Shown here: piece by piece, positions 1-64,000 of the stretch | Position numbering within the stretch: the stretch's first letter is position 1 | How the letters are laid out: each line of letters opens with the position of its first letter | NCBI GenBank assembly: GCA_963826115.1 | Contig: CAWGVS010000005.1 | Span: 1,472,001 to 1,536,000, forward strand | Length of the DNA: 64,000 nucleotides | Origin: an uncultured Candidatus Rokubacteria bacterium | GTDB taxonomy: Bacteria > Methylomirabilota > Methylomirabilia > Rokubacteriales > DASRDR01 | Reading direction: 5' to 3' | Notes under the pieces: model-generated | Told to the model about the DNA's origin: nothing | Seen by the model: the letters and a program-made list of their open reading frames with translations, nothing else | Database searches by the model: none | Translations under genes and position numbers: made by a program

Positions 1-1
1 G

Positions 2-409
2 GCCGACTCCGTCGACACGCGCATCGCCGCCGGCGAGCAGTCGGTCACGCGCTGGGACTTCGTGGAGCTCTTGGAGCGAGGGCGGGTCGACGTGATCCAG
101 CCCGACCTCGCCCACGCCGGCGGGATCACCGAGACCCGCCGCATCGCCGAGCTGGCGCGGCTCCGCGACGTCCTCACCGTGCCGCACGCGTTCAAGACGG
201 GCATCCTCAAGGCGGCGACCCTCCACTTCCTGGCCGCCCTGCCCGAGGCTCCGTTCCTCGAGTTCTGCGTCTGGGACTCGCCTCTGGCCCACGATCTCAC
301 CGAGCCGCGCTTCTGGATCGAGCGCGACGGCACGGTCGCGGTGCCCCAGGGTCCCGGGCTCGGCATCACTTTGAACGACGAGGTCATCGAGCGCTACCGA
401 GTGGCGTGA
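2..409 (+). CDS. Mandelate racemase/muconate lactonizing enzyme family protein (C-terminal part, 5' truncated by window)
   Basis: Frame is open from nt 2: IAAGEQ...DVIQPDLAHAGGITE...PH...LEF...VPQGPGLG, typical enolase-superfamily C-terminus. Confidence 0.85.
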   Translation, partial: ADSVDTRIAAGEQSVTRWDFVELLERGRVDVIQPDLAHAGGITETRRIAELARLRDVLTVPHAFKTGILKAATLHFLAALPEAPFLEFCVWDSPLAHDLTEPRFWIERDGTVAVPQGPGLGITLNDEVIERYRVA

Positions 410-491
410 GCCCGCGCCGGAGGGTCGCGGGCGCCACTGCCCGGGCCGCTGGCGGGCGAGCTGATCCGGGACGCGCCGTCGCGTCGGGCCG

Positions 492-1250
492 CTACCGGTC
501 CAGGAACAGGCCGCCGCTCAGGTTCAGGTTGGCGCCCGTGACGTAGCTCGCCTCGTCGGAGGCGAGGAAGACCACGCACGCCGCCACCTCGTCCACCGTC
601 CCCTCGCGGCCGAGCGGGATGCGGAGGTCGGGGAGCGTCGAGCCCGCGGTGCCGCCCATCTCCGTCGTGATGAGACCGGGCGCGATCGCGTTGACGCGGA
701 TCCCGTGGGGGGCGAGCTCCTTCGCGAGGGAGCGCGTGATCGACACGAGCCCCGCCTTCGACGCCGCGTAGTGGGCGCACGGGTTGATGCCGCCGCTCCA
801 CGCCGCGTCCGAGGCGACGTTGACGATGGCCCCGCCCTGCCCGCGAGCCCGCATCGCGCGCGCGGCGGCCTGGGCGCAGAAGAACGCGCCCTTCAGGTTC
901 ACGTCGAGGAGGCGGTCCCAGTCCGCCTCCTCCATGTCGAGGGCGGGGCGGCGCTCGAAGAGCCCCGCGTTGTTCACGAGGACGTCGACCCGTCCGAACG
1001 CTCGCTCGGCCGCGTCGACGAGGCCGCGCGCCTCCGCCACGCGGCCGAGGTCCGCGCGGTGCCACGCGGCCCGGCCGCCGAGGGCGGCGATCTCCCCGAG
1101 GACGGCCTTCCCGGCCGCCTCGTCGCGCCCGTTGACGAGGACCGGAGCGCCCTCGCGCGCGCACGCGAGCGCGATCGCGCGCCCGATGCCCCGCGTCGCG
1201 CCCGTGACCACCACGACGCGGCCGTCGAGCCGCCGGCCCGGGCCCGTCAC
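492..1250 (-). CDS. Short-chain dehydrogenase/reductase (FabG-like SDR)
   Basis: TGATRGIG, NNAG, YAASK and VNAIAPG motifs. Confidence 0.92.
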   Translation of the reverse strand: MTGPGRRLDGRVVVVTGATRGIGRAIALACAREGAPVLVNGRDEAAGKAVLGEIAALGGRAAWHRADLGRVAEARGLVDAAERAFGRVDVLVNNAGLFERRPALDMEEADWDRLLDVNLKGAFFCAQAAARAMRARGQGGAIVNVASDAAWSGGINPCAHYAASKAGLVSITRSLAKELAPHGIRVNAIAPGLITTEMGGTAGSTLPDLRIPLGREGTVDEVAACVVFLASDEASYVTGANLNLSGGLFLDR

Positions 1251-1360
1251 CGCGCGCCCTTCGGCTTCCGGGGCGGCGTCGGCTTCGGCCGCGGTCGCCA
1301 GTCCCAGCCGGTCTTCGACGGCCTGGGCTGGCGTGGGCCGCCGGAACGTCGCGTCCCCAT
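1247..1360 (-). CDS. Putative 37-aa basic small protein (MGTRRSGGPRQPRPSKTGWDWRPRPKPTPPRKPKGAR)
   Basis: ATG overlaps the DUF3047 stop (TGATG) and its TGA overlaps the SDR GTG (GTGA); it fills the gap exactly. Confidence 0.4.
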   Translation of the reverse strand: MGTRRSGGPRQPRPSKTGWDWRPRPKPTPPRKPKGAR

Positions 1361-2040
1361 CAGGGCCGCCGGAAGGCGATCCGCCCGACGAAGGACTCCG
1401 CGGTGCCCTTGACGTCGTCGGAGTCGATCCCGATCGCGATCGCGCCGGGCTCCTCGGGCTCCTCGCCGAAGATCTTCCGGAAGTCCTCGCGGACGTCGCG
1501 GCGCTCGGTGAGCCACCGGCCGAGATCCGCCGGCCCCGAGCGCACGACGACGTAGGTCACCGTGCCCGTCCGCTGGCTCTTGAACATCGAGCCGACGGGC
1601 GCCGTCGAGTCCCAGATGTACCCGATGATCTGGGAGCGGAGCGCCTGCGGGAACCGGGGCCAGATGACGTAGATCTGGGCGGCCTCGTCGTCGGTGGCGG
1701 CACGGCGGGCGTCCGCGCCCCTCGGCAGGACCGTGACCTTCCAGGTCCACTCGAGGATCGGCGTCTCGGCGAGGCGCACCTTGCCCCGGATGTCCTTGTT
1801 GACGTTGGAGCTGTCGCCCGCGCTCCGGAGCTGGAGCACGCGCTGGCCGTCATGCTCGACCACCGCGAAGTCGTACCGGGGGCTCCCCCAGTCCTGCTTC
1901 GACCAGCCCGGCGGAATGCCCTTCGTCCCGATGGGCACCGCGGACCAGTCCTCGATGACGACGCTGTCCGCGGCCAGGGCGACCGCGGCGGCCAGCACGC
2001 CGGCCTGCGCGATCCCGCGCACCCCGAGCCACCTCCGCAT
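1360..2040 (-). CDS. DUF3047-family secreted protein
   Basis: Signal peptide; PILEWTWKV, DDEAAQIYV, GYIWDS, WLTERRDVREDF and IDSDD motifs. Confidence 0.82.
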   Translation of the reverse strand: MRRWLGVRGIAQAGVLAAAVALAADSVVIEDWSAVPIGTKGIPPGWSKQDWGSPRYDFAVVEHDGQRVLQLRSAGDSSNVNKDIRGKVRLAETPILEWTWKVTVLPRGADARRAATDDEAAQIYVIWPRFPQALRSQIIGYIWDSTAPVGSMFKSQRTGTVTYVVVRSGPADLGRWLTERRDVREDFRKIFGEEPEEPGAIAIGIDSDDVKGTAESFVGRIAFRRP

Positions 2041-2179
2041 GCGGTTCTCCCCCGTTCGCGCGCCGGGACTCCGTCCGATCCTGCAACGCGCCCGCCCGTC
2101 GCGTGACGCGCTCGGATCTCCAGCATACCGGACGAAGATGGTCCGCGGGAGCCGAAGCGAGCGAAGGGGACGCGCGCGC

Positions 2180-4228
2180 TCAGCGAGCGCCGCGCGCGAG
2201 GGTCACGAGCGCGGCTTCCGCTTCGGCCACGTCCGCGTCGCTGGGCGGCGCGCCGCCGAACCGGGCGCGCTCGTAGAGAAGCGTGACCCGCGTGAAGGCG
2301 GCGCCGGCCGCCGGCCCGAGGCCGGCCACGCGGCCGCTGAACTCCCGCGCCGTCTCGCCCGCCGCGGGGCGGAGGCCCCGCCGGGCGGCGGCACGCAGGG
2401 CGCGGCGGTAGAACCCGGGCGCGCGGCCCTTCCCGGCGACCGGACCGCCGCGGCGGTAGCGCCACCCCGCCCAGAGGCCGAGCGCGCCCACGACGGCCAC
2501 CAGGACGAGCGCCGCCGCGCGCTCCAGCTGGCCGCGCGCCTCGGGTCCGAGCCCGCGCGCCCAGCCACGGAGGCCGGCCAGCCCGAACTGCACCGACTGG
2601 ACCGCGCGGATCTGATCGCGGAGCGTCCAGTTCACCACGTAGCGGTGCCACTGAAGACGCAGGGAGTCGAGGTAGAGGAAGGTCGGCGTCCGCGTCGCCG
2701 TGACGTCGACCGTCGCGCGCGGCGTCGGGTCGAAGGCCACCCAGCCCGCCTCCGGCATGTACGCCTCGACCCAGGAGTGCGCGTCATAGTAGCGCACGAT
2801 GTAGTACTGACCGTAGGGGTTCCACTCGCCGCGCTGGAAGCCGTTGACGACCCGAGCCGGGACGCCGAGGGTCCGCAGCATCACCGCCATCGCCGCCGCG
2901 AAGTACTCGCAGTGTCCGGCCCGGCGGACGAACAGGAACTCCTGAAGCGGATCCAGGGTGCTCACCTTCTCTATGTCGAGCGTGTAGCGGAACCGCGTCC
3001 GGAGGAACGCGTCGAGGCGCCGCGTGATCTCGAACGGGTCCCGGCTGCCGCCCGCGATCTGGCGGGCCAGGGTGGGGATCGCCGGCGCCAGCACGGGCAG
3101 CTGGAGGTATCGCTCGAGGTCGCCCGCGTCCAGCGGGGGCGCGGGCCGGCCGACTCGGCCGTGCCGGATCGACGGGCCCTCGACCTCGGACTCGACCAGG
3201 TAGCGGAGGCGGGCGCCGGGCGACGACGTCGACACCGCTCCCATGTCGTCCGTCGCGAGCACGGAGGTCGACATCGTGACGCGCAGCAGGCGCGCCGCGG
3301 CGAAGAGGACCTCTGATCCGATCGGCTCCAGGAACACCTCCTGGCGGAGGAAGACCCCGTTCCCTTGAAAGAGGGCGACGTCGAAGCCGCCCGCGTTCGG
3401 CCGGACCAGCCGCGTCTGGCGCGGGTACCGGACGCTCCACGCCTGGCCGTCGAAGGTATCGAGCACCACGCCACGCCACCGGAGGTTCGGAAGGCGCTCG
3501 GGCTGGACCTCGTCCGGCAGGCGCACCCGCATGACGACGTTCGAGTCCGTCAGGATGCTCCCGTACGAGCCGAGCTCGACCCGCTCGGAGAAGCCGGTGA
3601 TCATCTGGCCGAGCCGTGCGCGGAGCGGCAAGGTCGCGAGTCCCACCCGCGGCAGCACGAAAAAGAGCCCGCCGGCCACCAGGAACACCGCCACGGCCCC
3701 GAGGGTCGCCAGCCCGACGAGGTACCGCGTGGGCACAGGCTCGCTCGCCGCGCCGGCGGGCGCCGCCGCCGCCTCGCCCACGACGTGCTGGAGGAGCGCG
3801 ATCCAGCTCAGCAGCCCCACGAAGACGACGAACGCGAAGAGGAAGCCCACGCCGAACGCCGAGCCGGAGGACGCCACCAGCATGAAGAAGGCGAGGAACG
3901 CCACGGTCCGCGTGTCCCGCACGGTCTGGAGCGTCGCGAGCTTGTAGAGGGCGAGGAAGAGCAGGAGCCGCACCAGCGCGTCGAGAACGCTCTCCGTGAG
4001 GTACGCCACGTCCACGACCGACGCGAGCGCCGCCACGGGCACCACGTAGCGAGCCCCCCAGAGCCGCCCCGTCGCGCCCAGGCGGCTCTGGACGAGCCAC
4101 GTGCCCACGAGCAGGACGGACACGAGGACGATCCCGCGCCCCTCGAGGAAGTCGCCGAGGTAGAGCGCGAAGAGGCCGTCCCCCACCAGGAGGTACATCG
4201 CGATCCGGAGGGCGAGCGGGAGCGCCAT
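2180..4228 (-). CDS. DUF3488/transglutaminase (TgpA-like) membrane protein
   Basis: Real start MALPLALR at 4228; multiple TM segments, then GHCEYFA...AHSWVE...FDPTP Cys-His-Asp triad. Confidence 0.9.
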   Translation of the reverse strand: MALPLALRIAMYLLVGDGLFALYLGDFLEGRGIVLVSVLLVGTWLVQSRLGATGRLWGARYVVPVAALASVVDVAYLTESVLDALVRLLLFLALYKLATLQTVRDTRTVAFLAFFMLVASSGSAFGVGFLFAFVVFVGLLSWIALLQHVVGEAAAAPAGAASEPVPTRYLVGLATLGAVAVFLVAGGLFFVLPRVGLATLPLRARLGQMITGFSERVELGSYGSILTDSNVVMRVRLPDEVQPERLPNLRWRGVVLDTFDGQAWSVRYPRQTRLVRPNAGGFDVALFQGNGVFLRQEVFLEPIGSEVLFAAARLLRVTMSTSVLATDDMGAVSTSSPGARLRYLVESEVEGPSIRHGRVGRPAPPLDAGDLERYLQLPVLAPAIPTLARQIAGGSRDPFEITRRLDAFLRTRFRYTLDIEKVSTLDPLQEFLFVRRAGHCEYFAAAMAVMLRTLGVPARVVNGFQRGEWNPYGQYYIVRYYDAHSWVEAYMPEAGWVAFDPTPRATVDVTATRTPTFLYLDSLRLQWHRYVVNWTLRDQIRAVQSVQFGLAGLRGWARGLGPEARGQLERAAALVLVAVVGALGLWAGWRYRRGGPVAGKGRAPGFYRRALRAAARRGLRPAAGETAREFSGRVAGLGPAAGAAFTRVTLLYERARFGGAPPSDADVAEAEAALVTLARGAR

Positions 4229-5340
4229 CAGCTCGCGTCCAGCGCGATGCGGATCTCGCGCAGGTCGGCGTCGAGCGTCGCAGCATCCTCGGCCGGTCGG
4301 CCGGGCGGCGCGTAGAGAGCCAGCGCGGTCAGGATGCGGCGCTCGTGCGCGCGCCCGCGCCCGACGGGCACCATCCCCGCCGCGCCGGCCAGCGCGACGC
4401 CGGTGCCGCCGCGGAGGAGGTGCACCGCGAATGACGCCGCCTCGGAGAGCGCGCGCTCGAGGTGCTCGCCGCCGGTCCCGCCCGTGCCGGTGAGGACGAT
4501 GCGCGTGTCCTCGGTCGCGTCCTCCTCCAGCTCCCGCACCATGAGGCTCCCCGACTTCGCGGTGGTGGGCCAGTGGATGAGGTGGGGCTCGTCCCCCGCC
4601 CGGTACGCGCGGAGATTGTAGAGGTCGTGGCCGCGCCCCCGCCGGCGCGCCGCCGCCTCGCCGCTCGCGGCCTGACGGATCTCCCGCGGCCGCACGGGGT
4701 GGACGGCCGGGTAGACGAGCACCTCCTCGTCGTAGAGGAGCGGCGGGCCCGTCTTGACGAAGAGGCCGAACGGGAACGCGGTGGCGGCGCGGAGCCGCGG
4801 CAGCCGCCGTCGGCCGCGCGCGGCGAACGTGACCTCCCATCCGACGACCCGCTCCTCCCCCGCCGGGATCCGCGGCAAGTACGCGAGCCGGCGCGGGGCG
4901 CCGAGCCCCCGGCGGTCCTTGAGGCCGATGGCGCGGAGCCGATCGTCGAGCGTCCGCCGGGGAAGCCAGCGAGTCAGGAGCCCCCGCCGGCGCGTGAGCG
5001 GACGGTCCAGCGCCTCGAGCGCAACGGAGTACGACGCGAGCCGGCGTTTCCGGTTCGCGAGCGCGATCGTGACGAGCGCGGGCTGGGTCGCGTGGATGGT
5101 GTCGGGCACGGAGACGGCGACGTGAAGCCCGCGGACCGTCAGGTCGGAGAGCATCCCCGACACGATGATGAGGGCGAGGAGCATCGAGCAGAGGAGGTAC
5201 GCGAGGTTGTTCCCGGTGTTGACGGCGGCGACGCCGAGTCCGACCGCCGCGAGCACGCACCACCAGCCGTCGCGCGTCGGCCGGATGGCCTTCGTGCGCC
5301 GCCACCACCAGCTCGCGAAACGCCGCGCGAGCTGGATCAT
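4228..5340 (-). CDS. DUF58 domain protein (MoxR-associated)
   Basis: AAVNTGNNL, FPFGLF and LRAYRAGD...IHWPTTAK...LMVRELE motifs; lies between MoxR and TgpA. Confidence 0.9.
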   Translation of the reverse strand: MIQLARRFASWWWRRTKAIRPTRDGWWCVLAAVGLGVAAVNTGNNLAYLLCSMLLALIIVSGMLSDLTVRGLHVAVSVPDTIHATQPALVTIALANRKRRLASYSVALEALDRPLTRRRGLLTRWLPRRTLDDRLRAIGLKDRRGLGAPRRLAYLPRIPAGEERVVGWEVTFAARGRRRLPRLRAATAFPFGLFVKTGPPLLYDEEVLVYPAVHPVRPREIRQAASGEAAARRRGRGHDLYNLRAYRAGDEPHLIHWPTTAKSGSLMVRELEEDATEDTRIVLTGTGGTGGEHLERALSEAASFAVHLLRGGTGVALAGAAGMVPVGRGRAHERRILTALALYAPPGRPAEDAATLDADLREIRIALDAS

Positions 5341-5393
5341 TCAGCTCGGGCCCGGCGCCTCGGGTCAGCGCGCGACACCCGGCACCCCTCGGG

Positions 5394-6338
5394 TCAGCGG
5401 GGAACCGCGACGTCCTGGACGATCGTGCGGATCACCGCCTCCGCGCCCGCGCCGGCGCCGTCGGCCGCCGAGCCCGCCAGCAGCACCCGGTGCGCGAGGG
5501 CGGGCACCGCCAGGCGCTTCACGTCGTCGGGGACGATGAAGTCGCGCCCGTCGGCGAGCGCGTGGGCCCGCGCCGCGCGGAGGAGCGCGAGCGAGCCGCG
5601 CGGGCTCACGCCGAGCGACAGCATGCGCGAGCGGCGCGTCGCGGTCACGATCGCCAGCACGTAGTCCACGATCGACTCGTCGGCCCGGACCTCCTCGGCC
5701 GCTTCCTGGAGCTCGACCACGTCGGCGCCGTCGAGCACGGTCTCGAGCGTCTCCACCACCGGCGTCGCCGAGCCGCGGAGAATCGTGCGCTCGTCGACCT
5801 CGCTCGGGTACCCGATACGGATCCGCAGAAGGAAGCGGTCGAGCTGGGACTCCGGCAAGGGGAACGTCCCCGCGTGCTCCCGCGGGTTCTGGGTCGCCAG
5901 CACCATGAAGGGGCGCGGCAGGGCGTGGGTCGTGTGGTCGAGCGAGACCTGCGCCTCGTTCATCGCCTCGAGGAGGCTCGACTGCGTCTTGGGCGTCGTG
6001 CGGTTGATCTCGTCGGCCAGGACGATGTTCGTGAAGATCGGGCCTGGCTTGAACACGAACTCGTGCTTGTCCGGCTCGTAGACGGCCACGCCGAGGACGT
6101 CGGACGGGAGCATGTCCGACGTGAACTGGATCCGCTGGAACCCGGCGCCGATGGACCGCGCGATCGCCGCCGCCAGCGTCGTCTTGCCCACCCCCGGCAC
6201 GTCCTCGATCAGGAGGTGGCCCCGGGCCAGGAGCCCGACCACGGCCAGCCGGACGACGTCTGCCTTCCCGACGAGGGCACGTGACACATTGGCCTCGAGG
6301 CGGCCGATCCGGGCATGAAGGTCCCGGGAGATTGCCAT
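5394..6338 (-). CDS. moxR: MoxR-family AAA+ ATPase
   Basis: [31 protein letters not shown] and SPRG motifs. Confidence 0.95.
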
Positions 6339-6481
6339 GGCGCGATTATCCCATGCAGGGGGCGTGCCGGCCGGCCGCCCGCCGAGGACCGGCCGCCAGG
6401 ACCTCCAGCTCCCTCTCGACCGATGACCCCGAGGGCCGCATTCCTCCAGTCATGAGGAGACTTTCCAGGGCGGCGGAAGGC

Positions 6482-7687
6482 TCAGCGCCGGGCGGGACCC
6501 AGGGTGACCCTCAGGGCCTCGAGGCCCCGGAGGGTGCTGGACGGTCGCCAGACCGGACGCTCCTCGTCAAGAGCGATGGCCGGGAATCGTCGGAGGAGCG
6601 TCCCCAGAGCGACCTGGGTCTCGAGCCGCGCGAGCGAGGCCCCGAGACAATAGTGGATCCCCGAGCCGAAGCCCAGATGCCGCGGCTCGGCCCTGCCGAG
6701 ATCGAGGCGGTCCGGATCGGCGAACTGCGCGGGGTCGCGGTTCGCCGCGCCGAGGAGGCCGAGGACCAGGGTCCCCACGGGAATCGGCACGCCGCCGATC
6801 TCGGCGTCCTCGGCCGCCATCCGCCCCGACCGCTGGACCGGCCCGTCGTATCGCAGGAGTTCCTCGACCGCGGGCGCAAGGAGCGCCGGGTCGTCTTGTA
6901 GCCGGCGGCGCTCGTCCGGGTGGCGAAGGAGCGCGAGAAGCCCGTTGCCGATGAGATTCACCGTCGTCTCGTGGCCCGCGACGTAGAGGAGGACGCACGT
7001 CGCCAGGAGCTCCGCCTCCGTGAGCCGGTCCCCGGCCTCCTCGGCCTCGACGAGCCCGCTGAGGAGATCCGCCCCCGGCCGGCGCCGGCGCTCCTCGGCG
7101 AGCTCGCGGAAATAGCCCGACATCGCCTTCGTCGCGTGGCGGCCGCGCTCGATCACGTCGGGGCCGACCGGCAGCGCGATCGCGTCCAGCGACCGCGCGA
7201 TGTCGCGGGACCATGCCTTGACCTCGTCGGTGTGGCCCGCGGGCACCCCGAGGAGCTCCGAGATGACCGTCACCGGCAAGGGATAGGCGAGGTCCTCGAT
7301 GACATCCATCCGGCCGGCCCCGGCAACGCGCGCGAGCAAGCGGTCCACGATCCCCTGGATGTGCTCGCGGAGCGTCTCGACGACCCGCGGCGTGAACGCC
7401 TTGCTGACGAGCGCCCGGAGCCGCGTGTGGTCCGGCGGGTCGCGGAACAGCATCGAAAGCGGCATCCAGGACCCGTCCGGGCTCGCGCCGAACCGGCTCT
7501 CGATGAGCGCCCGGTAGCCGCTCTTGCCGAAGCGCGGGTCGCGGAGGAGGGCGGAGACGTCCTCGTACCGCGTCAGCACGTAGAAGCCCAGGGGATGACG
7601 GTGGACGGGATCCGCGGCCCGCAGCCGGTGGTAGACCGGATACGGGTCGGCGAGGAACGCCGGATCCAGGAGGTCGATCTCGTCCAT
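6482..7687 (-). CDS. Cytochrome P450
   Basis: DPPDHTRLR, AGHETT, EELLR and heme motif HLGFGSGIHYCLG. Confidence 0.96.
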   Translation of the reverse strand: MDEIDLLDPAFLADPYPVYHRLRAADPVHRHPLGFYVLTRYEDVSALLRDPRFGKSGYRALIESRFGASPDGSWMPLSMLFRDPPDHTRLRALVSKAFTPRVVETLREHIQGIVDRLLARVAGAGRMDVIEDLAYPLPVTVISELLGVPAGHTDEVKAWSRDIARSLDAIALPVGPDVIERGRHATKAMSGYFRELAEERRRRPGADLLSGLVEAEEAGDRLTEAELLATCVLLYVAGHETTVNLIGNGLLALLRHPDERRRLQDDPALLAPAVEELLRYDGPVQRSGRMAAEDAEIGGVPIPVGTLVLGLLGAANRDPAQFADPDRLDLGRAEPRHLGFGSGIHYCLGASLARLETQVALGTLLRRFPAIALDEERPVWRPSSTLRGLEALRVTLGPARR

Positions 7688-7967
7688 CAAGTCGTCCCGT
7701 CCGACGAGGCGAGTCTAGCGCGGACCGCCGCCACGGGGCGTCACGGAAAATTCACTTCGCGTTGACACGGCCGCCACGACGACGAGCGATCCTCGGGCTG
7801 CCGGCCTTGCCAGGCCGGAGGAGGTCCGCCATGACGACACGACTGCTCCGCGCCATCCCCGCACCATCGGTCTTCCCCGCCCCCGGCGTCGCCGCCGGCC
7901 TCCAGCGCGCCGCGACGGCAGCTCGCACGGAGGACCGGCACCGGGACACGCGGTCCCGGTCTCGACC

Positions 7968-8906
7968 CTACCCGAAGATCGACTCCGGGATGAAGGCGGA
8001 GACGATCCAGTTCGGCGCGTCGACGATCTCGCTGATCCGGAGGTCCGCGGCGACGCTCGCGACCACGTAGGCCTCCTCGCGCGTCAGGCCGCGCTCGGCC
8101 GCCAGGTGGTCGACCAGGTAGCGGATCGCCTGCTGGGCTGACAGGAACAGGTCGGGGCCGTGGGCCGTCGTGGCGAACTCGGCGCCGCGGCTCGGCTGGG
8201 GCCCACCCGTCCGGAACTGCGGCTCGCGGAGCGGGCGTCCCTGGCGGAGCCCGACGCGTAGCGTGACGCGGGCGGACATCTCCACGGCGCTGATGCAGAC
8301 CTCGCCGTCGCCCTGGGCGCCGTGGCCGTCGCCGACGGACAGGAGGCCGCCGTCGACCCACACGGGGAGGTAGACGGTCGCGCCGGCGGTGAGCTGCCGG
8401 ATGTCCATGTTGCCGCCGTTCTTCCGTGGCGGCATCGTCGAGTGCCCGCCGGGCTCGTCGAGCGCGGTCCCCATGACCCCGGGGAACGGCGCGAGCGGGA
8501 CGGCCACGCGGGCGCCCGAGCGGGCGCGCATTCGCGCGAAGGCGCCGTCCTCGAGGTTCCAGATCTGGAGGAACGACTCCGGGAACTCGGCCTCCGGCAG
8601 GAGCCCGCGGCCCGGGCGGATGTGAGTCCAGCCGAACGGCGCCGGCTCCATCGCCAGGATGTCGACCACCAGGACGTCGCCGGGGCGGGCGCCGCGCACC
8701 GCGATCGGGCCCGTGAGCGGGTGCCCCTTCACCGGGCCACGCGCGGCCGTGTCCCGGCTGGTCGAGGCCGGCGTGTAGTAGCCGTCGGCGGCGTCGCGGG
8801 TGTCGGCGACGATGGTGTCGCCGGGGTCCACTTCGAGGCGCGGCGGGATCCCGTTGTTCCACTCGTAGTGCACGACGCTCGAGTCGAGCCGGTGAGTCGC
8901 GGCCAT
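7968..8906 (-). CDS. Acetamidase/formamidase family protein
   Basis: Start MAATHRL with GGAGG SD; HPLTGPI, NGGNMD, GDGHGAQGDGE and EIVDAPN motifs. Confidence 0.92.
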   Translation of the reverse strand: MAATHRLDSSVVHYEWNNGIPPRLEVDPGDTIVADTRDAADGYYTPASTSRDTAARGPVKGHPLTGPIAVRGARPGDVLVVDILAMEPAPFGWTHIRPGRGLLPEAEFPESFLQIWNLEDGAFARMRARSGARVAVPLAPFPGVMGTALDEPGGHSTMPPRKNGGNMDIRQLTAGATVYLPVWVDGGLLSVGDGHGAQGDGEVCISAVEMSARVTLRVGLRQGRPLREPQFRTGGPQPSRGAEFATTAHGPDLFLSAQQAIRYLVDHLAAERGLTREEAYVVASVAADLRISEIVDAPNWIVSAFIPESIFG

Positions 8907-8978
8907 GCAGGACCTCCTCCGGAGCGGGACGGTCTCGAGGCGCACGCGGCCTCGCGGGCGGTAGTGTATCGTACCCGC

Positions 8979-9935
8979 GTGGCGCGGCCCCTCGTGCTCC
9001 TGTGGACCGACGCGGCGGACGTGTACGCGAAGGCCGCGGAGCGCGCGGGGCTGTCGGGTCGCGTGGAGCTCGCCGCGGTCCCGACGGGCGCGACGGCGGA
9101 GCCGGCGCTCCTCGACCGCGCGGACGCGGCGCTCGCGTGGCGCATCCCGAAGGGGACCTTCGCCGCCGCGCCGCGGCTCCGGTGGGTCCAGACGCTGACC
9201 GCGGGGGTCGAGGGCTGGCTCGCTCGCGCGGACCTCCCGCCCGCCCTCACGCTCACCTGCGCGCGCGGGACCCATCGCGTCCAGATGCCGGAGAACATCC
9301 TGGGCGCCCTCTTCCACGTCACGAAGCCCTTCGCGGCCGCCGGGCGCGACCAGGACGGGCGGCGGTGGACGCGCCGCGTGTCGGAGCCGCTCGCGGGAAA
9401 GACCCTCGGCATCCTCGGCCTCGGCGCGATCGGCCAGGAGGTGGCGCGGAAGGCGGCGGCCCTCGAGATGACGGTGATCGGCACCCGGCGCGATCCGTCG
9501 CCGGTGCCGCACGTCGCGCGGGTCCTCCCGCCCGAGGGAACGGCCGAGGTGCTCGGCGCGGCGGACTTCGTCCTCCTGCTCCTGCCGGTGACGCCGGCCA
9601 CCCAGGACTTCATGGACGCGCGGCGGCTCGCCCAGATGCGCGGGACGGCGTGGCTCCTCAACTACGGGCGGGGCGAGCTGGTGGTCGACGCGGACCTGGT
9701 CGACGCCGTGACCCGCCACGTCCTCGCGGGGGCGGTCCTCGACGTCTACCGGACGGAGCCCTTGCCCGACGGCCATCCCTTCTGGACGACGCCCGGCATC
9801 ACCGTGCTGCCGCACTTCGGCGGGCTCCACCCGACCCGCGACGAGCAGGTCGCCGCCCTCTTCGTGGAGAACCTCCGGCGCTTCCTCGACGGCGAGCCGC
9901 TCCGCCACGTCGTCGACCGGGCGCGCGGCTACTGA
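8979..9935 (+). CDS. D-2-hydroxyacid dehydrogenase (NAD-binding)
   Basis: GLGAIG, NYGRG, LDVYRTEPL and LPHFGG (R/E/H catalytic set); GTG start 6 nt after a TATCGT -10-like box. Confidence 0.9.
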   Translation: MARPLVLLWTDAADVYAKAAERAGLSGRVELAAVPTGATAEPALLDRADAALAWRIPKGTFAAAPRLRWVQTLTAGVEGWLARADLPPALTLTCARGTHRVQMPENILGALFHVTKPFAAAGRDQDGRRWTRRVSEPLAGKTLGILGLGAIGQEVARKAAALEMTVIGTRRDPSPVPHVARVLPPEGTAEVLGAADFVLLLLPVTPATQDFMDARRLAQMRGTAWLLNYGRGELVVDADLVDAVTRHVLAGAVLDVYRTEPLPDGHPFWTTPGITVLPHFGGLHPTRDEQVAALFVENLRRFLDGEPLRHVVDRARGY

Positions 9936-9963
9936 AGGCGGCGGCGCCGCCCGCCACGCGCGC

Positions 9964-10812
9964 GTGAACGTCCTCTCGATCCAGTCGAGCGTGGTCTACG
10001 GCCGCGTCGGCAACCGCGCCGCGGTGCCCGTGCTGGAGCGCCTCGGCCACGACGTCTGGCCCGTGGACACCGTCGCCTTCTCGAACCACCCGGCGCACGG
10101 CGCGTTCCGCGGGCGGATCGTCCCGGCCGCCGAGGTGGCCGAGCTCGTCGATGGCCTCGCGGCGCGCGGCGTGCTCGGACGCTGCGACGCGGTGCTCTCG
10201 GGCTACCTCGGCGAGGCGGCCACCGCCGCGGTGGTCGCGGACGCGGTCGCGCGCGTGCGGGCGGCGAACCCCGGCGCGCTCTACTGCTGCGACCCCGTGA
10301 TCGGCGAGGTGGGGCGCGGCGTCTACGTGCGCGCCGGCATCCCCGAGGCGTTGCGCGACCGGCTCGTCCCACTGGCGGACGTCCTCACCCCGAACCCGTT
10401 CGAGCTGGAGCTCCTCACGGGCGTGTCGCCGACGACGATCGAGTCCGCGCGGGCCGCCGCGCGCGCCCTCGTCGAGCGAGGGCCCGGCCTCGTCGTCGCC
10501 ACCGGCCTCCGCCTGAGCGGCGCGCCCGGCGAGCTGGCGGTGCTGGCGGCGACGCGCATCGCGGCGTGGGTCGTTCGCCACCCGAAGCGCCAGGTCCGCG
10601 TCTGGGGCACGGGCGACGCCTTCGCCGCCCTGTTCCTCGGCGCCTATCTCGGGCCGCGCGATCCGCGCGCCGCGCTGGAGCACGCGGTCGCGGCGATGGA
10701 CGAGCTCCTCGCCATCGCCGAGGCGCGGGACGCCGACGAGCTCCCCCTGGTCCTCGCCCAGGACGCCCTCGTCCACCCGCGGTCTCGCGTCACCGCGGAA
10801 CCTCTCGACTGA
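9964..10812 (+). CDS. pdxY: Pyridoxal kinase
   Basis: VLSIQSSVVYGRVGN, SGYLG, CDPVIG, TPNPFE and GTGD motifs. Confidence 0.92.
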   Translation: MNVLSIQSSVVYGRVGNRAAVPVLERLGHDVWPVDTVAFSNHPAHGAFRGRIVPAAEVAELVDGLAARGVLGRCDAVLSGYLGEAATAAVVADAVARVRAANPGALYCCDPVIGEVGRGVYVRAGIPEALRDRLVPLADVLTPNPFELELLTGVSPTTIESARAAARALVERGPGLVVATGLRLSGAPGELAVLAATRIAAWVVRHPKRQVRVWGTGDAFAALFLGAYLGPRDPRAALEHAVAAMDELLAIAEARDADELPLVLAQDALVHPRSRVTAEPLD

Positions 10813-10829
10813 CAAACAGGGAGACTCTG

Positions 10830-11811
10830 ATGAGCCCACAGGCTGAAGGCCGTCCAATCACGACCACAGGCTGAAGGCCGTCCAATCCCACAGGCTGAAG
10901 GCCGTCCAATCAAGGCAGCAATCGGATTCGTCGGGCTCGGCCGGATGGGGTTCCCCATGGCGCGGAACCTCGCCCAGGCCGGCTACGAGGTCCACGTCCA
11001 CGACGTCGCCGCGGAGGCGATGCGGCGGGCCGCCGGCGTGGCTGGCCTCGTCACCCACGCCTCGCCCCGCGAGGCGGCGGCCGCGGCGACCGTCCTCTTC
11101 ACCGCCCTCCCGAACGACGCCATCGTGCGGGAGACGTACCTCGGAGCGGCGGGGATCCTCGCCGGCGGGCGCGCGGGCCTCGTGACGTGCGACTGCTCGA
11201 CGGTGAGCCCGGGCGTCACGCTCGATGTCCACCGGGCGGCGGCGGCGCGCGGCATTCACCACCTCGACACGCCGATGCTCGGCTCGAGCCCCCAGGCCGA
11301 GTCGGGGGAGATCTTCTTCATGGTCGGCGGCGACGCGGCTCACGTGCCGGCGATCCGGCCGCTTCTCGACGTGATGGGCCGGCTCACGATGCACGTGGGA
11401 CCGCCGGGCACCGGGAACCGGATCAAGCTCCTCCACAACGCGCTCGGCGCGGTGAACTCGGTCGCGGTGGCCGAGTCGCTCGCGCTCTGCGACGCCGTCG
11501 GCGTCGACCCCGGAACCTACTACGACGTGGTGAAGAACGGCGGTGGGATGGCGTTCTCGACCTACTTCGACCGCCGCGTCCCGCGCGTCGTCGCCGGGAA
11601 CTACGACCCGACGTTCACGCTCGACCTGATGGCGAAGGACGTCTCGCTCGCCGCCGACATGGCCGGGGAGCTCCTCCAGAAGCTGCCGATCCTCCGGGAG
11701 ACGCTGGCCTCCTACCGGGAGGGCCAGCGCCGCGGCTCGGGCGGCGAGGACTTCTCGGCGGTCACCCACGTCCTCGAGGACCGGCTGGGCCGCCGCCTGT
11801 TCGCGCGGTAG
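10830..11811 (+). CDS. NAD(P)-dependent oxidoreductase, 3-hydroxyisobutyrate/6-phosphogluconate dehydrogenase family (5' end frameshifted by repeat array)
   Basis: KAAIGFVGLGRMG, DCSTVSP, LDTPMLG and IKLLHN motifs. The SD-preceded ATG at 10830 is out of frame with the catalytic ORF. Confidence 0.85.
10836..10911 (+). repeat. Three direct copies of 24-bp CCACAGGCTGAAGGCCGTCCAATC (encodes PQAEGRPI)
   Basis: Identical copies start at 10836, 10864 and 10888, with a 4-nt ACGA spacer between copies 1 and 2. Confidence 0.95.
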
Positions 11812-13126
11812 CGGGCGGCTCCGGCCGCGCGCCCATCCGCTCGAGGCGCGCCAGGCGGCGTCGAAGCGTGGGGTGCATGCCCATCAGGAGGCCCTCGCGC
11901 TCGGTGAACGACCCGCGGAGCGCGCGGTCCTCGGTCGGCGCGACGACGAAGAGGTGGGCGACCGACTCGCCGCCCGGGATCACCGTCCCCGCCTCGCCGA
12001 GGCGCCGGAGCCCCCGGTAGAGGGCGGTCGGGTTCCGCGTCAGCTGGACGGCCGTCGCGTCGGCGAGATAGCGGCGGCTCCGCCAGAGGAGGCCGACCGG
12101 GAGGCTCGCGAACAGGAGAAAGAAGCCCGTCGCGGCCGTCGCGAAGGCGAGGAGCGCCATCAGTGGCGGGACGACACGAACCAGGATCGCGCCCACGGGG
12201 CCGAAGTACTCGCGGCCGAGCCCGCCCACCGGGTCGTCCCCGGCGCCTCCGGCGCCGAAGCGCTTCCGGTGCTCCATGAGGAGCGCCATCAAGGCCCGTG
12301 CCCTCTCGGCCCGCGCCTCCGGTGACCCGAGGGCGCCCGTGATCGGGAACAGGAGCCACTGCCGGGCCACGCGGCGCGGGAACCGCGCGAACGGCGCCAG
12401 CACGATGACGATCAGGAGCTCCAGCACGTAGAGGAGCGAGTGGATCTGGGCCGCGCCGCGGAGGTCTCCGTTGCCGATCGAGCCGATCAGGTGGGCGAGA
12501 ATCCCCTCGGTCTCCTCGCGGTCGAACTCGTCGAGGAGCCGACGGCCGACGACGACGTAGCTCTCCCGCGCGTCCAGGCCCACCGCCGCGGCGTTCGCGA
12601 CCCGGGCGTCGATCAGGCGCACGGTGGGCGGCGGAATGCCGGCGGCGATCGCCATCTCCTGGACGACGTTCCCGAGCTGGTGCTCCTCGAGGTCGCCGGG
12701 CTTGGGCGGGCGCGCGCCGATCGCGAGGAGCGTGTGGCCGACCCCGGCTGCGAGCCAGACCGACCGGACCGCCAGCCAGCAGCAGAGCGGCACGAGGAAA
12801 CCGATCGCCCAGACCGCGGAGCCGTCGCCCGGAAGGAGGCTCGGGAGCCGCCCCACGATCCCGAGGGGGACCAGGCCCACGTCCCAGATCCGGCCGGCCA
12901 GACCGGAGGTCGCCGGGCTCAGGAGGCAGAGCGCGCCGACACCGAGGGACAGGACGGCGGGGATGAACACCATCGCGAAGAGGACCAGGAACACGTTGAC
13001 CGCGAAGCCGATCGCCGACACGAAGCCGCAGCCGGCCACGACCAGCGCGTACGCGAGGGTGAGTCGCCACGTCGCTCGGCGGTTCCGCGCCTGGAACTCG
13101 AAGAACGTCGTGCGCGTCGCGGCCAT
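11762..13126 (-). CDS. HtpX/M48-like membrane protein with degenerate Zn motif
   Basis: FFEFQARNRR, NVVQEMAIAAGIPPP, NAAAVG, LADATAVQLTRNP and MHPTL; HEXXH is replaced by HLIGS. Confidence 0.85.
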   Translation of the reverse strand: MAATRTTFFEFQARNRRATWRLTLAYALVVAGCGFVSAIGFAVNVFLVLFAMVFIPAVLSLGVGALCLLSPATSGLAGRIWDVGLVPLGIVGRLPSLLPGDGSAVWAIGFLVPLCCWLAVRSVWLAAGVGHTLLAIGARPPKPGDLEEHQLGNVVQEMAIAAGIPPPTVRLIDARVANAAAVGLDARESYVVVGRRLLDEFDREETEGILAHLIGSIGNGDLRGAAQIHSLLYVLELLIVIVLAPFARFPRRVARQWLLFPITGALGSPEARAERARALMALLMEHRKRFGAGGAGDDPVGGLGREYFGPVGAILVRVVPPLMALLAFATAATGFFLLFASLPVGLLWRSRRYLADATAVQLTRNPTALYRGLRRLGEAGTVIPGGESVAHLFVVAPTEDRALRGSFTEREGLLMGMHPTLRRRLARLERMGARPEPPATARTGGGPAGPRGRG

Positions 13127-13163
13127 GCCCGGGCGATGATACCCTCGTTCGAACACCGGAGCG

Positions 13164-13176
13164 GGGGTCAGACCCC
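13164..13176. repeat. GGGGTCAGACCCC palindromic REP-like unit
   Basis: Perfect 6-bp stem in the divergent intergenic region; shares GGGGTCAG with the 41834-41917 palindrome. Confidence 0.5.
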
Positions 13177-13221
13177 GAACTTCGACGATCGCGAGAAAAC
13201 CACAATGCCAGGCCTGACCTC

Positions 13222-14899
13222 ATGACGGTGACCTTGCTGGAGCGGATGCGGGCGGAGTTCCCGGACTCGTCGGGGCGGCGCCTGAAGGCGTGGCTGGTGG
13301 CCGGGCGGGTACGGGTCGGCGGCGAGATCGTGCGCGACCCGCGGACGCCGGTGGCCCCGGACGACAGTGTCACGCTCGGCCCGGCGCCGCCTCCCGCTCT
13401 CGCCGAGGCGCTTCGCCTGGTCCACGAGGACGACGCGCTCCTCGTGATCGAGAAGCCTCCCGGCCTCCTCACGATCGGGACCGAGCACGAGCGCGAGCGC
13501 ACCGCCTACCGCATGGTGTGGGCGTATCTGAAGGGCGCGCGGCCACCTCGCCGGCCGTTCATCGTCCACCGGCTCGACCGCGAGACCTCGGGCCTCCTGG
13601 TCGTCGCGAAGACGCCCGAGGCGCAAGCTCGTCTCCAGGGCCAGTTCGCGGCGGGGAACGCCGACCGCCGCTACGTCGCGATCGTCGAGGGGGTCGTGAA
13701 GACGGACGAGGGCATGCTCCGCGACGTGCTGATCGAGGAGCGCTCCCTTCGCGTCCGCCCCGCCGACCCCACCCGGCCGCCGCCCAAGGGCCGGCGCGCG
13801 CGCATCGCCATCACGTGGTACCGCGTCCTCGAGCGACGCGCCGACGTGACGCGCCTCGCGATCAAGCTCGGCACGGGCCGGCGCCACCAGATCCGCGTCC
13901 AGCTGGCGAAGCTCGGCCACCCGGTCGTCGGCGACGTGCGCCACGGGGCGCGACGGGACCCGATCCGCCGCCTCTGCCTCCACGCGACGCGCCTCGGCTT
14001 CCATCACCCGGAGACGGGGGCGCCGGTCCAGCACGAGAGCCCGCCGCCGCCCGAGTTCGCGAGCATCGGGCGGCCGATGGAGCGCCGGCCGGGACCGCCG
14101 GTCACGCCGCCGGAGCGACGGTCCCCCGAGACGATCCGTGAGGCGACTCGCGAGCCCGGGCGCCAGGGGCGGCCACCGTCGCCGGCCCGCACCTGGGGGG
14201 AGGGGCGATCGCCATCACCTGGCCGGCGGTCGAATCGTCCCTCGGATCGTCCGCCGGACCGACGAACGCCCGAGACGATCCGTGAGGCGACTCGCGAGCC
14301 CGGGCGCCAGGGGCGGCCACCGTCGCCGGCCCGCACCTGGGGGGAGGGGCGATCGCCGTCACCCGGCCGGCGGTCGAGTCCTCCCTCGGATCGTCCGCCG
14401 GACCGACGAACGCCCGAGACGATCCGTGAGGCGAGTCGCGAGCCCGGGCGCCAGGGGCGGCCACCGTCGCCGGCCCGCACCTGGGGGGAGGGGCGATCGC
14501 CATCACCCGGCCGGCGGTCGAATCGTCCCTCGGATCGTCCGCCGGACCGACGAACCCCCGAGACGATTCGTGAGGCGAGTCGCGAGCCCGGGCGCCAGGG
14601 GCGGCCACCGTCGCCGGCCCGCACCTGGGGGGAGGGGCGATCGCCATCACCCGGCCGGCGGTCGAATCGTCCCTCGGATCGTCCGCCGGACCGACGAACC
14701 CCCGAGACGATTCGTGAGGCGACTCGCGAGCCCGGCCGCCCAGGGCAGCCGCCGTCGCGCGGCCCGCACCTGGAGGGAGGGGCGATCGCCATCGTCGGGC
14801 TGGCCCTCGAATCGTCCTTCGGACTCTCCCCCGGATCGTCCGCCGGGCCGACGCCCGCCCCGGCCATCCGGCCGCCCGCCGCGCCGCCCCCCGCGTTGA
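13222..14899 (+). CDS. RluA-family pseudouridine synthase with repetitive Arg/Pro-rich C-terminal tail (1-nt frameshift near 14759)
   Basis: S4-like N-terminus, KPPGL, HRLDRETSG, GRRHQIR and LHA. The repeat reading frame resumes after an extra G at about 14759 and stops at 14899. Confidence 0.85.
14125..14850 (+). repeat. Tandem 144-bp coding repeat (4 near-identical copies plus 1 diverged copy)
   Basis: Units start at 14125, 14269, 14413, 14557 and 14701; 48-aa unit PETIREATREPGRQGRPPSPARTWGEGRSPSPGRRSNRPSDRPPDRRT. Confidence 0.97.
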
Positions 14900-14924
14900 C
14901 CGGCCGGCCTCGCTCCGATACCCT
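14896..14924 (+). promoter_or_regulatory. Putative sigma70 promoter for the aminotransferase-pip genes
   Basis: TTGACC-N17-TACCCT upstream of AGGAGG and ATG 14988. Confidence 0.5.
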
Positions 14925-14987
14925 CGCTGAGCGAGGCGGCGCGCGGTGCGTCGCCATGACTCCACGGCTCCGCAGGAGGACCCGGCA

Positions 14988-15917
14988 ATGGCCCACGCAG
15001 GCGGCGAGCGAGTCGCGTACTTCAACGGCAAGATCGTCTCGGAGGGCGACGTCCGTGTCCCGTTCCGGGACCGCGGATTCAAGTACGGCGACGCCGTGTT
15101 CGACACCACGCGGACCTTCGGCCACCGCATCTTCCGCCTGCAGGAGCACCTCGAGCGTTTGTACCGCTCGATGCGCTACCTCCGGATCGACCCGGGCCTC
15201 GGGCTCCCGGAGATGAAGCGCATCACCGAGGAGGTTCTCCACCGGAACCTCCCGCTCCTCGAGCCGGACGACGACTACTGGGTGACCCAGCGCGTGAGCC
15301 GCGGCCTCGACCCAGGGGACCGCGCCACCTTCGGGCAGTCCGGGCCGACCGTGATCGTCGAGTGCCTCCCGCTCCCGCTCCGCGAGCGCGCCACGCTCTA
15401 TCGCGACGGAATCCGGGTCGTCGTGCCCTCCGTCCGGCGCGCCGCGCCCGACACGCTCAGCGCCCGCACCAAGACGAACAACTACCTGAACGTCATCCTG
15501 GGCGACCTCGAGGCCAAGGCGCACGACCCCGGGGCGTGGGCGATCCTCCTCGACGTGAACGGGAACCTCGCCGAGGGCATCGGGAGCAACGTCTTCCTGG
15601 TCCGTGACGGCCAGATCTACACCCCGCGCGAGCAGTTCGTCCTCCCGGGGATCAGCCGCGAGACGGCAATCGCCCTGGCGCGGGAGCTCGGCTACACCGT
15701 CCACGAGCGGGACATCGACCTCTTCGACGCCTACAACGCCGACGAGGCGTTCCTCACGTCGACCAGTCTCTGCGTCTGCGGCGTCCAGAGCTTCAACGGC
15801 GTGAAGGTCGGGAACGGGCAGGTCCCGGGTCCGGTCACCCGGCGTGTCATCGAGGCGTACTGCCGGATGGTCGACTACGACTTCGTCGCGCAGTACCTGA
15901 AGCGGCTGGAGCGCTGA
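14988..15917 (+). CDS. Class IV (branched-chain amino acid/D-alanine type) aminotransferase
   Basis: DRGFKYGDAVFD, PLP lysine KTNNY, EGIGSNVF, LPGISR and DEAFLTST motifs. Confidence 0.92.
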   Translation: MAHAGGERVAYFNGKIVSEGDVRVPFRDRGFKYGDAVFDTTRTFGHRIFRLQEHLERLYRSMRYLRIDPGLGLPEMKRITEEVLHRNLPLLEPDDDYWVTQRVSRGLDPGDRATFGQSGPTVIVECLPLPLRERATLYRDGIRVVVPSVRRAAPDTLSARTKTNNYLNVILGDLEAKAHDPGAWAILLDVNGNLAEGIGSNVFLVRDGQIYTPREQFVLPGISRETAIALARELGYTVHERDIDLFDAYNADEAFLTSTSLCVCGVQSFNGVKVGNGQVPGPVTRRVIEAYCRMVDYDFVAQYLKRLER

Positions 15918-15926
15918 GCCCGGGCG

Positions 15927-16877
15927 ATGCGCGAGCTCTACCCGGAGATCGAGCCCTACCAGCAGGGCTACCTCAAGGTCTCGCCGCTCCACGAGATCTA
16001 CTACGAGCAGAGCGGTAACCCCGACGGCCAGCCCGTCGTGTTCGTGCACGGCGGACCGGGGGGCGGGACCGAGCCGTTCCAGCGTCGGTTCTTCGACCCG
16101 GCGGCGTACCGGATCGTGCTCTTCGACCAGCGCGGGTCCGGGAAGAGCCGGCCCCGCGCGTCCCTCGAGGACAACACGACCTGGCACCTGGTCGAGGACA
16201 TGGAGCGCCTCCGCGGCGAGCTCGGCATCGACCGCTGGACCGTCTTCGGCGGTTCGTGGGGAAGCACGCTCGGGCTCGCGTACACGGAGACCCACCCGGA
16301 GCGCGTCCGTGGCCTGATCGTCCGCGGGATCTTCCTCGTCCGGCCCAAGGAGATCGCGTGGTTCTACCAGGAGGGCGCGAGCTTCATCTTCCCCGACGCC
16401 TGGGAAGCGTACCTCGAGCCCATCCCGCCAGCGGAGCGCGGCGACATGGTCCAGGCGTACTACCGCCGGCTGACGAGCGCCGACCCGGCGGTGCGCATCC
16501 GGGCGGCGCGGGCCTGGAGCGTGTGGGAGGGGTCCACCAGCAAGCTCCGCCCGGACCCGAAGCTCGTCGCCCGCTTCGAGAACGACGAGTTCGCCGAGGC
16601 CTTCGCGCGGATCGAGTGTCACTACTTCGCGCACGGCTCCTTCCTGCGCCACCCCGACCAGCTGCTGGACGACGTCGCGCGCATCCGGCACATCCCGGGC
16701 GCGATCGTCCAGGGCCGCTATGACGTCGTCTGCCCCGCCATCTCGGCGTGGGACCTCCACCGCCGCTGGCCGGAGGCTGAGTTCCACTTCGTCCCCGACG
16801 CCGGCCACTCGGCCATGGAGCCGGGGATCGTCGACCGCCTGGTGGAGGCCACCGACCGCTTCCGCGACCTCAGCTGA
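15927..16877 (+). CDS. pip: Proline iminopeptidase
   Basis: LYPEIEPY, HGGPG, GGSWGS, GRYD and AGHS motifs. Confidence 0.96.
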   Translation: MRELYPEIEPYQQGYLKVSPLHEIYYEQSGNPDGQPVVFVHGGPGGGTEPFQRRFFDPAAYRIVLFDQRGSGKSRPRASLEDNTTWHLVEDMERLRGELGIDRWTVFGGSWGSTLGLAYTETHPERVRGLIVRGIFLVRPKEIAWFYQEGASFIFPDAWEAYLEPIPPAERGDMVQAYYRRLTSADPAVRIRAARAWSVWEGSTSKLRPDPKLVARFENDEFAEAFARIECHYFAHGSFLRHPDQLLDDVARIRHIPGAIVQGRYDVVCPAISAWDLHRRWPEAEFHFVPDAGHSAMEPGIVDRLVEATDRFRDLS

Positions 16878-16923
16878 CCCGGCCGGCGCGAGCGCGCCGC
16901 ACGGGCCCTCAGGGGGGGCGAGC

Positions 16924-19209
16924 ACGAGCAAGTCGCGGCGCCGCGGCACCTGGGTTAGGCGTGCGTTGGGCCGCTCCCTGGGCGTCGGCGCGCTCTCCGC
17001 CGCGGCCGGCCTCCTGTTCCTGGCCCTCCCCCTCGGCGCGACCCTGGAGGAGTCCGTCGGGCTGAGCCTCCTCTTCAAGCTCCGGGGCACCCGACCACCT
17101 CCGCCCGAGGTCCTGATCGTCGCGATCGACCGCCCGGCCGCCGAGGCGCTGGGCCTCCCGACGAACGTCAACCGGTGGCCGCGGGTCCAGCATGCCGAGC
17201 TCGTCGACGCCCTCCGCCGGGGCGGGGCCGCGGCGATCGTCTTCGACATCGTGTTCGACGAACCCGGGAGCGCCCTCGACGACCGCATCTTCGCGGACGC
17301 GGTGCGTCGGGCCGGCACGGTGGTCCTCGCCCAGCAGCTCATGCAGGAGAAGGTGTCGCCGCCGGGCCGGGACCTGCGGGGCCCGACCGACTCGTTCCAC
17401 GTCGAGCGTCTCGCCTCCCCCCTGCCCGCGCTGACCGAGGCCGCGGCGGGCCTCGCGCCCTTCCCGCTGCCCAAGGTGCCCGTGCAGGTGAGCCGCTACT
17501 GGACCTTCAAGGCGGGCGCGGGCAACGCCCCGAGTCTGCCCGTCGTGGCGTTCCACGTCTTTTCGGTCGAGGCTCACGGGCCGTTCGTGTCACTGCTCAA
17601 GGCGGCGGGCGCGCACCCTCCGGAGGAGCCGTCGCCGAGCGCCAGCACCCCCCCGCGGTCCGGCACGGAGCAGGTCGTCCGCGGGCTGCGCGAGGCGGTC
17701 GAGCAGGATCCCGCCGTCCGGAGCCGCCTGGCCGATGCACGGGCCCGCGCATCGAGCTCCGGCGCGGATCCGCGGGCACAGCGTCTGGTCGAGCGCCTGG
17801 CGCGGCTCTATGCGGGGCCGGACGCTCCGTATCTCGACTTCTACGGTCCCCCGCGCACGATCCTCACAGTCCCCTACGATCGAGCGCTCGCCCGGCTGGC
17901 CGGACAGGAAGGGGGGCTCGACGTCCGCGGCAAGGCCGTGTTCGTCGGGCTCTCGTCCTACTCCGGCGCCGAGCAGCGCGACGGCGTCAACACCGTCTTC
18001 TCGGAGGCGAACGGCCTCGATCTGAGCGGCGTCGAGGTCGCAGCGACCGCGTTCGCGAACATCGTCGAGGCGCGGGCCGTCGAGCCCCCATCGACCGGCG
18101 CCGAGGTTCTCCTCGCCATCGCGTGGGGCCTCGCGCTCGGGTTCCTCGCCTGGCGGCTGCCGGTGCTCGCCTCGGCGGTGCTCCTGCCGCTCGCCGGGTT
18201 CCTGTACCTCGGCATCGCGCGGAGCCGGTTCACGGTCACGGGCCTGTGGCTGCCACTGATCGGGCCGCTCGTCGTCCAGATCGGGACCGCCGTGGCCGCG
18301 GCCGCCCTCTGGAAGCACCGCGACACGCGGCGCGAGCGCGAGCACCTGTCGACCGCGCTCGCGCACTACCTACCGCCGAAGATCGCGGAGGAGCTCGCGC
18401 GCGAGATCGGCGACGTCCGCGCCACCGACCAGCTCGTCCACGGCACGTGCCTCTCGACGGACGCTCACCAGTACACCGCCCTCTCCGAAACCATGGAGCC
18501 GGCCGAGCTCAGCGCGTTCATGAACCGCTACTACGCGGTGCTGTTCGAGCCCGTGAAGCGGCATGGCGGCCTGGTCCAGGACGTGGTGGGCGACTCCATG
18601 CTCGCCGTCTGGGCGACCACCGATCCCGACCGGTCACTCCGAAGCCGCGCGTGCCTCGCCGCGCTCGACATCGTGACGGCCGTGGACCGCTTCAACGAGG
18701 CGTCGGGCCGGCTGGCCCTCCCGACCCGGATCGGGCTCCACTCCGGACGACTCCTCCTCGGCACCGTGGGTGCGATGGACCACTACGAGTACCGGGCGGT
18801 CGGCGACATCGTGAACACGGCCACGCGCCTCGAGGGGCTCAACAAGCACCTGGGTACCCGGCTGCTCGTGAGCGGTGACGTCCTGGAAGGCCTGGAAGGA
18901 CTGATAACTCGCGAGCTTGGGTCCTTCCTCCTCGCAGGCAAGTCGAAGCCGGTCGTGGTCCACGAGCTGGTCATGCGGACCGGAGAGTCCTCGCCGTCGG
19001 AGCGGGAGCGCTGTGTTATCTTTGCCGCGGCCCTCGACGCGTACCGGCGGGGGGCCTGGCCGGAGGCCATGGGGCTCTGGGGCGACGCGCTCCGCGCGTA
19101 CGGAGGCCAGGATGGGCCAAGCGGCTTCTACCTCCGGTTGTGCGAAAGCCACGCGGCGTCGCCGCCGCCGGCCGACTGGAACGGCGTCGTCCGGATGGAC
19201 CAGAAGTAG
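16924..19209 (+). CDS. CHASE2-domain class III nucleotidyl cyclase (start uncertain: ACG 16924 or TTG 16966)
   Basis: IVAID...WPRVQHA...IVFDIVF CHASE2 domain, SGVEVAA, 3 TM segments, cyclase motifs STD...VGD...IGLHSG...GDIVNTATRLEG, and C-terminal TPR-like WNGVVRMDQK. Confidence 0.9.
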   Translation, partial: TSKSRRRGTWVRRALGRSLGVGALSAAAGLLFLALPLGATLEESVGLSLLFKLRGTRPPPPEVLIVAIDRPAAEALGLPTNVNRWPRVQHAELVDALRRGGAAAIVFDIVFDEPGSALDDRIFADAVRRAGTVVLAQQLMQEKVSPPGRDLRGPTDSFHVERLASPLPALTEAAAGLAPFPLPKVPVQVSRYWTFKAGAGNAPSLPVVAFHVFSVEAHGPFVSLLKAAGAHPPEEPSPSASTPPRSGTEQVVRGLREAVEQDPAVRSRLADARARASSSGADPRAQRLVERLARLYAGPDAPYLDFYGPPRTILTVPYDRALARLAGQEGGLDVRGKAVFVGLSSYSGAEQRDGVNTVFSEANGLDLSGVEVAATAFANIVEARAVEPPSTGAEVLLAIAWGLALGFLAWRLPVLASAVLLPLAGFLYLGIARSRFTVTGLWLPLIGPLVVQIGTAVAAAALWKHRDTRREREHLSTALAHYLPPKIAEELAREIGDVRATDQLVHGTCLSTDAHQYTALSETMEPAELSAFMNRYYAVLFEPVKRHGGLVQDVVGDSMLAVWATTDPDRSLRSRACLAALDIVTAVDRFNEASGRLALPTRIGLHSGRLLLGTVGAMDHYEYRAVGDIVNTATRLEGLNKHLGTRLLVSGDVLEGLEGLITRELGSFLLAGKSKPVVVHELVMRTGESSPSERERCVIFAAALDAYRRGAWPEAMGLWGDALRAYGGQDGPSGFYLRLCESHAASPPPADWNGVVRMDQK

Positions 19210-22200
19210 GGGCGCGCCGAGCGCCCGCGGGATCGCGGCCGCCCTCGGGCTCGCGCTCCTGAGCCTCACCCCGCTGACCCTACGCGTCCCACCCGCTCAC
19301 GCCGCCGACTGTCAGGACTGGATCGCGAGGACGGTCTCCGTCCAGGGCCGCGTCGAGACGCGTCGCACCGGCGAGGCCCAGTGGTTCCCGGTGAAGCTCG
19401 AGACGCACCACTGCCCGGGCGACGCGGTCCGCCTCGGTCCCCTGAGCCGCGCGGCCCTCGTCCTCCGGGACGGCGCGGTCCTGCGGCTCGACCAGAACAC
19501 GACGATCACGTTCACGCCCCCGCCGGAGCGGACGGGCACGTGGCTCGACCTGATCACGGGCGCCGTCCACTTCTTCAGCCGGATGCCGCGCGGCCTCCGC
19601 GTCACGACGCCGTTCGTCAACGGCTCCGTCGAGGGGACCGAGTTCCTGATCGAGGTGGACGCCGCCGAGTCGCGCATCTCGGTGTGGGAGGGGCGCGTGC
19701 GCGCCGAGAACCCGCAGGGCGTTCTCGATCTCGTGGCAGGGCAGTCGGCGGCCGCCCGGGCCGGGCAAGCTCCCACGCTGCGCGGCATCGTGGTGCGGCC
19801 GACCGACGCCGTGACGTGGGCGATCTATTACCCGCCGGTCCTCGACCTCCGGCCTGACGACTTCCCCGACCGCCCGGACCAGCCGTGGCGCGCGGACCTC
19901 CAGCGCTCGATTGCCGCCGCCCAGGCAGGCGATCTCGAGCAGGCGTTCGCGAGTCTTGCCCGCGTGCCCGATCCCGCTCCCGATCCTCGCGTGGGCGCGT
20001 ACCGCGCGAGCCTCCTCCTGTCTGTCGGCCGCGTGGAGGAGGCCAAGCCGTTGATCGAGCGGATCCTCGCCCAGGATCCCGGCAACGCCGCGGCCCTCGC
20101 GCTCCGCGCGGTCGTGGCCGTCGTGGCCAACGACGGCGTGGCTGCGCTGAGGGACGCCGACGAGGCGGTCACGCGCGATCCAGCCTCGGTGTCCGCGCGG
20201 GTTGCCCAGTCCTACGCCCGGCAGGCCACGACCGACCTCGACGGCGCGCGCGCGAGCCTGGAGGAGGCGGTCCGCCTGGCCCCGCAGAGTGCGCTCGCCC
20301 GGGCCCGCCTGGCCGAGATCCTGCTCGCCCAGGGCCACGTGAACCGAGCGCGGGATGAGGCGCAGGAGGCGGTGCGTCTGGGCCCGGGCCTCGGCCGCAC
20401 GCACACGATCCTGGGCTTCGTCCACCTCGCGCGCTTCGACCCCGCTCGCGCCATCGAGGCCTTCGATTTGGCGATCCCCGGAGATCCCGCATCGCCACTG
20501 CCGCGCGTCGGCCGCGGGCTCGCGAGAATCCGACAGGGCCACCTCCAGGAAGGCCGGGAGGAGCTCGAGATCGCCGTCGGCCTGGATCCCGGGGACTCCC
20601 TCCTCAGGAGCTATCTCGGCAAGGCGTACTACGAGGAGCGGCGCCCTGGCCGTGCGGCCGTCCAGCTCGATCGGGCGACGGAGCAGGACGACAAGGACCC
20701 CACGCCGCATCTCTACAATGCCATCCTGCTCCAGAGCATCAACCGCCCGGTGGAGGCGCTCGACGCCATCGAGCGCTCGATCGAGCGGAACAACAACCGC
20801 GCGGTGTACCGATCGTCCGACCTCCTCGGGCGGGACCTCGCCACCCGAAGCGTGGGCCTCGCCCGGATCTACGACGATCTCGGATTCACGCAGCTCGCGC
20901 TGATGGAGGGGTGGCGGTCTCTGGCCGACGACCCGTCGAGCGACTCGGCGCACCGCTTCCTCGCCGACGCATACTCGGTCCTCCCGCGCCACGAGATCGC
21001 CCGAGTGAGCGAGATCCTCCAGTCTCAGCTCTACCAGCCGCTCAGCCTCCACCCCGTCCAGCCGGAGGTCGCGCTGAGCCAGTCGTTCATCCTCCGGGGC
21101 GCCGGCCCGGCCGACCCCGCGTTCAACGAGTACAACCAGCTCTTCGAGCGCAACGGGATCTCGGTCCTCGCGGGCGGCCTGGTGGGCTCGAACGACACGT
21201 TCGGGGATCAGATCCAGCTGTCCGGGCTGTACGGCCCCCTGTCGGTCAGCCTGAGCCAGCTCCACTACCAGACGGACGGCTTCCGCCCGAACAACGACCA
21301 GACGCGGGACGCCTACGACGTCTTCGCCCAGCTCGCCATCGGTCCCTCGACGAGTGTCCTGTTCGATTTCCGCTACGAGGACGCCAAGCAGGGGGACCTC
21401 CCTCTCCGCTTCGACCCCGCGAACTTCAATCCCGATATCCGGCAGGACGAAAAGACCCTGAGCGCGCGGCTGGGCTTCCGGCACGCGTTCGCGCCGGGCT
21501 CGGAGCTCATCGGGACGGCGGCCTACCTCGACGCCGAGTTCCCGACCAGGGACGTCTTCCCGGGCTTCGACCTCCACACCGACCTGAAGGGCTGGCTGGG
21601 CGAGCTCCAGTACGCCTTCCGGCACCGGCGGGTTCGGCTGATCGCCGGCACCGGCTACTTCGACGCCGACCGAGAGGACTCGTCGACCGACGCGACGGCG
21701 GGCGACCCGATCACGTTCGAGACGAAGGAAGACATTCACCACGCGAACCTGTACGTCTACACCTTGCTCAACTGGCCGGACCCGGTCACGTGGACCCTCG
21801 GCGTGAGCGGCGACTTCTACGACAGCACGCAGGCGGGGTTCTCCCGGGACCAGGTCAACCCCAAGGTGGGCGTCCAGTGGACCCCCTTCCCGAGCACCAC
21901 GGTGCGCGCTGCCTTCTTCCGGACGCTCAAGCGCCAGCTGGTCTCCAACCAGACCATCGAGCCGACCCAGGTCGCGGGGTTCAACCAGTTCTTCGACGAC
22001 GTCGACGGGACCGACGCCTGGCGCTACGGGCTCGGCATCGACCAGAAGATCGGGGCGCGCGCGGCCGTCGGCGCGGAGTTCTCGGCCCGCGACCTGAGCC
22101 TGCCGTTCGTGGACATCTCCAACCCGGAGGCGCCGGTCACCGCCCGGGCGGACTGGAGCGAGAAGTTCGTGCGCGCCTACGCGTACTGGGCGCCGTTCTC

Positions 22201-22597
22201 CTGGATGGCGCTGACCGCCGAGTACTTCTACGAGTGGTTCGACCGAGACTCGGCGTTCCCGGGGCCGGATCTGTTCACCGAGCTCCGCACGCACCGGGTC
22301 CCGCTCGGCGTCAGCTTCTTCCACCCGACTGGGTTGACCCTGCGGCTCCGGCTGACGTACATCAACCAGGAGGGGCAGTTCGTCAACATCGAGGACAACA
22401 GCACGGCGCGGGGCCAGGACTCGTTCTGGGTGGCCGACGCGTCGATTTCGTACCGTCTGCCGAAGCGCTTCGGAATCATCACGCTCGAGGGCCGCAACCT
22501 GACGAACGAGAAGTTCCGCTTCCAGGACACGGACCCCTCGAGCCCGATCGTGACCCCGGAGCGCTACATCCTGCTGAGGTTCACCTTGGCCTACTGA
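19112..22597 (+). CDS. FecR-domain / TPR / TonB-receptor-like beta-barrel outer membrane protein (NsrA-like architecture)
   Basis: Signal peptide ending PAHA, FecR motif TPFVNGSVEGTEF, multiple TPRs, amphipathic beta strands ending FTLAY; ATG 19112 has a GGAGG SD. Confidence 0.85.
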   Translation: MGQAASTSGCAKATRRRRRRPTGTASSGWTRSRGAPSARGIAAALGLALLSLTPLTLRVPPAHAADCQDWIARTVSVQGRVETRRTGEAQWFPVKLETHHCPGDAVRLGPLSRAALVLRDGAVLRLDQNTTITFTPPPERTGTWLDLITGAVHFFSRMPRGLRVTTPFVNGSVEGTEFLIEVDAAESRISVWEGRVRAENPQGVLDLVAGQSAAARAGQAPTLRGIVVRPTDAVTWAIYYPPVLDLRPDDFPDRPDQPWRADLQRSIAAAQAGDLEQAFASLARVPDPAPDPRVGAYRASLLLSVGRVEEAKPLIERILAQDPGNAAALALRAVVAVVANDGVAALRDADEAVTRDPASVSARVAQSYARQATTDLDGARASLEEAVRLAPQSALARARLAEILLAQGHVNRARDEAQEAVRLGPGLGRTHTILGFVHLARFDPARAIEAFDLAIPGDPASPLPRVGRGLARIRQGHLQEGREELEIAVGLDPGDSLLRSYLGKAYYEERRPGRAAVQLDRATEQDDKDPTPHLYNAILLQSINRPVEALDAIERSIERNNNRAVYRSSDLLGRDLATRSVGLARIYDDLGFTQLALMEGWRSLADDPSSDSAHRFLADAYSVLPRHEIARVSEILQSQLYQPLSLHPVQPEVALSQSFILRGAGPADPAFNEYNQLFERNGISVLAGGLVGSNDTFGDQIQLSGLYGPLSVSLSQLHYQTDGFRPNNDQTRDAYDVFAQLAIGPSTSVLFDFRYEDAKQGDLPLRFDPANFNPDIRQDEKTLSARLGFRHAFAPGSELIGTAAYLDAEFPTRDVFPGFDLHTDLKGWLGELQYAFRHRRVRLIAGTGYFDADREDSSTDATAGDPITFETKEDIHHANLYVYTLLNWPDPVTWTLGVSGDFYDSTQAGFSRDQVNPKVGVQWTPFPSTTVRAAFFRTLKRQLVSNQTIEPTQVAGFNQFFDDVDGTDAWRYGLGIDQKIGARAAVGAEFSARDLSLPFVDISNPEAPVTARADWSEKFVRAYAYWAPFSWMALTAEYFYEWFDRDSAFPGPDLFTELRTHRVPLGVSFFHPTGLTLRLRLTYINQEGQFVNIEDNSTARGQDSFWVADASISYRLPKRFGIITLEGRNLTNEKFRFQDTDPSSPIVTPERYILLRFTLAY

Positions 22598-22617
22598 CCC
22601 CTTGACAGGAGGTCCCC

Positions 22618-23016
22618 ATGAGCGCCCTCGCCCGTTCGTGTGGCCTGACGCTCGGCCTCGTGACCGCATGCCTCGCGCTCGCGGCCGGCTGCGCCGGCCG
22701 GCAGCAGGAAGCGCCTCGGACCGCCGCGCCTTCGAAGTCCCAGGCGGCGCCGAACCGGACGCTGGCCCCGCCCGGGGTGATTGTCATCCTGACCGACCAG
22801 ACCGGCGCGCTCCTCGGAGCCGTCCACTTCCCGAATCCGGTTCCCGACCCGATCACCCTCAAGAAGTCCGATTTCGTCACCCCCAAGAGCGTCGATGAGG
22901 TGGCGCCGGAGAAGGTGTTCCTGAGCCCCGGCTTCCAGGCCGTCACGATCTTCGCGATGGGGGATCCATGCCACTACGTGGTCCAGGGTGGCAAGGCCGT
23001 CGTCGTGGGGTGCTAA
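22618..23016 (+). CDS. Small lipoprotein of unknown function
   Basis: AGGAGG SD, lipobox LAAGC, C-terminal PCHYVVQGGKAVVVGC. Confidence 0.75.
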   Translation: MSALARSCGLTLGLVTACLALAAGCAGRQQEAPRTAAPSKSQAAPNRTLAPPGVIVILTDQTGALLGAVHFPNPVPDPITLKKSDFVTPKSVDEVAPEKVFLSPGFQAVTIFAMGDPCHYVVQGGKAVVVGC

Positions 23017-23065
23017 TGACCGGCGGGCCCGACAAGCGCCCTGACTTCCGGCCCGGGAACGTCGC

Positions 23066-23806
23066 CTAGCGAGACGCCGGATCCGGACACGGAGCGGATA
23101 GCGCCGCGATCCGCTCCGCGGTGACGGGGTGGGCGTCCTCCCAGGGCGCCCACGCCCCCACGTCGGGCTTCCGGAGGCGCTCCTCGAGGAGGCCGACCAG
23201 CGCGTGGCAGCTCGACGCCTGCGCCGCGTCCAGCAGCGTGACGGCCATGGCGTCCGCCGCTTGCTCCTCCTCGGGAAGGTACGGCGTCCCCTGCAACGCC
23301 ATCGCGGTGGTCACACCCTTCCTTGCCGTGCCGATCCCCTTCGACACCAGGCCGCCGACTCCGGGGATGAAGCCCGCGGCCTTGGAGGCCGCGCCGCTCG
23401 CCGTCTTGATGTTCTTCTCCGTCGCCTTCCGAGCGTCCGCCCGCGCCTGGCGCGCCTCGGGGTGGGAGAGCTGCATGTGGGCGATCTCGTGCGCGAGGAG
23501 CGCGCGCAGCGTCGCGGGGTCGAGCATCGTGAGCGTGGGCGCGGTGAGGACCAGCCGGACCCGGCACGGCGCGTGCGGCATGACCGCCGCGCCGATCACG
23601 TCCACGTCCACCACCCCGTACGCGGCGGCGCAACCGTCGTCCGGCCCACGCCAGAGCTTCGCGGCCGTCAGGAGCGGCTCGAACGCTCCCGACACGGCCG
23701 CCCGCTGGGGCGCCGCGAGGTCGTGCGGCTTCGGGGGACCCTGCGCGGACGCGCACGCGGTCAGGGCGGCCAGCGCCGCAGCAAGGGCGAGCGCCCGCAA
23801 GCCCAT
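23066..23806 (-). CDS. M48-family metallopeptidase lipoprotein
   Basis: Lipobox LTAC; LAHEIAH, EEQAAD and HP...ERI motifs. Confidence 0.85.
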   Translation of the reverse strand: MGLRALALAAALAALTACASAQGPPKPHDLAAPQRAAVSGAFEPLLTAAKLWRGPDDGCAAAYGVVDVDVIGAAVMPHAPCRVRLVLTAPTLTMLDPATLRALLAHEIAHMQLSHPEARQARADARKATEKNIKTASGAASKAAGFIPGVGGLVSKGIGTARKGVTTAMALQGTPYLPEEEQAADAMAVTLLDAAQASSCHALVGLLEERLRKPDVGAWAPWEDAHPVTAERIAALSAPCPDPASR

Positions 23807-23868
23807 GACGCGTCCACCCTAGCAGCGCCTTCCGCGACTCGCAACGCGAGCGCGGCGGCGGGCGAGTC

Positions 23869-25827
23869 TCAGGGCTCGGGCGGGAGGAGGCGGACCTCCG
23901 CGGGCGGCCAGCGGAGCGCGAGCCGCGCTCCCGGGCGGAGCCCCGGCCTCTCCGCCCGGCGCGGCCGGGTCACCGTGACCCGCTCGCCGCCGTCGAGTCG
24001 CACCCGGAGACGCTCCACGGGCCCCGGGTCGGCGAGGTCCTCGACGACGCCTCCGAGCGCGCCGTCGCCGGGCGCGTCCGCGTCGTGGATCACCGCCGCG
24101 TCGGGACGAAGCAGCACGAGGACGCGCGCGCCAGGCCGGGCGGCCGTCCCGGCCGCCCCGAGCGACTGGCCGCCCGCGGTCCGGACGACGACGCGCTCGC
24201 CCTCCACCTCCACGACCACCGCTTCGAGGAGGCTCGACTCCCCGACGAACCCCGCGACGAATGCGCTGGCCGGCCGATCGTAGAGCTCGCGCGGCGCCGC
24301 CATCTGCTCGATTCGGCCCGCGCGCATGACGGCAACCCGGTCGGAGACGTCCATCGCCTCGTCCTGGTCGTGGGTCACGAGGACCACGGTGATGCCGAGC
24401 GATCGGTGGAGGTCGCGGAGCTCTGCCCGCAGTGCTTCTCGGAGGGCGCGGTCGAGGGCGCCGAACGGCTCGTCCATCAGGAGGACGCGCGGCCGGAAGA
24501 CCAGTGCGCGGGCGAGCGCGATCCGTTGCTGCTGGCCGCCCGACAGCTGGCGAGGCAGCCGATCGCCGTGACCGGGCAGGCGGACGAGATCGAGCATCGC
24601 GGTCACCTGCTCGTCCACCTCGCGGGCGGCAAGCCCTCGGACTCGGAGCGGGAACGCCACGTTCTCCCGGGCCGTGAGGTGCGGGAAGAGGGCGTAGTCC
24701 TGGAACACCATGCCGACCTCGCGGCGGTGCGGCGGCCGCGCCGCCACGTCCGCGCCGTCGATCAGGATGCGGCCGGCGTCGGGCGCCTCGAAGCCGGCGA
24801 CCAAATTCAGCACCGTGGTCTTGCCGCAGCCCGACGGCCCGAGGAGGGTCAGGAGCTCGCCGGCCTCGACCGCGAGCGTGAGGCCATCGACGGCGGTCAC
24901 CGTGCCGAAGCGCTTCGCAAGGCCGACGAGCTCGAGTCGGGCGCCGCCGGCAACTCCGCCCGGCGCGAGTCCGATCCGCGCGGCGGCCTGGCCCGGCGCC
25001 GGGACGGCCGGACGCTCCGCCGCCGCGTCGGGCTTCCCTTTCTCCCCGCGCCCGCCGGCCGCCAGGCGGGCGACCAAGGCCAGGAGGCCGAGCGCCACGA
25101 CCATCTGGAGCGTCGCCACCGCGGTCAGGAGCGGGTCGAACTCGTCCTGCGTGATCGTGCTCCACATCTTCCGCGGTAGCGTCGTGGCCGTGGGGCCGCC
25201 GACGAACAGCGCGACAACCACCTCGTCGAGAGAGACGATTGCCGCGAAGAGCATGCCCGCCAGAAGGCCGCGCCGGACGAGCGGCAGCGTGACCCGCCGG
25301 AGCGCCTGCCAGCCCGTCGCCCCGAGTCCCCGCGCCGCGCGCTCGAGCCGGGGGTCGAGGCCGCGCGCGGCCGCCTCCACGCTCAGCACGACGTAGGGCG
25401 CGCCGAGGGTCGCGTGGGCGAGGACCAGCGCGACGAGCGTGCCGCCGAGGCCCACCGCGGCGAAGGCGGCGTAGAGCGCGATGGCAACCAGCACGACCGG
25501 CACCATGATCGGCAGGAGAACCGCCGCGCGGATCGCCCGCCGGAGGCCGGGCCGCCCGGCGCCACGGCCGAGAGCGAGCCCCGCCGGCAAGCCGAGGAGC
25601 GCCGCGAGACCCGCGGCGAGCCCCGCCACCGTGGCGCTGGTGGCCGCCGCCTCGCGCCACTCCCGGTCGGCGAGCACGCGACCGTACCATTCGAGCGTCA
25701 GCGCGTCGGGCGGGAACGCGAGCCACGAGGTCCGGGCAAACGACATCGGCACGAGGGCGAGGATCGGGAGCAGCAGGAACGCGAGGCCAAGCCCCGCGGC
25801 GCTCCCCATCGCCATCCGGAACGGCAT
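23869..25827 (-). CDS. Fused ABC permease + ATP-binding protein (PotC-PotA type)
   Basis: N-terminal permease with EAA loop (LERAARGLGA), then GPSGCGKT, LSGGQ, LLMDEP, VTHD and a TOBE-like tail in one frame. Confidence 0.9.
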   Translation of the reverse strand: MPFRMAMGSAAGLGLAFLLLPILALVPMSFARTSWLAFPPDALTLEWYGRVLADREWREAAATSATVAGLAAGLAALLGLPAGLALGRGAGRPGLRRAIRAAVLLPIMVPVVLVAIALYAAFAAVGLGGTLVALVLAHATLGAPYVVLSVEAAARGLDPRLERAARGLGATGWQALRRVTLPLVRRGLLAGMLFAAIVSLDEVVVALFVGGPTATTLPRKMWSTITQDEFDPLLTAVATLQMVVALGLLALVARLAAGGRGEKGKPDAAAERPAVPAPGQAAARIGLAPGGVAGGARLELVGLAKRFGTVTAVDGLTLAVEAGELLTLLGPSGCGKTTVLNLVAGFEAPDAGRILIDGADVAARPPHRREVGMVFQDYALFPHLTARENVAFPLRVRGLAAREVDEQVTAMLDLVRLPGHGDRLPRQLSGGQQQRIALARALVFRPRVLLMDEPFGALDRALREALRAELRDLHRSLGITVVLVTHDQDEAMDVSDRVAVMRAGRIEQMAAPRELYDRPASAFVAGFVGESSLLEAVVVEVEGERVVVRTAGGQSLGAAGTAARPGARVLVLLRPDAAVIHDADAPGDGALGGVVEDLADPGPVERLRVRLDGGERVTVTRPRRAERPGLRPGARLALRWPPAEVRLLPPEP

Positions 25828-25828
25828 G

Positions 25829-26686
25829 TCAGCGCCGCCCCGCGCCGACGAGCGTCTCGAGCCGGAGTGCGCGCTGGGCCGGCACGAGCGCGACGACGGT
25901 CGCCAAGATCAGCACGAGCCCGAGCGCGGAGGCGAGCGGCCAGTCCTGGGTCTGGCTCACGTGCGCCTCGACCAGCATCGCGAGCGTCGTCACCTTCCCG
26001 CCCCCGAGGAGCGCCGGCGTGATGAAGAACCCGAGCGCGACCACGAACAGGAGGAGACTCCCCGCCCCCACCCCGGTCCGCGAGAGGGGCCACCAGACCC
26101 GGCGGAACGCCTGCCACTCGGTCGCCCCGAGCCCCGCGGCCGCGCGAAGGAGCCCGGGATCGATCGCGCGCATCGCGCCGTAGAGCGACAGGATCATGTA
26201 CGGGAGCAGCACGTGGACCATCCCGACGTGGACCCCGATCTCGTTGTAGACGAGCGGCACGGGCTCGCGCGTGAGACCGAGCGCCATGAGGAGGCGGTTG
26301 ACCGCCCCCTGGCGCTGGAGCAGCACCATCCAGGTGAAGCTCCGCGCGAGCACGCTGATCCAGAAGGGCGCGACGACCAGCGCCAGCAGGAGCTGCCCCC
26401 GCCAGCCTCGGGCCCGGGCGAGAAGGTACGCCACCGGGTACCCGAGGACGAGGCACAGGACGGTCACGGTCGCGCTCAGCCGGAACGTCCGGAGGAGCGC
26501 GTCACGGTAGAGCGGCGTGGCGACGAGGTCCCGCCACGGCGAGCTCGAGGGCGCGGTCGGCGCCGTCCCGGGCGCGAGGCTCCACACGAGCACGCGCGCG
26601 ATCGGTCCCACGAAGACGACAGCGAGGAAGACGAGGAGCGGCACGACGGGCCAGAGCGCCCGGCGGGTCGCGCTCCAGGGTGTCAT
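25829..26686 (-). CDS. ABC transporter permease (PotB type)
   Basis: LGYPVAY, PFWISVLAR, LPYMIL and FITPALLGG motifs. Confidence 0.92.
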   Translation of the reverse strand: MTPWSATRRALWPVVPLLVFLAVVFVGPIARVLVWSLAPGTAPTAPSSSPWRDLVATPLYRDALLRTFRLSATVTVLCLVLGYPVAYLLARARGWRGQLLLALVVAPFWISVLARSFTWMVLLQRQGAVNRLLMALGLTREPVPLVYNEIGVHVGMVHVLLPYMILSLYGAMRAIDPGLLRAAAGLGATEWQAFRRVWWPLSRTGVGAGSLLLFVVALGFFITPALLGGGKVTTLAMLVEAHVSQTQDWPLASALGLVLILATVVALVPAQRALRLETLVGAGRR

Positions 26687-26729
26687 GTGCCCCGCGGGGT
26701 CTCCCCGGCGCGGCCCGAGGCGCCGGGCC

Positions 26730-27812
26730 TCAGCCGAGGAACGTCAGCCAGCGCTTCTGGACCGCGTCGATGTTCTTGGCCCACCAGACGGCGTCGACCT
26801 GGAACTGCCGCTCCACGTTGCCGGGCGCCGTGGGCAGGAGCGCGAGGGTTTCCTTCGACATCTTCTGGTAGGCGAGCCGGTTCGGCACGCCGTACGGGAA
26901 CTGCTCGGCGAACTGCGCCTCGGGCTCCGCGCGGGCGTAGTGGGCCATGAGCCGCATGGCGGCGTCACGGTTCTTCGACCCCTTGGGCACGATCCAGAAG
27001 GACTGCATCCACGCGCCCTGGTCGAACGTCCAGTCGACGTCGGCGCCGGCCTTCTTCAGGTCGATGAGCCGCCCGCTGAACCCCTCGATCAGCTCGACCT
27101 CGCCCCCGCGGAGCAACGTCTGGATCTGCGCCGGGCTCTTGTACCAGACGTTGACGACGTCCTTCCGGCTCTCGAGGAAGCGGAAGGCGCGGTCCACGTC
27201 GAGGGGGTAGAGCCCGCCCGGCGCCACGCCGTCCGCGATGAGGGCGAACTCGAGGACGCCGACCGGCTGGCCGTACATCGCGCGCCGGCCCGGGAAGGCC
27301 TTCGCGTCGAAGAAGTCCTTCCACCCGCGGGGCTGACGCCCGGCCGGGAATTTCTGGCTGTTCCAACCGAGCGAGTAGGCGTAGGCCACGGAGCCGATGC
27401 CCCAGTCGCTCGCCGCCGTCGGGAGAAGGTCGCCGCGCGGGATCACGGAGTAATCCGCGCGCTCGAGCATGTCGTCCGCGGCCAGGCGCAGCATCATCTG
27501 CCCCTCGGCGTCGACCAGGTCCCACTCGACGGCGCGGGCCTGGACCATGGAGCGGATCTTGGCGATGTCCGGCACGCCCACCGTCCGAACCCGGATACCG
27601 GTCTCACGCTCGAACGGATCGTAGAAGAGCTTCCGCTGCGCCTCGCTGTAGGTGCCGCCCCAGGTGCACACGACGACCTCGCCGGCCTGCGCCCTCGCCC
27701 GCCGCGGCGCCGCCGCGAAGCCCGCCGCCGACGCCGCGACCCCGATCGCGCGGCCGAGGAAGTCCCGCCGCCCGATTCCCGTTCCCGCCATGATCCTTCG
27801 CTCCTCCGCCAT
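26730..27812 (-). CDS. Polyamine/opine-type ABC substrate-binding protein with Tat signal
   Basis: GRRDFL twin-arginine motif, TWGG, FPGRR and LEFALIADGV...LYPLDVDRAF; alternative start at 27791. Confidence 0.9.
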   Translation of the reverse strand: MAEERRIMAGTGIGRRDFLGRAIGVAASAAGFAAAPRRARAQAGEVVVCTWGGTYSEAQRKLFYDPFERETGIRVRTVGVPDIAKIRSMVQARAVEWDLVDAEGQMMLRLAADDMLERADYSVIPRGDLLPTAASDWGIGSVAYAYSLGWNSQKFPAGRQPRGWKDFFDAKAFPGRRAMYGQPVGVLEFALIADGVAPGGLYPLDVDRAFRFLESRKDVVNVWYKSPAQIQTLLRGGEVELIEGFSGRLIDLKKAGADVDWTFDQGAWMQSFWIVPKGSKNRDAAMRLMAHYARAEPEAQFAEQFPYGVPNRLAYQKMSKETLALLPTAPGNVERQFQVDAVWWAKNIDAVQKRWLTFLG

Positions 27813-27936
27813 GTGGACCTCCGCTCGCGTCCGCATTCTGTCGCGCTCGGTCAGCCTAGCACAGGCGTGCGGTCCCGCCGTACTCGCCGGTGCCATTGGC
27901 TGACACCGCCGCGCGGGGATTGGCGGCCGCGACGCC

Positions 27937-28935
27937 TCAGGGAGACCGCGCCCCGGCGAGGCGCGGGCGGATGATCCGGCGGAACGCCTCGATCTCGGGC
28001 TCCGGCATGTCGTAGCCGCCCGCGAGGGTGTGGGACGGGAAGAGGAACACGTGGTCCACTCCGGCCTCCTCGCTCGCGCGAAGAAGGCGATCGGCGCAGC
28101 GCTCGGGCGAGCCGAAGAGGCCGAACGCGTCCTCGATGTCCGCGGCAAGCCCGTCCGAGATCGCCTCGGGCACGGGCGACTCCGGCACCGGCAGGCCCGC
28201 GGCGCGGAGCCAGTAGAGATTCGAGGCGCTCGGGTAGGTCAGCCACGGGTGCCCGGGGGCGAACCACGCGCGGGGCCAGCGGAACGCGGGCACGCCGTCT
28301 CCGTCGAGGCCAATGGTCACGATGAACGCCGTCCGGAATCCGGCGAGGGACCGGCCGGCGCGGCGGGCGCCCGCCTCGAGATGACGGCGCGCCGCGGCCA
28401 CCGCATCCCGGTGGAGCCCGACCATGAGGAAGGCGCCGTCCGCCACCTCGCCGGCCAGCTCGACCATCCGCGGGCCCGCGGCGAGGAGGTAGACCGGAGG
28501 CGGCGGCGAGCCGAGGTTCCGCAGCCGGCTCGGCGGGTCGCCGAAGGCGACGGACTCGCCGGCGAGCAGGCGCCGGAGTCCCAGCACCGCTTCGCGCATC
28601 GCCGCCACGGTCGCGCGGGGCTGCCCGACGCTGCGCGCCGACAGGAAGCCCGGGGCGATCGTCAGGGCCACGCGCCCGGGGGCGAGCTCGTCGAGGCTGT
28701 GGGCGAGCGACGCCAGCAGCACCGGGTGGCGGACCACGGGGCTCGACGTCGCCGGGTAGAGGTGCAGCCGCCGCGTCCGCTCGGCGGCCAGCGCGAGGAC
28801 GAGGTACGCGTCGCGCCCGCTGTGCGGATGGTCGTGGACGCCGACGCCGTCGAAGCCGGCGTCCTCGCACCGCGCGATGACGGCCGCGACCTCCGGAATG
28901 GGGCGGCCGACGGGGACCCGGATGTCGATCCGCAT
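27937..28935 (-). CDS. LLM-class flavin-dependent oxidoreductase
   Basis: AGFDGVGVHDH, VRHP...LDELAPGR and AAGPRMVELAGEVADG motifs. Confidence 0.9.
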   Translation of the reverse strand: MRIDIRVPVGRPIPEVAAVIARCEDAGFDGVGVHDHPHSGRDAYLVLALAAERTRRLHLYPATSSPVVRHPVLLASLAHSLDELAPGRVALTIAPGFLSARSVGQPRATVAAMREAVLGLRRLLAGESVAFGDPPSRLRNLGSPPPPVYLLAAGPRMVELAGEVADGAFLMVGLHRDAVAAARRHLEAGARRAGRSLAGFRTAFIVTIGLDGDGVPAFRWPRAWFAPGHPWLTYPSASNLYWLRAAGLPVPESPVPEAISDGLAADIEDAFGLFGSPERCADRLLRASEEAGVDHVFLFPSHTLAGGYDMPEPEIEAFRRIIRPRLAGARSP

Positions 28936-28956
28936 CAGTCGGGCGTCGCCCGCGCC

Positions 28957-30117
<1,161 letters not shown>

Positions 30118-30154
30118 GACCGGTGATGATACCATCCCCTCCCGTGGGAGCCGC

Positions 30155-30598
30155 ATGAGTGCCCAGCGACCGACCGACGTCGTCACGCTCTCCTGGCAGG
30201 GAAGCCTCCGCTTCGAGACGCGCGCCGGGGACCATACCCTCACCCTCGACAGCGAACGGCAGGCCGGGGTGTCCCCGACCCAGGCGCTCGCCGTGAGCCT
30301 CGCGGGGTGCATGGCGATCGACGTCGTCGACATCCTCCAGAAGGGGCGCTTCGCGCTGGCCGGCCTCGAGGCGCGCCTCGAGAGCGAGCGCCGGGCCGAG
30401 CCGCCGCGCTACGTCACGCGGGTGGCGCTCCATTTCGTCGTGCGGGGCGACGTCCCGGCGGACCGGGTCGAGCGGGCGATCGATCTGTCCCGGGAGCGAT
30501 ACTGCTCGGTGTGGCACAGCCTCCGGCAGGACGTCGACTTCCGGACCTCCTTCGAGATCGCGCCGGCCGCCCACAGCGATGACGTCCCCGACCGCTGA
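30155..30598 (+). CDS. OsmC family protein
   Basis: SPTQAL...LAGCMAIDV...RYCSV. Confidence 0.88.
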   Translation: MSAQRPTDVVTLSWQGSLRFETRAGDHTLTLDSERQAGVSPTQALAVSLAGCMAIDVVDILQKGRFALAGLEARLESERRAEPPRYVTRVALHFVVRGDVPADRVERAIDLSRERYCSVWHSLRQDVDFRTSFEIAPAAHSDDVPDR

Positions 30599-31406
30599 CC
30601 CGACGGCGTTTCACGCCTTCGAGCGGGCAGGCTGGGAGGCCATCCCCGGCGCCTACCAGGACGCCTTCGGCACCCTGACGGTCCAGGCCGTCGAGCCCCT
30701 CCTCGATGCGGCCCGCGTGGGCCGGGACACGCGCGTGCTCGACGTGGCGACGGGACCCGGCTACGTGGCCGGCGCGGCCGCCCGGCGCGGCGCCTCGGTC
30801 GTCGGCGTCGACTTCTCCGAGGGGATGCTCGGCGAGGCCCGCCGCCATCATCCCGCCATCGACTTCCGGACGGGCGACGCGCAGGCGCTCCCCTTCCCCG
30901 ACGCCGCCTTCGACGCCGTCGTCATGAGCTTCGGCCTCCTCCACCTCGCCCGCCCCGACCAGGCGCTCGGGGAGGCGCACCGCGTGCTGCGCCCCGGCGG
31001 CCGCGTCGGGTTCACGGTCTGGGCGAGGCCCGAGGAGGCCGTCGCCTTCGACATCGTGCTCCGCGCCGTCGAGCGCCACGGCCGTCTCGACGTGCCGCTC
31101 CCGGCGGGCCCGCCCTTCTTCCGCTTCAGCGACGCGGAGGAGTCACGCCGCGTGTTGCGGGGTCTCGGGTTCGAGGCGCCGGAGGTCACGGTCGTGCCGC
31201 AGGTCTGGCGGCTCCGCTCGGTCGACACCCTCTTCGAGCTCATGCGCGAGGGTACGGTGCGGACGGCGGGACTGCTCCGCGCGCAGACGCCCGCCGCGCT
31301 GGAGGCGATCCGCGCCGATGTGCGGGAGTCGGTTCGGGCCTATCAGCGGGGCGGGGGCGTCGAGCTGCCGATGCCCGCCGTCCTGTCCTCGGCCGCCAAG
31401 CCCTGA
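30579..31406 (+). CDS. Class I SAM-dependent methyltransferase
   Basis: VLDVATGPG, GVDFS, GDAQALPFPDAAFD and RVLRPGG motifs. Confidence 0.93.
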   Translation: MTSPTADPTAFHAFERAGWEAIPGAYQDAFGTLTVQAVEPLLDAARVGRDTRVLDVATGPGYVAGAAARRGASVVGVDFSEGMLGEARRHHPAIDFRTGDAQALPFPDAAFDAVVMSFGLLHLARPDQALGEAHRVLRPGGRVGFTVWARPEEAVAFDIVLRAVERHGRLDVPLPAGPPFFRFSDAEESRRVLRGLGFEAPEVTVVPQVWRLRSVDTLFELMREGTVRTAGLLRAQTPAALEAIRADVRESVRAYQRGGGVELPMPAVLSSAAKP

Positions 31407-31427
31407 CGCGGGGAGGGCCCGGCGGGA

Positions 31428-32546
31428 TCAGCCCGCCACGCGGCGGACGATCTGCTCGCGGTGGTAGTCCGCGTCGCCCCAGGTCGCCTCGAGGGCCTTC
31501 GCGCGCTTCACGTAGAGGTGGAGGTCGTACTCCCACGTGAAGCCGATCCCGCCGTGCACCTGGATCGCCTCGCCGCAGACCTTCCGCGCCGCGTCTCCGA
31601 CGTACGCCTTCGCCACGGAGGCGGCGAGCTCGGCGTCCTCGGCGAGGGCGTCCTGGGCCCAGGCCGCGTAGTAGGTCGCCGCGTGCGCGTTCTCGACCTC
31701 GAGGAGCATCTCGGCCAGCCGGTGGCGGATCGCCTGGAATGAGCCGATGGGCTGGCCGAACTGCTCGCGCACCTTCGCGTACTCGACCGACATCTCGAGG
31801 CACCGGCGGGCCGCGCCGAGCATGGTCGCGGCCGCCCCCACCGCGCCCCAGCGGAGGAGCCCCGCGAGGAGCGGGGTCGCCTCTCCCGGCCCGCCGACAC
31901 GCGCCTCGTGGCGGACCGGGACGCCGTCGAGCCGGACGGTGGCCCAGCGCATGCCGGGGTCCATCACCGGCACCGGGGCGACGTGGAGCCCCTCCGCTCC
32001 CGCCTCGACCATGAACAGCGCCAGCCCATCCGGACCGCGCGCGGGCACGAGAAGGACGTCGGCCACGTGCGCCCACGGCACCCACTGCTTCACGCCGGAG
32101 AGGCGGACGCCGCCCGGCGTCGGCTCGGCGCGCGTCTCGGTCGCCTCGGGGCTCCAGTCGAGCGCGGCATCGAGGAAGCAGACGGTCGCGCGCAGAGACC
32201 CGCCCGCCACCGCGGGAAGCCAGCGCGCCTGCTGCGCGGCGGTCCCCGCCGTCTCGATGGCGCGGGCGGCGACGGCCGTCTCGAGGTACGGGCCCGGGCA
32301 CGCGGCACGGCCGAGCTCCTCGAGGACGATGGCCGTCTCGACCAGGCCGAGCGCGCTCCCGCCGTGCGCCTCCGGCAGCGTGAGCCCGAGCCAGCCGAGC
32401 CGCGCCATCTCCTTCCAGAGGTCGTCCTTCTCGCCGCGCGGGTCGTCCCAGAGCGCGCGGACGCCGGCCGGCGTCGCGTGCTCGTCGAGGAAGGCGCGGG
32501 CCGTGCCGCGGAGAAGCTCCTGGTCCGGGCTGAACGCGAAGTCCAT
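31428..32546 (-). CDS. Acyl-CoA dehydrogenase family protein (shorter subunit)
   Basis: MDFAFSPDQ, REQFGQPIGSFQAI and QVHGGIGFTWEYD motifs. Confidence 0.92.
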   Translation of the reverse strand: MDFAFSPDQELLRGTARAFLDEHATPAGVRALWDDPRGEKDDLWKEMARLGWLGLTLPEAHGGSALGLVETAIVLEELGRAACPGPYLETAVAARAIETAGTAAQQARWLPAVAGGSLRATVCFLDAALDWSPEATETRAEPTPGGVRLSGVKQWVPWAHVADVLLVPARGPDGLALFMVEAGAEGLHVAPVPVMDPGMRWATVRLDGVPVRHEARVGGPGEATPLLAGLLRWGAVGAAATMLGAARRCLEMSVEYAKVREQFGQPIGSFQAIRHRLAEMLLEVENAHAATYYAAWAQDALAEDAELAASVAKAYVGDAARKVCGEAIQVHGGIGFTWEYDLHLYVKRAKALEATWGDADYHREQIVRRVAG

Positions 32547-32554
32547 CGCGCGCC

Positions 32555-33763
32555 CTACGCCCGCGCCCGGTCCGCGCGCGCTTCCTTGGGGAGCCCGAGG
32601 ACGCGCTCGCCGATGATGTTCTTCTGGATCTCCGAGGAGCCCGCGTAGATCGTCCCGGCGCGCGACCAGAGGTACGCGGTCGCCCAGGTGCCGGGCTCGC
32701 CGGACGAGGTGTCGACGCCCGTGAAGCCGTCGACGTCGCTCTCCATCGTCTGGGCCCAGGGGCCGAGGATCTCCTGGACGAGCTCGTGGTAGCGCTTCTC
32801 GAACTCGCTGTAGGAGAGCTTCGTGATGGACGCGGCGGGCCCGGGCGACTCGCCCTTCTCGAGCGCCGACAGGATACGGAGGGCGGCGTAGCGCTGGACC
32901 TCGAGGTCGGCGTAGATCCGGCCGAGCCGCCCGCGCACCGCCGGATCCTCGAGAAGCGGGCGTCCCGCTCGACGGAGCGTCCGCGCCGCCCGGAGCAGCT
33001 GGCGAAACGCCGCGGCGTAGCGGGTCACGCGGGCGAGCGAGCTCCCGCCCCGCTCGTAGGAGAGCGTGGTCTGAGCGATCTCCCAGCCCTGGCCGAGACG
33101 GCCGATCAGGTCGGCCTTGTCCACGCGCGCGTCGGTCATGAACACCTCGGAGAAGTGCGCGCTCCCCGTGATCTGGCGGAGCGGCCGCACCTCGACGCCG
33201 GGCTGGCGCATCGAGATGAGGAAGCAGGAGATCCCCTTGTGCTTGGGGACCGCGGTGTCCGTCCGCGCGAGGAGGAGCCCCCAGTCGGCGACGAGCCCGC
33301 CGCTCGTCCAGATCTTCTGGCCGTTCACCACGAAGTGGTCGCCCCGGTCCTCGGCCCGCGTGCGGAGGCTCGCGAGGTCCGACCCCGCGTTCGGCTCGGA
33401 GTAGAGCTGGCACCAGAGCTCCTCCGCGGCTAGGATCTTCCGGAGGTAGCGCTGCTTCTGCGCCTCGGTGCCGTGAACGATGATCGTCGGGCCGACGATG
33501 GCGATGCCCAGAGGGTTGATCGGCGCCGGCACGCCGGCGCGCGCCATCTCGTCCGCCACGATCGCCTGCTGGAGCGGCGTCGCGCCGCGGCCGCCGTAGG
33601 CGACCGGCCACCCCATGCCCACGTAGCCCGCGTCGTAGAGCCGGCGGTGCCAGGCGCGCCGTTGCTCGAGCGTCGCCGGCTCCTCGCGAGGGGCATTCGC
33701 CTCGAGCCAGCGACGGGTCGCCTGGCGGAACGCGAGATCCTCGGACGAGTATCGGAGATCCAT
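32555..33763 (-). CDS. Acyl-CoA dehydrogenase family protein
   Basis: WCQLYSEPNAGSDLA, NGQKIWTS and TIYAGSSEIQKNII motifs. Confidence 0.93.
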   Translation of the reverse strand: MDLRYSSEDLAFRQATRRWLEANAPREEPATLEQRRAWHRRLYDAGYVGMGWPVAYGGRGATPLQQAIVADEMARAGVPAPINPLGIAIVGPTIIVHGTEAQKQRYLRKILAAEELWCQLYSEPNAGSDLASLRTRAEDRGDHFVVNGQKIWTSGGLVADWGLLLARTDTAVPKHKGISCFLISMRQPGVEVRPLRQITGSAHFSEVFMTDARVDKADLIGRLGQGWEIAQTTLSYERGGSSLARVTRYAAAFRQLLRAARTLRRAGRPLLEDPAVRGRLGRIYADLEVQRYAALRILSALEKGESPGPAASITKLSYSEFEKRYHELVQEILGPWAQTMESDVDGFTGVDTSSGEPGTWATAYLWSRAGTIYAGSSEIQKNIIGERVLGLPKEARADRARA

Positions 33764-33837
33764 GAGCCGCCTCCCGGCCGGTCCGGCCACCCCCACGATA
33801 TGCGCGGGACGGCCGGAGCGCCAGCCGGGGCAAAGCG

Positions 33838-36285
33838 TCAGGCGGGGACGGCCTCCGAGACCGCGGAGCGCCGGAGCATCACGTCGGCGACCTCGGTCGC
33901 CGACGGGCGTCCGAAGAGGTAGCCCTGGCCCTGGTCGCAGCCGAGGCCCCGCAGCTCGGCGAGCTGCTCGGGCGTCTCGACACCCTCGGCGACGGCCTTG
34001 AGCCCGAGGGCGCGCGACAGACCGACCACGGCGCGCACGATGGCGGCGTCACCCCGGTTCGCTGGCAGGCCCGCGACGAAGGAACGGTCCACCTTCAGGA
34101 CGTCGATCGGGAATCGCTTCAGGTACCCGAGGCTCGAGTACCCGGTGCCGAAGTCGTCGATGGCGAGCCGGATGCCAATGGCCTTCAGGTGCTCGAGCGT
34201 CTTCACGGTCGCGTCGGCGTCGCCCATCGCCGTGCCCTCGGTGATCTCGACCTCCAGGCCCGAGGCGTCGAGCCCGGACTCGGCGAGCACCTGCCCCACG
34301 TCTTGCACCAGCCGCGGGTGGCGGAACTGGCGGGGCGAGAGGTTGACGGCCATGACCAGGTCGATACCGATCTCGGAGTCGGCGCGCCAGATGGACGCCT
34401 GTCGGCACGCCGTCTCGAGCACCCAGCGCCCGATCGGCAGGATGAGGCCCGTCTCCTCCGCGATCGGGATGAACGAGCCGGGAGGCACGAGGCCGCGCTC
34501 GGGATGCTCCCAGCGCACCAGCGCCTCCAGGCCGACGATCCGCGCGGTGCGCAGGTCGACCTGCGGCTGATAGTGGAGGCGGAGCTCGCCCCGGTCGAGC
34601 GCGCGGCGCAGCTCGGTCTCCATCTTGAGCCGGCCCTTCACGGTCTCGCGCATGCTCGACTTGAACACCTCGAAGCACGCGCGGCCGTTGGCCTTGGCGC
34701 GGTACATCGCGATGTCGGCGTTCCGCAGGAGCCCCTGGGCGGTGGTGCCCTGGTTTAGGCCGCCGAGCGCGATCCCGATGCTGGCCCCGATGAAGATCTC
34801 CTGGTTCTCGATCCGGAACGAGGCGCGGAACGCCTCGATGATCCGCTCCGAGACGAGCGCGGCGTCGCCGGCCGAGCCGACGTCCTCGAGGAGCACGGTG
34901 AACTCGTCGCCGCCGATGCGGGCGATGGTGTCGACGCGCCGGAGGCAGGTGCGGAGGCGCTCGGCCACCTTCACGAGGAGCTGGTCGCCGTGGTCGTGGC
35001 CCAAGTTGTCGTTGACCAGCTTGAACCGGTCGAGGTCGAGGAAGAGCACCGCAGCCGACTTTCCGCGGCGCGCGGAGCGCTCGAGCGCCTGCTCCAGTCG
35101 GTCCATGAACAGCATGCGGTTCGGCAGCCCGGTCAGCTGGTCGTGGAGAGCCCGCTGGACCAGCTGCGCCTCGAGGGACTTGTGCCGGCTGATATCGCGG
35201 GCGTTCAGGACCACGCCGCGCACACCGGACTGGTGGAGGAGGTTCGTCCCCTTCACCTCGAACCAGCGCCACGAGCCGTCGCGGTGCTGCCAGCGGAGCT
35301 CGATCGACCTGGACCCGCCCCGGTGGTCGAGGAGCTCGGTGTGGAACGTCTGCGCGCTCTGCGCGTCCGCCTCGTTGATGACGGCCCACACCGGGCTCCC
35401 GACGAGTCGATCGGGGTCGTAGCCGAGCACGGTCTGCACGGCCGGGCTCGCGTGCCGGACCGTGCCGTCCACCTCGAGGACGATGATCACGTCGGCCGCG
35501 TGCTGCACGAGCGCGCGGAATCGCTCCTCGCTGGCCCGGAGCCCCTGCTCGTCGGTCGCGAGCTTCCGGTAGGCGCGCCCGACCCGGACGACCCGGAACC
35601 CGAGCCAGCCCACCGCGGCCCCGCCCAGCCCGGCGAACAGGGCCACGCCCGTCGCGAGCGCGCGGTGCGTGCGCTCGAGCGCGCCGGCGAACACGCCGGC
35701 GGCGACGCCCGTCGCCTGGCTGACATCCTCGAGACCCGCGCGCGGCGCGACGGCGCGCGCCTGGTCCAAGCGGCCTGCGAGGAGAAGCGCGAACGCTTCG
35801 TCCACGGCCGCCTGCTGGCCCAGCACCGCGGCGCGCACGCGGCTCGAGGCCTTGGGGGTCCCGTCCACGCGCAGCATCCGGTCGAACGTACCGACGCGCC
35901 GCTCGTCGCGCTCGAGCATGTCGAGGTCAGTCGCGAGCTGCTGCTGGATCTCCCGGAGCCGGGCCGCGAACTCCGCGCCGCGACGGGGTTCGAGGATCGC
36001 CTGGCGCTTCACGTAGTGCTCCTGGGCGATGCGCTCTTCGACCCGGGCCATGGTGAGGAGCGCCCGGTGGTGGGCCGCCGTTTGCTGAACCAGGAGGAAC
36101 CCGGCGAGCCCCGTGAGACCGGCGACCCCGAGTGCGATGATGAGCGCGAGACGGCCGGATAGGTCGAGCCGCTCAGGGACGGCGTCGACGTCAGGGCGGC
36201 GCGCTTCGGCGGGCGCCTCGGCGCCCGCGGCCTTCGAGCGCCGCATCAAACTCCGGAACGGCCAGCCGCGAAGTCTCCCCTTCAC
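33838..36285 (-). CDS. Membrane PAS-GGDEF-EAL c-di-GMP signalling protein
   Basis: 2 TM segments, PAS, RxxD I-site, GGDEF, EAL and DDFGTGYSS are all intact. Confidence 0.94.
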   Translation of the reverse strand: MKGRLRGWPFRSLMRRSKAAGAEAPAEARRPDVDAVPERLDLSGRLALIIALGVAGLTGLAGFLLVQQTAAHHRALLTMARVEERIAQEHYVKRQAILEPRRGAEFAARLREIQQQLATDLDMLERDERRVGTFDRMLRVDGTPKASSRVRAAVLGQQAAVDEAFALLLAGRLDQARAVAPRAGLEDVSQATGVAAGVFAGALERTHRALATGVALFAGLGGAAVGWLGFRVVRVGRAYRKLATDEQGLRASEERFRALVQHAADVIIVLEVDGTVRHASPAVQTVLGYDPDRLVGSPVWAVINEADAQSAQTFHTELLDHRGGSRSIELRWQHRDGSWRWFEVKGTNLLHQSGVRGVVLNARDISRHKSLEAQLVQRALHDQLTGLPNRMLFMDRLEQALERSARRGKSAAVLFLDLDRFKLVNDNLGHDHGDQLLVKVAERLRTCLRRVDTIARIGGDEFTVLLEDVGSAGDAALVSERIIEAFRASFRIENQEIFIGASIGIALGGLNQGTTAQGLLRNADIAMYRAKANGRACFEVFKSSMRETVKGRLKMETELRRALDRGELRLHYQPQVDLRTARIVGLEALVRWEHPERGLVPPGSFIPIAEETGLILPIGRWVLETACRQASIWRADSEIGIDLVMAVNLSPRQFRHPRLVQDVGQVLAESGLDASGLEVEITEGTAMGDADATVKTLEHLKAIGIRLAIDDFGTGYSSLGYLKRFPIDVLKVDRSFVAGLPANRGDAAIVRAVVGLSRALGLKAVAEGVETPEQLAELRGLGCDQGQGYLFGRPSATEVADVMLRRSAVSEAVPA

Positions 36286-36569
36286 AGGCTCTCCCGAGAC
36301 ACAGAGGTTGGGCGCGGCCGGCTCGGAGCCGGGCGCCGCGGGGGATAAGGCAAGTCTCGTGCCCGGTCTAGACCCCTCGGAAACCAGTCCCGGAGCAGCG
36401 ATTGGGCCGTTCGGCCGCCTCGCACGGGTGCGTCCCTACTATAAGGAGAGGTCGGATCTGTCCGTGAGGACTGACAATCTGACGTGTGACGAAATGCCGC
36501 CGCCGCGGGCGGAAGATCGTCACAGGCGGGACGGTGAACCGGCCCGTCCAGCCCCTTTGAAGGGTCCGC

Positions 36570-37358
36570 TCAGAACGGGAGCGGGAGCCCCGGGATCCCG
36601 AGGAGGAGACCGAGCCCCCAGGCGCCGAGGGTCACGCCGACGCCGGCCGTCAGCGCCCGCCCCCTCGTGATCGCCTTCTCCACGAACATGACCGCCGCGA
36701 GCGCCAGCATCCATCCCACGCTGGCGCCGCCGACGGCAAACATCACGAGCATGAGGGCCCAGCAGCACCCGACGCAGTAGGCGCCGTGGAGCGCCCCGAC
36801 CCGGAGCGCCCGGACCGCGCGCGACCCGCCACGCCAGTGCTGGATGACGAAGCCGATCGGGGAGCGGCACTGGCGGAGGCACGAGTACTTGAGCGGCGAG
36901 AACTGGAAGAGGCCCGCCACCAGGAGGAGCGCGCCCGGGAGTCGCTCGGGCCGGGCCGCGAGCCACGCCGATCCCTCGAGGAGCCGGTGGAGGCCGAGGT
37001 CGGCGAGGAGCGCGACGCCGCCGAAGAGGGCCCACATCGCGAGATAGCCGGCGCAGAGGAGGGCGAGGAGCCCGGCCGACGCCCCGGTGATCGTGAGGAA
37101 CACCCGGACGAGGGGGAAGGCGGACGGCAGCATCATCGCCACCGACATCAGGGTCCACGCGACGAGGAAGGCGAGGACGCGCGGCCACCGGAGGACCCCC
37201 TCGTCTGCCAGGGACGCGTGCGAGAGCCACCCGCCGGGACCCGCGGCCTGGGCGAGCCCGAGCACCGCCCAGGCCGCGGCGACGAGCGCCGCCAGGACGC
37301 TCCCGTACACCCAGGGCTCCACGCGGTCCTCGGCCCGGGCGGCGAACGGCGTGGCCAC
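36570..37358 (-). CDS. DUF2182 predicted metal-binding integral membrane protein
   Basis: WTLMSVAMMLPS, QFSPLKYSCLRQCRSP and YCVGCCWALM motifs. Confidence 0.9.
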   Translation of the reverse strand: MATPFAARAEDRVEPWVYGSVLAALVAAAWAVLGLAQAAGPGGWLSHASLADEGVLRWPRVLAFLVAWTLMSVAMMLPSAFPLVRVFLTITGASAGLLALLCAGYLAMWALFGGVALLADLGLHRLLEGSAWLAARPERLPGALLLVAGLFQFSPLKYSCLRQCRSPIGFVIQHWRGGSRAVRALRVGALHGAYCVGCCWALMLVMFAVGGASVGWMLALAAVMFVEKAITRGRALTAGVGVTLGAWGLGLLLGIPGLPLPF

Positions 37359-37365
37359 GCGGAGG

Positions 37366-37980
37366 CTAGGCGGCGAACCGGAACGCGCCCTCGACCGCGT
37401 TGCGGTTCACGAACGACCACTCCATCCCGTGCTCGGGGATGTGCACCTTGTGGTAGATCGCCTTCGCCACGTACGCGGGCGAGCCCGGGATCGTGGTGAA
37501 GATCGTGTTGCTGAGGGTCGTGGGCTTCCCCTTCGCGTCGACGTAGGGCGCCATGGCCGCCTGCACCTTGTCGCCGATCTTGATCGTCCCCTTGCCCTTC
37601 TCGAGCTTGAACTGGATCGGGACGTCGTACACGCCCTTGACCTCGCCCACGAGCTTGGCGAGGTCGGCGAGGGGCCCGCCGAGCTTGCCGGTCCAGGCGT
37701 CGAGGATCGCCCGCTTCTGGGCCGGCTTCGCCTTGTTGCTCATGTAGACGACGACCTTCCAGTTCCCCTTCAGCACGTTCCCGGGGATCTGGGCAACCAG
37801 CGCGAAGGCGATCCCGCCCACGTCCACGCCCTCGATCGTCCCCTTGTCGATGCGGTACGCGAGGAAGGCGTCGCAGGTGCCGCCGTGCGGGTCGTCCCCG
37901 ATCCAGCACGGACATGGAGCGCTGCAGGAGCACGCCTCGAGGAGCGCACCCTGGACACGATACTTTGGCTTGGTAGGCAT
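37366..37980 (-). CDS. DUF1326 domain protein
   Basis: EACSCSAPCPC N-terminus; adjacent to DUF2182. Confidence 0.88.
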   Translation of the reverse strand: MPTKPKYRVQGALLEACSCSAPCPCWIGDDPHGGTCDAFLAYRIDKGTIEGVDVGGIAFALVAQIPGNVLKGNWKVVVYMSNKAKPAQKRAILDAWTGKLGGPLADLAKLVGEVKGVYDVPIQFKLEKGKGTIKIGDKVQAAMAPYVDAKGKPTTLSNTIFTTIPGSPAYVAKAIYHKVHIPEHGMEWSFVNRNAVEGAFRFAA

Positions 37981-38208
37981 CGGCCGTCCTCCATTGGTCG
38001 AGCGAGGTTGAGCAGGACACACGCGTTTCCGCCGCGAAGGACGGCGCGACTCTACCGCCGCGCCTCGCATCCCGTCAAGGCGCCCACGCGCTTGACACCC
38101 CTCGGGGCAGGCCGTATCTATGGGGGCCTGCCCACCGGGGCGACCCGCCATCTTGGCGGGCCTTGCCGTGACGACACCAAACGACCCTCGAACAGAGGCA
38201 ATACGCGC

Positions 38209-39420
38209 GTGAGCGATCGATTCGACGTGGCGGTGGTCGGCGGCGGCATCGTGGGCCTCGCCACGACCCGCGCCCTGCTGGCCGAGCAGCCCGGCCTCCG
38301 GCTGGTCATCCTGGAGAAGGAGGCGCGGCTCGCCTCGCACCAGACGGGGCACAACAGCGGCGTCATCCACTCGGGGATCTACTACAAGCCGGGGTCCCAC
38401 AAGGCGCGGCTCTGCGTCGAGGGCGCGCGCCTCATGAAGGCCTTCTGCGCGGAGCACGGCATCCGCGTGGACCCGATCGGCAAGGTCATCGTCGCCATGT
38501 CGGAGGCGGAGCTGCCGCGGCTCGACACGCTCTTCGAGCGCGGCACCGCCAACGGCGTCGAGGGGCTGTCTCTCATCGACGCGCATCGCCTTCGCGAGAT
38601 CGAGCCCCACGCGGCCGCGATCCGCGCGATCCACTCTCCCACCACCTCCATCGTCGACTACGGGGAGGTCGCGCAGACCCTGGCGCGGGACCTCCTCACG
38701 CAAGGCGTCGTCATCCGGACCAGCGCCCGCGTCACGGCGATCCGGCGGACGGGCGAGGGCTTCGATCTCTCGACCGCATCCGGGCCCGTCCAGGCGCGTC
38801 GTCTCGTGAATTGCGCCGGCCTCTACTCCGACGTCGTCGCGCGGCTCGCCGGCGCCCGGCCCGGCGTCAGGATCATCCCGTTCCGGGGCGAGTACTACAT
38901 GATCCGGCCCGAGCGCCACGACCTGGTCCGCGGCCTCATCTACCCGGTCCCCGATCCCGAGTTCCCGTTCCTCGGCGTGCACTTCACGCGCACGGTGCAC
39001 GGCGAGGTCGAGGCGGGGCCGAACGCGGTCCTGGCGTTCGCTCGCGAGGGCTACCGGTTCGGGCGGATCCACCCGCGCGAGCTCCTGGGAACGCTCGGCT
39101 ACCGCGGCTTCTGGTCGATGGCCCGGCGCTACTGGCGGATGGGCAGCTACGAGATGTACCGGTCGCTCAGCAAGGCGGCGTTCGTCGAGGCGCTGCGTCG
39201 GCTCATCCCCGACATCGGGCCGGCCGACATCACTCCCGGCGGCGCCGGCGTCCGGGCCCAGGCGGTGGCCGAGGACGGGTCGCTGGTCGACGACTTCCGC
39301 ATCGCGAGGTCAGCCGACGCGATCCACGTCCTGAACGCGCCGTCGCCGGCGGCCACCGCATCGCTCGCCATCGGCCGCCACATCGCGGGGCTCGCCGCGG
39401 AGGCGTTCGCCCTCCGCTGA
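38209..39420 (+). CDS. lhgO: L-2-hydroxyglutarate oxidase
   Basis: GGGIVG, HQTGHNSGVIHSGIYY, PFRGEYY, FLGVHFT and NAPSPAATAS motifs. Confidence 0.93.
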   Translation: MSDRFDVAVVGGGIVGLATTRALLAEQPGLRLVILEKEARLASHQTGHNSGVIHSGIYYKPGSHKARLCVEGARLMKAFCAEHGIRVDPIGKVIVAMSEAELPRLDTLFERGTANGVEGLSLIDAHRLREIEPHAAAIRAIHSPTTSIVDYGEVAQTLARDLLTQGVVIRTSARVTAIRRTGEGFDLSTASGPVQARRLVNCAGLYSDVVARLAGARPGVRIIPFRGEYYMIRPERHDLVRGLIYPVPDPEFPFLGVHFTRTVHGEVEAGPNAVLAFAREGYRFGRIHPRELLGTLGYRGFWSMARRYWRMGSYEMYRSLSKAAFVEALRRLIPDIGPADITPGGAGVRAQAVAEDGSLVDDFRIARSADAIHVLNAPSPAATASLAIGRHIAGLAAEAFALR

Positions 39421-39448
39421 CGCGCCCGCGCGGCGGCGGCGCTACGGC

Positions 39449-40360
39449 TCAGCGCGGCCGGGCGACCTCGTCGGCGAGAAAGCGCGTGACCTCCACGATC
39501 GCGTCCGCCCGCGCGGCCGGATCGGTGCCGACGGTCGCGCCGGAGTCGCCGTCGGGGCGGTTGTGGTTCTTCACCTCGGGCCGGTAGCGCACCGGCGTCG
39601 CCGGCGCGTCGAACGCGTGGTGGGCGCCGGGGTACACCTTGATCGCGATCGGCGCCCCGGCCGCGCGCGCCCGCTCGACGATCTCCGCGCACGGGGCGGC
39701 GGGCGTCCAGTCGTCGAGCGCGCCCACCAGGATGTAGAGGGGCGCATAGGGACGGAAGGCCGGCCCGCCCGGGTACTTCCGGGTGCAGTTCGGATAGAAG
39801 GCGACGGCGGCGCGGAAGTCCCGCTCGGCGCTCCCCTCGTCGAACACCACGCCAAGGGTCGCCGCGGCGCCGTTCGACCAGCCCAGGAGCCCGATCCGAT
39901 CGGCCTGGATGTCGCGGCGCGCCTGGAGGTAGCGGAGCGCCCCGCGCGCGTCGTCGGCGCGGTCGCGCGCCGGCGAGAGCATGTGTCGGCCGGTGCACAC
40001 CTCGTCGATGCCCCGCGGCGTGAAGCTGTCCACCAGCAGGGTGACGTAGCCCAGGCCGCGGAGATGGTCCGCCCAGAACCGGAGCTTGCCCTGGATGGCG
40101 CCCCCGCGCGTCCGGAGCCCCGTGCAACCGTGCATCATCACGACGGCGGGGAACGGCCCCGCGCCCTCCGGCAGGGCGAGGACACCCTCGAGCCGCGCGG
40201 GCGCCCGGCCCTCCCGCGGGTCACCCGCGAACGTCACGACCTGACCCGGGTCGCGGGCCACGGCCGGCGCAGCGGGGCGGCCCGCCGCGCCGACGACGGC
40301 GCCGCCGGCGGCGGCCAGGAGCGCGGCGAGCCAGGACACCACGTGCGGCCCTCGTCTCAC
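39449..40360 (-). CDS. Secreted dienelactone hydrolase-family alpha/beta hydrolase
   Basis: Signal peptide; HGCTG, GWSNG, DDWT and HHAFD motifs. Confidence 0.88.
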   Translation of the reverse strand: MRRGPHVVSWLAALLAAAGGAVVGAAGRPAAPAVARDPGQVVTFAGDPREGRAPARLEGVLALPEGAGPFPAVVMMHGCTGLRTRGGAIQGKLRFWADHLRGLGYVTLLVDSFTPRGIDEVCTGRHMLSPARDRADDARGALRYLQARRDIQADRIGLLGWSNGAAATLGVVFDEGSAERDFRAAVAFYPNCTRKYPGGPAFRPYAPLYILVGALDDWTPAAPCAEIVERARAAGAPIAIKVYPGAHHAFDAPATPVRYRPEVKNHNRPDGDSGATVGTDPAARADAIVEVTRFLADEVARPR

Positions 40361-40680
40361 TGGAGCGGCGAGTAGGCCGTCGGCTTCCAGATCTCGCTCC
40401 GGATGCGCGCGACGATCGGGCCGTCCTTCTCCGAGTCGGCGCGAACGCGGAGCCAGTCGGGATCCGACCCGAAGCTCCCCCAGGCCTTCTCGCGGTGCGC
40501 GAGGTCCGGGAACCGGACCATGTAGTGGAGCACGTTCGACGTGCCGATCACCACGTCCCAGAACCCCACCACGTCGATGCCGTGCTTCCGGAACAGGCCG
40601 AGCGTGTGGTTCTGGAACCGGGCCTGCATGGCCGGCATGCGCCCGGGAACGATGTCGTAGCTGCGCAGCTCGTAGATCAC
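40357..40680 (-). CDS. NIPSNAP family protein
   Basis: IYELRSY...REKAW...PTAYSPLQ; GTG overlaps the NUDIX stop. Confidence 0.9.
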   Translation of the reverse strand: MIYELRSYDIVPGRMPAMQARFQNHTLGLFRKHGIDVVGFWDVVIGTSNVLHYMVRFPDLAHREKAWGSFGSDPDWLRVRADSEKDGPIVARIRSEIWKPTAYSPLQ

Positions 40681-41282
40681 CGGTCGGCCTCCTCCTGGGG
40701 GTTGGGGCTCGGCGACGTGAGGGCCCGCGCCGCGGCGAGCGCGCGGCGGAGGCCGGGGTCGAGATCGAGGGTCGGGAGCTCGTCCCACGTGAACCACCGG
40801 AGCGCGCGGACCTCGGCGACCAGGCGTCGGAGACTCGCGTCGGGCGGCGCGATCACCAGGTAGCGCAGGTCCAGGTGGCGGTGCGCGGGCTCGTCGCCCC
40901 GCGCCGGGATCGGATGGACGTCGACGTCGAGGGGCCGCGGCGCCGACGGATGAAGGGCCAGCCCCTCGATGCCCGTCTCCTCCCGCGCCTCGCGGAGAGC
41001 CACCGTCTCGCCGTCCCGCTCCCCGGGCTCGGCGTGGCCGCCGGGCTGGAGCCAGCGGCCGAGCTTCCGATGGTGGAGCAGGAGCACTTGGTCGCCCGCC
41101 GCCGACACGACGACCGCGCTGCCGGTCAGGTGGCCCTTCACGATCCGCCGGTCGAAGGGATCGGCGTGCTCGTCCACGAAGGCGAGGATCTCGCCGAGAT
41201 CCGCCGCCTCCTTCGTATCCGCCGGCGCGTGGCACGCGAGCCGGCCGCGGAGCTCGGCGACGGGGCCGACGCCGGCCGTCAC
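40677..41282 (-). CDS. NUDIX hydrolase
   Basis: HLTGSA, WLQPGGH, ALREAREETG and HLDLRY motifs; start approximate. Confidence 0.88.
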   Translation of the reverse strand: MTAGVGPVAELRGRLACHAPADTKEAADLGEILAFVDEHADPFDRRIVKGHLTGSAVVVSAAGDQVLLLHHRKLGRWLQPGGHAEPGERDGETVALREAREETGIEGLALHPSAPRPLDVDVHPIPARGDEPAHRHLDLRYLVIAPPDASLRRLVAEVRALRWFTWDELPTLDLDPGLRRALAAARALTSPSPNPQEEADR

Positions 41283-41410
41283 GGCCTCGCCGTCCCTCGC
41301 GACCTGAAGGCGCTCTCCGCGGGCGATCACGATCGAGAGCACGGTAGGGCGGCGACCACAAGGGTGTCAACAACACCCCCGCCGCGGCGCCCGTATGGCA
41401 CACTCGGGCC

Positions 41411-41830
41411 GTGGGCCTGGGACGCACGACCCGCTTCGCGCCGCTCCCCGCCGGCGCCCGCCGCGTGAGCGTGATGCGGGCCGGCGCGGGCGGCGTGAAG
41501 GCGCTCGCGCCGTCGACCGCGCTCCTCGGCGAGTTCCAGGCCCGGAAGCGCCAGCTCGTCCGCGAGGGCGCCTCGGCCGAGGCCGCCCACTCGAAGGCGC
41601 ACGCCTCGATGGACTACCGGGCGCGGTACCTCGCCGAGATCAAGGGCCGGCCCGACGGCATGGCCGCGCTCCGTCGACTGCTGGAAGAAGCGGGCGCCCG
41701 AGACATCTACCTCATGTGCATGTGCCCGTACCGGACCCCCGGCCGCGCCTGCCACACCTACGCGCTCCTCGACCTCGCCAAGGAGCTCGACCCGTCCCTC
41801 CCCGAGCTCCCCGAGCCCACCCCCCGCTAG
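41411..41830 (+). CDS. Hypothetical protein, DUF488-like
   Basis: LAPS, YRARYLAEI and LMCMC...CH pattern resembles DUF488-type proteins. Confidence 0.6.
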   Translation: MGLGRTTRFAPLPAGARRVSVMRAGAGGVKALAPSTALLGEFQARKRQLVREGASAEAAHSKAHASMDYRARYLAEIKGRPDGMAALRRLLEEAGARDIYLMCMCPYRTPGRACHTYALLDLAKELDPSLPELPEPTPR

Positions 41831-41833
41831 CGT

Positions 41834-41917
41834 CAAACTCCGGGGTCAGGCCTCAGATTTCGATATCGGGGGAAGGTAGGCCCCGATTTCAAAGTTAAGG
41901 CCTGACCCCGGAGTTTG
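41834..41917. repeat. 84-bp palindrome (REP-doublet/MITE-like) between convergent genes
   Basis: Perfect 20-bp inverted arms CAAACTCCGGGGTCAGGCCT / AGGCCTGACCCCGGAGTTTG plus an inner ATCGGGG/CCCCGAT stem. Confidence 0.85.
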
Positions 41918-42233
41918 GGATTGGGTGGCACTGGTCGCAGGGGCACCACTCGCGGAGGCGCTGGAAGGTGAAGATCCCGGTCCCGTGACCGTCGCTCCAG
42001 TGGATCCGGATCGCGTAGCGGCCCACCAGCGCGATCTCGTCGGCCCGGATGTCCGGGCGAACGGTGCGGGGATCCAGCAGGCGCTGGCCGGTCAGCTCGT
42101 GGACGCAGCCGGCGCACGGACAGCGCTCGCGGAGCACCTTGTTCGGGAAGACGCTCCGGTGACCATCCGACCACGTGACGTGAATCTCGCGCCCCTCGAC
42201 GCGGCGGATCTCGACCGGCGACGCGTCCGGCAT
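41895..42233 (-). CDS. DUF971 (gamma-butyrobetaine hydroxylase N-terminal-like) Zn-binding protein
   Basis: WSDGH, LRERCPCAGC and VGRYA...WSDGHGTGIF motifs. Confidence 0.88.
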   Translation of the reverse strand: MPDASPVEIRRVEGREIHVTWSDGHRSVFPNKVLRERCPCAGCVHELTGQRLLDPRTVRPDIRADEIALVGRYAIRIHWSDGHGTGIFTFQRLREWCPCDQCHPIPNSGVRP

Positions 42234-42259
42234 GGTCTCCCCGAGGGGCGCCGCCCGCC

Positions 42260-44701
42260 CTACGCGCGGATCCGCGCGCCCTGCGGATCGAAGAGGACGT
42301 CGGGCGCGACCTGGGCAGCCACGCGCTCGCCGAAGACCTCGACCTCGAGGCGCGTGCCCACCGCCTGGCCGAGATCGACCGGCAGGTACACGAAGCCGAC
42401 GTTCCGGCCCACCGTGTAGCCGTAGCCGCCGCTCCGGAGCCGCCCGAGGACCTGGTCGTCCCGCCACACGGCCTCGCCGCCGTAGATCGTGACGGCGGGG
42501 TCGATGGTCACGGTCGCGAGGCGGCGCGTCGGCCCGTCGGCCTTCGCCCGCACGAGCGCGTCGCGCCCGACGAAGTCGCCCTTTCCGAGGCGGACGCAGA
42601 AGCCGAGCCCCGCCTCGTAGGGATTGTCGGACGGCGTGATGTCCGCGCTCCAGTAGCGGTAGCCCTTCTCGAGCCGGAGCGACTCGAGGGCCTTGTACCC
42701 CACCGGCGCGAGGCCGACCGGCCGCCCCGCCGCGACGAGCGCGTCCCAGACGGCGCCGGCCGCGCGGGGCTCCACGTAGAGCTCCCAGCCGAGCTCGCCG
42801 ACGTAGGTCACGCGCTGGGCCCACACCTCGGCGTCACCGACGCGGATCGTGCGCGCGCTCATGTAGGGGAACCCGGCATTGGACACGTCGTCGCTCGTCA
42901 CCGCCTCGAGGACTCGGCGGGCAGCGGGCCCCCACAGGCCGATCACCGCCAGCTCGTCGGTCACCTCACGGACGTCCACGGACCCGTCCCGCGGCATGTG
43001 CATGCGGATCCACCCGAGGTCGCCGGGCACGAAGCCCGAGCCGGTCACCACGCGGAAGCGGTCCTCGGCGAGTCGGATGACCGTGAGGTCCGCCTCGATC
43101 CCGCCGCGGGAGTTCAGGAACTGCGTGTAGACGACGCTCCCGGGCGGCTTCCCCACGTCGTTGTCCGAGAGGCGCTGGAGAAGCGCGAGCGCGCCCGGTC
43201 CCCGCACCTCGACCTTCCCGAACGAGGTCATGTCGAGGAGGCCCGCGCGCTCTCGCACCGCGCGGTGCTCCTCGCCGACCCGGTCGAAGAAGGCCGGTCG
43301 GCCCCAGCCCCATGCCCGCTGGTCCGCGCCAGCGCGGCGGCCGGGCCGGCCGGGGTCGTAGTAGTTCACGCGCTCCCAGCCGTTCTTCTCGCCGAACACG
43401 CCGCCCAGCGCGAGCCCGCGACCGTCGAGCGGCGAGCGGCGCCGGTCCCGCACCGACTGGTTCTCGTCGTGGGGGTAGCGGAGCATGTAGTAGTAGCGGT
43501 ACGACTCGCGGGCCCGCTCCGCCGCGAAGGCGCGATCCTCGTACACGGGGCCGAAGCGGCGCACGTTCATCTCGCCGACGTCGTAGGGCGGCTCCCCTTC
43601 CACGAGCCACTCGGCCACGATGTCGCCGATCGCGGCGCCGGCGCCGAAGCCCGTGTGGGAGAGCCCGGCCGCCGCCCAGAAGCCCGGCACGCCCGGCACC
43701 GGCCCGAGGAGCGGCCGGCTGTCCGGCGTGATGCCCTCGGGCCCGTTCGTGAGGTGGGCCATCTCCGCCCGCCCGAGGATCGGGACGCGGCGGATCGCGC
43801 CCTCCATGATCTCGCCGAAGAGATCCCAGTCCGACGGCAGGAGCTGCTGCGTGAAGTCCCAGGGCACGCCGTCCACCGACCAGGCCACCGGCTCCCGCTC
43901 GAAGCCGCCGATCAGGAAGCCGCCGACCTCCTCGCGGAGGTAGACCAGGTTCTCCGGGTCGCGGAGGCACGGCGTCCCGCGCGGGAGCTCGTGGCCGGGG
44001 ATCGGCTTGGTCGCGAGGTGCTGGTGGACGAGCGGCGTGATCGGGAGGCTCACCCCCGCCATCGCCGCCACCTGGCGGCCCCACATCCCCGCCGCGTTGA
44101 CCACGATCTCGGCACGGACGCGCCCCCGGTCGGTGACGACGGCCGCGACGGCGCCGTCGGGCGACCGCTCGATGCCCGTGACGCGGACCCCGGTCTCGAC
44201 GGTCACGCCGAGCGCCCGCGCGCGGCGCGCGATCTCGGTCGTGGACCCGCTCGGGTCGATCCAGCCGTCGCCCGGCAGGTACATCGCGCCGTGGAGGTCG
44301 TCGGCGGACATGAGCGGGAACAGGCGCAGCGCCTCGGCGGGCGAGATCGTGTCGACGTCGAGGCCGAGGGCCCGCGCGGTTCCCACCTGACGCCGGAGAA
44401 ACAGCCACTGGTCGCGGCTCGAGGCGACCCGGAGGCTCCCCACCTCGTGCCAGTGCTCGGGCGAGCCCGACTCCGCCTGGAGACTCCGGTAGAAGCGGAT
44501 CGAGTACTGCCGCATCCGCATGATCGTGGGCGAGGTGTGGAAGTGCGTGACCATCCCGGCGGCATGCCAGGTCGACCCGCTGGTGAGCTCGCCCTTGTCG
44601 ACGAGCAGCACGTCGGTCCAGCCCTTCCGCGCCAGGTGATACGCGATGCTGCACCCGGCGATACCGCCGCCGACGATCACGACCCGCGCCTGGTCCTTCA
44701 C
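42260..44701 (-). CDS. FAD-dependent dimethylglycine/sarcosine dehydrogenase-like protein with GcvT domain
   Basis: GGGIAG, SGSTWHAAG, TPDSRP, GWER, YVGELGWE and SLRLEKGY motifs. Confidence 0.94.
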   Translation of the reverse strand: MKDQARVVIVGGGIAGCSIAYHLARKGWTDVLLVDKGELTSGSTWHAAGMVTHFHTSPTIMRMRQYSIRFYRSLQAESGSPEHWHEVGSLRVASSRDQWLFLRRQVGTARALGLDVDTISPAEALRLFPLMSADDLHGAMYLPGDGWIDPSGSTTEIARRARALGVTVETGVRVTGIERSPDGAVAAVVTDRGRVRAEIVVNAAGMWGRQVAAMAGVSLPITPLVHQHLATKPIPGHELPRGTPCLRDPENLVYLREEVGGFLIGGFEREPVAWSVDGVPWDFTQQLLPSDWDLFGEIMEGAIRRVPILGRAEMAHLTNGPEGITPDSRPLLGPVPGVPGFWAAAGLSHTGFGAGAAIGDIVAEWLVEGEPPYDVGEMNVRRFGPVYEDRAFAAERARESYRYYYMLRYPHDENQSVRDRRRSPLDGRGLALGGVFGEKNGWERVNYYDPGRPGRRAGADQRAWGWGRPAFFDRVGEEHRAVRERAGLLDMTSFGKVEVRGPGALALLQRLSDNDVGKPPGSVVYTQFLNSRGGIEADLTVIRLAEDRFRVVTGSGFVPGDLGWIRMHMPRDGSVDVREVTDELAVIGLWGPAARRVLEAVTSDDVSNAGFPYMSARTIRVGDAEVWAQRVTYVGELGWELYVEPRAAGAVWDALVAAGRPVGLAPVGYKALESLRLEKGYRYWSADITPSDNPYEAGLGFCVRLGKGDFVGRDALVRAKADGPTRRLATVTIDPAVTIYGGEAVWRDDQVLGRLRSGGYGYTVGRNVGFVYLPVDLGQAVGTRLEVEVFGERVAAQVAPDVLFDPQGARIRA

Positions 44702-44894
44702 ACGCCTCCCCGCGTCCGCGCTCCCGCGGACGACCGCCCCATTCTTCCCGTGCGGCGATGGTCCGTCAATGGAGCGCGAGCGCCTCGGACGCGCGTCACC
44801 CGGCGCAGGAGAAGGGGCGCGATCCTCGCGGCCTCGCCCCGGGGGCTCGCGGTGTCGATCGGGCTCGCCTTCCCGCCTCCGGCCGCGCGAAGCG

Positions 44895-44957
44895 TCAGGG
44901 TCTTCGATCCTCGTTGCGAGCGGGGATTACGAACGAGACCCTCGTGGCGGCTGCCAT
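44895..44957 (-). pseudogene. GT2 glycosyltransferase N-terminal remnant
   Basis: GGAGG SD followed by MAAATRVSFVIPARNE, then a stop after 20 codons. Confidence 0.55.
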
Positions 44958-45039
44958 AGCGCGTCCGTGACCTCCTGTCCGGGGGGCATGATAGCCTGTC
45001 GCCGCGGCGAGACGGCTGATTCGGCCCTGGCCGCCAACG

Positions 45040-45312
45040 ATGGGTCCGCCACGCGTCACCGTGCTGATGCCTGTGTGGAACGGCGGGGCGCACCTACCCG
45101 CCGCGATCCGCAGCGTCCTCGGCCAGACACTCGTCGATCGCGAGCTGCTCGTCGTCGACGACGGATCGACCGACGATAGCGTCGCGGTGGCTCGCGCCTC
45201 GCACCGCGCGAGCCTCGAGCGGGTGGCCTGCTGCGAGCTGCTCGTCGCCATGCGCCTCGTGGACCGGGAGGAGCTGGCCCGGCTCGAGGCGTGGCTCGCC
45301 CAGGTGGCATGA
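45040..45312 (+). pseudogene. Truncated GT2 glycosyltransferase
   Basis: RVTVLMPVWNG...SVLGQT...LLVVDDGSTD, then homology ends abruptly (90 aa). Confidence 0.75.
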
Positions 45313-46121
45313 CGGCGCGCGGCGGCTGCCCGGGCGCGACGCTCCGCGGCCGGTGGGCCGTGATGGCCCTGCTCCTCGTTGCGACCGCCGCGGGGCCCGC
45401 GGGGCCGGCGCCCCCGGGGGCGGCGACGCCAGCCCGTCAGGCGGTATGGGAGGTCGTCAACAGCGGCCCGCACGACCCTGACGCCTTCGTCCAGGGGCTC
45501 GTGTGGCACGACGGTGGGTTCTTCGAGAGCACGGGCCTCGTCGGCCGGTCCACGCTCCGCCGGGTCGAATGGCCGAGCGGCCGGGCCGTGCGGCGCATCG
45601 ACCTGCCGCGGGACGTGTTCGGCGAAGGCCTGGCCCGGGTCGGCGACCGCCTCGTCCAGCTCACGTGGCGGTCGGAGCGCGGCTTCGTCTACGACCTCGC
45701 GAGCTTCCGGCTGCTCCGCGAGTTCCGCTACTCGGGAGAAGGCTGGGGGCTCGCCTTCGACGGCACCAGTCTCATCCTGAGCGACGGCAGCGACGTGCTC
45801 ACCTACCTCGATCCCAGCCAGTTCGCGCCGACGCGGAGGCTCTCGGTCACCTGGAACGGCCAGCCCGTTCCCCGCCTCAACGAGCTCGAGTTCGTGGACG
45901 GAGAGATCTGGGCGAACGTCTGGTACACGGACGTCATCGTCCGGATCGACCCGGCGTCGGGTCGGGTCTCGTCGTTCCTCGACCTCACGGGGCTGGCGCC
46001 GGACGCCGTCCGCTCCAAGGACGGCGCGGTTCTCAACGGAATCGCCTACGACCCGACGACCCGGCGCGTCTTCGTCACGGGCAAGCTCTGGCCCCGCATC
46101 TTCGAGCTCCGCGTCCGCTAG
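45309..46121 (+). CDS. Glutaminyl-peptide cyclotransferase (secreted)
   Basis: FVQGL, ESTG, FGEG, QLTW, GEGWG, LNELE, ANVW, LNGIAYD and TGKLWP motifs. Confidence 0.93.
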   Translation: MTARGGCPGATLRGRWAVMALLLVATAAGPAGPAPPGAATPARQAVWEVVNSGPHDPDAFVQGLVWHDGGFFESTGLVGRSTLRRVEWPSGRAVRRIDLPRDVFGEGLARVGDRLVQLTWRSERGFVYDLASFRLLREFRYSGEGWGLAFDGTSLILSDGSDVLTYLDPSQFAPTRRLSVTWNGQPVPRLNELEFVDGEIWANVWYTDVIVRIDPASGRVSSFLDLTGLAPDAVRSKDGAVLNGIAYDPTTRRVFVTGKLWPRIFELRVR

Positions 46122-46171
46122 CCGGCCCGGGACGCCACCGTCGGGCCGGTGCTACAATTCGGGCCCGCGGC

Positions 46172-46744
46172 ATGCGTCCCGTCGAACCCACGCACCAGCT
46201 CGGCCGCCCCCCGGAGCCGGAGGGCAGGCCGGTGCGCTTCCACCCGATCGGCCGCGACATGTGGGACGTGGAGAATCCACTGCCGCGCGCGTATCTCCCG
46301 GCGGAGGTCCGCGTCATGCCGACCCGGCTTCACCTGCGCTCGACCCTCCAGCGTCTCTGGCCGACCGACGCGGTCCTGGTCGAGACGCCGACGCGCTGCC
46401 CGAGCCGGAGCGCTGCCCCGGCGCCCGGCGCGGTCCGCTTCGAGGCCGACGAGCCGGAGCGCGTCCGGCTGCGCGTGCGGGCCGACGAGGCCGGCCCGCT
46501 GGTCCCGAGCGACATGTACTATCGAGGCTGGACCGCGACGGTGGACGCACGCCGCGCGCGCGTCCTCCCGGCGAATCTGATCTTCCGGATGGTCTGCGTG
46601 CCCGCCGGCGACCACGTGGTCGAGTTCACGTTCCGTCAACCGAAGTTTCGTCTCGGGCTCGGCATCACGATCGCCACGGCGATCGGGGCCCTGCTCATCG
46701 TGCTGGGGCCCGGCGCGCGGACCCGGATCCGCCGCCCGCGCTGA
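46172..46744 (+). pseudogene. YfhO-family C-terminal fragment
   Basis: ENPLPRA, SDMYYRGWTATVD, ANLIFR, VPAGDHVVEFTF plus a terminal TM; the N-terminal membrane domain is absent. Confidence 0.65.
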
Positions 46745-46770
46745 CCTGGCCCACGGGAGGCTCCGACCCA

Positions 46771-47688
46771 ATGGATCCGAAGACGATTGCCGGGATCTGG
46801 CCCATCCTCTACGCCTTCTTCGACGCCGCGGGGCGGATCGACCGCGCGGCCATGCGGCGGCAGCTCGACGGCTGCGTGGCCGGCCAGGCCCACGGCGTTG
46901 CGGTGATGGGCCTGGCCACGGAGGTGGGCAAGCTCGACATCCGCGAGCGGCGACAGCTCCTCGAGTGGGTCGCCGAGGACCTGGGCGGGCGGAAGCCGCT
47001 GGTCGTCACGATCGCCGAGCCGAGCGTCGAGGGCCAGGCGGAGATGGCACGCGCGGCGGAACGCCTGGGCGCGGGCTGGGTGATCCTCCAGCCGCCGCCG
47101 GTGGCCGGCCTGCCGGAGATCGAGTACGTGCGGTTCTTCGGCGCCGTCGCCGACCGCGTGTCGGTACCGGTCGCGGTCCAGAACGCCCCCGGCTACCTCG
47201 GGGTCAGTCTCTCGAACGCGGGGCTCCGCGAGCTGTCGCGACAGCACCCGAACGTGTGCCTCCTGAAGGGCGAGGGTCCGGCGGTGGTGATCCGCCGTCT
47301 CATCGAGGACACGCAGGGCGCCTTCCGAGTCCTGAACGGCCGCGGCGGCCTCGAGCTGCCCGATAACCTCCGCGCGGGCTGCGTCGGAATGATCCCGGCG
47401 CCGGAGTGCTTCGACGTCCAGGTCCGTATCTACGAGCTGATGCGCACCGGGCGGCCGGAGGACGAGGCGGAGGCGGAGCGGCTCTACCGCGGCATCCTGC
47501 CGCTCCTCGTCTTCCTGATGCAGTCGCTCGAGAACTTCCTCTGCTACGGGAAGCGCCTCACCGCGCGCCGGCTCGGGCTCGGCGAGGTGCACGACCGTCC
47601 GCCATCGCTGCCGCCGACGCCGTTCGGACGCGAGACGACGGAGCGGTACTCGGCGGGCCTCGGCCCCTACGGCGCGGCGGTCGCCTGA
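46771..47688 (+). CDS. Dihydrodipicolinate synthase family protein
   Basis: GLATE, ILQPP, QNAP and Schiff-base Lys in LLKGE. Confidence 0.88.
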   Translation: MDPKTIAGIWPILYAFFDAAGRIDRAAMRRQLDGCVAGQAHGVAVMGLATEVGKLDIRERRQLLEWVAEDLGGRKPLVVTIAEPSVEGQAEMARAAERLGAGWVILQPPPVAGLPEIEYVRFFGAVADRVSVPVAVQNAPGYLGVSLSNAGLRELSRQHPNVCLLKGEGPAVVIRRLIEDTQGAFRVLNGRGGLELPDNLRAGCVGMIPAPECFDVQVRIYELMRTGRPEDEAEAERLYRGILPLLVFLMQSLENFLCYGKRLTARRLGLGEVHDRPPSLPPTPFGRETTERYSAGLGPYGAAVA

Positions 47689-47698
47689 ACGGCAGGGG

Positions 47699-48733
47699 TC
47701 AGATCGCCCGGAGCCAGGTGTCGGAGAGCGTGTAGCCCTCCGGAAAGGGATCCTCGGGATCGCAGCCGTACTGGCCGATGTCGGTCACCCACCCGCGCCC
47801 GGCGACGGTGGTGACCACGGCGGGCTTCCTCCCGACCCGCGTCGTGCCGACGATCTCCGCCAGGAAGTGGCTGCCGATGACGGACTCGTGGTCGAAGAGC
47901 TGCCCGGCGCGGATCTGCCGCCGGGCGTGCATCACGGCGAGCCGCGCGGACGTGCCCGTCCCGCACGGCGAGCGGTCGAGCCGACCCGGCGCGACCACGA
48001 CCGTGTTCCGGGCGGTCAGCCCGCGCCCCTTCTTGCGGAGCGGTCCCCTGAACTCCGTGATCGTCACGTCCCGGATCTTCGAGTTCTCGGGGTGCACGAC
48101 ACGGAGCTGCGCCTTCGCCGCCTCCCGGATCTTCTCGCCCACCGTGCAGATGTCCCGGGCCTCGTCCCGCGTGATCCCGAATCCGAGCTGCGCCGCATCC
48201 ACGAGCGCGTAGTGCATGCCGCCGTAGGCGACGTCGAGCGTCACGGTCCCGACCCCGGGAACCTCCACCTTCGCGTCGAGGTGCTGGACGAAGGCGGGGA
48301 CGTTGCGAAACTTCACCTGGAGGACCCGACCGCCCTCGCACCGGCAGGTCACCTCGATCAGCCCGGCCGGTGCCTCGAGCGTGAGCCGCGTCTCCGGCTC
48401 CCGCATCGGGAGGATGCCCGTCTCCAGGATCGCCGTGACCGTGCAGATCGTGTTGGAGCCCGACATCGGCGGGTATTCCGTCGACTCCATGATCACATAG
48501 CCGAGCGCGGCCTTCGGGTTCCTCGATGGCAGGACGACGTTGGCGCTGTGGACGGCGGCGCCGCGGGGCTCGTAGAGGAGAAACTTCCGGAGACCATCCT
48601 CACGCGTGCGAAGCCACTGCATCTTGTCGAACATCGTGCGGCCCGGGATGTCGACGACGCCGCCCGTGACGACCTTCGCGTACTCCCCCTCGGCGTGCAC
48701 TCCAACCACGGTCAGCGTCCGCTTCCAGCGCAT
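47699..48733 (-). CDS. Proline racemase family protein (Ser/Cys type)
   Basis: HAEGE, EPRG, MSGSNT, DVAYGG and DRSPCGTGT motifs. Confidence 0.92.
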   Translation of the reverse strand: MRWKRTLTVVGVHAEGEYAKVVTGGVVDIPGRTMFDKMQWLRTREDGLRKFLLYEPRGAAVHSANVVLPSRNPKAALGYVIMESTEYPPMSGSNTICTVTAILETGILPMREPETRLTLEAPAGLIEVTCRCEGGRVLQVKFRNVPAFVQHLDAKVEVPGVGTVTLDVAYGGMHYALVDAAQLGFGITRDEARDICTVGEKIREAAKAQLRVVHPENSKIRDVTITEFRGPLRKKGRGLTARNTVVVAPGRLDRSPCGTGTSARLAVMHARRQIRAGQLFDHESVIGSHFLAEIVGTTRVGRKPAVVTTVAGRGWVTDIGQYGCDPEDPFPEGYTLSDTWLRAI

Positions 48734-48846
48734 GGACCCTCCTGGCGCGTGTGCGCGGGCTCCGGTCTACCAGAAGCGCGGGCCCCACTCAACCCCCTCG
48801 CCCCCGGCTTGTCGGGGGCACCCGCGGGCTCATAAGATGCGGCGTA

Positions 48847-50997
48847 ATGGCGACGGCGAGCCTCCTCCTGCTCGCGCTGCTCCTGGCCCTGCCGTCGGCG
48901 AACTACCAGGTCTTCGACGGGCTGCCGCTCTCCTCGGGTCCCGAGTTTCTCGTCCTCGTTCTCCTGGTGCCCCTGGTCGTCGGCCGCGGGCTCCGCCGTC
49001 TCCACCGGCGGTGGCTCGCGTCCTGGCCGAGCGCCGCGAGGGGCGCGCTCGTGGCGCTCGGCGCGTTCGCCGTCGGGGTGAAGCTCGTGCTCCTGGCGAC
49101 CGGCAGCCACGAGGGGTTCCTCGCGTGCTACGGCTCGCCGCTCGAGCCGCCGCGGGTCGGCCCCTGCGAGCGGTCGTTCGAGCACCCGTTCTCCCGCTTC
49201 GCCGTCACGCGCCTCGACCGGACCATCGACTTCGGGGAGAACGACTGGGACCTGGGGTTCCTGAACTCCGTGCGCTTCGACCGTCACTACGCGGGGCTGG
49301 CCGGACGGCTCCGCAACCGGATGCCCATCGAGGCGTCCTGGCAGGGCACCGTCGAGCGTGCCGAGCCCTGGGTCGCGCGGATCACCTACGCGGGCGAGGC
49401 GGCCGTCACCGTCGATCCCGACGGACCGCCGGCGAGCCGCGCCTCGACGGCGCTCGCCCCGCGGTACGCCGCGCCGGCCGTGACCTACGTGCCGGTCCCC
49501 GCCGGACGTCACGCCGTCCGGATCGACTACCGCTTCGACGACGGCTCCACGTTCGGCGGCCCTCCCCCGGACGGGCCGTGGGCAACGCTCCGGATCGAGC
49601 GCGGGCGCGGCGCCGGCGGGCGGGCTCCCGGCGCTCCCGTCACCGCGGTCCGGCCGGCATGGGCCTGGCGGGGGGCCGCCGCCGCAGGCGACGCCGCGAT
49701 CTCTGTTCTCGCGCTCGTCCTCCTGCTCTTCCACGCGGGCCTCGTCTGGCGGGATGCGTGGCTCCTGGCACTGGTGGCCGGCGCCACGCCGCTGGTCGAT
49801 CGGCTCGATCCGGCGCGGATCGGCCTGCCGAGCGGCCTCGGGCTCTGCGTCCTGCTGGGGCTGGTCGCCGTCCCGCTGCTCGGGCGTCGCTGGCGTCGAC
49901 GTCTCACAGGTGCCTTCTTCGCGATGGTCTACGTCGCGTGGTTCACCACTCTTCACACGTTCCGGCGGCTCGACGTCGTCACCCTCCGCGAGTGGGCGGG
50001 CGACCCCCTCTTCTACGAGTCCCAGGCGCGCTCGATCCTGGACTCGTGGTCGCTCGAGGGCGGCGAGCCCGTCTTCATCTATCAGCCCCTGTACCGGTAC
50101 ATCCGCTTCGCGCAGCGGCTGCTCCTCGGCGAGGGCGACGGGCTGGTCAGCATGCTGGCGCTCGCGGCGCTCTGGTGGGCCCTGTGCTGGGCGTTCGCGC
50201 GCCTGTGGGCCCGCCCCCGGCCGGGCTGGCCCCGGACGATCCTGTTCGGGAGCGCCGCCCTGCTCTTACTCGCGCTTGCCAGCACGTCGCCCGTCGTGTT
50301 CTTCATCCAGGTCAGCCTGTCGGAATATCCGACGTGGATCTTCCTGGCGCTGCTCCTTCCGATGCTGTTCGCCGGCCAATCGCCAACCCAGTGGCGGAGC
50401 GGCGTGGTGCTGGCAAGCCTCTCAATCCTGACCCGGTCGAACCAGGCTCCGGGCGTGCTCGCGCTGCTCGGCGCCTTCGTGTGGCGCACGTGGAAACTGC
50501 GATCGCGCGTCGCACTGGGCGCGCTGGTACTGGCCGCGCTTCTCCTCGCGCTCCCCGCCCTGCACAACCGGTACTACGGCGGCCAGCTGGCCATGACCGG
50601 CAAGAGCCAGCCGCACCTCCTGAGGCTCCCACCCCAACAGTGGCCTCGGATCCTCGGCGACCCAGCCGTGCGCAGAGAGGCCCTCAACCAGATCGACCAC
50701 CTCTTCTACCTGAACCCGGTCGACGACCCGCCGCCCCGCGGCGACGAGCTGTCCCGGAGCGCGATGCGGGGGCTTCAGGTGCTCTGGCTGGTGACCTGCG
50801 TCTTGGCGGTCCGGCGGCGGGGCTTCGCGCCAGGCGCGAAACTCTTGCTCTACGGTCTTCCGCTCGCGTACCTCGGCGTCCACTTCATGTTCGTCGTGGA
50901 CGACTACTACCCCCGCCACGTCATCGTGGGCCACCTGGCGATGGGGCTCGTCACCCTGAACGCCGTCGGGCGCAACTGGCCCCCGAACGATCCGTGA
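48847..50997 (+). CDS. Polytopic membrane protein, probable GT-C glycosyltransferase with extracytoplasmic PA14-like domain
   Basis: N-terminal TMs, beta-rich loop (GRHAVRIDY), DPLFYESQA...QPLY, LSEYP and many TM segments. Confidence 0.6.
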   Translation: MATASLLLLALLLALPSANYQVFDGLPLSSGPEFLVLVLLVPLVVGRGLRRLHRRWLASWPSAARGALVALGAFAVGVKLVLLATGSHEGFLACYGSPLEPPRVGPCERSFEHPFSRFAVTRLDRTIDFGENDWDLGFLNSVRFDRHYAGLAGRLRNRMPIEASWQGTVERAEPWVARITYAGEAAVTVDPDGPPASRASTALAPRYAAPAVTYVPVPAGRHAVRIDYRFDDGSTFGGPPPDGPWATLRIERGRGAGGRAPGAPVTAVRPAWAWRGAAAAGDAAISVLALVLLLFHAGLVWRDAWLLALVAGATPLVDRLDPARIGLPSGLGLCVLLGLVAVPLLGRRWRRRLTGAFFAMVYVAWFTTLHTFRRLDVVTLREWAGDPLFYESQARSILDSWSLEGGEPVFIYQPLYRYIRFAQRLLLGEGDGLVSMLALAALWWALCWAFARLWARPRPGWPRTILFGSAALLLLALASTSPVVFFIQVSLSEYPTWIFLALLLPMLFAGQSPTQWRSGVVLASLSILTRSNQAPGVLALLGAFVWRTWKLRSRVALGALVLAALLLALPALHNRYYGGQLAMTGKSQPHLLRLPPQQWPRILGDPAVRREALNQIDHLFYLNPVDDPPPRGDELSRSAMRGLQVLWLVTCVLAVRRRGFAPGAKLLLYGLPLAYLGVHFMFVVDDYYPRHVIVGHLAMGLVTLNAVGRNWPPNDP

Positions 50998-51015
50998 CGG
51001 GCGCTCGACGGGCGG

Positions 51016-53046
51016 TCAGGCGCGCGCGACTCGCACGTCCAGGAAGGTGCTCTGGTAGGTCGCGCCCTCGCCGAGGTCGGTCAGGCGATCGGCGCAGATC
51101 AGGTTGATCGTCCCGGCCACGGCCTCGCCGGCCGGCCGCTGCCCGGGCACCAGCGCCACGCCCGGCGCCACCTCGTCGGAGACCCGCAGGCGCATCGACA
51201 CCGCGCCGAGGTCGTTGAAGAGCTCGACGCCGTCGCCCGCCTCGAGGCCGCGCGTCCGCGCGTCCGCGGGATGGAGCACCACGACGGGCGCGCCCTCGCG
51301 GCGCCGGAGGGCCGAGTTGCCGGAGAACGCGGTGTGGCTCTGGAAGTACCCGGGCGCGGTGAGGAGCCGGAGCGGCCACCGGCGTCCCTGCTCCGCCTCC
51401 TCCGCGTCCTCGTGCCAGTCGGGCAGGGCCCGGAGTCCCTGACGGGCGAGCGTCTCCGAATAGAACTCGAGCTTCCCGGACGGCGTCCCGAACCGCTGGC
51501 CGTCCGGATACGGGTCGACCTTGATCGGACCCGACGTCCGGAGCGCGTCGGGATCGAGACGCGCCGCGGGGCCCGTCGCGCCGACGAACGCGGTACGGAC
51601 CAGCTCCTCCATGCCCATCGAGAACACCGCGTCGCGGACGCCGAGCCGGCGGGCCAGCTCCTGGGCGAGCCGCACGTTGGACCACGCCTCGCCTTGGGGC
51701 GCCACGGCGCGCGGGGCGAACTGGACGTAGTACGCGCCGTATGCGCGGAAGAGGTCCTCGGTCTCGAGGTACGTCGTCGCGGGGAGCACGAGGTCCGCGT
51801 ACCGCGCGGTGTCGGTGAGGAACGGGTCGTGCACGACGGTGAAGAGATCCTCGCGCATGAGGCCCCGCCGGACCGCGGCCACGTCGGGGCACGTCACCGC
51901 CGGGTTGTTGGCGGAGACGAACAGCGCGCGGATCGGGGGGTCGCGCATCTCGAGGAGGTCTCGGCCGAGCCGCGAGTGGTTGACGAGCCGGGTCGCGGCG
52001 GGCCCCGACGGGCGGCGCACCGCCTCGAAGGAGAAACCGAACCCCCCGACGGTCGCGAGGAGCGCGCCGCCACCGCGCTTTCCATACGCGCCGACGACGG
52101 CGGGCAGGCACGCCACCGCGCGCACCGCCTGGCCCCCCTGGGTGTTCCGGGACATCCCGAAGCCGATCCGGATGTAGGGCGCCCGCGCCCGGCCGTAGAG
52201 GTGCGCGAGACGCTCGACATCCGCCGCGGGGAGCCCGGTGATCGCCGAGACCCGGTCCGGCGCGAAGCGCGGCAGGACCTCACGCTCGAGCCGCTCGAAC
52301 CCGAGGGTGTGGCGGTCGAGGTACGCGCGGTCCGCCAGGCCGTCCCGGACCAGCACGTGCATCATCCCCAGCGCGAGCGCGGCGTCGGTGCCGATCCGCG
52401 GGGCCACGTGCCAGTCGGCCTGGGCGGCCGTCCGGGTGCGCCGGGGGTCGATCACGACCAGCTTCGCGCCGCGCGTCCGCGCCTCCTCGGTCTTGGCCCA
52501 GGCGTGGACCGCCGTCGTCACGAGGTCGGCGCTCCAGGAGACGATCACGTCCGACTCGACCATCAGCTCGGGGTCCGCGCCGCCCACCGGCCCGCACGTC
52601 GTCTCCCACGCGACGTCGGCGCAGGTGTCGCAGATCGTCCCGGGCTGGAGGCGCGTCGTGCCGAGGGCGTGGAAGAGCGCCATGGGAAGCCAGCGGTTCA
52701 TCTGCCCCTGGTGCGCGCTGTAGCAGTAGCCGAGGATCGCGAGCGGCCCGTCCTCGCGGCGGATGGCCGTCCACCGCGCCGTCAGCTCGTCGAGCGCCTC
52801 GTCCCAGCTCACCGGCCGGAACTCTCCGGCGCCCTTGGGACCGGTCCGCCGGAGCGGCGTCCGCACCCGCTCGGGGGAGTGCACCAGCTCGGGCTCGCGG
52901 CGCACCTTCGCGCACACGAAGCCGGCGGTGAAGGGCTGATCGGGGTCACCCTCGACCCGGACCAAGCGCCCGTCCTCCACGTGGGCGAGGATCGAGCACA
53001 TGTCGGGGCAGTCGTGCGCGCACACCGTGCGGATCACCGTCGTCAC
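51016..53046 (-). CDS. Molybdopterin-dependent oxidoreductase (cytoplasmic, N-terminal 4Fe-4S)
   Basis: CAHDCPDMC...C, IDPRRT, GTDAALALG, TDTARYADLVLPA and a molydopterin dinucleotide-binding C-terminus. Confidence 0.93.
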   Translation of the reverse strand: MTTVIRTVCAHDCPDMCSILAHVEDGRLVRVEGDPDQPFTAGFVCAKVRREPELVHSPERVRTPLRRTGPKGAGEFRPVSWDEALDELTARWTAIRREDGPLAILGYCYSAHQGQMNRWLPMALFHALGTTRLQPGTICDTCADVAWETTCGPVGGADPELMVESDVIVSWSADLVTTAVHAWAKTEEARTRGAKLVVIDPRRTRTAAQADWHVAPRIGTDAALALGMMHVLVRDGLADRAYLDRHTLGFERLEREVLPRFAPDRVSAITGLPAADVERLAHLYGRARAPYIRIGFGMSRNTQGGQAVRAVACLPAVVGAYGKRGGGALLATVGGFGFSFEAVRRPSGPAATRLVNHSRLGRDLLEMRDPPIRALFVSANNPAVTCPDVAAVRRGLMREDLFTVVHDPFLTDTARYADLVLPATTYLETEDLFRAYGAYYVQFAPRAVAPQGEAWSNVRLAQELARRLGVRDAVFSMGMEELVRTAFVGATGPAARLDPDALRTSGPIKVDPYPDGQRFGTPSGKLEFYSETLARQGLRALPDWHEDAEEAEQGRRWPLRLLTAPGYFQSHTAFSGNSALRRREGAPVVVLHPADARTRGLEAGDGVELFNDLGAVSMRLRVSDEVAPGVALVPGQRPAGEAVAGTINLICADRLTDLGEGATYQSTFLDVRVARA

Positions 53047-53080
53047 GCGAGAGTCCCTCCCCTGGAGCGTCCAGCAATAA

Positions 53081-53116
53081 GCGGTAGGAGCCGAGCTGTG
53101 GGCTCGATCCTACCGC
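53081..53116 (-). terminator. Strong hairpin in the leader of the Mo-oxidoreductase gene (terminator- or GTAG-REP-like)
   Basis: GCGGTAGGA...TCCTACCGC stem with inner CGAGC/GCTCG, followed by TTATT on the minus strand. Confidence 0.5.
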
Positions 53117-53208
53117 GGGACGGGTGGCCCCGGTAAAGAACCGCTTCCTGCCAGGCGCCGGGGGCCATTTATACCGGCGGCCACCCGGGTGGAACCACTC
53201 CCCGGTTC

Positions 53209-54813
53209 TCAGTGGGCGCCGGCCGGCGTGGGGCGGCTCCGCACCCGCCGGAACAGGAACACCAGCGGGATACACACCAGCGCCAGGAGCGCCAGGACCC
53301 GGAAAGTGTCGAGAAAGGAGAGGAGCGTCGCCTGCCGGACCAGCGTGCGATAGAGGAGGCCGAGCGCCGCGGGGCCCGCGGCGGCCGCGCCCACCTGCGG
53401 CGCCAGGTGCTCCCGCGCCTCCTCGAGCCAGCGCTGGTACTGGGGATCGTAGGGCGTGAGATGCGTCACCAGGCGCGCCTGGTGCGCCTGGGTCCCCCGC
53501 GTCAGGAGCGTGGTCACGGCCGCGATCCCGACGCTCGCGCCGATGTTCCGCATCAGGTTGAAGATGCCCGTTCCCTGTCCCATCTGCTCGCGCGAGAGGG
53601 TCGCCATCGCCGTCGTGGTGAGTGGCACGAAGATCAGCGGGCCGGCGAAGCCGTTCAGGATGCTGGTCCAGACCACGTCGCGCTGGGCGATGTCGAGGTT
53701 CATGTTGCTGTAGAGGAGCGCCGACGATCCGGCCAGGGTGAACCCCGCGCCGATCAGGATTCGGCTGTCCACTCGTCCGATGAGCCGGCCGACGATGATG
53801 CTGCAGGTGAGCGCCCCGAGTCCGCGCGGGCTCACGGCCAGTCCGCTCTGGAGGGCCGGATAGCCGAGCAGCGTCTGGAGGAACAGCGGCAGCATGGCCG
53901 TCGTGCCGTACAGCACCACGCCGAGCACGGTGATGAGCGCGGTGCCGATGGCGAAGTTCCGGTTGGCGAGGACGCGCAGGTTGACGATCGGCGAGTCGGT
54001 CGCCAGCTCGCGGAGGACGAACGCCACGAACGTCGCCAGCGAGATCACCGCGCACCAGCGCACCCAGGGCGCCGCGAACCAGTCCACCTCTTGGCCCCGG
54101 TCGAGGATCAGCTGGAGCGTCCCCAGGAACGTCACCATAAGACCGAAGCCCAGGTAGTCGACACGACGCTGGCGGCCCCCGCGGATGTACGGCGGGTCCT
54201 CGATGAACGTGTGCGCCATCAGGATCGCGATCGCCCCGACCGGCAGGTTGATGTAGAAGACCCATCGCCACGAGTAGTTGTCCGTGATCCAGCCACCGAG
54301 TGTCGGTCCCAGGATCGGCGCGACGATCACGCCCATCGCGAAGGCGGCCATCGCCGTCCCCCGCCGGGCGGGCGGAAAGCTCTCCATCAGCACCGCCTGC
54401 GCGATGGGCTGGAGCGCCCCGCCCCCGGCGCCCTGGAGAATCCGCGCCGCGACCAGCATGCCGAGCGAGGTCGCCGCGCCGCACAGGGCGGAGGCCGCCG
54501 TGAACACGATGATGCACGTGATGAGGAAGCGCTTCCGGCCGAACCGGCTCCCGAGCCACGCCGTGATCGGCAGCACGATCGCGTTCGAGATGAGGTAGCT
54601 CGTCAGGACCCAGGTCGCTTCCTCTGGGGTCGCGGAGAGGCTGCCCGCGATGTGCGGAAGGGAGACGTTGGCGACCGCGGTATCGAGCACCTCCATGAAC
54701 GTGGCCAGCATCACCGAGATGGCGATCAGCCACGGGTTGAAGCGGGGCGTCCACTCCGCCGGGAGCCCGGTCCCGTCCGACGCGCCAGGGGTGCCCCCCT
54801 CTTCCACCGCCAT
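53209..54813 (-). CDS. DHA2-family MFS multidrug efflux permease (EmrB/QacA)
   Basis: MEVLDTAVANVSL, ARILQG, GPTLGG, WRWVFYINLP and RNIG motifs. Confidence 0.94.
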   Translation of the reverse strand: MAVEEGGTPGASDGTGLPAEWTPRFNPWLIAISVMLATFMEVLDTAVANVSLPHIAGSLSATPEEATWVLTSYLISNAIVLPITAWLGSRFGRKRFLITCIIVFTAASALCGAATSLGMLVAARILQGAGGGALQPIAQAVLMESFPPARRGTAMAAFAMGVIVAPILGPTLGGWITDNYSWRWVFYINLPVGAIAILMAHTFIEDPPYIRGGRQRRVDYLGFGLMVTFLGTLQLILDRGQEVDWFAAPWVRWCAVISLATFVAFVLRELATDSPIVNLRVLANRNFAIGTALITVLGVVLYGTTAMLPLFLQTLLGYPALQSGLAVSPRGLGALTCSIIVGRLIGRVDSRILIGAGFTLAGSSALLYSNMNLDIAQRDVVWTSILNGFAGPLIFVPLTTTAMATLSREQMGQGTGIFNLMRNIGASVGIAAVTTLLTRGTQAHQARLVTHLTPYDPQYQRWLEEAREHLAPQVGAAAAGPAALGLLYRTLVRQATLLSFLDTFRVLALLALVCIPLVFLFRRVRSRPTPAGAH

Positions 54814-54849
54814 GTGAATCACATTACAATATCCGAACGTGAGTGTGAA
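54814..54849. promoter_or_regulatory. Overlapping divergent leaderless promoters for the emrB-like and tetR genes
   Basis: Minus strand TTCACA-N17-TAATGT-N7-ATG(54813); plus strand TACAAT(54825)-N8-GTG(54839). Confidence 0.65.
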
Positions 54850-55522
54850 ACAAGCACCATCAATACATCGAGCGCGGGGCGCCGCCGCGCCCACGACCGG
54901 CCGCAAGGCTCGGGAGCGCGCGAGCCGCCGCGCGGAGGTGCTCGCCGCCGCCCGTCGCCTGTACGCGCGCAAGGGCTACCAGCAGGCGTCGATGGTGGAG
55001 ATCGCGCGGGCGTCGGAGCTCGCGGTCGGAACCCTCTACCAGCTGTTCCCGTCCAAGGAGGCGATCCTCCGGAGCCTCCTGGAGGACCGCATGGACGAGC
55101 TGGTCACGCGCGTGCGCGCCGCCCTCGAGGGCCGCCGGGACGTCCGGGACCAGCTCCGCCAGATCGTCGAGACGCACCTCGCCTTCGCGCGCGACAACGC
55201 GGACATCCTCCGCCTCTACCTGTCGGGCTGGATCGGCTACGACACCCGCACGCGCCAGCGGTTCGGCGACCGGCTCGACGCTCGCTACGAGCGCTACGTG
55301 GCCCTCCTCACCGGAGTCTTCGAGGCCGGGGTCCGGAGCGGCGCCCTCGCGCCCCGGCCGTCGCGGCGGCTCGCCGTCACGCTGGCCGGCCTGATCCACG
55401 CGGTGATCCGCCGCGGACTGCGCGAGCGTCGCCTCGACTTCGCGGCCGAGGGCGAAGCGCTGCTCGACGTGCTCCTCCACGGGGTGCTGCCGCGCGAGCC
55501 GGGCCGGGGAGCGTCGGCATGA
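54839..55522 (+). CDS. TetR/AcrR family transcriptional regulator
   Basis: VLAAARRLY...SMVEIA...GTLYQLFPSKEAI helix-turn-helix. Confidence 0.93.
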   Translation: MSVKQAPSIHRARGAAAPTTGRKARERASRRAEVLAAARRLYARKGYQQASMVEIARASELAVGTLYQLFPSKEAILRSLLEDRMDELVTRVRAALEGRRDVRDQLRQIVETHLAFARDNADILRLYLSGWIGYDTRTRQRFGDRLDARYERYVALLTGVFEAGVRSGALAPRPSRRLAVTLAGLIHAVIRRGLRERRLDFAAEGEALLDVLLHGVLPREPGRGASA

Positions 55523-55581
55523 GCCCCCAGGCCGAAGGCCGTCCGATCGACTACCGCGGAGCGTAGGGTAGCCCAGTGAGC
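55519..55581 (+). repeat. MSPQAEGRPI-type element at the tetR/emrA junction
   Basis: ATGAGCCCCCAGGCCGAAGGCCGTCCGATC matches 10830-10859 at 27/30 nt; flanked by a TGAGC direct repeat. Confidence 0.75.
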
Positions 55582-56883
55582 ATCGACGGCGAGCTCGACG
55601 CGCTCCCGCGCCGCATCCCGTCACGGTGGACGCCGCGGCGCATCGTCTCCCTGGCGCTGATCGCCGTCGCGCTCGTCGCCGGGGCCTACTACGGGCACGC
55701 CTGGTGGCGCCACCTCCAGGCCCACGTCTCGACCGACGACGCCTACATCACGGGCAGGATCGCGCCGGTCAGCGCCCGCGTGTCGGGACACGTGGCCAAG
55801 GTCCTGGTCAACGACAACCAGGACGTCCAGGCGGGGGACATCCTGGTGCAGCTCGACGTCCGGGACTTCGAGGTCGCGCAGGCCGAGGCGCGGGCGGCGG
55901 TCGAGGCCGCCCGCGCGGATCTGAAGAACGCCTCCCTCAACGTGCCGCTGACCGACGACACCACGCGGAGCGCGGCCACCCAGGCGGAGGCCGCACTCGC
56001 GGCGGTCGAGCAGGGCGCCGAGATGTCGCGCCACGACCTCGATCAGCGACGCAGCGAGCTCCGCGCGAAGCAGGCCGCGGTCGCCGCCGCCGACGCGGGC
56101 GTCCGCGCGGCCGCCGCGGACTTCGACCGGGCGCGCCTCGACCGGGACCGCCTGGCCGAGCTCTTCCGGAGCCAGCTCGTCGCCCGGCAGGACCTCGACC
56201 ACGCCGAGTCGGCGCTCCAGAGCGCGCGGGCCGCGCTGGACCAGGCCCGTGAGCGCCTCGGCCAGGCGAGCGACGAGGCGCAGCAGGCGGCCGCCGGGGT
56301 GCAGAGTCAGACGTCGGCCCTCGCCCAGGCGAGTCGCCGCGTGGACGAGTCGCGAGCGACCCTGGCCAGCGCCGTGAGCCAGCGCCAGCAGGTCGGCGTC
56401 CGCCAGACGCAGGTCGACGCCGCGCGCGGCCGCCTGGACCAGTCCCTCGCCAGCCTGGCCCAGGCCGAGCTGAATCTCGTCTACGCCACCGTCCGCGCGC
56501 CCATGGCGGGTCGCGTGACGAAGAAGACCGTGGAGGTCGGGCAGGTCGTCCAGCCCGGCCAGCTCCTCCTCGCCGTGGTCGACCTCAAGGACGTGTGGGT
56601 GATCGGGAACTTCAAGGAAACCGACCTCACCGACGTGCGGGCGGGGCAGGTGGCGGCGATCACGGTGGACACGTATCCCGGCGTCGTCTTCAGGGGTCGC
56701 GTCGACTCGATCCAGGCGGGCTCGGGGGCCGTCTTCTCGCTGCTGCCGCCGGAGAACGCCTCCGGGAACTTCGTGAAAGTGGTCCAGCGGGTCCCCGTGA
56801 AGCTCGTCTTCGAGCCCGGCGAGACAACCAAGCACGTCCTGGTCCCCGGCATGTCGGTCGTCCCGACCATCGCCGTCCGCTGA
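55576..56883 (+). CDS. HlyD/EmrA-family membrane fusion protein
   Basis: STDDAY, long coiled coil, GNFKET and LLPPENASGNFVKVVQRVPV motifs. Confidence 0.94.
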   Translation: MSIDGELDALPRRIPSRWTPRRIVSLALIAVALVAGAYYGHAWWRHLQAHVSTDDAYITGRIAPVSARVSGHVAKVLVNDNQDVQAGDILVQLDVRDFEVAQAEARAAVEAARADLKNASLNVPLTDDTTRSAATQAEAALAAVEQGAEMSRHDLDQRRSELRAKQAAVAAADAGVRAAAADFDRARLDRDRLAELFRSQLVARQDLDHAESALQSARAALDQARERLGQASDEAQQAAAGVQSQTSALAQASRRVDESRATLASAVSQRQQVGVRQTQVDAARGRLDQSLASLAQAELNLVYATVRAPMAGRVTKKTVEVGQVVQPGQLLLAVVDLKDVWVIGNFKETDLTDVRAGQVAAITVDTYPGVVFRGRVDSIQAGSGAVFSLLPPENASGNFVKVVQRVPVKLVFEPGETTKHVLVPGMSVVPTIAVR

Positions 56884-57071
56884 CCCCCGCGCCCGCGCAG
56901 CGGGACGCTCGCGTCCCCTCCCTGTTCGCCAGTCTGCCCGTGAAGGCAGCACGACCTCGCCGGTGGCTCCTCGACTGTCCGCCCCTCGGGCTCCGGAAGC
57001 TCTGACCCGCCTCGCGGCCGCGGCGGGCAAAGTTTGACTCCGACCGCACGGCCCACCCATAGTCGTGGCGC

Positions 57072-58106
57072 ATGGGCGAGCAGGACCTGCCCGGCCGCCC
57101 CCCGTCCCCCGCGAGCCCCGGATGGCCACCGGCCGGCGCGCCGGACCCCGGACCGCCTCGCCCGCCCGCGTTCCAGCGCCCCAGCTTCCACGGACGCGGC
57201 GGCACCCTCTTCGGCATCCACGTCGTCAACGTCCTGCTCACGATCGTCACGCTCGGCGTCTACTACTTCTGGGCGAAGACGCGGACGCGGAAGTACCTCG
57301 TGGCCCAGACGGAGTTCCTGGGCGACCGCTTCGCATACCACGGCACGCCGAAGGAGCTGCTGCTGGGCATGCTCAAGGCGCTGCTCGTGTTCGGCCTGCC
57401 CATCTTCGCCCTGAGCCTGGTCGAGGACGTCCTCGCCGTGCCCCGGGCGGTGAAGGTCGCCGCGAGCTTCGCGTCCGCCGGCCTGTTCTTCGTGTTCTAC
57501 CCGGTCGCCCTCGTGGGATCCCGGCGCTACCGGCTGAGCCGCATCTCGTGGCGCGCTATCCGCTTCTCCTTCCGGGGCCGCACGGTCGAGCTGATCATGA
57601 TGATCCTTCACGGAAGCATCCTGACCGCGCTGACCCTCGGGCTCTACTACCCGTTCTTCGTCGTCCGCCGCCAGGGGTTCCTCGTATCGCACTCGTACTT
57701 CGGCGCGGATCGGTTCGACTTCACCGGCCGCGGCCGCGATCTCTTCGGACCCTTCCTGCTCGCCGCCGTGCTCACCCTTCCCACGCTGGGCCTCTGCTGG
57801 ATCTGGTACATCGCACGGAAGCGCCGCTACTTCTGGGACCACACGCGCTTCGGCGACGCCCGCTTCAGCTGCACCGTCAGCGGGCGTGCGCTCGCCGGCC
57901 TCTGGATCGTGAACGCGCTGCTCCTGGTCGTGACGCTCGGGCTCGCCTGGCCGTGGGTCCGCGTGCGCAGCATCCAGTTCGCGTTCCGGAGGATGGCCCT
58001 GATCGGGCCGGTCGACCTCGCGCGCATCCAGCAGGACGCGCAGCGCGTCTCCACCATCGGCGAGGGCCTGTCGGGCTTCTTCGACTCAGGCTTCGACTTC
58101 GCCTGA
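57072..58106 (+). CDS. YjgN/DUF898 family membrane protein
   Basis: FHGRGG...NVLLTIVTLGVYYFWAK with repeated TLGL..W/PF segments. Confidence 0.9.
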   Translation: MGEQDLPGRPPSPASPGWPPAGAPDPGPPRPPAFQRPSFHGRGGTLFGIHVVNVLLTIVTLGVYYFWAKTRTRKYLVAQTEFLGDRFAYHGTPKELLLGMLKALLVFGLPIFALSLVEDVLAVPRAVKVAASFASAGLFFVFYPVALVGSRRYRLSRISWRAIRFSFRGRTVELIMMILHGSILTALTLGLYYPFFVVRRQGFLVSHSYFGADRFDFTGRGRDLFGPFLLAAVLTLPTLGLCWIWYIARKRRYFWDHTRFGDARFSCTVSGRALAGLWIVNALLLVVTLGLAWPWVRVRSIQFAFRRMALIGPVDLARIQQDAQRVSTIGEGLSGFFDSGFDFA

Positions 58107-58127
58107 CGCCGTGGCGTCGCGAGGCCG

Positions 58128-59228
58128 GTGATGCGGACCGACTGGCAGGGGTCGTACCTCGACGGGCGGACCGCGGCCCGCCAGCCCGTCACGATCCGGC
58201 TGATGCGTGAGGGCCTCGAGGTCACCCCGCCGGGCGGGCCGAGTCAGCTCTGGCCATACCGCGAGGTTCGGCAGACGCAGGGCACCTACGCCGGCGAGGA
58301 GGTCCGCCTCGAGCGCGGCGGGCCCCTGCCCGAAACGCTGGTGATCGGGGACAGCGCGTTCCTGGAGAGCCTCCACGATGCCGCGGCGCACGCCGGGATT
58401 CGCTTCCATGACCCGCGGCGCCGCGCCGCTCGGCTCCGCCTCACGATCGTGGCCGCCGCGGCGGTCGTGGTGGTGACCGCGGCCATCTACCTCTGGGGTA
58501 TCCCGCTGCTGGCGGCGTTCGCGGCGCCGCGCGTGCCGGTGGCCTGGGAGGAGAGCGTCGGCCAGTCCGCTGCCGCGTACCTGGCGCCGCCCGGAGAGCG
58601 CTGTAGCGACCCGCAGCTCCTCGCGGCCATGGACGACCTCGTCCGCCGGCTCACCGGGCCCGGCCCGCCGTCACCGTACGCGCTCCGCGTCTACGTCGTG
58701 AACCGCCCCACGATCAACGCGCTCGCGGTCCCGGGCGGCCACGTCGTGGTGTTCCGCGGCCTGCTCCGCCAGACGCGAACCCCGGAGGAGATGGCCGGCG
58801 TCCTGGCCCACGAGCTCCAGCACGTCCTGCGCCGGCACACGACCCGCGCGGTGATCCAGGACCTGTCGACCGGGCTCCTCCTCATGGCCCTCACCGGCGA
58901 CGCCACCGGCCCGCTCGCGTACGGCCTCCAGACCGCCCGGACGCTCGGCAAGCTGCGCTACACGCGCCACGCCGAGGAGGAAGCGGACGCCGAGGGCATG
59001 CGGATGGTGCTCGCGGCGCGCGTGAATCCCGCCGGCATGATCGCGTTCTTCCAGAAGCTCCAGCGGGAGGAGGGCGGCCGCGCAGGCCGCGCGCTCGCCT
59101 ACCTCCAGAGCCACCCGCCCGCCACGGACCGCCTGGCGCAGCTCCGGGGAGTCGCGATGGCCTGGCAGGGAACGCCGGAGCCACTCCTTCCCGCTACTGA
59201 CTGGAAGGCCCTGACCACCCGCTGCTGA
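58128..59228 (+). CDS. M48-family metallopeptidase (YjgN-associated)
   Basis: YLDG N-terminus, TM, NALAVPGG, LAHELQH, EEEAD and SHP motifs. Confidence 0.92.
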   Translation: MMRTDWQGSYLDGRTAARQPVTIRLMREGLEVTPPGGPSQLWPYREVRQTQGTYAGEEVRLERGGPLPETLVIGDSAFLESLHDAAAHAGIRFHDPRRRAARLRLTIVAAAAVVVVTAAIYLWGIPLLAAFAAPRVPVAWEESVGQSAAAYLAPPGERCSDPQLLAAMDDLVRRLTGPGPPSPYALRVYVVNRPTINALAVPGGHVVVFRGLLRQTRTPEEMAGVLAHELQHVLRRHTTRAVIQDLSTGLLLMALTGDATGPLAYGLQTARTLGKLRYTRHAEEEADAEGMRMVLAARVNPAGMIAFFQKLQREEGGRAGRALAYLQSHPPATDRLAQLRGVAMAWQGTPEPLLPATDWKALTTRC

Positions 59229-59402
59229 GCCATCCTGGGTCCCGTCTTGGGATGCCTTGGACCATCGTCCTGACCGATGCACTGCCAGGGTTCCCGTCAC
59301 ATGACGAGCAGACAGAGAACAGAGCCTCACACGAGCGCCACCATCCACCTGTGACTGTGGACTCCAGGTCGCCCGGGGGCGGCCCCCTGTCGCGAAATGC
59401 AC

Positions 59403-59431
59403 TTGACACTGTTGCGCAACATCCCTAGCTT
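59403..59431 (+). promoter_or_regulatory. sigma70-type promoter with palindromic operator
   Basis: TTGACA-N17-TAGCTT; perfect palindrome TGTTGCGCAACA at 59410-59421 in the spacer. Confidence 0.7.
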
Positions 59432-59498
59432 AGGCGGCCATTGGACGGGCACCGTGCCCACGTCCTCAACCTTCTCCGGAACGCAGGAGGTCTGACGG

Positions 59499-59711
59499 AT
59501 GCACGGACCGCGCAGTGTTCGTCGCGCCATCTCGTTCATCCTACTGGTCGCCGGCACGCTGGCCCTGACCGGGTGCAACTCCAACTCGGTCTCAAGCAGC
59601 CAGTCGAAGCCTTCGAGCTCGACGAATGCAGAGGTCACATCCTCGGTCAAGCCGCCGGCCGGCCCGCGCTCACAGGGCATCCTGGACGCGGCCAAAGCCC
59701 AGGTGAGGTAG
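59499..59711 (+). CDS. Small Ser-rich lipoprotein (cassette 1)
   Basis: AGGAGG SD, lipobox LTGC, mature CNSNSVSSSQSKPSSST; paralog of 60221..60445. Confidence 0.75.
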   Translation: MHGPRSVRRAISFILLVAGTLALTGCNSNSVSSSQSKPSSSTNAEVTSSVKPPAGPRSQGILDAAKAQVR

Positions 59712-59715
59712 CGCC

Positions 59716-60159
59716 ATGGCTGACACGAGTGGTTTCCAACGGCGCGTATCGATGTCGCTCTGCGCGATCGCGCTGGGTCTCTTTCTGACTCTGGCGGTGG
59801 ATGGGGAGCTATCCCCGGCCGCGGCGTTCGATCGCTGGGTCGGCGCCGTCGTAGTGCCCGGTGCCGGAACCGCGTTCGATTTCATCGTTCTGGTGGATCC
59901 CGGAAGGAGCGCCAGCTTCGAATGGCGGGACGGCGGAAACGTCGTGGTGTTTAGCGGCCCGCTCGCAGCGAGCGTCTCAGGATCCCGGGTCACGGGCACC
60001 TTGTATCCCTTCGGAGGCGTGGCCACCCAAAATTCGTCATGCTGCAGGCCCTGTAACTTCAGAGGGACGATCTCTGGAAATCGCGTCGATGGAGCATTCG
60101 ACTCGGCAACCTGCACCGACGACGGCTCCGTCGCGACATTCTTCCTGCTCAAGCAGTAG
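59716..60159 (+). CDS. Secreted beta-rich Cys-containing protein (cassette 1)
   Basis: GAGG SD, signal peptide ending AAA, VTGTL...PCNFRGTISG...C; paralog of 60516..60899. Confidence 0.75.
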   Translation: MADTSGFQRRVSMSLCAIALGLFLTLAVDGELSPAAAFDRWVGAVVVPGAGTAFDFIVLVDPGRSASFEWRDGGNVVVFSGPLAASVSGSRVTGTLYPFGGVATQNSSCCRPCNFRGTISGNRVDGAFDSATCTDDGSVATFFLLKQ

Positions 60160-60220
60160 CGCCCGAGCAATGACGAATCATCACGTCCTCAACCTTTCCC
60201 GAAACTCGGGAGGCCTGACC

Positions 60221-60445
60221 ATGCACGGACCGCGCACTCGTGTCCTCGCCACCCTTACCTTCCTACTCACGGCCGGCGTGCTGACCCTGGCAGCGTGCAA
60301 CTCCGGCGGGGTCTCCAGCAGCTCGCAGAAGCCTTCGGGCTCGAGCAACGGGATGTCGGCCGCGCAGATGCCGGCGCCGGCGCGCGCGTCCGGCAAGACC
60401 ACGCTGGCCGACGGCCTGGCCGCGCAGCTCAGCAATCCACGGTAG
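60221..60445 (+). CDS. Small Ser-rich lipoprotein (cassette 2)
   Basis: GGAGG SD, MHGPR start, lipobox LAAC, mature CNSGGVSSSSQKPSGSS. Confidence 0.75.
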   Translation: MHGPRTRVLATLTFLLTAGVLTLAACNSGGVSSSSQKPSGSSNGMSAAQMPAPARASGKTTLADGLAAQLSNPR

Positions 60446-60515
60446 TCGGGACGCAGCCCGGTCTTCCCAACGCTTGCCCGAGGGCTGTCCCGCGAGACAG
60501 CCGTGGAGGCCGACG

Positions 60516-60899
60516 ATGTCAATCTCAGGCAGACGAGCAATCCCGTGGGCGCTCGGACTGGTGCTGGCCGCGATCCTCGTCGGCGGCTTTGCCGGTGAGG
60601 CGGCCGCGGACGTGTACAAGGGCACCATCACCTTCCAGAGCGTGCCCTCCGCCAACATCACCATCACCGTGGTGCCGGGAGTGTCCGCCGGTTATGTCGT
60701 CACGTTTCTCGGCATCACGATCGATTCAGGCGGCGTGGCCGCCACGGTGAACGGGTCAACGGTGACCGGCACGATCTTCAGCAACAACTTCCTTCCCTGC
60801 AACTTCTCGGGGACGGTCAACGGGCCGACCGCCACCTTGAACCTGGATCCGGCCTCGTGCGGCGGGCCAGGCCTGATCGTCGTCACCCGCGTCGCCTGA
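60516..60899 (+). CDS. Secreted beta-rich Cys-containing protein (cassette 2)
   Basis: GGAGG SD, signal peptide ending AAA, VTGTI...PCNFSGTVNG...C. Confidence 0.78.
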   Translation: MSISGRRAIPWALGLVLAAILVGGFAGEAAADVYKGTITFQSVPSANITITVVPGVSAGYVVTFLGITIDSGGVAATVNGSTVTGTIFSNNFLPCNFSGTVNGPTATLNLDPASCGGPGLIVVTRVA

Positions 60900-60939
60900 G
60901 GAAGCGGTCCGTCCACCTCTGGTCTCGGACGCTTCGAGT

Positions 60940-60990
60940 CCTCGCCGGCGGGCCGGTCGGTCCTGGCGACCGGCCCGCCGGTGAGGTATT
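60940..60990 (+). terminator. Putative terminator after the cassette cluster
   Basis: 15-bp perfect stem CCGGCGGGCCGGTCG/CGACCGGCCCGCCGG, extendable, followed by TATT. Confidence 0.55.
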
Positions 60991-61058
60991 CTGGCCGGCG
61001 ATTCGACGTTGGCCACGCGCGCCCCACGCGCCGGGCGGACGCCAGGATCCGAGAGCCC

Positions 61059-62198
61059 ATGGCGAGCTACCGCATCCCGTTCAACCGCCCCGGCCTGGCC
61101 GGCAACGAGCTCCAGTACATCCGGGAGTCGGTGGACTCGGGCCGGATCTCGGGCGACGGCGTGTTCACCGAGAAGTGCCGGCGCCTGCTCGAGGAGCTGC
61201 TCGGGGCCCGCCAGGTCCTCCTGACCACCTCCTGCACCACGGCGCTCGAGCTCGCCGCCCTGCTCTTAGACCTCGCCCCCGGGGACGAGGTGATCATGCC
61301 GTCGTTCACCTTCGTCTCCACGGCGAACGCCGTCGTGCTCCGGGGCGCGCGCCCGGTGTTCGCGGACATCCGGCCCGACACGCTGAACCTCGACGAGCGC
61401 CTCCTCGAGCCCCTGGTCACGCCGCGCACCCGGGCCATCGTGCCCGTGCACTACGCCGGCGTGGGCTGCGAGATGGACGCGATCCTGGGGGTCGCGCGTC
61501 GCCACGGCCTCGAGGTGATCGAGGACAACGCCCACGGTCTCTTCGGGGCGTATCGCGGGCGGCCGCTCGGCAGCCTGGGCGGCCTCGCCGCGCAGAGCTT
61601 CCACGAGACGAAGAACATCAGCTGCGGCGAGGGCGGCGCGCTCGTCATCAACGACGAGCGCTACGCCGAGCGTGCCGAGATCCTCCGCGAGAAGGGCACG
61701 AACCGGAGCCGCATGTTCCGCGGCCACGTGGACAAGTACACCTGGGTGGACGTGGGGTCGAGCGCGCTACCCTCCGACATCCTGGCCGCGTTCCTCTACG
61801 GCCAGCTCGAGGCGCGCGACGCGATCCAGCAGAAGCGCCGCCGCATCTGGGAGCGTTACTCCATTGAGCTCCCGTCGTGGGCCCGTGACCGCGGGATCCG
61901 CCTGCCGTCCATCCCGGAGCACTGCCGGCAGCCGTATCACCTCTTCTTCATCGTCACCGCGTCCCTCGAGCAGCGCACACGCCTCATCGCGCACCTGAGG
62001 GACCGCGGGATCCTGGCCGTCTTCCACTACCTGCCGCTCCACCTCTCCGAGATGGGACTGCGCCTCGGCGGGAAGCCCGGCGAGTGCCCGGTGACCGAGG
62101 ACCTGAGCGACCGCGTGCTCCGCCTGCCCCTCTACAACGACCTCGGCGAGGCGGATCAGGCCTACGTGATCGAGAGCCTCCACGCCTTCGGGGGCTGA
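61059..62198 (+). CDS. wecE: dTDP-4-amino-4,6-dideoxygalactose transaminase
   Basis: IPFNRP, SCTTALE, SFHETKN (PLP Lys), EKGTNRS and DKYTWVDVGSS motifs. Confidence 0.93.
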   Translation: MASYRIPFNRPGLAGNELQYIRESVDSGRISGDGVFTEKCRRLLEELLGARQVLLTTSCTTALELAALLLDLAPGDEVIMPSFTFVSTANAVVLRGARPVFADIRPDTLNLDERLLEPLVTPRTRAIVPVHYAGVGCEMDAILGVARRHGLEVIEDNAHGLFGAYRGRPLGSLGGLAAQSFHETKNISCGEGGALVINDERYAERAEILREKGTNRSRMFRGHVDKYTWVDVGSSALPSDILAAFLYGQLEARDAIQQKRRRIWERYSIELPSWARDRGIRLPSIPEHCRQPYHLFFIVTASLEQRTRLIAHLRDRGILAVFHYLPLHLSEMGLRLGGKPGECPVTEDLSDRVLRLPLYNDLGEADQAYVIESLHAFGG

Positions 62199-62237
62199 CG
62201 CGCTGCGAGACCCGACGGGCGCCGCGGGTCGGGCCGG

Positions 62238-63419
62238 ATGATGCCGTCCCTCGGCCGCCTAGGCCGCGGCCTCCGTGAGAGCCGCGAGCCGATCCTGATC
62301 TTCCTCGTCACGCGCGGTGCGCTCTTCCTGCTCGCCTACCTGAGCCTGGCGGTGCTGCCGCTCAACCCCGATCCAGGCGTGGCCACGCCGTCGGGGGGAC
62401 CGTGGCGTGGCTTCCCGGGCAACTTGTGGCTCGACGGCTGGACCCGCTGGGATGCCGGATGGTACCGGCACATCGCGACGTTCGGCTATGTCAACGAGCC
62501 GGTGGGACTGGCGGGCCAGCGCAACCTGGCCTTCTATCCGGCGTATCCCCTGGCCATGAAGCTCGTGAGCCTGGTGGGCCTGGAGCCGCTGGCCGCCGGC
62601 ATCCTGGTGTCGAACCTCGCGCTCCTGGCGGCGCTCGTCCTTCTCCACCGGATGCTGCGGGCGCGCTTCGGCGCGGACGCGGCGTCGCGGTGCGTGCTCC
62701 TCCTGTCGGTGTTCCCCTTCTCGTTCTACTTCAGCGCCGTGTACTCCGAGAGCCTGTTCCTCCTGCTGGCCGTCGCCGCGCTGTTCCTGGGCGAGCAGGG
62801 ACGCTGGGCGGGCGCGTCGGTCTGCGCGCTCCTGTGCGGCGCCACCCGGGCACCGGGCCTGGCCCTGGCGCCGGCGCTCGGCCTCCTCTACCTCGAGCGG
62901 ATCCGCTACGATGTGCGGAAGATCCGGCCCGACGTTCTCTGGCTCGGGCTGAGCGTCCTCGGGCCCTTCCTCTTCTATGCGTACCTCCACCTCCAGTTCG
63001 GCGATCCGTGGCTCGCGTTCCGGGCGACGCGGGTGCCGGGCTGGTGGCAGGGCGGCTTCGACCTCCGGCCCGCGGAGCGCGCGCTGCGCGCCCTTCGCTC
63101 GATCGACAATCTGAGGACGGGCCAGTTCCCGGTGGTGTTCGACCTGAATCTCCTGGCGGCCATGCTCTGCCTGGGGTCGCTGGTCGCCGTTTTCCGGCGG
63201 CAGCCGTTCGCGTGGGGCGTGTTCGCCCTCCTGATCGTGGCGTCCGGCGTCCTCCAGCCGGGCGGCTGGGGCCGCTACGTGCTCCCCGCCTTCCCGGTGT
63301 TCCTCGCCTGGGCGCTCGCGCTCGAGGGCGGGGTCGCGCTCGCCGCCGTCACGACGCTGTCGACGCTCCTGCTGGCGCTCCTGACGGTCCTGTACACCCA
63401 CTGGTACTGGGTGTCCTGA
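62238..63419 (+). CDS. Mannosyltransferase-family (PIG-V-like) GT-C membrane protein
   Basis: RWDAGWY, LAFYPAYP, FPFSFYFSAVYSESLF and RY...FP motifs. Confidence 0.88.
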   Translation: MMPSLGRLGRGLRESREPILIFLVTRGALFLLAYLSLAVLPLNPDPGVATPSGGPWRGFPGNLWLDGWTRWDAGWYRHIATFGYVNEPVGLAGQRNLAFYPAYPLAMKLVSLVGLEPLAAGILVSNLALLAALVLLHRMLRARFGADAASRCVLLLSVFPFSFYFSAVYSESLFLLLAVAALFLGEQGRWAGASVCALLCGATRAPGLALAPALGLLYLERIRYDVRKIRPDVLWLGLSVLGPFLFYAYLHLQFGDPWLAFRATRVPGWWQGGFDLRPAERALRALRSIDNLRTGQFPVVFDLNLLAAMLCLGSLVAVFRRQPFAWGVFALLIVASGVLQPGGWGRYVLPAFPVFLAWALALEGGVALAAVTTLSTLLLALLTVLYTHWYWVS

Positions 63420-63425
63420 CCGCCC

Positions 63426-64000
63426 TCAGCCGCGCGCGCATCCCGGGGGAAGGAGGTGCGGAGCATCCGCCGCGTGCCAGTGGAACGTCGCCTGCGCGTC
63501 GCGGAATCGATAGCCGAAGTGGGCCACCAGGTTGATCACGCGCGTGTTGCCGGCCGAGATCTTGGCGGTGAGCCACCGGGCCCCGATGGCCTTCAGGTCG
63601 AGGTGCATCCCCGTCATGAGGTCGAACGCGGCCGGGGTGCCCTTGGCCGACTCGGTGACCCCCATGATGCCGACCTCGGCGCGGTCCCCGACCAGCCGCA
63701 GCTGGAAGAAGCCCTTCACATTGCCGGGCGCGCCCACCACGTAGACGCGGTCCGCCGGGCTCGGCGAGGCGCAGGCGACGTGGACCCAGTGGCGGTAGCG
63801 CCGGTCCGCGAGCTCGGGCGGAAAGCGCGGGTCCGCGTTGTAGCGCCCGTGGCGGAAGGTGTGCTCGGCGATCTCCTCGATCTGCGGGTGGTCGTCGGGG
63901 GTCGCGAGCCGCACCGGACGCGCCGGCGGCTCGGCCGTGTACGTCTGGATCCGGAACGAGAGGCCGAGGGTCTGCTCCACGCACGTGAAGCCGAGCGCCG
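63426..64000 (-). CDS. GNAT acetyltransferase, WecD-like (5' end outside window)
   Basis: FRHGRYNADPRF...YRHWV and ISAGN...FGY...FHW resemble TDP-fucosamine acetyltransferase; near wecE. Confidence 0.72.
   Translation of the reverse strand, partial: ALGFTCVEQTLGLSFRIQTYTAEPPARPVRLATPDDHPQIEEIAEHTFRHGRYNADPRFPPELADRRYRHWVHVACASPSPADRVYVVGAPGNVKGFFQLRLVGDRAEVGIMGVTESAKGTPAAFDLMTGMHLDLKAIGARWLTAKISAGNTRVINLVAHFGYRFRDAQATFHWHAADAPHLLPPGCARG

Follow-up and report, generated by a model that had tools for sequence, protein, structure and literature searches.

The window analysed here is a stretch of 64,000 nt from an uncultured, high-GC soil lineage (Rokubacteria), and all coordinates given below are positions in it. 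One transcription unit (59403–60986) carries two cassettes, each composed of a gene for a mini-lipoprotein (A) followed by a gene for a secreted barrel protein (B). The region is best explained as a single small operon of two paralogous two-gene modules, preceded by a sigma-70-like promoter and a structured 5′ leader and followed by a terminator-like hairpin. Its features are the following:

59403..59431, + strand: promoter-like site, −35 TTGACA (59403–59408), 17-nt spacer, −10 TAGCTT (59426–59431)
59447..59459, + strand: 5′-UTR hairpin GGGCA-ccg-TGCCC, from RNAalifold on five leaders
59469..59491, + strand: Shine–Dalgarno-covering stem, ACCTTCT paired with AGGAGGT, over the GGAGG of A1 (59486–59490)
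59499..59711, + strand: A1, 70-aa mini-lipoprotein with signal peptide, lipobox LTGC, Ser/Asn-rich stalk and C-terminal helix
59716..60159, + strand: B1, 147-aa Sec-type protein, signal peptide ending in AAA, mature part 110 aa, four Cys, barrel model
60182..60219, + strand: leader of unit 2, a repeat with 84% identity to 59459–59496, including the Shine–Dalgarno sequence
60221..60445, + strand: A2, mini-lipoprotein of 74 aa with lipobox LAAC, diverging most among the A proteins
60516..60899, + strand: B2, 127-aa secreted barrel protein, two Cys, in a B clade distinct from that of B1
60940..60986, + strand: GC-rich hairpin 3′ of B2, 20-nt arms (95% complementary), 7-nt loop, no T run

All four open reading frames listed in an earlier note on this DNA are present at the sizes it gave (70, 147, 74 and 127 aa), and the two-gene unit that it saw twice is a direct repeat with a spacing of 722–723 nt. 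A GGAGG stands 8 nt before the ATG of A1 and another 6 nt upstream of the ATG of B2, for which a TTG at 60474 offers an alternative upstream start leading to 141 aa; the A1 stop and the B1 start are 4 nt apart, with GAGG 7 nt upstream of the latter. The note had also placed one promoter before the unit and one terminator behind it. The former stands insofar as all five first-unit leaders (the window and loci L014, L015, L016 and L018) share an aligned TTGACA and TAG..T hexamer, both of which are missing before A2, but a strict consensus promoter scan called no site and left 59403–59431 unflagged. As for the terminator, the long-armed hairpin is there, but the T run is not, and the terminator scan passed it over; unrelated GC-rich hairpins lie 3′ of the last B in L014, L015 and L016, and a comparison with Rfam gave sub-threshold miRNA-model matches alone, on the hairpin 3′ of B2. 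Upstream of A1, the first 5′-UTR hairpin has five pairs, two of them with pair-keeping changes on both sides, and the RNAalifold consensus stem over the Shine–Dalgarno sequence has seven, two with compensatory changes. The leader of unit 2 carries neither the promoter motif nor the first hairpin.

Divergence and selection

The two units become less similar along their length. The 38-nt leader has 84% identity and the following 124 nt have 73%; from the leader to the middle of A the DNA identity is 60–77%, in the 3′ part of A about 50%, and in B 28–48%, in agreement with the earlier description of leaders and first codons that are nearly identical and mature regions that diverge. At the protein level, A1 and A2 are 44% identical (E 2e-9) and B1 and B2 34% (E 3e-12), a similarity that, judged from the sequences, is far beyond chance. 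B1 and B2 belong to two old clades, that of B2 comprising P0051, P0053, P0054 and P0055 (support 99/95), so that the two units do not stem from a recent duplication. The lower-GC island noticed at first sight is borne out by 300-nt windows, with a GC content of 0.60–0.68 over 59250–60900 and of 0.70–0.76 on both sides, as well as by GC3, which is 0.74–0.88 in the four A and B genes compared with 0.93–0.96 in five neighbours.

The ratio dN/dS is 0.2–0.3 for B orthologues and 0.4–0.6 for A orthologues, with no sign of the diversifying system that had been proposed, if this is taken to mean positive selection; values of about 0.9–1.0 were obtained only for A2 in comparison with other A genes, and these may equally be due to relaxed constraint. 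Taken together with indels that preserve the frame (gaps in the aligned A sequences comprise whole codons) and with the conserved lipobox and AxA site described below, these ratios mark A and B, at the level of sequence, as real genes. Synonymous divergence is lower in A (0.5–1.1) than in B (1.2–2.6), and between the two units dS is 0.55 for A1/A2 compared with 1.64 for B1/B2, so that A may owe part of its conservation to constraint on the nucleotide sequence or the RNA, or to recombination. Along these lines, A could be conceived as a leader, translated or not, that regulates B and is conserved as RNA, and its low synonymous divergence, the leader and 5′ half of A as the best-conserved DNA between the units, and the stem over the Shine–Dalgarno sequence would all agree with this. 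The A frame, however, has kept its length, the lipobox is fixed in all 11 sequences, the motifs at both ends of the mature part are conserved with gaps in whole codons, and both the dN/dS of orthologues and the GGAGG before the ATG argue for a translated gene, so that such a regulatory leader has only the slightest chance of being correct.

The two proteins

The lipobox ascribed to A recurs at one alignment column in 11 of the 11 aligned A sequences, as LTGC, LAAC, LAGC, LTAC or VAAC (pattern tested: a signal peptide ending in [LVI][ASTVI][GAS]C). Nine of these sequences are 66–70 aa long; A2 has 74 aa, the G011 copy 69 aa, and one further database match 59 aa. In 5.8 billion clusters, A1 has nine homologues of 59–70 aa, itself included, and the search with A2 returned A2 itself and no close relatives. 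Mature A consists to 69–80% of S, T, N, G, P, Q and A, its net charge is +3 in ten sequences and +4 in the eleventh, and its Ser-rich start (C-NSNSVSG.QPK) is conserved, as is a C-terminal motif. In the AlphaFold2 model of A1, a signal helix (residues 4–26) is followed by a disordered stretch (27–57), in which residues 29–35 and 37–49 have a pLDDT below 50, and by a helix (58–69). Three other genomes gave weak matches of the A profile (E 7.6e-5 to 7.2e-4) that lie within frames of 311–775 aa and were discarded; the weak match that was inspected proved to be a 281-aa lipoprotein with a HEIGH motif, suggesting a generic resemblance of signal and linker. Small lipoproteins that occur in tandem or in pairs are familiar from entericidin A/B, the colicin lysis proteins and the o-spanins, and A is of similar size, with two paralogous copies close by. 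Lysis_col scores 11.7 bits with A (cut-off 27), in the signal and lipobox region only; the Rz-like spanin phrog_11621 gives E 0.0028 over residues 2–37, and another spanin match among the PHROGs E 0.2 in the signal region only. In contrast to the spanins and lysis lipoproteins, the cassette has no phage context and gives each A a barrel gene as partner.

For B1, 38 homologues were found, itself included. The signal peptide with its AAA-type end is a family trait, an AxA-type signal peptidase I site being present in 46 of the 48 B-family sequences, and the mature part measures 96–113 aa throughout. Four Cys residues occur in 33 of the 48 and two in 13; 30 end in KQ, and the ends listed are without an aromatic residue. 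Export by the Tat pathway was considered and dismissed, since RR, inspected by eye, is frequent before the hydrophobic stretch and not invariant; a metal site at CC-x-P-C was likewise rejected, because 13 of the 48 members, B2 among them, possess no more than two Cys. A hairpin motif (..G.I.GN.V.G..) occurs twice within B. That no family was recognised for either protein is confirmed by comparisons with Pfam, NCBIfam, PADLOC and PHROGs, in which neither A nor B gave a match above threshold. A sequence search of the PDB returned chance immunoglobulin and monobody rows alone (E ≥ 0.2), and no relatives of B were found in viral_contigs.

AlphaFold2 models B as an eight-stranded meander β-barrel with a mean pLDDT of 88.5 (88–98 in blocks of the mature part), in which four of the eight strands are only 6–8 residues long. 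Its structural matches include designed barrels (Z 11.5, rmsd 2.5, 95 residues aligned), GID4 (Z up to 11.0), avidins (Z 9.6–9.7; rhizavidin 9.7, shwanavidin 9.6) and TbpB-type barrels (Z 8.0–9.4 in VIA-align), 30 representatives of unrelated families reach Z ≥ 8, and the best Foldseek rows are the barrels of TbpB, LbpB and NHBA (E 3.3e-3 to 1.1e-2); on the evidence of the model, these matches are generic. The guess of a small avidin- or lipocalin-like barrel was thus close to the predicted fold, with many other eight-stranded barrels scoring at least as high as the avidins. In the model, B would share its soluble eight-stranded meander fold with avidins, lipocalins, GID4 and designed barrels, and some calycin-type and other soluble meander barrels bind a peptide or small ligand at the mouth of the barrel. 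The ESM Atlas points to avidin (0.83–0.84) and Calycin_like (0.79) clusters, which at values below 0.9 are leads only, and at the sequence level B matches none of these barrel families: neither for B1 and B2 nor for 29 family members is an avidin or lipocalin model of Pfam listed at E ≤ 1. What B has of its own, in contrast to the calycin-type barrels, is its predicted disulfide pattern and the motifs LDRWVG, CCRPCNF and C-terminal KQ.

The same fold raises the question of an integral outer-membrane barrel of the OmpA, OmpX or PagL kind, with A as its lipoprotein partner. The OmpA transmembrane domain is indeed the top match of the Foldseek-independent search (Z 12.0, rmsd 2.6, 101 residues aligned), and the matches extend to OprF, PagL, OmpW, NspA and a designed transmembrane barrel; scores just as good are, however, reached by GID4, avidins and soluble designed barrels. 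Integral outer-membrane barrels carry a hydrophobic belt facing the lipid and, as β-signal, a C-terminal aromatic residue, a position at which 30 of the 48 B sequences have KQ. The short mature part, the four strands of 6–8 residues and the two or four conserved Cys also argue against membrane insertion. In seven of the eight strands, the hydrophobic, Gly-rich and nearly charge-free face is the more conserved one and the other face is variable and charged, the faces being assigned by alternation within the strand rather than from coordinates; this would be expected if the barrel were soluble and its core packed. An outer-membrane barrel is for these reasons very improbable.

Distribution and genomic slot

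The family comprises 21 representative clusters among 1.84 billion proteins. B occurs in two of 251 genomes of the phylum, both from one genus and there representing two of 15 genomes; strong full-length matches to A were found, among the same 251 genomes, in these two and in no other. In all six units with visible upstream DNA (both in the window, G011/L014, L015, L016 and L018), A lies directly upstream of B, so that the pairing first seen here recurs elsewhere; its persistence may be a matter of common ancestry in a single genus and not of function. A search of the 1.84 billion representatives without a length limit found no fusion of A and B, which counts against the tethered pair proposed below. 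The slot between an HlyD-like gene and an aminotransferase gene is variable, and L014 and L017 contain decayed second copies of the cassette. Neither tRNA genes nor direct repeats at the flanks, which would have pointed to a mobile island, were found, and no toxin, secretion-system or phage gene adjoins the cassette. Among public sequencing runs, none listed as carrying the region is from RNA; contigs of four DNA runs cover short pieces of it at low depth and show no joints. It is best explained as an accessory, patchy module that duplicates and decays in one variable slot.

A WecE-like sugar aminotransferase (NF008687, 550 bits, cut-off 375) and a PIG-V/PMT_2-like membrane protein, a glycosyltransferase of the GT-C type, are encoded 3′ of the cassette in the window. 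The aminotransferase gene is found there in four of four loci with visible downstream DNA (window, L014, L015 and L016), the membrane protein also in L014 and L015, while L016 ends inside the aminotransferase gene. This neighbourhood, together with a mature A so rich in small and polar residues and its conserved Ser-rich start, would suit a glycosylated envelope module in which the stalk of A, and possibly B, is the substrate of the two downstream enzymes. On the other hand, congeners without A and B have kept the aminotransferase (five of five) and the glycosyltransferase (four of four with downstream DNA), which indicates that the downstream genes are independent of the cassette, and the strong hairpin after B2 separates the two groups of genes. 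Since all loci come from one genus-level group, their synteny may be inherited, and no conserved sequon was seen by eye in the A alignment. Glycosylation, which would be compatible with a B that is bound by A as well as with one that is not, is accordingly a rather improbable explanation of the cassette.

Does A tether B?

A and B probably cooperate at the cell envelope. In this context one should consider the TbpB-like surface lipoproteins, in which, according to PMC5449769, a single polypeptide carries the lipobox and a handle domain precedes the barrel. Compared with TbpB, LbpB, fHbp, HpuA, NHBA and PmSLP, A and B jointly have the same parts, namely a lipobox, a linker that is flexible and of low complexity, and a soluble barrel of eight strands, and NHBA, fHbp and the TbpB lobes would be one-piece equivalents of the proposed pair. 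B shares with them the eight-stranded barrel, as seen in the Foldseek rows and Z scores above. Unlike in these proteins, however, the parts are distributed over two polypeptides, B having its own signal peptidase I signal and no lipobox, and the mature part of B is the barrel alone, without a handle domain; moreover, the host is a soil bacterium of another phylum, whereas theirs are host-associated proteobacteria. Pfam PF01298 (TbpB_B_D) gives a marginal 13.6 bits with B1 (cut-off 26) and E ≤ 1 for two of 29 family members, and the best match to Slam (DUF560, PF04575) in the host genome, which is 99% complete, reaches 16.8 bits at a cut-off of 22. Our preferred reading, to which we assign a probability of roughly 0.4, is that A and B constitute a two-piece version of such linker-plus-barrel lipoproteins, tethered in trans.

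After export, A would receive its lipid at the Cys of the predicted lipobox, and its mature part of about 41–49 residues would comprise the lipid anchor, a stalk of about 30 disordered residues rich in Ser, Asn and Thr, and a C-terminal helix of about 12. B would be exported by Sec, cleaved after AxA, oxidised to one or two predicted disulfides and folded into a soluble eight-stranded meander barrel of about 100–110 residues, onto which the C-terminal part of its A would dock non-covalently, so that a flexible leash would keep the barrel close to one of the envelope membranes. A complex prediction for mature B1 with mature A1 gave a score of 0.39 (runs 0.39, 0.38 and 0.43), while the best of three controls reached 0.01; both chains were supplied with alignments, and the cognate A1–B1 pair was the one covered. 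At least 88% of contacts are common to the runs, the partner has a pLDDT of at least 48 and a fold that is itself uncertain, and the tool, which graded the result as weak support, gave no interface. Of 157 solved complexes, 116 pass the mark applied to such scores, as do 2 of 215 mismatched pairs; at values up to 0.60, those passing are 18 of the 157 and both mismatches. The lipid-anchored tether, one of several partnerships proposed in the earlier note, is thus tentatively favoured by one modelled complex. The other two, a nucleator and subunit pair of a surface fibre and a modified lipopeptide with its immunity protein, have nothing in their favour; pairing, lack of a known family, the barrel and, weakly, the tether survive from that first reading, while these two and diversification by positive selection find no support.

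Evidence from sequence variation was sought as well. Pairwise identities of A and B over the six units correlate with r 0.53, a value that falls to 0.02 (10 pairs) when unit 2 is omitted; there is hence no signal of A–B co-evolution. This favours a competing explanation, doubtful though not far-fetched, in which A and B are co-expressed and do not bind each other: B would be a free periplasmic or secreted binder of a small ligand or a blocker of a foreign enzyme (of the inhibitor or immunity type, as in patchy arrays with duplication and decay), and A a small, independent membrane-active or spacer lipoprotein. Such a role would fit the patchy distribution, the lower GC and GC3 than in neighbours, the tandem duplication here with decayed second copies in L014 and L017, the variable slot, and a barrel fold common to ligand binders such as avidins and GID4. 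Against it stand the strict adjacency in six of six units, the occurrence of A and B in the same genomes, a complex score that is weak but positive with clean controls, and surroundings free of toxin, secretion-system and phage genes and of PADLOC matches.

If A leashes B, a dedicated mini-lipoprotein would supply the lipid anchor of a soluble envelope domain in trans, an arrangement of which no description was found in the literature for linker-plus-barrel lipoproteins; nor did a full-text search yield a similar gene pair. Independently of this, B represents a new, compact and confidently modelled family of eight-stranded barrels with predicted disulfides and without database annotation, whose reach is limited by its confinement, as sampled, to one genus-level group. 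The two-piece lipoprotein may be taken a step further, to a view that is more tentative and, as a whole, unlikely: a split envelope or surface lipoprotein, in which the C-terminal helix of A captures B, encoded by exchangeable cassettes whose leader and 5′ part of A serve as a recombination handle joined to old, divergent B lineages. Cassettes of this kind would account for the difference in dS between A1/A2 and B1/B2, and for the retention of the leader in decayed second units.

The repeated unit and its putative transcription signals

Four open reading frames lie on the plus strand between 59499 and 60899, putative mini-lipoproteins (A1, A2) each preceding a putative secreted barrel protein (B1, B2), such that the A-B unit forms a direct repeat with a spacing of 722–723 nt.

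59403–59408 and 59426–59431, plus strand: promoter-like site, motif in the five-locus alignment
59447–59459, plus strand: short 5' hairpin, stem in the leaders of five loci
59469–59491, plus strand: stem covering the Shine-Dalgarno sequence of A, in the leaders of five loci
59499–59711, plus strand: A1, 70 aa
59716–60159, plus strand: B1, 147 aa
60221–60445, plus strand: A2, 74 aa
60516–60899, plus strand: B2, 127 aa
60940–60986, plus strand: hairpin 3' of B2, inverted repeat with 20-nt arms

Between the two units, a 38-nt leader is 84% identical and the next 124 nt are 73% identical; the proteins share 44% (A1 vs A2, E 2e-9) and 34% of residues (B1 vs B2, E 3e-12). A sliding comparison of the DNA gave 60–77% identity in the leader and the 5' half of A, ~50% in the remainder of A, and 28–48% in B. 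GC content dips in this region (0.60–0.68 vs 0.70–0.76 on either side; ~73% for the window), with GC3 values of 0.74–0.88 for the four genes vs 0.93–0.96 in five neighboring genes, and the genome holds only these two copies each of A and B. The earlier note, which described a unit occurring twice in a visibly lower-GC island, with leaders and first codons alike and mature parts divergent, was therefore accurate.

It had also placed one promoter before and one terminator behind the cassettes. Strict consensus scans found neither at the cassette region; when the 200 nt in front of the first A gene were aligned for five loci, they shared TTGACA and a TAG..T hexamer separated by a 17-nt spacer, a motif absent before A2. 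Three other loci carry different GC-rich hairpins 3' of the last B. The DNA is read here as two cassettes behind one putative promoter, with a single terminator-like hairpin at the end. The B1 start follows the A1 stop by 4 nt and has GAGG 7 nt before it; GGAGG lies 6 nt upstream of B2. Within the two leader stems (59447–59491), 4 of 12 predicted pairs are preserved by changes in both partners; because five sequences are few, this result is a lead toward candidate structures, and stems in the 5' UTR of the operon may constitute a translational control element.

Two protein families and the predicted fold of B

B1 matched 38 proteins at E ≤0.01, itself included (128 candidates, 5.8 billion clusters), all of them "hypothetical" or unnamed and none with a Pfam domain. 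A mature-domain profile of B, built from three sequences and read against all 1.84 billion representatives, returned 21 proteins at E ≤0.001, 13 of them ≤1e-10; judged by eye, two repetitive proteins in this set of 21 (1279 and 307 aa) do not look related. B is present in 2 of 251 genomes of the phylum, namely that of the window and the congener G011, and in 2 of 15 of the genus; another genome, G024, was rejected as a carrier on a match (E 0.0041, 18.2 bits) to the signal region only, in a 514-aa frame. For A1, nine homologous proteins of 59–70 aa were found, self included, and strong full-length matches to an 11-sequence A profile were confined to the same two genomes. Three weak extra matches, all inside long frames, were discarded, and one of them proved on inspection to be an unrelated 281-aa lipoprotein. 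Nei–Gojobori estimates of dN/dS were ~0.2–0.3 for B orthologues, ~0.5 for B1/B2, 0.4–0.6 for A orthologues and ~0.9–1.0 for A2 vs other A, with dS lower in A (0.5–1.1) than in B (1.2–2.6). These values indicate that A and B are both conserved coding genes, with protein-level constraint weaker on A than on B, and possibly relaxed on A2. The observation stands, and neither the libraries nor the literature searched describe such a family pair, in line with the earlier statement that no family was recognized.

The lipobox of A occupies the same column in all 11 aligned sequences. The mature protein (41–49 aa, 69–80% S/T/N/G/P/Q/A) is conserved at its start (C-NSNSVSG.QPK.S.STNAE) and at its end (G.I.AA....R) and variable in between, with a net charge of +3 in ten sequences and +4 in one. 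Its AlphaFold2 model (11-sequence alignment, mean pLDDT 61) consists of a signal helix at residues 4–26, a stretch without structure at 27–57, where pLDDT drops below 50 at residues 29–35 and 37–49, and a helix at 58–69. The similarity of A to other small tandem lipoproteins (entericidins, lysis proteins and o-spanins) is confined to the signal region.

An AxA-type cleavage site is found in 46 of 48 members of the B family, whose mature parts measure 96–113 aa, with four cysteines in 33 members, two in 13, and a C-terminal KQ in 30 of 48. The AlphaFold2 model (29-sequence alignment) has eight strands, a mean pLDDT of 88.5 and a pTM of 0.71. Foldseek against the PDB gave no match at E ≤0.001; the best rows are coherent, comprising the TbpB C-lobe (E 3.3e-3), TbpB, the LbpB N-lobe, the NHBA C-terminal barrel and PmSLP. 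A Foldseek-independent structure search, with 30 chains at Z ≥8, shows the predicted fold to be a generic eight-stranded meander barrel: it ranks the OmpA transmembrane domain (Z 12.0, rmsd 2.6, 101 aligned), designed barrels (Z 11.2–11.5), a quinohaemoprotein amine dehydrogenase domain (Z 10.9), Cap15 (Z 10.4), shwanavidin (Z 9.6) and a TbpB-type lipoprotein (Z 9.4). A second structure search listed GID4 (up to Z 11.0) and rhizavidin (Z 9.7). The suggestion of a small avidin/lipocalin-like β-barrel fits the model as regards the barrel, the likeness to avidin/lipocalin types being one of fold alone. B contains a 15-column hairpin motif in two copies (hhalign probability 49%). ESM Atlas features, which at these scores count as leads or weak evidence, gave unnamed clusters at 0.89–0.91 and the named leads OAA lectin (0.87), avidin (0.83), DUF6006 (0.82) and Calycin_like (0.79).

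In seven of the eight strands, a hydrophobic, Gly-rich face, assigned from within-strand alternation, is better conserved and nearly charge-free, and the opposite face is variable and charged. B is read as a probably soluble barrel because of this conserved hydrophobic face, the short strands (four of only 6–8 residues), the non-aromatic C-terminus and the conserved Cys pairs.

Pairing of A and B

Every one of the six units with visible upstream DNA has an A gene immediately before its B (the two of the window, G011 (L011/L014), and the further loci L015, L016 and L018; locus L017, which starts 31 nt before its B frame, is outside this count), and both genes occur in the same two genomes, so that the homologue search bore out the recurrence of the pair. 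For the complex of mature A1 (residues 26–70) and mature B1 (residues 38–147), predicted with alignments for both, the score was 0.39 (runs 0.39, 0.38, 0.43) vs 0.01 for the best of three controls, a result graded "weak support": of 157 solved complexes, 116 attain the mark, as do 2 of 215 mismatches; at ≤0.60, only 18 of the 157 attain it, along with both passing mismatches. At least 88% of contacts agree among the runs, with a partner pLDDT of at least 48; the output listed no interface. The cognate pair thus exceeds its controls within the weak range, and the model modestly increases the odds of A-B binding, since strict adjacency and co-occurrence made the prior fair. Across the six units, the identities of A and B correlate with r 0.53, but with only r 0.02 when unit 2 (A2-B2) is left out, which counts against binding.

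In the best-supported model, with a probability of about 40%, A and B form a two-piece tethered barrel module in the cell envelope. Its main rival, somewhat less likely, takes them for two envelope proteins that are co-expressed but act independently, B being an unattached binder or an inhibitor that belongs to an accessory array. The nearest known design is the TbpB-like surface lipoprotein, described in PMC5449769 with a lipobox, a flexible region, a handle domain, an eight-stranded barrel and a Slam partner; A and B taken together resemble it. Membership fails on the Pfam score (13.6 vs a cut-off of 26 bits), and B, unlike the TbpB-type proteins of that description, has neither lipobox nor handle domain. 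The Slam partner belonging to the design as described is likewise missing, no Slam gene being detected in the 99%-complete genome of the window (best 16.8 bits vs a cut-off of 22). The architecture is unusual and testable and the structural model of B is strong; the taxonomic range is narrow.

Genomic slot and history of the units

Comparison of loci indicates that the cassettes occupy a variable slot. In two congeners, a HlyD-like gene is followed 230 and 537 nt on by a WecE-like sugar aminotransferase gene and a GT-C-type membrane glycosyltransferase gene, and G011 and L015 carry a single A-B unit in this gap. The gap measures 4.2 kb in the window, where it also contains:

57072–59228: genes for a DUF898 membrane protein and an M48 peptidase (with DUF7092)

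A tblastn comparison with nine related loci (E up to 1e-5) matched neither gene, and the slot therefore collects several accessory genes. Neither a tRNA gene nor flanking repeats were found that would mark a mobile island, and the search for phage relatives was also negative. The aminotransferase leader in the window (60990–61058) is ~50 bases longer than in seven related loci, all of which have a GGTGGAGTATCCTCCGGCGAGAGCGC-ATG-like sequence directly 5' of the start codon. The metagenome contig L018 differs from the other loci in its arrangement, with an aminotransferase-like fragment (positions 3–119; residues 108–149, 71% identity) upstream of A.

In a maximum-likelihood tree of 48 B-family proteins (leaving out the fragments P0030, P0047, P0049 and P0052, plus P0056–P0060), B2 groups with four metagenomic proteins (support 99/95), apart from 41 B1-type rows; the two units of the window therefore did not arise by recent duplication. 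At silent sites they nevertheless differ much less in A and the leader than in B (divergence 0.55 for A, 1.64 for B), which points to recombination or conversion in the 5' module, or to constraint at the nucleotide level. The units (59499–60899) look like a mosaic of a common 5' module and divergent barrels of old, separate clades. In G011, a decayed second unit (L014 5397–5582) lies 3' of the single intact pair; it consists of a stretch resembling the leader, an A-like signal peptide and, with frameshifts, pieces of a B C-terminus that include CRPC (E 3.5e-5). In L017 (653–697), ~140 nt past the intact B, the sequence ..SCG..GTFTLVKQ may be left over from a B C-terminus, at E 0.05 only. The only longer architecture seen in the B family is P0050 (195 aa), a B-like barrel with a C-terminal extension of ~90 aa containing at least four cysteines; it has no Pfam family above cut-off and was seen on 25 contigs, the longest of 154 kb.
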